DNA from: a virus
Taxonomy: Duplodnaviria > Caudoviricetes
Virus record (IMG/VR): IMGVR_UViG_3300032189_000003
Coordinates: 1 to 37,402 of that record
Direction: 5' to 3' (one strand)
DNA length: 37,402 nt
The notes under the pieces were generated by a model. It was given only the letters and a program-made list of their open reading frames with translations, was not told the origin of the DNA and ran no database searches. Made by a program: the position numbers and the translations under genes. Within the stretch, counting starts at the first letter, position 1; each line of letters starts with the position of its first letter. Shown one piece after another: positions 1-37,402 of the stretch.

Positions 1-798
1 CCAGGCTACAGGGGTGGCACAGGAATCCAGCAGTCGTTGCACAAAAAGGTCAAACTCTTCGGCACTGAACAGGTAGCCGTCTCCGTCTTCTGCCGGCTGC
101 CCTTCCTCAAACGCCATTTGGTGAATTTCGTCAGGCCCAGGCACGTCCACCGGCTCCTGCCTCTCCAGCTCCGCGACCCTGGCCAGGGCGGCGTCGCGCT
201 CTTTACGCATTTCATCCCAGTCCGCGAGTCGCTGCTCTGCCTGCTCTGCCCACGAATCGCGATCCGCCCGCAGCTCCCCGACGATGCGCTCGCACTCATC
301 AGTTCGGCTCATCGCAACAAGGGCGGCACCCGGCTCCGCCCACATCCATTCCCGCCCTGCAACCCCGCCTTCATGGCCGCGCTCCTTGAACGTGGCGAAC
401 GCTACCGGATCGGCATAGGCCACAACCTCCGGTCGCTCCGCCTCTGCCTGCTCGGCCTGCGCCGGGGAGGGTTGCGCCAGGGCGGCGCGGGCTTGATCCG
501 GCGTTACGAACCAGCCGCTGCCATCGCATTCGCGGCAGACCTCGCCGACACAGCCTTCTCCTGATCCGTCACATTCGGAACATGCGTAACCGGTTGCCGG
601 ATCAGTTTCATATCCGCAGGCGCAAAGGTCGCCGGGCATCAGATCGTGTTCACCGCAATCCGGGCATCGGGTCGCGCAGGGCTTTGCATCTGCTGCACGC
701 TCATCCCCGCCTGCCTGCTCTACCGCAGGATGTGCCGGGCACGGATGGACGAGGGAGCCGTCGCCAGAAGGGCAGGTGCATTCATTCGCTTTGTTCAT
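1..798 (-). CDS. Ead/Ea22-like mosaic early protein with Cys-rich Zn-finger insert (partial, runs off window)
   Basis: Absent from ORF track (no stop in window). Manual translation from ATG 798 (ATGA overlap with upstream stop): MNKANECTCPSGDGSLVHPCPAHP...CPDCGE...CSECDGSG...CRECDGSG...ERDAALARVAELERQEP..., open for 266 codons to base 1. Confidence 0.7.
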   Translation of the reverse strand, partial: MNKANECTCPSGDGSLVHPCPAHPAVEQAGGDERAADAKPCATRCPDCGEHDLMPGDLCACGYETDPATGYACSECDGSGEGCVGEVCRECDGSGWFVTPDQARAALAQPSPAQAEQAEAERPEVVAYADPVAFATFKERGHEGGVAGREWMWAEPGAALVAMSRTDECERIVGELRADRDSWAEQAEQRLADWDEMRKERDAALARVAELERQEPVDVPGPDEIHQMAFEEGQPAEDGDGYLFSAEEFDLFVQRLLDSCATPVAW

Positions 799-1001
799 GG
801 GAGCTTTCTCCAGGCCTCGGTTTCGAGGTCAGAAACGGTTATCAGTCGGCGCCGGCGCTCGATGTTTTCGAGTTGCAGGACATCGCCCAGGCTGTCGATG
901 ACGACCCAGTGAATGCCTGTTGGGAGGTGGATATATCGGGCTGGCGCGGGAGAGCAGAGGGCGTTTATGCGGCGGTATGCGGCGTTTTCGTCGAATGACA
1001 T
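795..1001 (-). CDS. Hypothetical phage protein (68 aa)
   Basis: Overlapping stop/start with downstream gene, GGAG upstream, operon direction. Confidence 0.7.
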   Translation of the reverse strand: MSFDENAAYRRINALCSPAPARYIHLPTGIHWVVIDSLGDVLQLENIERRRRLITVSDLETEAWRKLP

Positions 1002-1213
1002 GGCGGGCAGGCTCCGTAAGGTGGTGCCGTGTAGCAGTGCTCACCGCTGGCGCCCTGGTCTGCGTCGTTTGCGATCTCGTTCAGTTGTCGCGCGAGCTGG
1101 CGCAGTTGAGATGAGGAGAGCAGGGCGCCGAGGCGTGGGAGGCCGTTGACCTCGGCCAGGCGCTGGCCATCCTCGCCGTCGATGAACATGGCGGTCAGGT
1201 TGAGGGTGTGCAT
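965..1213 (-). CDS. Hypothetical phage protein (82 aa, MHTLNLTAMF...)
   Basis: GAGG RBS before ATG 1213; leftward operon. Confidence 0.65.
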   Translation of the reverse strand: MHTLNLTAMFIDGEDGQRLAEVNGLPRLGALLSSSQLRQLARQLNEIANDADQGASGEHCYTAPPYGACPPCHSTKTPHTAA

Positions 1214-1295
1214 GGCGTTTCCTCGGGAGGCCGGCACCGGATGCAGTTGCATTGCCCGATGCGGTGGCCTGTAGTGCGGCAGTAGATGGGGCGGT

Positions 1296-1946
1296 TCACG
1301 GCGTCACCCGCTTGAACTCGATGACCCAGACCCAGGGATTGGCGGTGAAAGCCTCTGGACCGTTGATCTCTCCCCAAAGGGAGCGGAACCAGAGCCAGGC
1401 ATCCAAGCCACTACCGCCGGTTTCGCATTCGCGCTCGGCGGGATATCCCTCGGCCCGTGCCTGCTCCTCGCTGATGTCCTGCAGGCGTTCTACGCGAACG
1501 GCGGTGAGCTCCAGCAGGATGCGGGAGGCCCAGCGGGGCATGTGGATACTTGGCTTCCATTTGCAGTGGAAGTAGCCGTCTGGATCGACGTATTCGTTGT
1601 CGTCGCCGCTGGCGCGATAGGCGCAGTGCCCTGGGTTCTGGAACTTCGTCATGTCCTTCCACCATGACTGGTTGGCGGCCTGCTCCTCATCGGAAATCAG
1701 CGGCCCTTGCCATGCTTCCCGCACCCACAGCCGGTCGCCTGGCTGGCCGTAAGGGCAGGCCCTGTCGATAACATGCTGCGGCTCGCGCTCCAGCACCAAG
1801 GCGCCCGGAGCGTAGATGTTTCCTAGATCAGGATGCTTGACAGGCTTTGCGATGCGTCGTGTCGCAGTCTTCCGGCCCTCAAGGATGGCGCGGACCATCT
1901 GGTCGTTGAACAGGATTGGCCGCTCCCGCGGCTTTTCTGCGGACAT
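1296..1946 (-). CDS. Phage ASCH/PUA-like protein
   Basis: ERPILFNDQMVRAILEGRKTATRR...CPYGQPGDRLWVRE...WKPSIHMPRWASRI...NPWVWVIEF family motifs. Confidence 0.8.
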   Translation of the reverse strand: MSAEKPRERPILFNDQMVRAILEGRKTATRRIAKPVKHPDLGNIYAPGALVLEREPQHVIDRACPYGQPGDRLWVREAWQGPLISDEEQAANQSWWKDMTKFQNPGHCAYRASGDDNEYVDPDGYFHCKWKPSIHMPRWASRILLELTAVRVERLQDISEEQARAEGYPAERECETGGSGLDAWLWFRSLWGEINGPEAFTANPWVWVIEFKRVTP

Positions 1947-1975
1947 AGGGAATACCTCTCGCCTGCTGGCGCTGA

Positions 1976-2509
1976 TCAGTTGGAAAGGGCTTGCTTGGCG
2001 ATCTGGAGCACGTCCATCCCAATGCCTCCGGTAGAGACGTCGGTGAGCGCTGCGATCTTCTCGAGGGCTTTACGTGCGGTTGCCAGTTGGTCCTCTGGGG
2101 ACTTGTAGGCGGGCATGCCTGCCAGGCGCCGGCACACGAACGGATCGTTGTCGCTTGGTATCGAGCAGCAGGTGAATTGGATTGCCCGGCACTTGCAGAC
2201 GAAATCAGGCTCCGGGATGGCCTCGGCGTCGACGACGTGCATGCCGAGTGTGATAGCGAGGTTGCGCTCGATGTTCGCGCCGCGGGATCGCTCCCACCCT
2301 GGAAGCAGGGCCAGGATGTCGCAGTCCATCAGCCGCTTGATCCCGTCGCGCATGAATGTCTCCCACGGCGATCCGCGGTAGACCATGTTGACCGCTGGGT
2401 TCTCGACGATATAGCCGAGGGCGCGGATCCGCTTCTCCTCGGCGTTGAACGCGGGGTAGTTGAAATCTGCGATGCCGGTCATGGGGCCGGACAAGTAGAC
2501 GCGGTGCAT
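1976..2509 (-). CDS. DUF4406 / nucleoside 2-deoxyribosyltransferase-like protein
   Basis: RVYLSGPMTG...NYPAF...ENPA...CDILALLPGWERSRGANIE motif; start at 2509 or GTG 2512. Confidence 0.8.
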   Translation of the reverse strand: MHRVYLSGPMTGIADFNYPAFNAEEKRIRALGYIVENPAVNMVYRGSPWETFMRDGIKRLMDCDILALLPGWERSRGANIERNLAITLGMHVVDAEAIPEPDFVCKCRAIQFTCCSIPSDNDPFVCRRLAGMPAYKSPEDQLATARKALEKIAALTDVSTGGIGMDVLQIAKQALSN

Positions 2510-2886
2510 CACGCTGCGGCCCTCCCTGGTTGGTGGCCGAACTGCTGCCACTCGACCTTATGCTTCCGCTTCTTGGTCAGAACAGGCGTGCCGTCTTCAT
2601 TCCAAAGCTGAACCTTGGCGCGGATCTGCATGTCTCAGCACTCCAGAGTCTTGCGTGCGAGTTCGATGAACTGGTGGCAAAAGTCCGGCGTATCCAAGAG
2701 CTGGCTCAATTGGACGACCTTTGTTCCGGTCATGATGGTGTCGGCCTTTCGTTCGACTGCTGCGAGCCATTCGCTCATCGGAACTTGCTCATCCCCGAGT
2801 GGGGTCTTGCGTACTGACTTCACTTCCTTCTTGGCCATGGCGAGCGCTACGTCTCGCGTCATGCCGAACACGGCAAAAGTGCTCAT
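2509..2886 (-). pseudogene. Hypothetical 125-codon gene interrupted by in-frame TGA at codon 84 (2635-2637)
   Basis: Frame stays open for 41 more codons (DMQIRAKVQLWNEDG...GRAAA) and ends at a TGA overlapping the next start (GTGATG). Confidence 0.6.
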
Positions 2887-2955
2887 GTGGTAATCCTCAG
2901 GACGAGTAGAGCCGCGCCGGCCGAGGGTGGCTAGCGTCGGTGATCTGGTGGTGGG

Positions 2956-3258
2956 TTACTGTTCGTCGTCGGCTACGGAGAGTCCTGCGGCGAGCAGTTG
3001 TCGCGACACGTTTTCGCTTGGCGTGTATTCGTGTCGCGACACGATGAGAAGAGGCAGGAGATCGGCATCGGGCAGGGCTGAGGCGTTGAGTAGCAGCGTC
3101 GAGAACGCTTCTCGCCAGTCCTCGAAATCGCCGACCGCCTGCAGGCGCTCGAACGCGGCGTCGATCGCCGGCGGGGATGGAAGCTTGCGCTCGGGGATGC
3201 CGGCCTGTCGCTGGCGCTGGCGCTTCTCCCGCTGGCGCTGGGCGTTGGTCTTGGCCAT
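2956..3258 (-). CDS. Hypothetical phage protein (100 aa, basic N-terminus, possible DNA binding)
   Basis: MAKTNAQRQREKRQRQR; TGATG coupling with upstream gene. Confidence 0.75.
   Translation of the reverse strand: MAKTNAQRQREKRQRQRQAGIPERKLPSPPAIDAAFERLQAVGDFEDWREAFSTLLLNASALPDADLLPLLIVSRHEYTPSENVSRQLLAAGLSVADDEQ
2999..3043 (-). repeat. Bipartite palindromic element, copy L: CGTGTCGCGACACG-N14-GAAAA-CGTGTCGCGACA
   Basis: Read directly; second copy at 9365-9405 with identical spacing. Confidence 0.75.
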
Positions 3259-3932
3259 CAGGCCACCTTCTTCGCCTTGAGCCCCAGGAAGTCGGGCAGG
3301 CCGGCGCGTCGTTCTTCGTGATCAGCGCGGCGCGGCATCACCCCGGCGAAGAAGTTCTTCAGGTGCTCATGGTCAGGGAATGTGCAGCGGATCATAGAGT
3401 TCGGATCTGCCTGTCGCAGTACGAGGTTCGGTGCGCTGCCCCGGTTGAATATCCTCACGACCCTCTCGAACGTTCCCAGGTACGCAGGATCTACCGCGGT
3501 GATCGGTGACCCCATCCCCTCGAGCGGAATCGGTCGCCGCCAGTCCGGATACTTGGCGCCCACCAGTTCGAGTTGCGCGCTGATCAGAGTGCCAGGATCG
3601 AACGGCGCGAACTGTTTCACGTCATCGGGAGCGGGCCAGTCGGAATCGGAGATCACCCCGGCGCGTTCGTAGATGAACGCCGTGCCAGCGTTGCGTTTCT
3701 TCAGGCCAGCGACCAGCGCCTTGCTCGGGCTGATGATGATCTTATTGCTAGCCCAACCGTCAGGGTCGTGCATGACTCCGATGTGGTGGCCGTTCGTTGC
3801 GATCAGTAGAACGCCTCCCTGAGCCGCCGGCTCGATGCTGATACCGTTGAGGTAGTAGCGGACATCGTTATGCGCCATGAACAGCGACACGGCGGCGAGG
3901 TAGTGGGCCTTTGCCCTGGCGAGTAGTTCCAT
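3258..3932 (-). CDS. Phage protein with DNA polymerase III beta-clamp-like domain (224 aa)
   Basis: DVRYYLNG...IATNGH...KYPDWRR...GVMP match DnaN central/C-terminal motifs; GGAG RBS before ATG 3932. Confidence 0.7.
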   Translation of the reverse strand: MELLARAKAHYLAAVSLFMAHNDVRYYLNGISIEPAAQGGVLLIATNGHHIGVMHDPDGWASNKIIISPSKALVAGLKKRNAGTAFIYERAGVISDSDWPAPDDVKQFAPFDPGTLISAQLELVGAKYPDWRRPIPLEGMGSPITAVDPAYLGTFERVVRIFNRGSAPNLVLRQADPNSMIRCTFPDHEHLKNFFAGVMPRRADHEERRAGLPDFLGLKAKKVA

Positions 3933-3945
3933 GGGGTATCTCCGG

Positions 3946-4158
3946 TCAGAAGATGTAGGAGTGTTGGTGGCTGGCGCTGGCGCTGGCGCTGGCGCGGTAG
4001 GAGGCAGTCCGAGGCTTCGCCTCTTGAGCTGTTGGCGCGGTGGCGGAGGGCGTCCTGGGAGGCTGTTGCCGGACTGCCGCGGGGAGCACGAACACAAGCA
4101 CGATGAAGCCCAGTGCTGCACCGATGCCACCGGTTCGAATTGCTCGACGTCTGGTCAC
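3946..4158 (-). CDS. Small membrane-anchored hypothetical protein with (AS)n repeat
   Basis: GTG overlapping upstream TGA; hydrophobic IGAALGFIVLVFVLPAAV; GCCAGC hexamer x4 near 3970-3993. Confidence 0.55.
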   Translation of the reverse strand: MTRRRAIRTGGIGAALGFIVLVFVLPAAVRQQPPRTPSATAPTAQEAKPRTASYRASASASASHQHSYIF

Positions 4159-4403
4159 TTGGCGGCCTGCTGGCGCTTCAAGTGCTCTGCGTATGCGCAT
4201 GCCTCGTTGTGGCTCCGGCGGAATCCGCGCACCGCGCCAGTGGCGGTCTCGATGATGTGGAAGAATCCGCGCCCCTGAGGAACAACTTGGTAGGGTTCCG
4301 CAACCGCTGGAGCCATGACCCGCTGAGCGAACGCCATGCGGGCGAGGGCGGTTTGGGAGAGCAGGCCGGTGAGAACTTCGGTTTGTTCCTGGTGCTTGAG
4401 CAT
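4155..4403 (-). CDS. Hypothetical phage protein (82 aa)
   Basis: AGGAG RBS, operon context. Confidence 0.75.
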   Translation of the reverse strand: MLKHQEQTEVLTGLLSQTALARMAFAQRVMAPAVAEPYQVVPQGRGFFHIIETATGAVRGFRRSHNEACAYAEHLKRQQAAK

Positions 4404-4413
4404 GATGGTTCTC

Positions 4414-4800
4414 CTACGCGTTGATGGTGATTTCTTCGATCCGGCGAATGGTGCGGGCTTCGGTGAGTCGTCGCTCGTTGCTCGGCCTGCGGGTCCTGTT
4501 CATGTGGTCGTCATCGATCAGCGGGTGGCCGGCGACGAGGAATGCGAGAACGATGACGGCCGGCGAGATGATTCCGCGACGGAACGCCTCAAGCACCAGT
4601 CCGCGCACGCTGCGCACGCCCATCTTGAATTTCGCGTCGTCGAGACGTTTCTCGACAGTCCCTGGGGCGATACCCATGCGCCGCGCGACTTCCTTTGCGG
4701 TCAGTTCGCTGGCGCTCCAGGCGGTAGCTTCGAGTTCGCGGGGGGCCAGGCCGAGGCCCTGGCGGCCGATCCATCCGCCGCAGTTGATGGTTGCGTGCAT
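4414..4800 (-). CDS. LuxR-type helix-turn-helix regulator (128 aa)
   Basis: LAPRELE...LTAKEVARRMGIAPGTVEKRLDDAKFKMG; AAGGA RBS before ATG 4800 (frame is open back to ATG 5106). Confidence 0.8.
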   Translation of the reverse strand: MHATINCGGWIGRQGLGLAPRELEATAWSASELTAKEVARRMGIAPGTVEKRLDDAKFKMGVRSVRGLVLEAFRRGIISPAVIVLAFLVAGHPLIDDDHMNRTRRPSNERRLTEARTIRRIEEITINA

Positions 4801-4877
4801 GGTTGATTCCTTGGCTGCATGGGTCAGCACTCGGCATTGCGTGGAGTGCTCGCGCATGAAGTCGAGAGAGGGGTGAA

Positions 4878-4973
4878 GCGGGGCGCCCACCGCCCCGCCT
4901 CTACTTACAAACCGCCTTATGGTTTGAAGCATTTTGGGCGGGACGCCTGGAGCCCGAACTCCGGACGCCCCGC
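4878..4973 (-). ncRNA. Candidate structured RNA element (three-way junction)
   Basis: 11-bp closing stem GCGGGGCGUCC/GGGCGCCCCGC enclosing a GGAG/CUCC hairpin and a long interrupted stem; paired by eye. Confidence 0.35.
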
Positions 4974-5109
4974 GGGTACATCGTTCTCGGCCTGCTGGCG
5001 CCGAGGCGCCCAGGTCAGGATCGGCGCTGGCGCTATCGAGCGCGCGCAGCGGTTCGGGCCGCTGGTCGTGAAGCACCAGGCCGATGAGGAATGGAAGGAT
5101 GAACATGGC

Positions 5110-5976
5110 TTACCCCTGGAGGGACTCTTTCGCCTGAGCGACGAGATCCATCAACCGCTCTACCCATGCCGAGCGAGTGGTGAGGGTGATCGATTCCGGC
5201 CCTTCGGCCAGGCCTGCGCGGAGTGCCGTAGGGAAGGCCTCGACGATATCGGTAGTGACCTTCAGTAGATCATCCAGAATGGCGCGCGGCACGGTCGGCT
5301 CGGCTACCGCTCTGGGGGTGACCTTTGTCCCTCCCGCTGCGATCACTTTGGCGAGCTGCTGGCCGAGCACCTGTCCGGCCTTCTCGCCGTGCTTCCTGAC
5401 AACCTTCGCTGCGGTCGTCGCCGCTACCGCGCCGGAACTGATCAACTGCTGAACATCGGTATTCGCGTTGCCTACGACCAACACCTGGTCGACGTGCTGA
5501 CGGGTGCGCCCCATCTTTTGGGCGATCTGTTCGACGGTCCATCCGAACGCAATGAGCCGCTTGTAGCCGTGTGCGAGCTCCAGAGGGGAGAGCTTGCGCC
5601 CCTCCTGACTGGTGATCACTCGAAGCACGCGCTCAGCATCGTTCCCGGCGAACCCAACGATGGGCACCCAGAACTCGCCGTTCGGGTCGCGCGGCAACCG
5701 GTTTTCAGCGTCGAGCTTGAGGTAAGCGCGCCGGCGGCGGTGTCCGTCGACAACCCACATGCCGCCTTCTTCGCGGGGCCGCACTTCAAGGGCCGGAACG
5801 ATGCCGCCCTGGTGCAGGTAGTCGGCCAGATCCGCGATGCTCTGCTCGAGGTCTTCGCCCTCGGCGCGCAGGTTGAAACCGGGTTCTTCGTGAAGGTCTT
5901 CGAGGCGAGCCTTCATCGCATCCGCGCGCTTCAGGTCGCCGTCCTTGATCATCTGCTTGAACGATTTGGCCGCCAT
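5110..5976 (-). CDS. ParB/Srx N-terminal domain protein with HTH (288 aa)
   Basis: GFNLR...WVVDGHRRRRA ParB motif, HTH GWTVEQIAQKMGRTRQHV; GGAGG RBS before ATG 5976. Confidence 0.85.
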   Translation of the reverse strand: MAAKSFKQMIKDGDLKRADAMKARLEDLHEEPGFNLRAEGEDLEQSIADLADYLHQGGIVPALEVRPREEGGMWVVDGHRRRRAYLKLDAENRLPRDPNGEFWVPIVGFAGNDAERVLRVITSQEGRKLSPLELAHGYKRLIAFGWTVEQIAQKMGRTRQHVDQVLVVGNANTDVQQLISSGAVAATTAAKVVRKHGEKAGQVLGQQLAKVIAAGGTKVTPRAVAEPTVPRAILDDLLKVTTDIVEAFPTALRAGLAEGPESITLTTRSAWVERLMDLVAQAKESLQG

Positions 5977-6214
5977 GAGGCCTCCGTCTGTTGTGATTGC
6001 GTGGTGGCTGTATGGGGGAGTGGTCTGGCCGGTGCTGATCTCCGTGCTCGCTGCTGTTTTCCGGGAAGACCCCGTAAGGTTTGCAGTGCCACTGCCGGGG
6101 CAGCGCCTCAGCCTGCGCATTTCAGACCACTCTCCGATACAGCCCTGGAGGAGCCGTGACGAACCTCCAGGGGATCGGGCCTGCGTTGGGGATCCCGGCA
6201 GGCGCGGGTGGTGA

Positions 6215-6481
6215 CTACTTGTCGTATTTCTCGCCGCAGAATGGGCAGTAGGAGGCGCGCAGGAAGCTTTTCTGCTTCACGTTTTTCATGCCTCCCGACT
6301 TTTTTGGTGCCTGATACTGGATCTCCACCGGGCAGGCAGCTCGATGGTTTACCCCTTCGCTTCCGCCGAGGCTGAACACATAGCCTTGAAGCTCAACACT
6401 CAATCCGGTTGCGCCAGTTGGGAGCTGCTGCTGTACGTGTTCCCTCAGTCGCTGTTCCGACTCACTGTGACAGTTGCACAT
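6215..6481 (-). CDS. Hypothetical Zn-binding protein (MCNC...YCPFCG)
   Basis: Terminal Cys pairs, GAGGG RBS. Confidence 0.75.
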   Translation of the reverse strand: MCNCHSESEQRLREHVQQQLPTGATGLSVELQGYVFSLGGSEGVNHRAACPVEIQYQAPKKSGGMKNVKQKSFLRASYCPFCGEKYDK

Positions 6482-6553
6482 GTCGCCCTCTCGTCTTGCT
6501 TATCGCTGGGTGTGTTTGGTCTGTTGATGCCCTGCTACCGGCAGGGCGGCGGG

Positions 6554-6829
6554 TTATAGGTCGGCCCAGCCTTGGGTTGCTGGATCGATTGCCGGCGCCT
6601 GCTGCTTCAGCAGTTGGTCGGCGTACACGCGGGTTTCTTCCCAGGTGTCCGCATCGGCGAAGACGTGGCGCTTGTACTCGCCAGAAGTGACGCCGACGTA
6701 GCGAACAAGCGCGCCGTAGTCGCGGCAGATTTCCCGGCCGTCAGCGGCCAGCATCAGGTTGACGCAGCAGTACATGGCGCCGACTTCCAGCGGGTTGCGG
6801 TCAATGTCCAGAATCTGTTCAGTTGCCAT
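6554..6829 (-). CDS. Hypothetical accessory protein (91 aa)
   Basis: GAGGGCAAGACG-ATG start element, flanked by hairpins. Confidence 0.75.
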   Translation of the reverse strand: MATEQILDIDRNPLEVGAMYCCVNLMLAADGREICRDYGALVRYVGVTSGEYKRHVFADADTWEETRVYADQLLKQQAPAIDPATQGWADL

Positions 6830-6872
6830 CGTCTTGCCCTCGGTGATGCCCCGGCGAACCGGGGCGGGGTGG

Positions 6873-7124
6873 TTAAGCGGCCAAACGTTTAATGCCTGGG
6901 TAAAAGCGGCTCAGGGCATCGATACGGCAGAGCGAAAAGGGCAGGCGGACGCATTTCTGCCAATGCCCGCACCAGAAGGAATGGAAGAACGGGCCGACAT
7001 GTTCTGCATACCAGCGTTCGGCGTACTCGTTTTCAAGAGCCGCAGCCGCTTGGTAGTGGGTCGTTTCTTCAAGCACTTCATTGGTCCAAATGTTGATTAC
7101 AGCCCAAACGTTTTGCGCTTCCAT
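6873..7124 (-). CDS. Hypothetical accessory protein (83 aa), first gene of pL operon
   Basis: Same GAGGGCAAGACG-ATG start element; AT-richer than neighbours. Confidence 0.7.
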   Translation of the reverse strand: MEAQNVWAVINIWTNEVLEETTHYQAAAALENEYAERWYAEHVGPFFHSFWCGHWQKCVRLPFSLCRIDALSRFYPGIKRLAA

Positions 7125-7306
7125 CGTCTTGCCCTCCAGGGCGTGTTGACTTCCCGTCTGGCCCTCGGTGGAGGGCCAGCCAGTGAAATCGGTGTTTCTC
7201 GCAAACCCTCACGCCGGTAGCCGGTGGTGAGCGCATTGCGCATTTCGTACCGTCCAACGGAACTCAATAGCCGGATCAACTCGGCGCCCGTTGGCTCGTC
7301 TTCAGG

Positions 7307-7319
7307 TTGTTAAGGAGCG
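7307..7319 (-). promoter_or_regulatory. boxA-like antitermination element CGCTCCTTAACAA in pL leader
   Basis: One mismatch to boxA consensus CGCTCTTTAACA, about 45 nt after predicted pL +1, followed by hairpins. Confidence 0.55.
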
Positions 7320-7369
7320 GTCGGCTCGGTGGCCTGGGCCAGCGATGCATTGCTGTGCCGTTGAGGTGA

Positions 7370-7421
7370 AATTTAGAAAACTAAACAAGCTTGGTCAAGC
7401 TGTATTTTTAGAAATCTAAAC
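7370..7421 (-). promoter_or_regulatory. pL promoter with two repressor operators (7371-7386, 7406-7421)
   Basis: TTGACC(7398-7393)-17 bp-TAAATT(7375-7370); TTTAG-N4-CTAAAC palindromes shared with oR. Confidence 0.8.
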
Positions 7422-7441
7422 TTTTAAGGTGAGCGAGCACG

Positions 7442-7465
7442 AAAAAGCCCGCTCTAGGCGGGCTT
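7442..7465 (-). terminator. Rho-independent terminator after cI
   Basis: AAGCCCGC-CTAGA-GCGGGCTTTTT. Confidence 0.8.
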
Positions 7466-7490
7466 GGTAGTGGTCAGTAGGGGATGTGGA

Positions 7491-8213
7491 TTACTTGAAG
7501 GCACCGCGGTTGCGGACTGTCGACCACCAGAATACCCAGCCGATAATGCTGATGTGGTTGTCTCGAACCTGCTCCGGCCCGTAATCCTCATCCGCGTGCT
7601 CGTCTCGGTTGAAGCTACGCAGGCGAAGACCGCCCCCAGGAAGGCGGTATAGGTATTTCACCCGCAGCATTCCGTCATGCTCCAGGGCGTAGACCTCTCC
7701 ATCTACGATCTTGGTGGTCGCCCTGTCGATCCCGATAGTCGCACCGTTCATGATCAGGGGTTCCATGCTATTCCCGGTGATACGGGCGCACACGGCGGAG
7801 CCAGGATCAACACCAGCCGCCCTGAGGGTGGCATAGGAAAACCGTAGTTTGCGCCCCGGCATCTCCTGTACTGCGGTTCGACCGGAGCCAGCCGCCAATT
7901 CAACTTCCTTGTAGAGCGGCAATTCCACCTCGTCATCGTCAAGCGGCGTCGCATCATCCCAAGGTGAAAGATCACCAATCATGATGGCGTCGGCCTGGCT
8001 AGCCGCGCGCTTCGGTTCCACTCCTGAAATCAGCCACTCAGGCGAGCACTCCAATTCGCGAGCGACAGCCATTAGGTTTTCGCCCTTGATGAGATTCGTC
8101 CCGTTCATCCAGAACGTGACGGTTCCCTTCGATACGCCAACGCGGTTCGCCAGATCTGATTGGCTGATTCGCAAGGCCTTGAGCCGTGCTCTGAGTCTGT
8201 CTTTGAGTTCCAT
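7491..8213 (-). CDS. cI: CI-like repressor (HTH + S24 autopeptidase), probably leaderless mRNA
   Basis: HTH SQSDLANRVGVSKGTVTFW; A-G site ELAAGSG, GNSMEP and RVKYL catalytic motifs; -10 TAGAAT (8226-8221) lies 7 nt before ATG. Confidence 0.93.
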   Translation of the reverse strand: MELKDRLRARLKALRISQSDLANRVGVSKGTVTFWMNGTNLIKGENLMAVARELECSPEWLISGVEPKRAASQADAIMIGDLSPWDDATPLDDDEVELPLYKEVELAAGSGRTAVQEMPGRKLRFSYATLRAAGVDPGSAVCARITGNSMEPLIMNGATIGIDRATTKIVDGEVYALEHDGMLRVKYLYRLPGGGLRLRSFNRDEHADEDYGPEQVRDNHISIIGWVFWWSTVRNRGAFK

Positions 8214-8277
8214 GTTTAGCATTCTAAACATCGGGCGGTTTAGATAACTTGCGTGCATCTGTTTATTTTTCTAAACT
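8214..8277. promoter_or_regulatory. oR region: three operators (8214-8229, 8238-8253, 8261-8276), pRM and pR
   Basis: GTTTAGCATTCTAAAC, GTTTAGATAACTTGCG, GTTTATTTTTCTAAAC; pR TTGCGT(8249)-17-TAAACT(8272). Confidence 0.8.
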
Positions 8278-8301
8278 CGGGAAAAACACGGAGCCAGCCA
8301 A

Positions 8302-8499
8302 ATGACCTACGAACAGGCGCTCGCCCATTTCAAAACGGGGCGCGCCATTGCCTTGGCCCTGGGAGTGAGCCCAGGTCGGATTTCTCAGTGCAAGTCGGAA
8401 GGTGGTTTTTCTTACCAGCATCAATGCGTGCTGGAGAAGGCGTCATCCGGAGCGCTTCAGGCGCGGGAAGAGGACGAGCCTCGCAGGGGTGCCTCCTGA
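8302..8499 (+). CDS. cro: Cro-like repressor
   Basis: Small HTH (AIALALGVSPGRISQ) divergent from cI. Confidence 0.88.
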   Translation: MTYEQALAHFKTGRAIALALGVSPGRISQCKSEGGFSYQHQCVLEKASSGALQAREEDEPRRGAS

Positions 8500-8548
8500 G
8501 GAAAAAGTCTATTCGCGAGACTCGGCGCCAGCTAGGCGGTCGCGACCC

Positions 8549-8564
8549 CTGTTCAGACATCCAG
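8549..8564. promoter_or_regulatory. Putative LexA (SOS) box CTGTTCAGACATCCAG
   Basis: CTG-N10-CAG with TA flank, intergenic between cro and antirepressor. Confidence 0.45.
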
Positions 8565-8577
8565 TAGAGCAGACAGC

Positions 8578-8603
8578 AAAAAGCCCGGGGCAACCGGGCT
8601 TTC
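8578..8603. terminator. tR1-like hairpin, possibly bidirectional
   Basis: AAAAAGCCCGG-GGCAA-CCGGGCTTTC. Confidence 0.6.
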
Positions 8604-8649
8604 TGAGGAGGCACCGGAGGGCGGTGCCGAACATCCAACGGAGACGAAT

Positions 8650-9354
8650 ATGTCACAAGTTGCAGTCATCCAACAAGGCCCGGTCCTGACGATGAGCAGT
8701 CGCGAGATTGCGGATTTGACCGGCAAGAAGCACAAGAACGTCTTGAGGGACATTCGGGAGATGCTGGAGGCGTTGAGGAGGGATGGCTCAGATTTGAGCC
8801 ATGTCCGGGAAGACCTCGACTCCCGCGGGTACACCGAGAATTTCCACCTCGACCGAGACCTGACCGAGACCCTCATCTCTGGATACAGCGTTCCCCTCCG
8901 GTACCGGGTGATTCGGCGACTCCACGAACTGGAGTCCAGCCAGATTCCGAGCATCCCAACAAACTTGCCAGAGGCACTCAGGCTCGCCGCCGATCAGGCC
9001 GAGCAGAACCATGCGTTGCGGCTGGTCATCAGCGAGCAGGCGCCCAAGATCCAGGCCCTGGAGCGACTCAGCGGTGCAGCAGGAACGATGTGCATCACCG
9101 ACGCTGCGAAGCACCTCAAGATCAACCCCGCCCGGCTCTTCGACTGGCTCCAGCAGAACCGATGGATCTACCGCCGGAGCGGCTCAGCCCGCTGGATCGG
9201 CTATCAGCCGCGAATCCAAGACGGCTGGGTCATGCACAAGGTGACGGTTCTCGGCCGGGACGACCAGGGCGACGAGCGTGCGGCGAGCCAGGTACGCATC
9301 ACTGCCAAGGGGCTGTCGGTGCTGGCGCGGAAGATCGAGGAGGGCAAGCTGTGA
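8650..9354 (+). CDS. Rha-family / KilAC (ANT) antirepressor
   Basis: TMSSREIADLTGKKHKNVLRDI Rha N-terminus; PTNLPEALRLAAD...APK...ITDAAKHL...VRITAKGL ANT C-terminus. Confidence 0.88.
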   Translation: MSQVAVIQQGPVLTMSSREIADLTGKKHKNVLRDIREMLEALRRDGSDLSHVREDLDSRGYTENFHLDRDLTETLISGYSVPLRYRVIRRLHELESSQIPSIPTNLPEALRLAADQAEQNHALRLVISEQAPKIQALERLSGAAGTMCITDAAKHLKINPARLFDWLQQNRWIYRRSGSARWIGYQPRIQDGWVMHKVTVLGRDDQGDERAASQVRITAKGLSVLARKIEEGKL

Positions 9355-9364
9355 TCCTCGGTAG

Positions 9365-9405
9365 CGTGTCGCGACACGAAATCACGAATCAAGAAAATGT
9401 GTCGC
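9365..9405 (+). repeat. Bipartite palindromic element, copy R: CGTGTCGCGACACG-N14-GAAAA-TGTGTCGC
   Basis: Read directly; matches 2999-3043 on the opposite strand. Confidence 0.75.
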
Positions 9406-9418
9406 CGGAGGTGCGCCA

Positions 9419-10252
9419 GTGAGCACGATCATCATGTCTGCCTGCTGGCCACTGCAGGGTCTGACGCCGGCGCAGAAGGCTGTGCTGATCAGCCTGGCGG
9501 ACAACGCGAACGACGAGGGCGTGTGCTGGCCTTCGGTGGCGAAGATCGCCGAGCGCACCTGCCTGTCCGAACGTGCCGTGCAGCAGGCTATCAAGGTGCT
9601 GAACGAGTGCAAGGCGCTGAGCATTGAAGCGCGCCAGGGGAGGTCGACGATGTTCACCGTAACCCCCGCAGCATTTGCACCCCCGCAGAAGGTTCACCAC
9701 CGCAGGAAATGCACCCCCGCAGCATCTGCACCCACCCCCGCAGATGCTGCACCCCAACCCCCGCAGGAAATGCACCCCACCCCCGCAGCATCTGCACCCA
9801 GAACCGTAATAGAACCTACAAGGGAACCATCAGGGAACCTTTTGCCGGCCGATTCCGGCCAGCCCGATGCGGAGCGTGATCGGCAACAGGCATGCCGAGC
9901 GATCTGGTCGGCGTATGCGGCAGCGTACCAGCACCGGCACGGAACCCATCCGGTGCGAAACTCGAAGGTCAACGGTCAGGTTCGCGACCTGCTGAAGCGC
10001 CTGGGCGCTGAGGAGGCTCCGGCGGTGGCCGCGTACTTCGTCGGCATCAACGACGCCTATCTGATCCGCAACTTTCACGACCTGGGCTTGCTGCTGGCCA
10101 GGGCGGAGTCGTATCGCACCCAGTGGGCGACTGACCGGCAGATGAACGGGACCACTGCTCGGCAACTGGAGCGCACTCAGGCGAACCTGAACGCCGCCAA
10201 GGAGGCTGCGGAGAGCATCCGAGAGGAGGGGCGCGCCAATGCTTTCCTGTGA
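9419..10252 (+). CDS. Replication initiator (HTH_36 N-terminus)
   Basis: KAVLISLADNANDEGVCWPSVAKIAERTCLSERAV; internal iterons. Confidence 0.85.
   Translation: MSTIIMSACWPLQGLTPAQKAVLISLADNANDEGVCWPSVAKIAERTCLSERAVQQAIKVLNECKALSIEARQGRSTMFTVTPAAFAPPQKVHHRRKCTPAASAPTPADAAPQPPQEMHPTPAASAPRTVIEPTREPSGNLLPADSGQPDAERDRQQACRAIWSAYAAAYQHRHGTHPVRNSKVNGQVRDLLKRLGAEEAPAVAAYFVGINDAYLIRNFHDLGLLLARAESYRTQWATDRQMNGTTARQLERTQANLNAAKEAAESIREEGRANAFL
9662..9799 (+). repeat. Replication origin iterons, 7 x CCGCAG-N4-T(G/T)CACC
   Basis: Tandem repeats inside initiator gene, as in lambda O. Confidence 0.8.
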
Positions 10253-11036
10253 CGAACAGGCCGACCTGGCCGCCGCGCTGGTGGCGACTGCTGAAACGCT
10301 TGGCCAGGAGATGAGTGCCAATGCCGCGAAGCTGATGGCCAAGGATCTCGCAGAGTATCCGGGGGAGGCGATCCGCAGCGCTCTGCAGGCGTGCCGCCGT
10401 GAATTGACCGGAAAACTCACCCTCGCAGCCATCCTGCAGCGTGTGCAGGCAGTCGATGGCCGGCCTGAACCGAATGAGGCCTGGGCGCTGGCGCTGGAAG
10501 CATCGGACGAGCGCGCAACGGTGGTCCTCACCCCGGAGATTCAGGAAGCGCTCACCATCGCTGCGCCGATCCTGGAGGCGAGAGACAAGGTGGGTGCCCG
10601 CATGGCGTTCATATCGGCCTATGAGCGCGCAGTGTCTCGCTCCCGGCGAGAGGCGCTTCCTGTCGAGTGGCGTGTGTCCCTTGGTCACGACGAGGACGGC
10701 CGTCAGGCTGGTATCCAGAAAGCCGCAGCGCTAAACCGCCTGCCAGCCGCTGAGGTGGCGCGCCTGGAGGGAGTGGTGGTTCTTCAACTGCCGGCCCCAA
10801 CAGATGCCGGCCAGGCGATCGCCGGGCTGCTCACTGGCAATGCCCCTGCCGAGGTCACGAAGGCACCGAAGGGGTTCGCGGAAAACATGGCGAAGCTCAA
10901 GGAAAGTCTTGCCGCCCACCGCGCTCAGCGCGAGCAGAAAGAGAAGGACGAGGCCGCCAGGCGGCGCGCCGATCTCAACGAACGAATCAACCGGCACAAC
11001 GAGGCCATACAACAGCTACAGGAGTCCCGTTCATGA
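10239..11036 (+). CDS. Replication accessory / helicase-loader-like protein
   Basis: Position after initiator; LTLAAIL...DGRPEPNEAWA motif. Confidence 0.65.
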   Translation: MLSCDEQADLAAALVATAETLGQEMSANAAKLMAKDLAEYPGEAIRSALQACRRELTGKLTLAAILQRVQAVDGRPEPNEAWALALEASDERATVVLTPEIQEALTIAAPILEARDKVGARMAFISAYERAVSRSRREALPVEWRVSLGHDEDGRQAGIQKAAALNRLPAAEVARLEGVVVLQLPAPTDAGQAIAGLLTGNAPAEVTKAPKGFAENMAKLKESLAAHRAQREQKEKDEAARRRADLNERINRHNEAIQQLQESRS

Positions 11037-11239
11037 AGTGGAAGGCGCTCAACGATTATCTAGCGGTTAGCGACAGCTCCCCGCCCTACAAGGTTTGCAA
11101 GCTCTTGGTCGCCGGCAAGGCTCACTACCGGGCGAGCGTTCAAGGCGAATTCATTTGCGCCCCAGTTGCGTCGGCGAAAGAGGCTCAGGCTATTTGCGAG
11201 CGTCACCACCAGATCATGTATCCGCGGGAGGTCGCGTGA
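11033..11239 (+). CDS. Hypothetical protein (68 aa)
   Basis: ATGA and GTGA overlaps on both sides. Confidence 0.75.
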   Translation: MKWKALNDYLAVSDSSPPYKVCKLLVAGKAHYRASVQGEFICAPVASAKEAQAICERHHQIMYPREVA

Positions 11240-11607
11240 AGGGGCGGGCCGTTACTTCGGAGCAGAAGCGGTGGCACGACCTGCTGGCGCGCCAGGTGGG
11301 ATGCATCGCATGTCGAGTGTCCATGGGGATCGTGAACAACTATTGCAGCATCCACCACGTGGACGGAAGAACGAAACCCCATGCGCATTGGTATGTGCTT
11401 CCGCTGTGCGCTGGCCATCATCAGAACGGATACGGCGGCGAGGGATTCACCGGGATCGCTGTCCACCCCTACAAGGCGCGCTTTGAGACAGAGTACGGAG
11501 CCCAGTCGGACCTGCTTTCGAAATGCGCCTCGATCCTGGCGGAGGAGGGGCACGACATACCGGCGGGGTTCCTCGCATGGCTGGACGGTAGCGAGGTAGA
11601 GGCATGA
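11236..11607 (+). CDS. Ref-like (recombination enhancement) HNH-type nuclease
   Basis: GCIAC...IHH...LPLCAGHH...AVHPYKARFETEYG; GTG start overlapping upstream stop. Confidence 0.75.
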   Translation: MKGRAVTSEQKRWHDLLARQVGCIACRVSMGIVNNYCSIHHVDGRTKPHAHWYVLPLCAGHHQNGYGGEGFTGIAVHPYKARFETEYGAQSDLLSKCASILAEEGHDIPAGFLAWLDGSEVEA

Positions 11608-11951
11608 TCTCGATTCGCCTTCCTTGGCCGCCCAGCAATAACACCTACTACCGCAACACATCTTCCGGAACGCTGATCAGCGAGCGCGGCAGGAGCTATC
11701 GCAGATCGGTATTGCAGCACTGCCTTGCGCAAGGCATCAGGAGGACGGCCGGATCTGTTCGGGTTGTTATCCATGCATGCCCACCAGATCGGCGAAAGCG
11801 CGACCTCGACAATCTCCTCAAGGGGCTCCTTGACTCGCTAACCAAGGCTGGCGCCTGGGATGACGACGGCCTGGTAGATGACCTGCGGATTGTTCGCGGG
11901 GAAGTGAAAGTTGGGGGCGAGGTGCTGGTCACCATCGAGGCGCTGGCATGA
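11604..11951 (+). CDS. rusA: RusA Holliday junction resolvase
   Basis: LPWPPSNNTYYR...PPDRRKRDLDNLLKGLLDSL...DDGLV. Confidence 0.92.
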   Translation: MISIRLPWPPSNNTYYRNTSSGTLISERGRSYRRSVLQHCLAQGIRRTAGSVRVVIHACPPDRRKRDLDNLLKGLLDSLTKAGAWDDDGLVDDLRIVRGEVKVGGEVLVTIEALA

Positions 11952-12247
11952 AAAAGACACATGGTCCAGATCTGACGACCAAGCCGCGCGTGCTCGCTCA
12001 GTGCTCCGTTTGCCACGGAAAAGGGTACAGCCTTGGCGTTTTCCACGAGATCGATTGCGCCGCTTGTGGAGCGGCGGGGTTCGTCGATGGCGTGACGGGG
12101 CTGGCGCTGGAGCAGCGGGATGCGGTGGTTCAACTGCGGATGTGGGTAAAGCGGCTGCTGGAAGAGCAGCGACGCCAGGTGAGCAGGCTGGCGCGAGAAG
12201 AGAACAACCAGCGGGGCGCCGGCGGCTCCCACTTCAGAGGCGACTGA
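11948..12247 (+). CDS. Hypothetical Zn-finger protein (CxxCxGxG)
   Basis: CSVCHGKG...CAACGAAG. Confidence 0.75.
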   Translation: MKKTHGPDLTTKPRVLAQCSVCHGKGYSLGVFHEIDCAACGAAGFVDGVTGLALEQRDAVVQLRMWVKRLLEEQRRQVSRLAREENNQRGAGGSHFRGD

Positions 12248-12248
12248 A

Positions 12249-12623
12249 ATGAACATCAAGGCGTTGGAATTTCTGATGGAGCAATACGGGCTGTGGGTTT
12301 GGTCCGACAATGGCACGCCTCGCGGCTCTTCGCCGATGCTGGCGCTGATGAAGCGGAACCCTGCGAACGAAAAACGGTTTGCTGCTGTGATCCCCTGCAT
12401 CAGTGATGATCGGGCGATGCAAGTGGACCGGTTTCTCGCTCGCCTGTACGCCGAAGACCCGGATGCCATCCGCAGCCTGATCCTCTACTTCATCCATGGC
12501 ATGTCGTATCGAGATATTCAGGATCGGATGGGCATCAGCTACGCGGACGCACGCATGCTTGTTCGAGCGGGCCTGTCAGCTCTGCTGGCGTGCTTCGTGA
12601 TGGAGGAGAAAAAGGCTGCCTGA
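12249..12623 (+). CDS. Late antiterminator Q-like protein
   Basis: Position before pR'/lysis; ISDDRAMQVD...ILYF...SYRDIQDRMGIS sigma4-like HTH. Confidence 0.8.
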   Translation: MNIKALEFLMEQYGLWVWSDNGTPRGSSPMLALMKRNPANEKRFAAVIPCISDDRAMQVDRFLARLYAEDPDAIRSLILYFIHGMSYRDIQDRMGISYADARMLVRAGLSALLACFVMEEKKAA

Positions 12624-12674
12624 AGAAATGTACAGGCTGGACGTATTGACAGTGATAATCGCGGCCTGTACCTT
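12620..12674 (+). promoter_or_regulatory. Late promoter pR' overlapped by two tandem LexA-like boxes
   Basis: TTGACA(12646)-17-TACCTT(12669); CTG-N10-CAG at 12620-12635 and 12637-12652. Confidence 0.65.
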
Positions 12675-12730
12675 TCGTCATACATTGCGGTTTTGCCGCT
12701 TAGGCGAACTGCCGCAGAGCGGAACGCCAG

Positions 12731-12760
12731 AAAAAGCCCAGCCTTCGAGCTGGGCTTTTT
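12731..12760 (+). terminator. tR' terminator
   Basis: AAAAGCCCAGC-CTTCGA-GCTGGGCTTTTT; a similar second hairpin at about 12834-12863. Confidence 0.8.
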
Positions 12761-12890
12761 CGTTTCTGCAGGTGGCGCATTGCGCTGCGGGGCGCGCGGC
12801 CCCCTTGAAAGGCCGTACCTGCACCTATCCCTGGCCCAGCCCTCGCGCTGGGCTTTTTCATTTCCGCCCCGCCGAGGGGATATCGAGACT

Positions 12891-13205
12891 ATGAAGATGC
12901 CAGAGAAGGACCCGTCATTCTGGGCCACGGTGCTGCTCGCGCTGCGCGAGCAAGGGCTGGCGATGGGGCTCGCTTTCATCCTTACCTGGCTCCGTACCCA
13001 GTACGAGGGGAAGGAGCCGAGCATTGTTCGGCAACTGATCGAGGCGGCCCTTGGCGCGATGCTGGTTATGGTTGTCGGTCTCACCGCCAAGGAGTTTGGC
13101 TGGAGCCCTGCCTGGCAGTTTTTTGCCGCCGGCTTCGTTGGTGTCCTCGGGGTAAGCACCGTGCAAAAGCTGGGCGCGCGCTGGGCGGAAAGGAAGGTTG
13201 GCTGA
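12891..13205 (+). CDS. Lambda-family holin with Met-Lys-Met dual start
   Basis: MKMPEKDP..., three hydrophobic segments, basic C-terminus, directly before endolysin. Confidence 0.9.
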   Translation: MKMPEKDPSFWATVLLALREQGLAMGLAFILTWLRTQYEGKEPSIVRQLIEAALGAMLVMVVGLTAKEFGWSPAWQFFAAGFVGVLGVSTVQKLGARWAERKVG

Positions 13206-13822
13206 TGAACATCACCGCCGATCAACTCGACCGCGCTACCGGCTGTGGCGCCGCTACTGCATCGACCTGGATCGAGCACATCAACGGTGCCATGGCTCGG
13301 TTCGAGATCAACACGGCTGAGCGGGTGGCGATGTTCCTGGCTCAGGTCGGGCACGAAAGCCAAAGCCTCAAGCGAGTGGTCGAGAACCTGAACTACTCCG
13401 CCGAGGGGCTGCTCAAGACCTGGCCGACGCGTTTTACGGCGGCCGAGGCGAAGCAGTACGCCCGCCAGCCAGAGCGCATCGCGAACCGCGTCTATTCCAA
13501 CAGGATGGGCAATGGTTCGCCGGATACGGGCGATGGGTATCGATACCGGGGACGCGGCCTGATCATGATTACGGGCCACGACAACTACGCCGAAGCTGCA
13601 CGTGCCCTGGCGCTGCCACTGGTGGCGCAACCGGAACTGCTGGAGCAACGGACCTGGGCAGCAATCGCCGCGGGGTGGTTCTGGCAGTCGCGGGGTTTAA
13701 ACGACCTGGCTGATCAAGGTCGATTCGAGCGGATCACGCTGAAGATCAACGGCGGCTACAACGGCGCAGACGACCGTGCGGCTCGCCTCGATTGGGCGCG
13801 CGCTGCCTTGGCTGGTGCGTGA
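13205..13822 (+). CDS. Glycoside hydrolase family 19 endolysin
   Basis: FLAQVGHES...ENLNYS...YRGRGLIMITGHDNY...INGGYNG. Confidence 0.93.
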   Translation: MNITADQLDRATGCGAATASTWIEHINGAMARFEINTAERVAMFLAQVGHESQSLKRVVENLNYSAEGLLKTWPTRFTAAEAKQYARQPERIANRVYSNRMGNGSPDTGDGYRYRGRGLIMITGHDNYAEAARALALPLVAQPELLEQRTWAAIAAGWFWQSRGLNDLADQGRFERITLKINGGYNGADDRAARLDWARAALAGA

Positions 13823-14271
13823 TGAGGTGGGCTCCATGGTTGATCGTCGCGCTCGTTGCGATGGGGATGATGTGGCGGATGGACCGCCTGAGCCTGCAAG
13901 TGACTGCAGAGCGGGAGCGTGCTGGCGTCGCGGTGCAGGAGCGTGACCGCAATCAGCACCTGATCGACCTGCAGGCCGGCGTCCTCGCTGAACAGCAACG
14001 CCAACTCGGTCGCGTCGCCGAGATCGAACGGCAAACCCGCCAGCTCGGCCAGGCCTTGGAGATACAGGGCACGCGCCACGCTGCGGCGTTACGGGAGTTG
14101 AAAGAGAATGACCAGGCTGTTCGCGAATGGCTGCGTGCTGGCATCCCTGCTGGCCTTGGCCGGATGTACGCCCGCCCCGAAACCACTGACCCCAGCGCCT
14201 ACCGCGCAGCAGGCCAAGTGTCCACTGACGCCGTGTCGGCTCCCCGGCCGTCCGCCGCTGGCGAACGGTGA
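13822..14271 (+). CDS. i-spanin (Rz/LysB-like)
   Basis: N-terminal TM helix then coiled coil; follows endolysin. Confidence 0.8.
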   Translation: MRWAPWLIVALVAMGMMWRMDRLSLQVTAERERAGVAVQERDRNQHLIDLQAGVLAEQQRQLGRVAEIERQTRQLGQALEIQGTRHAAALRELKENDQAVREWLRAGIPAGLGRMYARPETTDPSAYRAAGQVSTDAVSAPRPSAAGER

Positions 14272-14359
14272 AGATGCAACCGCGGCGATTGATGCTGTTG
14301 AGGCTGCGTTGACAGCGTGCGCGGTACAGGTGCTGGACTGCATCGAGCGACAGGAGTGA
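14108..14359 (+). CDS. o-spanin lipoprotein (Rz1/LysC-like)
   Basis: Lipobox LAGC, Pro-rich, overlaps i-spanin in another frame. Confidence 0.8.
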   Translation: MTRLFANGCVLASLLALAGCTPAPKPLTPAPTAQQAKCPLTPCRLPGRPPLANGEDATAAIDAVEAALTACAVQVLDCIERQE

Positions 14360-14362
14360 TCC

Positions 14363-14782
14363 ATGCCGAGACGACCAGCTCGGATATGCAGTGAGGTCGG
14401 GTGCGGCAAGCCTTCTGTTACCGGAAGCTTCTATTGCGCGATGCACAAGAGGGCTGCTGACGAGCGCCGCGCAGCATCAGCCAAGCAGGCCCACAAGAAG
14501 TACAACGCACGCCGTGACGATAGCGATGCCTTCTACAAGACCGAGCGGTGGCGTCGTCTAAGCATTTACTACCGCAAGCTCCATCCACTCTGCGAGGAGT
14601 GCGAGGGTAGAGGACTGATCGTCGAGAGTCGAATGGTCGACCACATCAAGGCAGTCAAGAGCCATCCAGAGCTGGCGCTCTCATGGGACAACCTGCGAGC
14701 CCTGTGCTGGACCTGCCATAACCAGATCGGCGAGAAGGTCGGATTGGTGGGTTCGGGCCCGCCTGAGCAATCGAATGACTAG
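14363..14782 (+). CDS. HNH endonuclease (packaging-associated, HK97 gp74-like)
   Basis: PLCEEC...VDHI...DNLRALCWTCHN; adjacent to terS. Confidence 0.9.
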   Translation: MPRRPARICSEVGCGKPSVTGSFYCAMHKRAADERRAASAKQAHKKYNARRDDSDAFYKTERWRRLSIYYRKLHPLCEECEGRGLIVESRMVDHIKAVKSHPELALSWDNLRALCWTCHNQIGEKVGLVGSGPPEQSND

Positions 14783-14913
14783 TGCACCAAAGTGGTGCAA
14801 AAAAGCACCGGGAGGGGGGTATCGAAAGTCTGGAACTTTCGAGCCCCGAACGACGGGGGGAGCCAAATTTTCGCACCGTCAAAATTCTATTTTGAAAATG
14901 TGAGGCTCGATTT
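14783..14913. other. Probable cos (packaging) region
   Basis: Intergenic between HNH and terS with G-runs and AT tracts; positional inference, cut site not determined. Confidence 0.5.
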
Positions 14914-15324
14914 ATGGGGCGGAAGAGCACGCCTCCGCACCTCAAGGTTCTGGCAGGCACTGATCGCCCGGATCGCGATGTGCCGGATGCACCAGAGTTC
15001 GATCTGATCCAAGAATTCCCAGAGGCACCGATGCACCTGAATCGAGACGGAGCCGAAATGTGGAACCAGCTCGGACCTCAGTTGGTTGCCGCGAAGGTTC
15101 TGCAGGTCGTCGACCTGTACTCGCTAGAGCAGCTTTGCTTCGCCTGGCAGTGTTTCCGCAAGAAGGCGCGTGCCGATATGGAGGCAACCGCCGCCGAGCA
15201 AACCGCTCTCAAGGCACTGTTTTCTGAGTTCGGAATGACTCCGGCCAGTCGCCGCAAGGTTTCGTCTGCCGGCGAGAAGCAGGCCGGAAATCCATTTGCG
15301 AAGAATGGGAGGCGCGGTGCGTGA
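14914..15324 (+). CDS. terS: Terminase small subunit (P27 family)
   Basis: MGRKSTPPHLKVLAG...EFGMTPASRRKV. Confidence 0.9.
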   Translation: MGRKSTPPHLKVLAGTDRPDRDVPDAPEFDLIQEFPEAPMHLNRDGAEMWNQLGPQLVAAKVLQVVDLYSLEQLCFAWQCFRKKARADMEATAAEQTALKALFSEFGMTPASRRKVSSAGEKQAGNPFAKNGRRGA

Positions 15325-17080
15325 TTACGTCAAAATCGCCCTCGACTATGCCAAGGCAGCAATCGCCGATAAAAGTCGTAAGAAGCATGGTCTGCTGATA
15401 CGTCAGGCTGCAAAGCGGTTTGTCGACGATCTGAAGCGGGCGAAAAAGAAGTCTTGTCCGTTCTTCTTCGACGAGTGGCACGCCAACGATGCATGCGACT
15501 TCATCGAGAAACTACCCCACGTCGAGGGGAAGTGGGATACGCCTACGATCGTTATGCACCCGTCGCACGTCTTCTTTGTCGTGCAGCTCTTCGGGTTCCG
15601 CAAGCGCGAGTGGATTCAGGTAGATGGCTGGGGTGATGACGACCGGTTCTACCCGCGCCGGTTCACCTCCGCGCTGTTCGCGGTGGCCCGGAAGAATGCC
15701 AAGAGCACCTTGTCGTCGAGCATCCTGCTGTACTGCGAATGTTGTGAGCCGGAGGAGGGCGCCCAGGTCATCAGCGCCGCGACCACCTTCCCGCAGGCGA
15801 GCATCATCTTCAACGTCGCCAAGCGCATGGTCGAGAAGACGTCGGCGCTGCGCGAGGCGTTCGGGCTGGAGACCTGGGCCAAGGCGATCACCCGTTTCGA
15901 GACGGGCGCGACCTTCAAGCCGATCCATGCCAAGGCCAGCACCCAGGACGGTCTGAACCCGTCGCACGTCGGTCTCGACGAGATCCACGCGCACAAGAGC
16001 GCTGACCTGCTGAACGTCCTGACCTCGGCGGCCGGCGCCCGCGGCAACCCGCTGTGGCTGTACACCACTACCGAGGGTTACACCAACCCGGGGCCGTGGG
16101 GCGAGATGCGGCAGTTCGCGAAGCGGCTGCTGGCGGGCGTCTTCGGTACCACGGCTGACCACTTCCTGGTGGTCTTCTACGCCGTCGACGAAGAGAACAA
16201 GACCCTCAAGATCAAGGCGGACGACGAGTTCGACGAGCGGGTCTGGGTAAAGGCCAACCCGCTCATGGATGCCAACAAGCATCTGCTCTCCGCCATTCGC
16301 AAGGAAGCGATCGAGGCTAAGCAGATGCCCTCGAAGCTGGCGGAGTTCCGCATCAAGCGGCTCAACCGGCCGGCCTCGACGGCGACCGGTTGGGTCGACC
16401 TGACGAAGTGGGGCAAGTGCTCCGGCGAGGTGGATCTTGAATGGCTGGCGCAGTACCCATGCTGGGGCGGCCTCGACCTGGCCAGCACCACCGACCTGAC
16501 GTGCTTGCGCCTGGTGTGGAACGTGGACGGCATGCTGTACACCCACGGCTGGCGATGGGCCCCGGAGAGTTCGGTGGCGTTCCGCACTGAGCGCGGCACA
16601 GTGCCGTACGCAGCCTGGGTTGAGATGGGTCTGCTGAAGCAGACCGAGGGTGACGTCGCCGACTATGCAGTGATCGAGCGGGACATTCTCGCGGCTGTTG
16701 AGCGTTTCGGCGTGAAGTTGATTGCGTACGACCGCTGGAACGCCTCCGACCTGGTCAACCGCCTGGTGGCGGAGGAGGTGCCAATGCTGGAGTTCATCCA
16801 GGGCACTAAGTCCTACCACCCGACGATGCAGGCCCTGGAGGTCGCGTACATCAGCGGCAAGCTGGCCCACGGTGGCGATCCGCTGCTGAACTGGTGCGCC
16901 TCCAACGTGATCCCGCGCTATGACGGGAACATGAGCATGGCGCCCGACAAGAAGAAGTCGCCCGACAAGATCGACGATATGACCGCGCTGCTGATGGCGA
17001 TCGGCGCATCGAAGGCTGAGGTCGAAGACTCAGGCGATCTGGACGACTTCACCTCCAACCCGATCATGGTAGGCCTCTGA
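15317..17080 (+). CDS. terL: Terminase large subunit
   Basis: Walker A VARKNAKS, Walker B GLDEIH, GGLDLAST, DKIDD; GTG 15317 after GGAGG. Confidence 0.95.
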   Translation: MRDYVKIALDYAKAAIADKSRKKHGLLIRQAAKRFVDDLKRAKKKSCPFFFDEWHANDACDFIEKLPHVEGKWDTPTIVMHPSHVFFVVQLFGFRKREWIQVDGWGDDDRFYPRRFTSALFAVARKNAKSTLSSSILLYCECCEPEEGAQVISAATTFPQASIIFNVAKRMVEKTSALREAFGLETWAKAITRFETGATFKPIHAKASTQDGLNPSHVGLDEIHAHKSADLLNVLTSAAGARGNPLWLYTTTEGYTNPGPWGEMRQFAKRLLAGVFGTTADHFLVVFYAVDEENKTLKIKADDEFDERVWVKANPLMDANKHLLSAIRKEAIEAKQMPSKLAEFRIKRLNRPASTATGWVDLTKWGKCSGEVDLEWLAQYPCWGGLDLASTTDLTCLRLVWNVDGMLYTHGWRWAPESSVAFRTERGTVPYAAWVEMGLLKQTEGDVADYAVIERDILAAVERFGVKLIAYDRWNASDLVNRLVAEEVPMLEFIQGTKSYHPTMQALEVAYISGKLAHGGDPLLNWCASNVIPRYDGNMSMAPDKKKSPDKIDDMTALLMAIGASKAEVEDSGDLDDFTSNPIMVGL

Positions 17081-18483
17081 TGGGCGACAAAAAGAAACCC
17101 GGGCGGTTCAAGTCCGCCTTGCTCGATTGGCTCGGAGTGCCTATCGGATTGACCGACGGCGCTTTCTGGCAGGAGTGGTTCGGAACCTCGGCGAGCGGAA
17201 AGAACGTGACCGTCGATAAGGCCTTGCAGCTCTCGACGGTATGGGCGTGCGTGCGGCTTCTCTCGGAGTCGGTGTCCACGCTGCCGCTGAAACTCTACCG
17301 GCGCCTTCCGGACGGCTCCCGCGAGCAGGCCAAGGATCATCCGCTGTTCAGGCTGCTTTGCCGTACGCCGAATGCCGAGATGACCCCGCAGCGCTTCATG
17401 CTGATGGTGGTGGCGAGCATCTGCCTGCGTGGAAACGCCTTCGTCGAGAAGAAGATGATCGGCACTCGCGTTGTTGCGCTTGTCCCGTTGCTGCCTCAGT
17501 ACATGCGGGTGAAGCGCGAAGACAGCGGTCGCCTGAAGTACACCTACACCGAGAACGGTGTGGAGCGCGTCATTCCAGAGAATAACCTGATGCACATCCG
17601 TGGCTTCGGCCTGGATGGCGTCTGCGGCATGCTCCCGGTGACCATGGGCCGCGAAATCTTCGGTTCGGCGATGTCTGCCGAGGAGGCCGCCGCCAAGGTG
17701 TTCGCCCAGGGCATGCAGGCTTCCGGGATTCTCAGCGGTGATACGACTCTCACCCCGAAGCAGCGAGAAGATCTTCGGGCCAGCCTGACCGCCTTCATGG
17801 GATCGCAGAACGCCGGAAAGATCATGGTTGCCGAGGCCGGCCTGAAGTACCAGGGGATCACGATGAACCCCGAAGCTGCGCAGATGCTGGAGTCGCGGTC
17901 GTTCAACGTCGAGGAGATGTGTCGTTGGTTCCGCGTCCCGCCGTTCATGGTGGGGCACATGGACAAGCAGTCCAGCTGGGCCAGCTCTGTGGAGGCGCAG
18001 AACCTCCACTTCCTGACCAATAGCCTCCGGCCGCTGCTGGTGAACATCGAGCAGGAGATCACGCGCTGCCTGATCGGCGAGGCCGATGCGGATGAGTTCT
18101 TCGCCGAGTTCGCAGTTGAGGGGCTGCTGCGCGCCGACAGCACCGCCCGTGCGGCTTGGTACAACACTGCGCTGCAGAACGGCTGGATGAGCCGTAACGA
18201 GGTCCGTCGCCTGGAAAACCTGCCACCAATCGAAGGCGGGGATGTCTTCACCGTGCAGTCCGCGCTGGTTCCGCTGGAGCAGTTGGGAGCCACTGCGGGT
18301 GGTGTGTCGCCCGCAGCGACGGCCTACATGCTTCGCCTGGTCGCGGCCAATGAGAGCGGCGACAAGGCCGCCATGCGCCAGGCTATCGACCTCGCTGTCG
18401 AGGCACTGGAAACCGGCAACCCGGCTGGTCCGATGATGGCGCACGCGCTGATTTCACTTCCTCGCTTGAACCAGGCCGCCTGA
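17080..18483 (+). CDS. HK97-family portal protein
   Basis: ALQLSTVWACVRLLSESVSTLPL...RWFRVPP...NEVRRLENLPPIEGGD. Confidence 0.95.
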   Translation: MGDKKKPGRFKSALLDWLGVPIGLTDGAFWQEWFGTSASGKNVTVDKALQLSTVWACVRLLSESVSTLPLKLYRRLPDGSREQAKDHPLFRLLCRTPNAEMTPQRFMLMVVASICLRGNAFVEKKMIGTRVVALVPLLPQYMRVKREDSGRLKYTYTENGVERVIPENNLMHIRGFGLDGVCGMLPVTMGREIFGSAMSAEEAAAKVFAQGMQASGILSGDTTLTPKQREDLRASLTAFMGSQNAGKIMVAEAGLKYQGITMNPEAAQMLESRSFNVEEMCRWFRVPPFMVGHMDKQSSWASSVEAQNLHFLTNSLRPLLVNIEQEITRCLIGEADADEFFAEFAVEGLLRADSTARAAWYNTALQNGWMSRNEVRRLENLPPIEGGDVFTVQSALVPLEQLGATAGGVSPAATAYMLRLVAANESGDKAAMRQAIDLAVEALETGNPAGPMMAHALISLPRLNQAA

Positions 18484-18499
18484 GCCGACTGGAGAGACC

Positions 18500-19372
18500 A
18501 TGACTATCAAATCGCTTCCGACGGCGCCGGCGGCTCGACCGCGCGCGGACGTTTCCTGCGACCTGATGCCCAAGGCGCTGGAGCGCTGGAACCCCGCCAT
18601 TCGCGCTGCGGTGGAGGAAGAGAACAGCATCAGCATCTTCGACCCGATCGGGTACGACTGGTGGACTGGCGAGGGCGTCACGGCCAAGCGCATCAGCGCC
18701 GCGTTGCGAGCCATGAAGGATGCCGACGTGGTGGTGAACATCAACAGCCCTGGCGGAGATGTCTTCGAGGGGCTGGCGATCTACAACCTGCTGCGCGAGC
18801 ACAAGGGCAAGGTCACCGTACGCGTGCTCGGCCTGGCAGCTTCAGCGGCGTCGTTCATTGCCATGGCGGCCGATGAGGTGAAGATCGCCCGCGCCGGCTT
18901 CCTGATGATCCACAACGCCTGGACGATCGCCGCGGGTGACCGCAACGAGTTCAAGGAGGTGGCCAGCTTCCTGGAGCAGATCGACGGAACCCTGGCCGAC
19001 ATCTACTCGGTGCGCACCGGCGACCCGGTCGAGGACATGCAGGCGCTGATGGATGTCGAGACCTGGATGGGCGGATCGGATGCCATTGAGCGTGGATTCG
19101 CTGACAGCCTGCTGGAGTCAGACGCCACCAAGGACGACGCCAAGGCGCTGGCGGCACCGATGATCGCCGCCCGCCGACTCGACCAGATCCTGGCGAAGCA
19201 GGGCATTCCGCGCTCTGAGCGCCGCTCGCTGATTCAAGAACTCAAGACCGGTACGCCTCGCGCTACCGGCCCCGGTAAGCCCTGCGCTGCCGATACCACG
19301 GCCGATCTGGCCGCCCCCATCGCCGAGCTTCAAGCCGCCCTGGCGCGGTTCTCGGCAGCAGCTTCCAAGTAA
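18500..19372 (+). CDS. ClpP-like prohead protease
   Basis: INSPGGDVFEG, LAASAASFIAMA, LMIHNAW, ETWM...GFAD. Confidence 0.93.
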   Translation: MTIKSLPTAPAARPRADVSCDLMPKALERWNPAIRAAVEEENSISIFDPIGYDWWTGEGVTAKRISAALRAMKDADVVVNINSPGGDVFEGLAIYNLLREHKGKVTVRVLGLAASAASFIAMAADEVKIARAGFLMIHNAWTIAAGDRNEFKEVASFLEQIDGTLADIYSVRTGDPVEDMQALMDVETWMGGSDAIERGFADSLLESDATKDDAKALAAPMIAARRLDQILAKQGIPRSERRSLIQELKTGTPRATGPGKPCAADTTADLAAPIAELQAALARFSAAASK

Positions 19373-19385
19373 CCGGAGAGAGAAA

Positions 19386-20597
19386 ATGTCCGAAAATACC
19401 GCTGACCTGCTCAAGCAGGTATCCGCTGAGCTGGAGAAGGCCTCCAGCGACTTCAGCAAGAAAGCCGAGGCCGCCCTGGACGAAGCCAAGAAGGCCGGCA
19501 GCCTGTCCAGCGAAACCAAGGCCGCCGTCGACGAACTGGCGACCAAGTTCAACAGCCTGACCGAGGCCGAGAAGCAGCTGAAGGCCAAGCTCGGCGAGTT
19601 GGAGCAGGAGTTCGCCCGCTCGCCCACCAATGGCGCGCCCGCCGCCCGCGATACCGTCGGCGGCATCGTGATCAAGAGCGAGGCGCTGAAGCAGTTCGCC
19701 GCGAGCGTGGAGGGCGGAAAGCGCGTCAGCATTCCCGTTCAGAACGCTCTGATCAGCACCGACATCCCCACCGGCGTGGTTGAGCCGCAGCGCCTTCCTG
19801 GCATCGACGTGATGCCGAAGCAGCGCCTGTTCATTCGCGACCTGATCGCTCCGGGGCGCACCACTTCGCCGGCGATCTTCTGGGTTCAACAGACCGGCTT
19901 CACCAACGCCGCCGCAGTCGTGCCGGAAAACACCGCGAAGCCGTACAGCAGCATCACGTTCGGCACCAAGATCACCCCGGTGACCACCATCGCGCACATG
20001 TTCAAGGCGTCCAAGCAGATCCTGGATGACTTCGCTCAACTGCAGTCGACCGTGGACACCGAGATGCGCTTCGGCCTGAAGTACGTCGAAGAGCAGGAGA
20101 TCCTGTTCGGCGATGGCACCGGCGCGCACCTCGACGGCATCGTGCCGCAAGCCTCTGCGTTCAGCGCCGCCTTCGCGGTCGAGCAGCAGAACGGTATCGA
20201 TGACCTGCGCCTGGCGATGCTGCAGGCCCAGCTGGCGCGCCTGCCGGCATCCGGCCACGTTCTGCACTTCATCGACTGGGCGAAGATCGAGCTGACCAAG
20301 GACACCCTGGGCCGCTACATCCTCGCGAACCCGCTGGGCCTGGCCGGCCCGCTGCTGTGGGGCCTGCCGGTGGTTGCCACTGAAATCGCCGCGTTCCAGG
20401 GCAAGTTCCTGACTGGTGCGTTCCAGACCGGCGCGCAGATCTTCGATCGCGAAGACGCCAACGTGGTGATCTCCACCGAGAACGCCGACGACTTCGAGAA
20501 GAACATGATCTCGATCCGTTGCGAAGAGCGCCTGGCGCTGGCCGTGAAGCGCCCCGAGGCGTTCATCTACGGCACCTTCACCCCGCCGGCTCCGTAA
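19386..20597 (+). CDS. HK97-fold major capsid protein
   Basis: Coiled-coil delta domain, IRDLI, EILFGDGTG, LWGLPVV, EERLALAVKRPEAF. Confidence 0.95.
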   Translation: MSENTADLLKQVSAELEKASSDFSKKAEAALDEAKKAGSLSSETKAAVDELATKFNSLTEAEKQLKAKLGELEQEFARSPTNGAPAARDTVGGIVIKSEALKQFAASVEGGKRVSIPVQNALISTDIPTGVVEPQRLPGIDVMPKQRLFIRDLIAPGRTTSPAIFWVQQTGFTNAAAVVPENTAKPYSSITFGTKITPVTTIAHMFKASKQILDDFAQLQSTVDTEMRFGLKYVEEQEILFGDGTGAHLDGIVPQASAFSAAFAVEQQNGIDDLRLAMLQAQLARLPASGHVLHFIDWAKIELTKDTLGRYILANPLGLAGPLLWGLPVVATEIAAFQGKFLTGAFQTGAQIFDREDANVVISTENADDFEKNMISIRCEERLALAVKRPEAFIYGTFTPPAP

Positions 20598-20643
20598 CCA
20601 CTAGCCGGGCCGCCTCCCATGGCGGCCCTTTGGAGGCATAACG

Positions 20644-20832
20644 ATGGAACTGAAAGCACTACGCCCCATCCTGGTGGACGGGGTGGGAACCGTGGTCGAA
20701 GGTGCGACCTTCGATACCAACGACCAGCACGCCCGGCAACTGATCGGCAAGGGCTATGCCGTTGAGCCTGGTGAGGAAGGTGCCGGCGAGCCCCCGCAGC
20801 AGCGCCGTCGCAACTCCAGCAAGAAGGAGTAA
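20644..20832 (+). CDS. Small virion-associated protein
   Basis: GGAGG RBS; after capsid gene. Confidence 0.7.
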   Translation: MELKALRPILVDGVGTVVEGATFDTNDQHARQLIGKGYAVEPGEEGAGEPPQQRRRNSSKKE

Positions 20833-20835
20833 CCC

Positions 20836-21015
20836 ATGGACCTCCGAGCAATCCAGCCCATCTATCGAGGTGGCCGCTTGGTCCAACCGGGCGAGCCGTT
20901 CGAGACCACCGCCGAAGACGGCAAGGCGCTGATCCAAGAAGGCAAGGCGCGCGAACCGGTCGCCCGGAAGGCGGCCGCCAAACAGGTGAAGGCCGACCAG
21001 CAGGCCGAGAAGTAG
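20836..21015 (+). CDS. Small virion-associated protein (59 aa), paralog of preceding gene
   Basis: Below ORF-track cutoff; MDLRAIQPIYRGGRLVQPGEPFETTAEDGKALIQEGKAREP...; AAGGAG RBS. Confidence 0.7.
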   Translation: MDLRAIQPIYRGGRLVQPGEPFETTAEDGKALIQEGKAREPVARKAAAKQVKADQQAEK

Positions 21016-21025
21016 GAGCCATCCC

Positions 21026-21358
21026 ATGCCAGTTCCAACGACAGTTCCGGACCTGGATGCCCTGAAGCGGCACCTGCGCATCAGGCACACCCAGGACGAC
21101 CAGGACCTGGAGGAAAAGCTGGCGGCGGCGATCGACCAGGCGGCACAGTTCCTCAACCGGCCGATCCCCTGGCCGGTTGATCCTGCTGCTGACCCTATCG
21201 TCCAGGCTCCGGTACCGGCCAGCGTGCGCGCTGCCATCCTCATCCAGGCGGCGGAGCTGTACGCCAACCGCGAATCCTCGGTGGTGGGCACCATCTACAC
21301 GGTGATTGCCACCGCCCGGAACCTGCTCAACCCCTACCGGGTCGGGATGGGGGTCTGA
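21026..21358 (+). CDS. Head-tail connector (HK97 gp6-like)
   Basis: LKRHLRI...AAILIQAAELYANRE...LLNPYR. Confidence 0.9.
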   Translation: MPVPTTVPDLDALKRHLRIRHTQDDQDLEEKLAAAIDQAAQFLNRPIPWPVDPAADPIVQAPVPASVRAAILIQAAELYANRESSVVGTIYTVIATARNLLNPYRVGMGV

Positions 21359-21910
21359 ATGCGCAGCGGAAACCTCGACACGCCCGCCGACCTTCTGATG
21401 CTGTCTGCTGACCTCTTGCCGTTCAGGCTCGACTGGATCTGGTGCGGCATCCAGACCAAGGAGACCGCGGAGCCGCCGTTCCCGTCCGGCCTGCGCAGTC
21501 CGGCGAAGATCGCAATCAGGGCCTGGTGGGATGCGCGCATCCAGCAGGGACGCTACCTGTCCGCCGATGGCCGCCTGTTCCACATCGACAGTGCCCGCGA
21601 CTTCACCGGCCGCCGGGCCGAGCTGGCGATCACCGCGACCGAGCTGATCGGCGAGCAGGGAGAATACCGTCCCGATGGGGCGCCGCCGCGCGCCTGCCGG
21701 GTGTTTCTGAACTACGATGCGCCCTGGCTGGACGAGAACGGCCAGGCGACGGCCTACAGGATCCGCGCCGAGGTTGCGCTGATCGAGACGGGGAGGGTGC
21801 AGGTGGGCGATCTGCTTGAGGTGGATCGAGTGCGCTACTACGTCGTCGACTACGCCGACGGCACCGACGACGGCATTGTTCGCGGGATCTGGCTGGAGCG
21901 TGTGCAATGA
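21359..21910 (+). CDS. Head closure protein, apparently two domains
   Basis: MRSGNL...GRLFHIDS...ELAITATE gp16-like half plus a second similar half. Confidence 0.7.
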   Translation: MRSGNLDTPADLLMLSADLLPFRLDWIWCGIQTKETAEPPFPSGLRSPAKIAIRAWWDARIQQGRYLSADGRLFHIDSARDFTGRRAELAITATELIGEQGEYRPDGAPPRACRVFLNYDAPWLDENGQATAYRIRAEVALIETGRVQVGDLLEVDRVRYYVVDYADGTDDGIVRGIWLERVQ

Positions 21911-22500
21911 GGGCACCGATCAGGCTGGTCGGCGTCGAGCAGGCGCAAGCGCGCCTCCTGGAAGCCGGCCGGCGCGTTGATCCAGTGATGCGCGGCGCGC
22001 TGAATACCACGGCGACGCAGACGAGGAAGCAGCGCTACAACGAGCCGATGCGGCCTGCGTTCACCAGCGCCTTCACCAACCGGCGGATCGTGATCAAGCG
22101 CGCGAGGGCGGGCCGGATGAACGCGAGGCTTATTCCGTCGTCGTCTGGCGTCAGCGTCACGGCATACCGGCGCTGGATCTTCGAGCCTATCAACTCGACG
22201 CGGGCGAGGATTTATGTCGTCGGCCCGAACGGTCGGAAAGTTGCCGCAGGCTTCGTCAACCCATCGGGGCGTCTGCAGCGGCCGTTGTCTACCCGCAGTC
22301 AGCGGGCCAGGACGGCGCGGGGCCGTTCGCCCAATGTCACCAGCTACAGCTATCGGCACGCCCTGCAGGAAGCACAAGGCCCGTCGGTGGCGTACTGGTT
22401 CAGGCTGTTGACTACTGCGAAGACCATCCGCTGGACCAATGCGTTTCTGCGCCAAGAGTTCGAGCGGCGCATCCGCCGCGAGCTCGAAAAGGCCGTCTGA
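21907..22500 (+). CDS. Tail completion / minor tail protein (lambda Z-like)
   Basis: Basic, RGALNTTA motif, synteny. Confidence 0.65.
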   Translation: MRAPIRLVGVEQAQARLLEAGRRVDPVMRGALNTTATQTRKQRYNEPMRPAFTSAFTNRRIVIKRARAGRMNARLIPSSSGVSVTAYRRWIFEPINSTRARIYVVGPNGRKVAAGFVNPSGRLQRPLSTRSQRARTARGRSPNVTSYSYRHALQEAQGPSVAYWFRLLTTAKTIRWTNAFLRQEFERRIRRELEKAV

Positions 22501-22512
22501 GGAAAACCAACC

Positions 22513-22950
22513 ATGCGAACGAAAGCGAGCCAGGTCACACGCGACCTGCGGGCCCGCCTGGGCGAGATTCGCCCGGTAAACGGCTACTTGACGGACCTGC
22601 GGGCAGTTTACGGGCCGACAGATCGAGTGCCCGACAAAGCCAGCGGGCCTTACGCCCTTGTGCGAGTCGCGAGCGACGCGCGAACCGGAACGGCGGTACG
22701 CCAAGCGACCAGGCTCCGCACGTTCGAAGTCGAGGTTGTATTCCCGCGATCGGCGGAGGAACACGAACTCGATGACGTCCACGTCGACATTCTGCGCGCC
22801 CTTGGCTTCGGAGAAGACCAGCCGGAGCGCAAGTTCCCTGGGCTTGTGGAGGATATCGACGAGGCGGTGGCGCAGTTTGCCGAGGCTGGTCGCAACTTCC
22901 ACACCCTGACCGCAACCATCGGCGTGATCTACGTCGAAACCTACAACTGA
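22513..22950 (+). CDS. Tail terminator protein
   Basis: LGEIRPVNGYLTDL motif, size and position. Confidence 0.7.
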   Translation: MRTKASQVTRDLRARLGEIRPVNGYLTDLRAVYGPTDRVPDKASGPYALVRVASDARTGTAVRQATRLRTFEVEVVFPRSAEEHELDDVHVDILRALGFGEDQPERKFPGLVEDIDEAVAQFAEAGRNFHTLTATIGVIYVETYN

Positions 22951-22973
22951 TCGGCCAGGCCGAGGAGAAAACG

Positions 22974-23759
22974 ATGCTCTACACCCAACTGTTCCGCGGC
23001 CCGACGTCGGTCGCACCGTATCCGTCGTCTGTGTACGAGGAGCTGTTCAAGCTGCAAACGACCAGCGCCGAGCCGGAGTCGACCGAGATCACCATCCCCG
23101 ACCCGACGCGCCTCGGCCTACCTGAACTCGACGGCGTAACGTCCATCACGGCGATCAACATCACCGGCGAGGCCGTCAACTTTTCCCCGCGCGCCGCCGC
23201 GGTGATCCTCTACGGCTCTGTTGAGCGTGTGCCATCGGGGACCGTCTCCGAAGAGGTGCATGACGCCTATGTCGATCGCATCATCCGCCTGGCGCACATT
23301 CCCCTTGAGGTCAGCAGCGTCACCGGAGCCGGCGGCACGCCGACCTATGTGCGCGGCGTTGACTACGCCGTCACCCCCGGCGGCATCCGTCCTCTGCCGG
23401 GCGGCACGCTGGCCGACGCGATCAATGCCACCGCTGCTCCGCCGGATGGTGGGTTGAAGCGTTTGCCGATCGAGGTCAGCTACACCTACCCGACTGTCGA
23501 CCTGGTGAAGCCGTTCACCACCGGCCGCAAGTTCTACCGGGTGATGTTCGAGCAGACCAACGAAGCTGGCGACGGTGAGAAGCGTCGGATCAACTGCTTC
23601 TACGCGCGGATCAGCCTGAACGGCGGCCTGCCGCTGAACCAGGGCGCCGAGTTCGGTGTGATCCCTGTGCAGATCCGCCTTCTGGCCGACCCGAACATCT
23701 ACGACGTCGGCGAGGCTGCGATCTGGACCTGGGAAGTCCAGAACACCGATGCGGCTTGA
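22974..23759 (+). CDS. Major tail tube protein
   Basis: Strong RBS, size, position before chaperones, followed by terminator. Confidence 0.8.
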   Translation: MLYTQLFRGPTSVAPYPSSVYEELFKLQTTSAEPESTEITIPDPTRLGLPELDGVTSITAINITGEAVNFSPRAAAVILYGSVERVPSGTVSEEVHDAYVDRIIRLAHIPLEVSSVTGAGGTPTYVRGVDYAVTPGGIRPLPGGTLADAINATAAPPDGGLKRLPIEVSYTYPTVDLVKPFTTGRKFYRVMFEQTNEAGDGEKRRINCFYARISLNGGLPLNQGAEFGVIPVQIRLLADPNIYDVGEAAIWTWEVQNTDAA

Positions 23760-23776
23760 TGGCCGTAGATCAACCT

Positions 23777-23801
23777 GGCCCGCCCTGATGGCGGGCCTTT
23801 T
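23777..23801 (+). terminator. Rho-independent terminator
   Basis: GGCCCGCC-CTGAT-GGCGGGCC-TTTT. Confidence 0.75.
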
Positions 23802-23815
23802 CATTTGGGTGGCCC

Positions 23816-24181
23816 ATGTCTGACCTTGGAATCCTGTTTCCCGAACCTGAAACCATCTACGTCAACGGCGCGCCGGTGATCGTGCGGCACGTCCGCCTCG
23901 CCGACTTCGAGTTGTTCGGGGATATCGCCAGTGACCTGCTCAAGGTGCTGAGCGACGGCACCGTTCCCGCCATCCTGCAGTTCGGCAAGACCGGCTCGGC
24001 CAAGCTGCGGAAGATCCTGCGCAGGACCACGAACCTCAGCCGCTGGCGCGTGTATCGCCTGCCTGTCGACGTAGCGATGCAGATCGTCATGCAGGTGATT
24101 CGGGTCAACGCCGCTTTTTTCGCCCGCGCCCAGCAAGCGGCAGTGACGACGCTGGCAACGCTGGTTGGGCAGCAGCAGTAA
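23816..24181 (+). CDS. Tail assembly chaperone (G-like)
   Basis: Between tail tube and tape measure; slippery T TTT TTC at 24115-24121. Confidence 0.8.
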   Translation: MSDLGILFPEPETIYVNGAPVIVRHVRLADFELFGDIASDLLKVLSDGTVPAILQFGKTGSAKLRKILRRTTNLSRWRVYRLPVDVAMQIVMQVIRVNAAFFARAQQAAVTTLATLVGQQQ

Positions 24182-24375
24182 CCAGCCTGGTTCGCGCGGG
24201 CTTCAGTCTCGATGAGGTTTCGCGCATGACGCTTCAACAGATCGAGGTGTTCATCGAGCAGGTTGGCGCCCAGGTCAAGCAGGACCGGCGCGATCACCTG
24301 CTGCTTCGCCGCGCAGCACGCGAACCCCTGAAGGGGTTTAAACAGTTCCTGCAGGAGTTCGACCATGGCCGGTAG
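24115..24375 (+). CDS. -1 frameshift extension of tail chaperone (GT-like)
   Basis: -1 frame open: FRPRPASG...WAAAVTSLVRAGFSLDEVSRMTLQQIEVF...EFDHGR, stop 24373-24375. Confidence 0.7.
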   Translation, partial: FFRPRPASGSDDAGNAGWAAAVTSLVRAGFSLDEVSRMTLQQIEVFIEQVGAQVKQDRRDHLLLRRAAREPLKGFKQFLQEFDHGR

Positions 24376-26506
24376 AGTGACCACGCAACTGATCGTCGAG
24401 GGGGTAAACCGCACCCGGCAGATGTTCAACGAGGTGAATCGCGACCTCAACGTGACGAATAAGGCGTTGGCCGCAAGCGGCAAGTTGCTCGCAGGCTATC
24501 TCACGTTCAGCGCGCTCGCCGCCGGGGTGAAGGCGGTAGCGAACACCGCCGACGCCTACCAGGCAATGAACGCCCGCCTGCGGCTGGCGACCGGATCTCA
24601 GGAAGAGTTCAACACCGCCCTCGAGGAGTTGCAGCGCATCGCCTACAACACCGGCCAGCCAGTTGAGGCGCTGGTTACGCTGTACGGGCGGATCAGTCGC
24701 CCCCTCAAGGAAGCGGGCCGCACCCAGCAGGATATCCTCAAGGTCACCGAGGCCGTGTCGGCGTCGTTCCGCGTGTCGGGCGCCTCTGCGGTCGAGGCTG
24801 AGAACGGGGTGGTCCAGTTCGGCCAGGCGCTGGGTGCTGGCGCGCTGCGCGGGGACGAGTTCAACAGCGTGGCCGAACAGGCGCCACGCCTGATGCAGGC
24901 TCTGGCTGATGGCATCGGTGTGCCGACCTCGGCACTTAAGGCGCTGGCAGCGGAGGGCAAGCTGACGGCGGCAGTGGTCACCGACGCGCTGATCGGACAG
25001 TTGCCCAAGCTGCAGAGCGAACTCGCCTCGTTCGGTGACTCCGTCTCGAAGGAATGGACGGCGATCGAAGACACCATCCGCCGCGGCGTCGGCCAGGCGG
25101 ACACCGGCCCGCTGATCGAGTCTCTGAAGGAACTGAAGGAGGTGCTGGCCGACCCGACGATCCAGGGCAACCTGACCACGCTGGCCAGCGCCCTGGTGCG
25201 CCTGGCTGCCGCAGCGGCTCAAGGTGGCTCGCTGTTCTCCGGCTTTGGTGAAGATCTGGGCTACCTGGCTGCGCGGGTGACCGGAAACGTCACCGAGCTC
25301 GACAGGGTGAACAAGGAGATCCAGAAGCTGCAGGCCGCCGAAGACGGCTTCGGCATGGTCGACTTGTTCATGTCCGACGCGCAGATCAGCGAGCGGCTGA
25401 CAGCGTTCAAGAAGTACCGCGAGCAGTTGCTGGAAGAACAGACCGGCATGACGGCAGAGGCGCGCAAGGCGGCCGAGGAAGCCGCCGCCCAGGTCAAGGC
25501 GGTCGATGACGCACGGCATCAAGCTGCGCTCTCGTCTGAGCGTGCGTACTCCGAAGCGCTGCGCCAAGTGCGTGACGGCCGGCTGAAGGCGGTGCAGGAC
25601 TCCCTCAAGAAGCAGGAGGCGGCCGAGAAAGGCGCGCTGGCAGCGGTTGAGAAAGTTCGGAAGGACCGACTGGCTATCGAGAAGCGCTACAGCGAAGCGA
25701 TTGCCGGGCTACAAGCCGGCGTCGGCGGTGACCCGAGCTATGCCTCGGCCCAGACCCTCAAGCAGTCCGCAGCCCAGGCGCTGCGCAAGGGCGACGCCGA
25801 GACGGCGCAGGCGCAGGCGCAGAAGGCGCTCGAAATGCTCCAGCAACTGCAGGCGGCCGGAGAGAACACATACGGGTTCACCGGCTTCGCTAAGGAGCTC
25901 CAGGCCATTGAGCTCGCTGCGAACGATCTGCAGCAGTCGCAGGCGGACGCGAAGCTCGACAGCATCCGTGCGCGGATCGCGGAGCTGTCCGATGCAGCGA
26001 CCGCGCTCCAGGGTATCGAGATCTCGTTCAACCTACCGCCGGAGGAGATCGAGGCGATCAAGGCACAGTTGCAAGCGCTGTCTGAAACACCTGTCCTGAT
26101 CCCTGTTCAACTGGTGCCCACCGGCGAAATGTCCGCCGTGAGCGGCACCACGCCACCGGTCAGTTTCCCCGGCTACGCGACCGGCACCAACAGCGCCGCG
26201 CCGGGCATTGCATGGGTCGGCGAGCGAGGTCCGGAACTGGTTGCGTTCGGTGGCGCGGAGAAGGTGTTCCCGAACAGCGTGTCGGCACTTGCCAGCCGCC
26301 TGGCTGGGATGCGCGGGCCCGATGGGCTCTCGCCGGCCGCCGCCGAGGTCGCGACGTCGGCGGCGAGCTCAGGGCAACTCCCCAACCTGGGGCGAATCGA
26401 TCTGTCGTTCGGCGGCTCGACTGTCTCGGTCTTCGGGGATCAGCGATCTGTAAACGACATTCTGCGGCTGCAGGCGCTCAAGCGAGGCCGCACCGCACGT
26501 CCGTAG
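24365..26506 (+). CDS. Tape measure protein (713 aa)
   Basis: Tape_meas N-terminal motif QFGQALGAGALRGDEFNSVAEQAPRL; Ala-rich helical; VGERGPE. Confidence 0.93.
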   Translation: MAGRVTTQLIVEGVNRTRQMFNEVNRDLNVTNKALAASGKLLAGYLTFSALAAGVKAVANTADAYQAMNARLRLATGSQEEFNTALEELQRIAYNTGQPVEALVTLYGRISRPLKEAGRTQQDILKVTEAVSASFRVSGASAVEAENGVVQFGQALGAGALRGDEFNSVAEQAPRLMQALADGIGVPTSALKALAAEGKLTAAVVTDALIGQLPKLQSELASFGDSVSKEWTAIEDTIRRGVGQADTGPLIESLKELKEVLADPTIQGNLTTLASALVRLAAAAAQGGSLFSGFGEDLGYLAARVTGNVTELDRVNKEIQKLQAAEDGFGMVDLFMSDAQISERLTAFKKYREQLLEEQTGMTAEARKAAEEAAAQVKAVDDARHQAALSSERAYSEALRQVRDGRLKAVQDSLKKQEAAEKGALAAVEKVRKDRLAIEKRYSEAIAGLQAGVGGDPSYASAQTLKQSAAQALRKGDAETAQAQAQKALEMLQQLQAAGENTYGFTGFAKELQAIELAANDLQQSQADAKLDSIRARIAELSDAATALQGIEISFNLPPEEIEAIKAQLQALSETPVLIPVQLVPTGEMSAVSGTTPPVSFPGYATGTNSAAPGIAWVGERGPELVAFGGAEKVFPNSVSALASRLAGMRGPDGLSPAAAEVATSAASSGQLPNLGRIDLSFGGSTVSVFGDQRSVNDILRLQALKRGRTARP

Positions 26507-26515
26507 GAGAACGGC

Positions 26516-27019
26516 ATGGATTACCCGGTTATTACGCTCGGCGGAGTCCCCATCCCGCCAGAAGCCGGCGCGCCGGATCAGTCGATGGAGCCTTTGTTCG
26601 GTGCGACGGTCGTCAGGATGAGCGACGGTGCTGGCGTGAAGCTGACACACTGGGACGGCAAGCTCTCCGGTACGTTGACCGGTTCGGGCCTGGTGCCGGT
26701 CGGGCTCGACGCGCTCGACTACCGATCATCGCTGGAGATGCAAGCGATCCAGCCGATCAGCATCGCCCAGGACTCTCCGACGTTCACGCTGCCCAAGGCG
26801 CCGCGCACGGACAAGGAGCCGTGGGCGCTGGCGCTGGTTGAGGGGCGCTGGGTACCGACGCCATGCGTGCGCGCAGGCCTGGTCGTGACCGTTACAGAGC
26901 GTCCGGCAGCGACGCTCTACATGGTCCAGTTCATGCCTCGCTTCAACGTGTTCGCGGACCCGCCGTCGACGTCGATGAACGCCGCGCACGGATGGACCCT
27001 GAACTGGCAGGAGGTTTGA
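26516..27019 (+). CDS. Distal tail-like protein
   Basis: Position after tape measure, size. Confidence 0.65.
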   Translation: MDYPVITLGGVPIPPEAGAPDQSMEPLFGATVVRMSDGAGVKLTHWDGKLSGTLTGSGLVPVGLDALDYRSSLEMQAIQPISIAQDSPTFTLPKAPRTDKEPWALALVEGRWVPTPCVRAGLVVTVTERPAATLYMVQFMPRFNVFADPPSTSMNAAHGWTLNWQEV

Positions 27020-27020
27020 C

Positions 27021-28730
27021 ATGCTGCTGAACGGCATGCCGCTGAACGTCGGCCCGTTGAACGGCCTAGGTGGCTCTGGCGACGCGGTCGGGCCTATAGA
27101 GATCCTACCTGGGATGGCATTCGCTTGGCGTCTGAGGCTGGTGGTGAACGGTGACGATTGGACCGCTCGTCTTGTAGGTGCCGTCGAGATCGACCGCGAG
27201 GAGGGATCTGCTGGTACAGCCAGCTTCACGCTATACCTTGGCACCGATCCAGTTTCGCCATCTGCATGGTTAGGCCGGCCCGTCGAGATTCACTATGCCT
27301 CCACCTATGACGGCCTTTCTACCGAGATAGTTAGGTTCATAGGGCGAATCGCCGAGCCAACCTTTGATGCCGTGGGTAGAACGCTAACTGCTCGCTGCTC
27401 CGACCAGTTGCAGCAGCGTATCGAAGCTTTGGATATTACTCAGATAGATAGCCTGATCGGTGGGCATTGGTCTTCAGATGTGTTTGAGCCAGTTGACGGT
27501 AGATCCCGCTGGGATTATGCGCAAGAGCGCCTCACGACCGTTACGGCCAGCCTAGACTCCTCTCCAGGCGGAGATATCCGGCTGTCAAGCTGGTACCCGC
27601 GTCAGGCCGACTTTCTGTTCGGCTCCGGCACCTCTGTCTATGGCACTGCACGGATAGAGCCAGCGGCACTCGACTCGCAAGTCAATAGGGTCGAGATCGA
27701 ATGTGACTACCGATTCAGTCGGCTGTGGCAATGGAATATCAACTATGGATGGAAGGCGCCAGGTACGGACGGGCAGGACGGGGAGCCAGGATTTTGCAAT
27801 TGGCGTCCGGAGTCGCACGAACTCCCGGATACGGAAATGGTTGAGTCGGCAACCAGCAGCTCAGGGCAAACGTTGATCCAATCGTCGACTGAATACTATC
27901 CGCTGCCACCCACTGGCATTTACTGCACGCCTCCGCAAAGTTGGGTCAACAAGTACACGGGGCTGTTGCTAGGCGCCGACTGGGCCGCAGGGCGTCGCTG
28001 GGTGCAAGCGGTTACGGAGTCATACCGAATAGCGGTAGAGGTACAACCTAGCGTTCTGGCGACCGGACCAATCATCAGCCGCTCCCGGGCATCGTTTGAG
28101 ATTGATAGCGATCTCGCCGAGTCTTGGGAGAGTGCTGCTATTACCGGGGGGAGTTCTGGACACATTGATCAGCCCAGCGAGACGCGCAGGATTGGCGCGC
28201 TGACATGTCTGCTTGAGCAGGCTCGAGCTACTCTCGTCGGCGCTCACAGGGGCACGACAGTGAGTTGGGACTGCCCTACATCCATGGTCATGGCGGTCGA
28301 TTTGACGCACACCCTCAAATTCGATGATCAGCGAATCAAGGCTGTAGGGAAGTGTCGCCGTGTGCTTGATCGCTTTGACCTTGAGAGTGGTTCCGCGATA
28401 ACCACCCTGAGTATTGCTGTGATGCGCGGTGGCGGAGGAGATTCCGACGCCCTCACTCCTCCTAGTGGCTCTGGGGCTGCCCCCGAACTACCAGCCTTCG
28501 ATGGGCGCCTAGAGTCGCAAATCGCTGGTCAACCGGATGACCCTCCTTTCGATGAATCGAAAGATGGGTTTTCCGGTAACTACGACAACTACAACAGTCC
28601 GCAGCCTCGGTATCCGAGGCAACTACGCATAACTGCTCCCGAGATACCCGCCTCGCTCCGCGATGAATATTCGCCGGAGATCGGTGCGTCCTTCCGCGTC
28701 TCGGTTCCTGATGATTTGCTGGAGATGTAG
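27021..28730 (+). CDS. Tail tip / baseplate hub protein
   Basis: Large ORF in tail operon, beta-rich; synteny only. Confidence 0.65.
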   Translation: MLLNGMPLNVGPLNGLGGSGDAVGPIEILPGMAFAWRLRLVVNGDDWTARLVGAVEIDREEGSAGTASFTLYLGTDPVSPSAWLGRPVEIHYASTYDGLSTEIVRFIGRIAEPTFDAVGRTLTARCSDQLQQRIEALDITQIDSLIGGHWSSDVFEPVDGRSRWDYAQERLTTVTASLDSSPGGDIRLSSWYPRQADFLFGSGTSVYGTARIEPAALDSQVNRVEIECDYRFSRLWQWNINYGWKAPGTDGQDGEPGFCNWRPESHELPDTEMVESATSSSGQTLIQSSTEYYPLPPTGIYCTPPQSWVNKYTGLLLGADWAAGRRWVQAVTESYRIAVEVQPSVLATGPIISRSRASFEIDSDLAESWESAAITGGSSGHIDQPSETRRIGALTCLLEQARATLVGAHRGTTVSWDCPTSMVMAVDLTHTLKFDDQRIKAVGKCRRVLDRFDLESGSAITTLSIAVMRGGGGDSDALTPPSGSGAAPELPAFDGRLESQIAGQPDDPPFDESKDGFSGNYDNYNSPQPRYPRQLRITAPEIPASLRDEYSPEIGASFRVSVPDDLLEM

Positions 28731-28732
28731 CC

Positions 28733-29476
28733 ATGGGCCAACGCTGGATCAATAACTGGCAGACAGAACTCTCAGGCCCGCTGTCGACGGGTGGGCTCTC
28801 TCTCACCATCCCCGCTCCCGCGGCTGATCTTCTGCCCATCTCGGGTCCCTCTGATTTCGTCCTGCTCACTCTTGCCGATGAGTCAGGCTCTGTTCACGAA
28901 GTGGTCAAGGCGACGGCAAAGAGCGGCGGGAATGTCACTGTTGCGAGAGCCTCTGAGGGTGTGGCCGTTGAGTGGCCTTCGGGCTCGAAGGTGTACGCGG
29001 CGGCGACGGCGGGAACTCTCGCCAGCATCGAGAGCCGAATCACCATCCTCGAGCAGGCTGGTCCTGGGCCTGGTGGCGGCACGTTCAAGGCGCAGGAGAT
29101 CAACGACTCGACTCCGGTAGTCCTCGCCTCGGATACAACGATCGTACGCGTATCCGCATCGTTTGATGGTAGTGGTCGCGAATTGGTTATACCTCTACCT
29201 GAAGAAGCCGAGGGTCGTTCTCTCTTTGCAGTCTTTGACCTGGACGTGGTTGTGCAGCCAGCCGCCGATGGTGTTGTCGTACTGAGTAGCGCTGCCAGTG
29301 GCGGGGTCCAGTTGTGGGGGCTCGTTGGTGCCGAGTCTTGGCTCTCTGTATCTGAGAACAACTCTCGCATCGAGTTTGTATCAACCTCAGGACAGAAGGC
29401 CTGTTTCTTCAAGGCGCTTGTGTACAACACTGGTGCTACCTACCTCTACTTGCTTGCATCTGGTGATTTCCAATGA
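28733..29476 (+). CDS. Tail-associated protein (247 aa)
   Basis: INNWQTEL...EVVKAT...TVARASEG...WPSGS N-terminal virion module. Confidence 0.6.
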   Translation: MGQRWINNWQTELSGPLSTGGLSLTIPAPAADLLPISGPSDFVLLTLADESGSVHEVVKATAKSGGNVTVARASEGVAVEWPSGSKVYAAATAGTLASIESRITILEQAGPGPGGGTFKAQEINDSTPVVLASDTTIVRVSASFDGSGRELVIPLPEEAEGRSLFAVFDLDVVVQPAADGVVVLSSAASGGVQLWGLVGAESWLSVSENNSRIEFVSTSGQKACFFKALVYNTGATYLYLLASGDFQ

Positions 29477-29847
29477 CCCCGGAACAAGAACGGCGAGCAA
29501 TCGGCGCGCGTTTAGAGGCTGAGCGGCGCGGTACTGACCGCTCGATTGCGGATGCACTGACCCGGATTATTCGTCCGGAAACACAGAGCCGTCCGCTCCG
29601 CAGGATAGATCCACGCGGGGCAGTAGCAGCGCGTCGGGGGACCGCCAACTACAACGGAGAGGGAAAACAGGTCGGAGGGGGCGGCGTATCTTGGCCTCTC
29701 TCCGAGACGGATAAGGCAAAGCGAACCACGGCCGATGAGCTGGTTTCGACAACTGACGGGTTAGTTGTTGTTGTGTTTAAACGTGTTACAGGCTTCGAGA
29801 TGCAAGATGGAGGCGGTAACATCGGAAAGTTGGAGTTCAAGGAATGA
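29473..29847 (+). CDS. Tail-associated hypothetical protein (124 aa)
   Basis: ATGA coupling on both sides. Confidence 0.65.
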   Translation: MTPEQERRAIGARLEAERRGTDRSIADALTRIIRPETQSRPLRRIDPRGAVAARRGTANYNGEGKQVGGGGVSWPLSETDKAKRTTADELVSTTDGLVVVVFKRVTGFEMQDGGGNIGKLEFKE

Positions 29848-31487
29848 ACCAAGTGATGCCGTGGGACGGCGAAGTCATGCAAATGGGATGGCCCTGGCAT
29901 GGGAAAATCTACCAACTGCCCAATACTGAGCAGGGGGCGGTACATCTGCCGAACGGAGAAATGAAACCGGCTCGCGCATGGTCAATCAATTACACGCTCA
30001 ATCATACTCATCTCGTCGATATGGGGCTTCCATCTCAACCGGATGAGTTCATTGAGTCTCAAGGCGGGAGTTGGTGGGGAAGAGCCATTCTCCGCGGTGG
30101 CGGATACTGGCCGCAGCTATACTATGGAGGTGGTATCTCGGCTGGCAGCGGCGCGGAATATAGCGAGGTTCCCTTTATCGGCACCCCCATCTGGTGGCTT
30201 TCGGACGAGGCTCCGCGCCGGCCAAGCTACGCTATCTATGATCTAAGGGACGAGGCAGGTACACCGCAGTTTCGCCTATGGGTTGGAAATGACCTCAACA
30301 CCATGGCCACGCTCGACTTGGGTGCAGATTTAATTGGTCAGGGAGAAGAACAACCAGCATGCGCTGTCAGGGCAAAAGATGTTTCATTTGACGGCTGGCA
30401 ACTGACGAACAAAGTTGTGTTGAGCGAGCTATCAATGCTTGGGGTCTATCAAAATCGTCTCCTTTTCGGTGTTTACGTTCGAACTACCGATTTGTCACCA
30501 ATTGAGCAACCGCCTGGAACATCGTGGATTAGTGGCTCATCGAATTCCGGTGCTCCCGTGGGCTTCTATGGATTGATTGAAATCACTGTCTCTCCGTCGA
30601 TACGAGATCCTGATGCGGATCGATCCAAGGTGCTGACAATGACCGTCATTGAGACGCGCGGTCAAGCGATGGGAAGCCCTGCTCACGTGCATATCGATGA
30701 GTCCAGCCTTCCTGAGGACCCTGTTGTGACGGCGAGTTATCGTGACGAGTGGACTCAGACCTCGGCATTGATCACAGCGTGGTATGACGCACAGGGAAAT
30801 GTTCGGTCGGCTAGATATAACCGTCAACATTATGGTACGAGGACTTACCGATATGAGCAGGATGTTGAGCACAGCAGAATGGAGCGCGCCAGCGTTCTTG
30901 AACTCATAACGGACTCTGGACAAGTTGCAGATCATATTGAGCTGAAGGAGATATTGGAGGCGCAGGCCTCGCCCGATACTGGGTTCTCTGTGACTCGAAC
31001 GATTCAATGCACTGGCGAATCGGATGATGTGACGAGTTTCTTGCAGGCCGATCGATATCGCGGCGTAAAGCTTGATGCGCCGGCAACATTCCCTCCAGGC
31101 CTGCACGTCTGCAATACCGTGGTGAGTTATGAGTGGTTTGACGACAACGGGGAGAACCTACTTGATTACCAAGATCAGCATCAGATTTGGATTGTGGCGC
31201 TTAGCAACAATAGCGCCGCGCTGTGCCGCGTTCGCGAACCCTACGACTACCCTGAAGGACAATCCACGACGACCGTGACGGTACGGCAGGGGGCGGCCGT
31301 GCGTATTGGCGGCATTACGTCTGGAGCGATCACTGGCATCATCACCAAGGAGAAGGAGGTGCACCGGTACCTTCGCGGTTTCTTCTGGTCTCCTGCCGAT
31401 CGCTGGATACGTGGTAGCTGCAACCCTATTACAGGCGAGCTCTCACGGGGGGAAGAATGCCTGCAATACTGGACAAGCTGGGTATAG
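29844..31487 (+). CDS. Tail tip protein, possible receptor-binding protein (547 aa)
   Basis: MGWPWHG N-terminus, AT-richer central region, end of tail-tip module. Confidence 0.55.
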   Translation: MNQVMPWDGEVMQMGWPWHGKIYQLPNTEQGAVHLPNGEMKPARAWSINYTLNHTHLVDMGLPSQPDEFIESQGGSWWGRAILRGGGYWPQLYYGGGISAGSGAEYSEVPFIGTPIWWLSDEAPRRPSYAIYDLRDEAGTPQFRLWVGNDLNTMATLDLGADLIGQGEEQPACAVRAKDVSFDGWQLTNKVVLSELSMLGVYQNRLLFGVYVRTTDLSPIEQPPGTSWISGSSNSGAPVGFYGLIEITVSPSIRDPDADRSKVLTMTVIETRGQAMGSPAHVHIDESSLPEDPVVTASYRDEWTQTSALITAWYDAQGNVRSARYNRQHYGTRTYRYEQDVEHSRMERASVLELITDSGQVADHIELKEILEAQASPDTGFSVTRTIQCTGESDDVTSFLQADRYRGVKLDAPATFPPGLHVCNTVVSYEWFDDNGENLLDYQDQHQIWIVALSNNSAALCRVREPYDYPEGQSTTTVTVRQGAAVRIGGITSGAITGIITKEKEVHRYLRGFFWSPADRWIRGSCNPITGELSRGEECLQYWTSWV

Positions 31488-31590
31488 ATATTCGCTGATA
31501 TCCAGCATTTCCAGAACCTGCTGCACGACCTGATTCTGTACCTGGCACGCCGATGCTAGAGTGCGAGTCAGTTCAAATAGGAGAGCTGCT

Positions 31591-32130
31591 ATGAAACGGA
31601 TGTTCCCCGTTCTTGCACTGGTTTTTGCTACTGGCTCTGCTGAGGCCGCCAGTGTCTTCAAATGCGTTGGTCCGGATGGAACGGTCACGTTTACTCAGCA
31701 GACATGCCCTGAAAACCAATCGCTCGAGGCTGTAGTCTCAGCTCATAACCCTCGCCCAAGCGGTTCGGGTGACTCTGCGGTCATGGCCAAGCCCAGGCAT
31801 TCGGCAGACCGAATTTATCGGGATGGCAGTCAAGGCGCTGGCTCTTCTGCCGGTGGCGTGACCGTCGTTGGAGGGTCGTCGCCAAGCCCTACCTGTTCCA
31901 CGGGATTGTCTGAGCGAGACCTCCGTAAAGCCAGGGTCCAGGGCAAGGTAGTTCCCGGCATGTCCAGAGAAGAGGTGGAAAGCATTTATGGGAAGGCGAA
32001 CCGGAATGGCAGCACTGCTGGTGCCGGGGCCGTTACCTACTGGAATGACAAGTACATCGATCAGACCACGGTTTCTTTCGACCGAAACGGTTGCGTTCAA
32101 GGCTCATACCAGTCGGGCCACAAAAACTGA
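31591..32130 (+). CDS. Secreted DUF4124-domain protein (moron)
   Basis: Signal peptide MKRMFPVLALVFATGSAEA, VFKCVGPDGTVTFTQQTCP, C-terminal GMSREEVESIYG (BamE/SmpA-like); AGGAG RBS. Confidence 0.8.
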   Translation: MKRMFPVLALVFATGSAEAASVFKCVGPDGTVTFTQQTCPENQSLEAVVSAHNPRPSGSGDSAVMAKPRHSADRIYRDGSQGAGSSAGGVTVVGGSSPSPTCSTGLSERDLRKARVQGKVVPGMSREEVESIYGKANRNGSTAGAGAVTYWNDKYIDQTTVSFDRNGCVQGSYQSGHKN

Positions 32131-32146
32131 TCCACCGTCGTCAATC

Positions 32147-32173
32147 ACCCCGCTCCGGCGGGGTTTTTATTTT
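32147..32173 (+). terminator. Rho-independent terminator
   Basis: ACCCCGC-TCCG-GCGGGGT-TTTTATTTT. Confidence 0.8.
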
Positions 32174-32186
32174 GGAGCCCTCAATC

Positions 32187-32774
32187 ATGAAGCCTGCCTG
32201 CGTGCCCCTGCGCATTGAGAAAGGGGCGACGTTCCGCGACGCGCTGCGGATCATGCAGCCGATACTTGTGTACAGGCCGATCACGCAGATCGCACCGACC
32301 GCGCCTGTCCGGCTGACCATCCCTGGGCACGGGTTGCCTGGCACGTGGCTGGCCTGGGCTGATGGTGTCCAGGGCATGCCCGAACTGAACCGCGCTCGAC
32401 TTCGGCAATTGCCTCACCGTGTCGCGTCCATCGACGACGACACGATCGAGATCAACCTGCTGTCAGCCGTTGGGCTGGCGCCTGTTGGCGGACAGTTGAT
32501 CTACCAGCCACCTGTTGACCTGGCTGGCGCCGAGGTACGAATGCAGATCCGCGAAGCGCCAGGCGGGACTGTGCTGATGACGCTGGCGCTCGGCTCTGGC
32601 CTGGATCTCGCCGGCGCCGGAACGATCTCGCGGGAGATATCGGCCTCCGCTACCTCGGAGCTGATGTGGTCGTCGGCGGTCTACGACCTGGACGTGACAT
32701 ACCCGGATGGAACGGTCCACCGCTATTACAGCGGGCCGATCAGTGTGAGCCATGGGGGAGGGTGCGATGGATGA
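32187..32774 (+). CDS. Virion structural protein (BppU-like Ig fold, 195 aa)
   Basis: IEKGATF...PVDLAGAEVRMQIR...AVYDLDV; GGAG RBS. Confidence 0.65.
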   Translation: MKPACVPLRIEKGATFRDALRIMQPILVYRPITQIAPTAPVRLTIPGHGLPGTWLAWADGVQGMPELNRARLRQLPHRVASIDDDTIEINLLSAVGLAPVGGQLIYQPPVDLAGAEVRMQIREAPGGTVLMTLALGSGLDLAGAGTISREISASATSELMWSSAVYDLDVTYPDGTVHRYYSGPISVSHGGGCDG

Positions 32775-32958
32775 CGCCGCGGAGCCCTGGGCGCTGGCGA
32801 TCGAGGTTGATTGCGAGCCGCTTGTGCTCAGCGAAATGCAGGAATACGCAGTCACCGTGACGCCGCCGGCCGATGTGCTTGTGGTTGTTGCGGGTGACCA
32901 AGGGCCTCCCGGGAGGGATGGCGTAGACGGTGCCCAATGGGGCGCGACTGATTGGTGA
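32767..32958 (+). CDS. Small protein with short collagen-like tract
   Basis: GDQGPPGRDGVDGAQ. Confidence 0.6.
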   Translation: MDDAAEPWALAIEVDCEPLVLSEMQEYAVTVTPPADVLVVVAGDQGPPGRDGVDGAQWGATDW

Positions 32959-32962
32959 TGAA

Positions 32963-33523
32963 ATGGCCCAGATTCGATTTTTCAAAGTGGCGACCCTGCC
33001 GGGTACGCTGGAACCCGATTCGTTCTACTTCGTCGAGAATGGCAGCTACTCGGAGTCCTACCTGACGAACAGCGCCGGCGTGGCACGCTCGATCGGCAAC
33101 AGCGTGATGATCAACGCGCTGATCAACGAGGCGCTGGCAAGCCTGCCAGGAACCGGCGCGCCGATCCTGTTCGTTGCGGATATCGCTGCACGCGACGCCC
33201 TGGAGCCGGAGGGAGCCATTTTCGTCCTGGTTCAGGATGCGAGCGCGGACCCGACAGTCGAATCCGGCGCTGCGCTGTACGCATGGAACCCGGCGACCAG
33301 CGCGTGGCTGAAGGTGGCCGAGTATGAGTCGATGGACGTCGAGCTCAACTGGGACGCGATCAACGGGCGCCCGACGTCGACGCCAGCGCAGATCGACACC
33401 GCCGTTTCTCTGGCGCACACGCACGCGAACAAGTCGACGCTCGACGAGTTCAGCGAGGACGGCGGCCTGGTTCGATTCGGCGGGCAGCCTATTCCGGCTG
33501 AGTGGAACGGGGCGGCCTGGTAA
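32963..33523 (+). CDS. Tail fibre-associated protein (186 aa)
   Basis: FKVATLPGTLEPDSFYFV...VADIAARDAL...HTHANKSTLD. Confidence 0.65.
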   Translation: MAQIRFFKVATLPGTLEPDSFYFVENGSYSESYLTNSAGVARSIGNSVMINALINEALASLPGTGAPILFVADIAARDALEPEGAIFVLVQDASADPTVESGAALYAWNPATSAWLKVAEYESMDVELNWDAINGRPTSTPAQIDTAVSLAHTHANKSTLDEFSEDGGLVRFGGQPIPAEWNGAAW

Positions 33524-33804
33524 TGGCCGTGCTCCAGACCCATAAAGTCGTGGCGCAACTCCCCGCGTCGCTGGAGCCGAACGCGATCTACTTCGTCCGG
33601 CGCAGCACCGGCTACGACCAGTTCGTCACCAACGGCGCGGGCGTGGTAGTGGCCTATCCGATGAACGTGCGTATCCCCGCGGCCGTTCCTGGGTATCTCG
33701 CCGATGGCTCCATACTGCGGCTCACAATGAACCCTGACGGCCAACTGCCGGCGTACACTGCCGGCGGCGCAACTCTCAACCTGCAGGTGCTTTTCAATGG
33801 CTGA
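33523..33804 (+). CDS. Tail fibre-associated protein (93 aa), N-terminus paralogous to previous gene
   Basis: HKVVAQLPASLEPNAIYFV vs FKVATLPGTLEPDSFYFV. Confidence 0.65.
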   Translation: MAVLQTHKVVAQLPASLEPNAIYFVRRSTGYDQFVTNGAGVVVAYPMNVRIPAAVPGYLADGSILRLTMNPDGQLPAYTAGGATLNLQVLFNG

Positions 33805-34660
33805 TGTACGCCCGACGAAACTCCAGGCCGACGGAAACGGCTACGGCAGTCTCCGCGAGTTCGCCGACGGTGACACTGTGCCGGTAGCGCTTGGCGGCAC
33901 CGGCGCTGCAACCGCCGCCGGCGCTCGAGCATCTCTTTCGGCTCTGGGAAATGACGACTACCCGAACATGCCGTTTATGAACGTGATGCCCGACGCCGGA
34001 CGCTATGCAGGTCTGGTCAACCCGCTCGCTACGACGTTCACCTCCGCTTATTCAAACAGCGCATTCAGTTCTGGATGGAATGGCGCAACGTTTACCGACG
34101 GCGGAAAGTTCACGTTCAACAACAGCACGAACGGCGGTAGTGCTGCCGCCCTTAATCAGCGAGTACAGGATCTGATGGCGGCGATGGGCCGCGTCGGAAA
34201 CTCCGCACGGTATGGTGTCGAGTTTTTCGCATCTCTGATGACAGCCGGAACACAGACAACAACAGGTTCGGCGGGAGCCGACGGTGCGATCCGCTATCTG
34301 GCGATGACCAATAACAACCGAGCGATATTCTGTTCGAACAGATGGGGCACGGCTGCCGCATGGGTGCGCGTTGAGAGCGGCACTATGCATGTTGGCCCCA
34401 CTGGTGCGCCTGCGATCTTCCTCTGGGTCAATGGCGTTAAGCAGTCGCCTGGCTACGTCATCATCCCGGCCATGGGCTGGGTGCATATACGCGTAGCGAT
34501 TCAAGAGGGTCTCGGCTACAACAACGGATTCCCCTACTTCTATACCACCACCAGCGCAGTTGTAGCGATGGCGTGCCCCGCCTGGTTCAGCGGCCTCGTA
34601 GACACTGGAATCCACTCTGCGCCAATCCTAACGATCAACTCTGCGAGTTCAGCGACATGA
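33797..34660 (+). CDS. Tail fibre / receptor-binding protein
   Basis: PVALGGTGAATAAGARASL fibre motif then beta-rich variable C-terminus. Confidence 0.75.
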   Translation: MADVRPTKLQADGNGYGSLREFADGDTVPVALGGTGAATAAGARASLSALGNDDYPNMPFMNVMPDAGRYAGLVNPLATTFTSAYSNSAFSSGWNGATFTDGGKFTFNNSTNGGSAAALNQRVQDLMAAMGRVGNSARYGVEFFASLMTAGTQTTTGSAGADGAIRYLAMTNNNRAIFCSNRWGTAAAWVRVESGTMHVGPTGAPAIFLWVNGVKQSPGYVIIPAMGWVHIRVAIQEGLGYNNGFPYFYTTTSAVVAMACPAWFSGLVDTGIHSAPILTINSASSAT

Positions 34661-34941
34661 GCAAACGACTGCTTCTTGATGGCGTTTTCTTTTCTGAAAA
34701 CTGGAGCGGCACCCTGGACGCCGCGGCGGCGCTTGCAGGCGTCGACGTGTCCCGTCTTGCATTTCACCCGGTCGACCAACTAGAAGAAGTTCGCGAACTG
34801 CGAAGAGAGGCGTATCGACGAGAGTCGGACCCAATCCGACTTGAGGAGGAGTTTGACGCTCGCCGTGCTGGTCGTGCGCCGGACTACTCGGCGTATGACG
34901 CCAAGGTCGAGGAGATCAAGGCGCGCTTCCCGCTGCCGTAG
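34657..34941 (+). CDS. Tail fibre assembly chaperone
   Basis: RREAYRRESDP...KVEEIKARFPLP motif; ATGA overlap. Confidence 0.75.
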   Translation: MSKRLLLDGVFFSENWSGTLDAAAALAGVDVSRLAFHPVDQLEEVRELRREAYRRESDPIRLEEEFDARRAGRAPDYSAYDAKVEEIKARFPLP

Positions 34942-34944
34942 TCT

Positions 34945-35472
34945 CTATTGGTCCTTGGCACACTGTGCTTTTGTCGGGTCTTTTTCTTCGCAGAACCAGC
35001 CTGTCGGCTTAAAGGACACTCGCCATAGTGCTTCGGACTCGCTCTTGCCACCGTAGAACCCTGACAGGTAGAAGCCTCCCTGCGGAGCAGGCACGTCCGC
35101 GATGGAGCCATTGGAGAGGAATCTGACACAGCCTGAGTTTAGCCTTGACTGCCAGGGGCCAACAGGATGCACCTCTTTGTAGCTAGTTTCCCGATACAGA
35201 ACGGCATTCTTTTTTACGTCGCGAACGAGATAGCCCTCACCCCATCCGCCGCTCTCTCCGCATAGATCAACGTTGGCCATGTTTGCCAGCGCGTATGAGC
35301 GCGCGTATACCAAAACTTTGACGAATCCATCCTTTCCGCCCAGGTTCCGATTCTTGTCCGCCAGTGTCGCCCACGAACTTACTCCCCACGCAATTACGGT
35401 TGCTGCGATAACCAGCACGAACAGAAGCTCTACAAGCGTGACGCCACGCTGAGCTTGATTTATGCGAATCAT
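34945..35472 (-). CDS. Prophage-encoded FimU/FimT/GspH-like type IV minor pilin
   Basis: Class III signal QRG|VTLVELLFVLVIAATVIAWGV with E5; YARSYA, WGEG, RFLSNG motifs; C-terminal Cys pair; AAGGAG RBS. Confidence 0.88.
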   Translation of the reverse strand: MIRINQAQRGVTLVELLFVLVIAATVIAWGVSSWATLADKNRNLGGKDGFVKVLVYARSYALANMANVDLCGESGGWGEGYLVRDVKKNAVLYRETSYKEVHPVGPWQSRLNSGCVRFLSNGSIADVPAPQGGFYLSGFYGGKSESEALWRVSFKPTGWFCEEKDPTKAQCAKDQ

Positions 35473-35697
35473 GGAAATCTCCTTTTCTGGGTTGACTTTA
35501 GCATTCCTGGGTTGCTGTCAGATAAGCCCTTAGTCGTGATGAGTCTCCAGTCACATTCCGTGTCTGTTGGGGGTATCTTTTGTGGTCGCGAACTGTTGAT
35601 GTGACGGATGTCTGAAGCCGTACGCTACTTGCCGAGCGCTGGCAGAGGATCGGTTATGAGGCCCAGTTGCTGGCCGCGAACCAGGCGTGCAAATAGC

Positions 35698-35722
35698 AAA
35701 AGGCCCGCCGGGGCGGGCCTTT
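35698..35722 (-). terminator. Rho-independent terminator closing acr / repeat-RNA transcript
   Basis: AAAGGCCCGCC-CC-GGCGGGCCTTTT on minus strand. Confidence 0.8.
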
Positions 35723-35724
35723 CT

Positions 35725-35789
35725 CTGCCTATTCGGCAGTTAGTGCATCACAAGAAGCATTATTTCTTAGCTGCCTATGCGGCAGTAAC
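35725..35789 (-). CRISPR. Type I-F CRISPR repeat-derived mini-array (two Cas6f hairpins, truncated spacer); crRNA mimic / Racr candidate
   Basis: Minus strand GTTACTGCCGCATAGGCAG CTAAGAAA TAATGCTTCTTGTGATGCACTAA CTGCCGAATAGGCAG vs canonical I-F repeat GTTCACTGCCGTATAGGCAGCTAAGAAA; no cas genes in window. Confidence 0.85.
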
Positions 35790-35810
35790 GACTTCATGAG
35801 ACGCGCAATG

Positions 35811-35839
35811 ATCAGAGCATTTATCGCAGGCGCTGTCAA
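35811..35839 (-). promoter_or_regulatory. Putative promoter for the repeat RNA
   Basis: TTGACA(35839-35834)-17 bp-TCTGAT(35816-35811) with TG extension. Confidence 0.45.
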
Positions 35840-35840
35840 A

Positions 35841-36527
35841 TCAGCTCGCCCGCTTCACGCCGAGCCGGTCGAGTAGGTAGTGCCAGGCTGCGAAACTGAT
35901 TTTCTGGCGATTCGCGGCAGAGTCCCCGGCTGTGTACTTTCGGAAATTCGTCGCGGACATTCCGAGCAGAGCGGCCGCAGCGGCGCCGCTTACGCCAGTA
36001 AACGACCCCTCGCCGACAACGTGGCGTAGCTCCCAACTGGTCGGCGGTCGCCACTCCTCGGCGTCATGTGTCAGTACCTCGCCAGGGAGGAGCCCTGTGA
36101 TCCATGCAAGTGGAGGGGCGCTGAGTTCGACCGCGAGCGCGGTGTACTCGTTCAGGGTGACAGGGAGCCCGAGCCGTGGTCTGCTGGCGGTCAGGAGCCA
36201 GTATGGGAATCGATCGTCTGGTATGCACCCGGACAACGCTTCTGGCAGTCGGCTCACGGCGACTCGCGCGAGCACTGCGTCACCATCCGAGTTCACCAGT
36301 TCCAGAACATCGGGCGCGTATCGGTCCCGGGCGTCGATGACGAACTCGGCGATGATGTCTGAGAACTCGTCCCTCACTTCCGACGAGGTGTAACTGTCCG
36401 GTAGGGTCTTTATCGCCATTTCCCGGGGCCCGTAGTATAGGGTCCACCGGTGATGCGGCAGGCCCCCGTAATGCAGTCCGCGGGCAGCCGGAGTGATCGA
36501 GAACGGCCCGATATGGATGGCGTTCAT
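35841..36527 (-). CDS. acrIF24: Anti-CRISPR AcrIF24 (Acr-Aca fusion with C-terminal HTH)
   Basis: 228 aa, MNAIHIGPFSITPAARGLHYGG...SGAAAAALLGMSATNFRKYT...FAAWHYLLDRLG recognised from recall; follows acrIF23. Confidence 0.92.
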   Translation of the reverse strand: MNAIHIGPFSITPAARGLHYGGLPHHRWTLYYGPREMAIKTLPDSYTSSEVRDEFSDIIAEFVIDARDRYAPDVLELVNSDGDAVLARVAVSRLPEALSGCIPDDRFPYWLLTASRPRLGLPVTLNEYTALAVELSAPPLAWITGLLPGEVLTHDAEEWRPPTSWELRHVVGEGSFTGVSGAAAAALLGMSATNFRKYTAGDSAANRQKISFAAWHYLLDRLGVKRAS

Positions 36528-37006
36528 CAGAACCCCCAGCGAGCGGTAAGCGCGTTGTACTCAGCAGCGATTTTGGCCACCTTGTCGGCTTGCCCGGCGG
36601 CCTGGGCAGAACGATGCTGGGCAAGCAAGGCCTTCTGCTGCATTACGAATCCGGCGATCTCCTGAGCACTAGCGTTGCGATTTTCGATCCAGAATTTGGC
36701 GGCAGTGAGCAGGCCGCTTGGATCGCAGGCCATTTCCGCCTGGTCTTGATTCATCTGCTGTACCTTCTCGGCGCGGATCTTCTCGGCCCACTCCTTCTGC
36801 CTGGCTGTGCCGGTGAGGGCGCGACCGCCAAAGGCCTTTGCCACGGCGCGAGCGTCTATGCCGCGCGGGCTCAAAGAGGCCCGGCGGGTGTTCGAGGCGT
36901 AGTCGTACGACGGGTCATAGGCGATCCCGGTTTCGAGGTCAATCCACTGCCCTTTCTGCTGGGCGGGAATGTCGGCGCTGTCGAGCCAGGTCTGGAAATT
37001 GGTCAT
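36527..37006 (-). CDS. acrIF23: Anti-CRISPR AcrIF23
   Basis: 159 aa from ATG 37006, MTNFQTWLDSADIP...LTGTARQKEWAEKIR...AAKFWIENR...ARWGF recognised from recall; GGAG RBS. Confidence 0.9.
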   Translation of the reverse strand: MTNFQTWLDSADIPAQQKGQWIDLETGIAYDPSYDYASNTRRASLSPRGIDARAVAKAFGGRALTGTARQKEWAEKIRAEKVQQMNQDQAEMACDPSGLLTAAKFWIENRNASAQEIAGFVMQQKALLAQHRSAQAAGQADKVAKIAAEYNALTARWGF

Positions 37007-37058
37007 TTTGCGTCTCCGAGGAGGTTCAGTGCTGGCGGTGTGCCGCGCTGTTGGTATT

Positions 37059-37087
37059 ACTATATTAGCTCGAATCGAGCTATGCAA
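37059..37087 (-). promoter_or_regulatory. acr promoter with AcrIF24 operator (inverted repeat 37066-37082)
   Basis: TTGCAT-17-TATAGT; perfect IR TAGCTCGA-N-TCGAGCTA fills the spacer. Confidence 0.85.
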
Positions 37088-37138
37088 TGATATTCTGTCG
37101 AGCCGGTACACTGCGGGTTTTCCTACAAGGGGCGCGAC

Positions 37139-37402
37139 ATGCTGGTCATTCGATTCAAGGGCTGGTCGGTGAAACTCGACCACCAGGTGGGCAGCGCTGG
37201 GAAGTTCGGCATCTGGTCGTTCCACGGTTCGGAGAGCAGCTACGTGCCGGACATGGAGACGATTCTCCGGCATGCAGCGATCCGGCCGGCGGAGCCGAAG
37301 GAGGGCGCCGAGGTAGAGGTATTCATCTGTGATTCTCGCATGCCGCAGGATGAATGGCGGCCTGTCGGCAGCGGTGTCGCCGCTTACGAGGCGGAGCGCT
37401 GA
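37139..37402 (+). CDS. Hypothetical protein (87 aa), divergent from acr operon
   Basis: AAGGGG RBS, GC3-rich codons, complete ORF. Confidence 0.7.
   Translation: MLVIRFKGWSVKLDHQVGSAGKFGIWSFHGSESSYVPDMETILRHAAIRPAEPKEGAEVEVFICDSRMPQDEWRPVGSGVAAYEAER

Follow-up and report, generated by a model that had tools for sequence, protein, structure and literature searches.

The analysed stretch of DNA (the window, 37,402 nt or 37.4 kb) is a virus record in which host DNA is absent; terminase, portal, major head and tape-measure genes are encoded in it, and all of the near DNA matches to its last 7.4 kb (101/101) were Pseudomonas phages. Toward the end of the window, the minus strand carries the anti-CRISPR genes acrIF23 (match to PDB 7fia, E 2.4e-98) and acrIF24 (match to PDB 7elm, E 4.5e-153). 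The encoded AcrIF24 shows two differences from PDB 7elm and is 84% identical to AcrIF24 of phage IME307. An inverted repeat 5' of acrIF23 is near-identical to the oligonucleotide IR23-24 of PMC9001735, where AcrIF24 was found to engage five Cas7f subunits. A previous inspection of the letters alone (the sequence-only reading) had proposed that a truncated array of type I-F repeats behind these genes adds an RNA layer to two protein inhibitors, and this part of the proposal is borne out. The features of the locus are, in the direction of transcription:

37066 to 37082, minus strand: inverted repeat 5' of acrIF23, the AcrIF24 operator IR23-24
36527 to 37006, minus strand: acrIF23 (159 aa)
35841 to 36527, minus strand: acrIF24 (228 aa), Csy inhibitor and HTH autorepressor
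35811 to 35839, minus strand: candidate own promoter of the mini-array, with a consensus -35 and a weak -10 with TGn
35763 to 35789, minus strand: repeat-like element 1 (27 nt), with hairpin 35785-35771, 8-nt handle 35770-35763 and predicted Cas6f cut after 35771
35745 to 35762, minus strand: 18-nt spacer
35725 to 35744, minus strand: repeat-like element 2, a 5-nt flank and hairpin 35739-35725, with a predicted cut after 35725 and no handle behind
35725 to 35770, minus strand: mature 46-nt RNA of CracrIF1 type, the hairpin-to-hairpin product
35698 to 35722, minus strand: intrinsic-terminator-like G+C hairpin with U-run

Repeat 1 begins 51 nt behind the acrIF24 stop and is separated by 23 nt from the second, handle-less hairpin, behind which the terminator-like hairpin follows, all as the sequence-only reading had described them. 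Both repeat-like elements were recognised by sequence and folding, and the first also by Rfam, where it scored 33.8 bits against CRISPR-DR4 (E 6.7e-6, one deletion), just below the gathering score of 35. Two copies of the 15-nt hairpin pattern are present in the window, compared to 0.08 expected, and none of 100 shuffles reached two. Cuts 3' of each hairpin, which is the Cas6f site, would yield a 46-nt product composed of the 8-nt handle, the 18-nt spacer and a 20-nt 3' repeat. The terminator-like hairpin (fold -21.7 kcal/mol) is kept in all variants of the cassette described below; a simple terminator scan of the region did not list it. Rfam matches to TarB, istR and others were based on this terminator, scored far under the gathering thresholds and were rejected. 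The promoter that had been proposed upstream, TTGACA-17-TCTGAT, held in part: the sequence is present at 35839-35811 with a TGn motif before the -10, and its -35 is kept in 6/6 mobile-element variants, but the -10 has no A at position 2 and a promoter scan called none, this candidate included. The cassette is directly followed, on the minus strand (35472-34945), by an ORF of 175 aa whose N-terminus shows a prepilin-type motif (TIGR02532, E 1.1e-4); the related phages differ from one another in this region.

The mini-array is already known, and its discovery belongs to Shmakov 2023 (10.1101/2023.03.03.530964) and Liu et al. (10.1101/2024.10.29.618823); the element was published in phage IME307 in 2023 and later named CracrIF1. 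Shmakov et al. described a regulatory mini-array in phage vB_PaS_IME307 that, like the one in the window, lies directly behind acrIF23-acrIF24 and has a spacer 2 nt shorter than that of the host mini-array; this host counterpart is located between cas3 and cas8, and the target of the phage element lies upstream of cas8 (10.1101/2023.03.03.530964). The 46-mer of IME307 is letter-identical to that of the window, and the two elements differ only in the leader, the repeat-1 flank and one loop base, next to AcrIF24 proteins of the identity given above.

Liu et al. listed 221 candidates adjoining acrIF24, named the P. aeruginosa members CracrIF1 (46 nt) and CracrIF2 (49 nt), and reported their Csy-dependent maturation and the repression of P_creT1 and P_creT2 (10.1101/2024.10.29.618823). 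For CracrIF1, repression of P_creT1 was measured in a reporter with a seed mutation as control. CracrIF2 formed a complex with four Csy3 subunits that was refractory to AcrIF24 binding, and it rescued from CreT2; phenotypes in immunity, like the stoichiometry and the escape from AcrIF24, come from CracrIF2 only. The same study placed the escape from AcrIF24 at spacers shorter than about 22 nt and described that creT1 and csy1-4 share a promoter in CreTA1 loci. As published, CracrIF1 resembles the RNA of the window in being carried by a P. aeruginosa mobile element beside acrIF24, in its length of 46 nt, in mimicking the 48-nt CreA1, in a spacer of the 17-21-nt class and in targeting the creT1 promoter region; no difference was found, in a comparison by published description and not letter by letter. 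In terms of this class, the element is phage-encoded and away from any cas locus, has two repeat-like hairpins around one short spacer with the 5' handle on the first, and is linked to acrIF24.

Two neighbouring classes fit less well. RacrIF1 (Camara-Wilpert et al., PMC10651486), like the window RNA, is a phage-borne I-F hairpin that is cut by Cas6f and competes for Cas proteins; unlike it, RacrIF1 consists of one solitary repeat, acts through the piece upstream of the cut, and has neither spacer nor DNA target, whereas the window has two hairpins and a matched target. A Racr-like Cas6f-Cas7f complex lacking Cas5f and Cas8f could apply to the putative upstream cut piece only. A host CreA or CreR lies in the cas locus beside its own target, and no target was found within the window.

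A metagenome scan with the handle and seed gave 40 matches, 39 of them without hairpins and one (L010) with both. L010 is a type I-F locus in which cas3f (TIGR02562), csy1 (TIGR02564) and csy2 all scored above curated cut-offs. Its cas3f-csy1 intergenic region encodes a guide of 48 nt whose 20-nt spacer begins with the same 17 nt as the phage spacer; for a Cracr, 9 or more matches to a host CreA/CreR spacer at the PAM-proximal end are required. In the same intergenic region, upstream of a creT-type mini-ORF with proline codons and of csy1, a CC-PAM site (L010 2909-2928) agrees with the phage spacer in 16 of its 18 letters, positions 6 and 18 being the sole exceptions, and this match was equalled by none of 200 shuffles. 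In such complexes every sixth spacer position is flipped out, 18 included. Downstream of the site on the csy1 strand follow an SD sequence, a 15-nt ATG-AAA-CCT-CCG-stop mini-ORF (L010 2777-2763) and a G+C hairpin. To judge from the letters, the intergenic region carries the CreTA1 module described by Wang et al. (10.64898/2026.06.02.729485), whose CreA1 leaves positions 6 and 12 unpaired with the target. CreA1 and the phage RNA both have two degenerate repeats with a handle only on the first, and share the first 17 spacer nt and the target; in contrast to the phage copy, which has no adjacent target or toxin, CreA1 is host-encoded, 48 nt long and located in the cas locus beside its own toxin. 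Since L010 was retrieved via the guide itself, CreA1 already implied a target there. What stands independently of this is that the phage spacer is a copy of a guide from a cas locus, with 2 nt fewer.

Other features were observed around the site in L010. A second, weaker spacer match on the minus strand (2816-2799) lies between the main site and the creT mini-ORF, with 8 seed positions, 12/15 pairing positions and AG in place of CC. Also on the minus strand, a perfect -10 hexamer (2901-2896) is located at a distance of 7 nt from the PAM; a hexamer resembling a -35 (2877-2872), 32 nt from the PAM, sits on an inverted repeat and lacks a consensus -10 at 17 bp. A sample of 401 genomes from the family of G001 yielded no further CreTA1 copy; four of them gave CRISPR-repeat or terminator-length matches only.

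Besides the window, seven carriers of the cassette were compared: three viral contigs (L043-L045), the phages IME307 (L048) and LESphi3 (L049), and two P. aeruginosa plasmids (L050 and L051). The 46-mer was identical in four of the seven, had two changes in the repeat-2 flank in two (L044 and L049), and one inserted base, close to the spacer end, in L051. Among the six distinct variants, no column varied in the handle (0/8) or the spacer (0/18) and one in the stems (1/20, G-C to G-U), compared to 16 of 55 in the leader. The flanks diverge from the host copy, and handle, spacer and stems are retained. Conservation and covariation in acrIF24 neighbourhoods had been suggested as a check; the stems are conserved, but no two-sided compensatory change was seen in the two Cas6f hairpins of the six variants. 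As the homologues are about 90% identical, this conservation is shallow.

To follow the RNA, 24 public runs were listed and four, from four studies, were examined (X3, X8, X10, and X14). Run X14 contained a 99-nt contig made up of 27 non-genomic letters, the 46 nt corresponding to 35770-35725, and 26 non-genomic letters; the flanks resemble, and are presumably, sequencing adapters. Both ends of the insert lie at the predicted cuts, in contig data without strand and in one of the four runs, and the 2-3 letters that directly follow the 3' hairpin could belong to adapter or genome. The insert is the two-letter variant known from L044 and L049, not the host guide. The acr contig of X14 has 50 loose letters (30 seen) and ends at hairpin 1 if these are genomic. 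Contig depth in X14 was 116 vs 10-14 and is not read as expression level. Contigs of csy1 and cas3 occur in X14 too, joined across a 96-nt spacer from which the CreTA1 region (L010 2633-3080) is missing; the known target is therefore absent from that locus. In X3, X8, and X10 no cas contig was seen and contigs run through hairpin 1, in library types that differ and in hosts that are not proven to lack Cas. The pattern fits Cas6f-dependent processing, in one run whose prophage and cas locus are possibly in different cells. The sequence-only reading had predicted that Cas6f-type cuts release a 46-nt RNA bearing the authentic 5' handle, which agrees with these ends and with the 46-nt northern signal of CracrIF1 (10.1101/2024.10.29.618823).

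As the spacer has a CC-PAM target upstream of creT1 and csy1, the RNA would act as a transcriptional-repression guide that mimics host CreA1. We consider it quite probable that the element is a phage copy of this host guide, 2 nt shorter, whose 46-nt product loads a short Csy complex, escapes AcrIF24 and represses the creT1/csy1 promoter region; rather than being a decoy alone, it most likely acts as a targeted repressor guide and competes for Csy in addition. Transcription would proceed from the acr operon and/or the own promoter through to the terminator, and host Cas6f would cut 3' of both hairpins, leaving the handle, the 18-nt spacer and the 20-nt 3' repeat. Cas8f and Cas5f would then assemble on the handle and about four Cas7f over the spacer, as has been demonstrated for the 49-nt CracrIF2. 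An undersized complex had been foreseen from the sequence, and that of the sister RNA, complete with four Csy3 subunits, shows that such complexes form (10.1101/2024.10.29.618823). Since AcrIF24 needs five Cas7f, it would block full-length immune complexes and spare the short one, again as found for CracrIF2; by this analogy, the short spacer likely serves the escape from the phage's own AcrIF24. Bound to the CC-PAM site, the short complex would block creT1 and, as the promoter is shared, likely csy1-4 too. With AcrIF23 alongside, the short duplex would avoid cutting of the host chromosome. In hosts without the site, only competition with crRNAs for the Csy proteins would be left.

Against this mechanism stands that only one host locus with a target was retrieved (L010, one of the 40 metagenome matches), and this through the guide itself. 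Prophages with the mini-array have been reported to co-occur with PA14-like loci lacking a mini-array (10.1101/2023.03.03.530964) and the locus in X14 skips CreTA1, so that many hosts may lack the target. CreTA is present in about 26% of the I-F loci of P. aeruginosa and absent from about three quarters; Wang et al. nevertheless have AcrIF24 coexisting with CreTA, in tension with the exclusion seen by Shmakov et al. (10.64898/2026.06.02.729485).

The co-occurrence with PA14-like loci and the share of loci without CreTA speak for the reading originally given to the locus, that the RNA is mainly a target-independent decoy which soaks up Cas6f, Cas7f, Cas5f, and Cas8f in undersized complexes; the spacer match would then be only a trace of its CreA1 origin. 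The 46-nt species occurs in a run whose I-F locus skips the target region, and even a non-targeting crRNA lowers interference (PMC10651486). A pure decoy, however, does not need a spacer that stays free of substitutions in six variants while the leader varies, nor would it account for the reporter in which CracrIF1 repressed P_creT1 with the seed mutant as control (10.1101/2024.10.29.618823); its nearest precedent, RacrIF1, is a solitary repeat in a complex without Cas5f and Cas8f, unlike the anatomy seen here (PMC10651486). We therefore regard the decoy as a complete explanation as unlikely, and keep competition for Csy as a part of the targeted-repressor reading; what had been overlooked was the spacer target in the host I-F locus. 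In hosts without the target, the decoy model describes the sole available action. Thus the initial observation was correct and its interpretation incomplete.

That the cassette is a non-functional relic, captured from the cas locus of a host and travelling with acrIF24, appears highly improbable to us. The shallow conservation and the lack of compensatory change in the two hairpins would agree with a relic; the retention of handle, spacer and stems next to flanks that differ from the host copy, and the discrete RNA with predicted ends in X14, would not. The hairpin pair follows acrIF24 in all five viral acrIF24 loci and in the one genome locus. Three distant acrIF24 loci (52% protein identity) also argue against a relic, as they share the same architecture with other spacers and a hairpin spacing of 48-49 nt. 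In one of them (L047, 1411-1522) three hairpins lie 49 and 48 nt apart; the other two (L046 and L052) are without the first unit. A point against the targeted repressor, not the relic, is that the related 20-nt spacer of the Ectopseudomonas locus L052 has no exact CC-seed match in its own genome, with one-mismatch hits numbering 5 vs 14 for a control pattern, and upstream of its own csy1 no CC-PAM match was found, the best being 8 contiguous matches behind CT.

The two plasmids speak against a relic as well, as they keep the cassette without acrIF24. In L050 (965-1140; CP075774.1) and L051 (1490-1670; NZ_CP129996.1) the cassette is retained together with the final 28 nt of acrIF24 and with phage DNA downstream, and a gene annotated acrF1 lies about 370 nt past the terminator; L050 carries type IV secretion genes. 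The text passages of Liu et al. (10.1101/2024.10.29.618823) do not mention acrIF1; plasmid Cracrs are listed in the tables of that study. A search of plasmids for AcrIF24 homologues gave no Pseudomonas record among 32 matching records; the 32 homologues were less than 60% identical, and 29 of the records were from Burkholderia. That plasmids keep the cassette without acrIF24 points to selection on the RNA independently of AcrIF24, and perhaps to a promoter of its own.

Least probable of all is self-regulation or inter-phage competition with a guide that sends Csy to a phage promoter: viral mini-arrays are stated often to target other viruses (10.1101/2023.03.03.530964), but no CC-PAM match beyond 5 seed positions was found within the window, and 24 exact target-pattern matches in viral contigs had no creT mini-ORF, with a lone hairpin in one and less than 45% G+C in 23, as expected of chance matches. 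Another search gave seven viral matches, four of which were likewise low-G+C chance matches without hairpins.

The purpose of the targeted repression may differ between the two sister RNAs. CreTA1 toxicity is not triggered by AcrIF24 alone (Wang et al., 10.64898/2026.06.02.729485) and the 20-nt spacer of CreA1 is below the 22-nt threshold, which makes toxin rescue a weak reason for CracrIF1. We tentatively propose, as a possibility to which we give somewhat less than even weight, that CracrIF1 would be a portable shut-off of the Csy supply at the creT1/csy1-4 promoter in CreTA1 hosts and a decoy in PA14-type hosts, where the upstream cut piece would be a second, Racr-like decoy; it would have moved to conjugative-type plasmids as a partner of AcrIF1, not AcrIF24, and would not be a toxin rescuer like CracrIF2.

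What the present analysis adds to the published work is small: a public RNA run contains a 46-nt species whose ends are the predicted ones, two plasmids carry the cassette but no acrIF24, and rescue from the toxin does not readily account for the CreA1-type member. The mini-array is a real, selected counter-defence RNA in phages of a human pathogen, and it bears on how phages evade layered CRISPR and toxin-antitoxin immunity.
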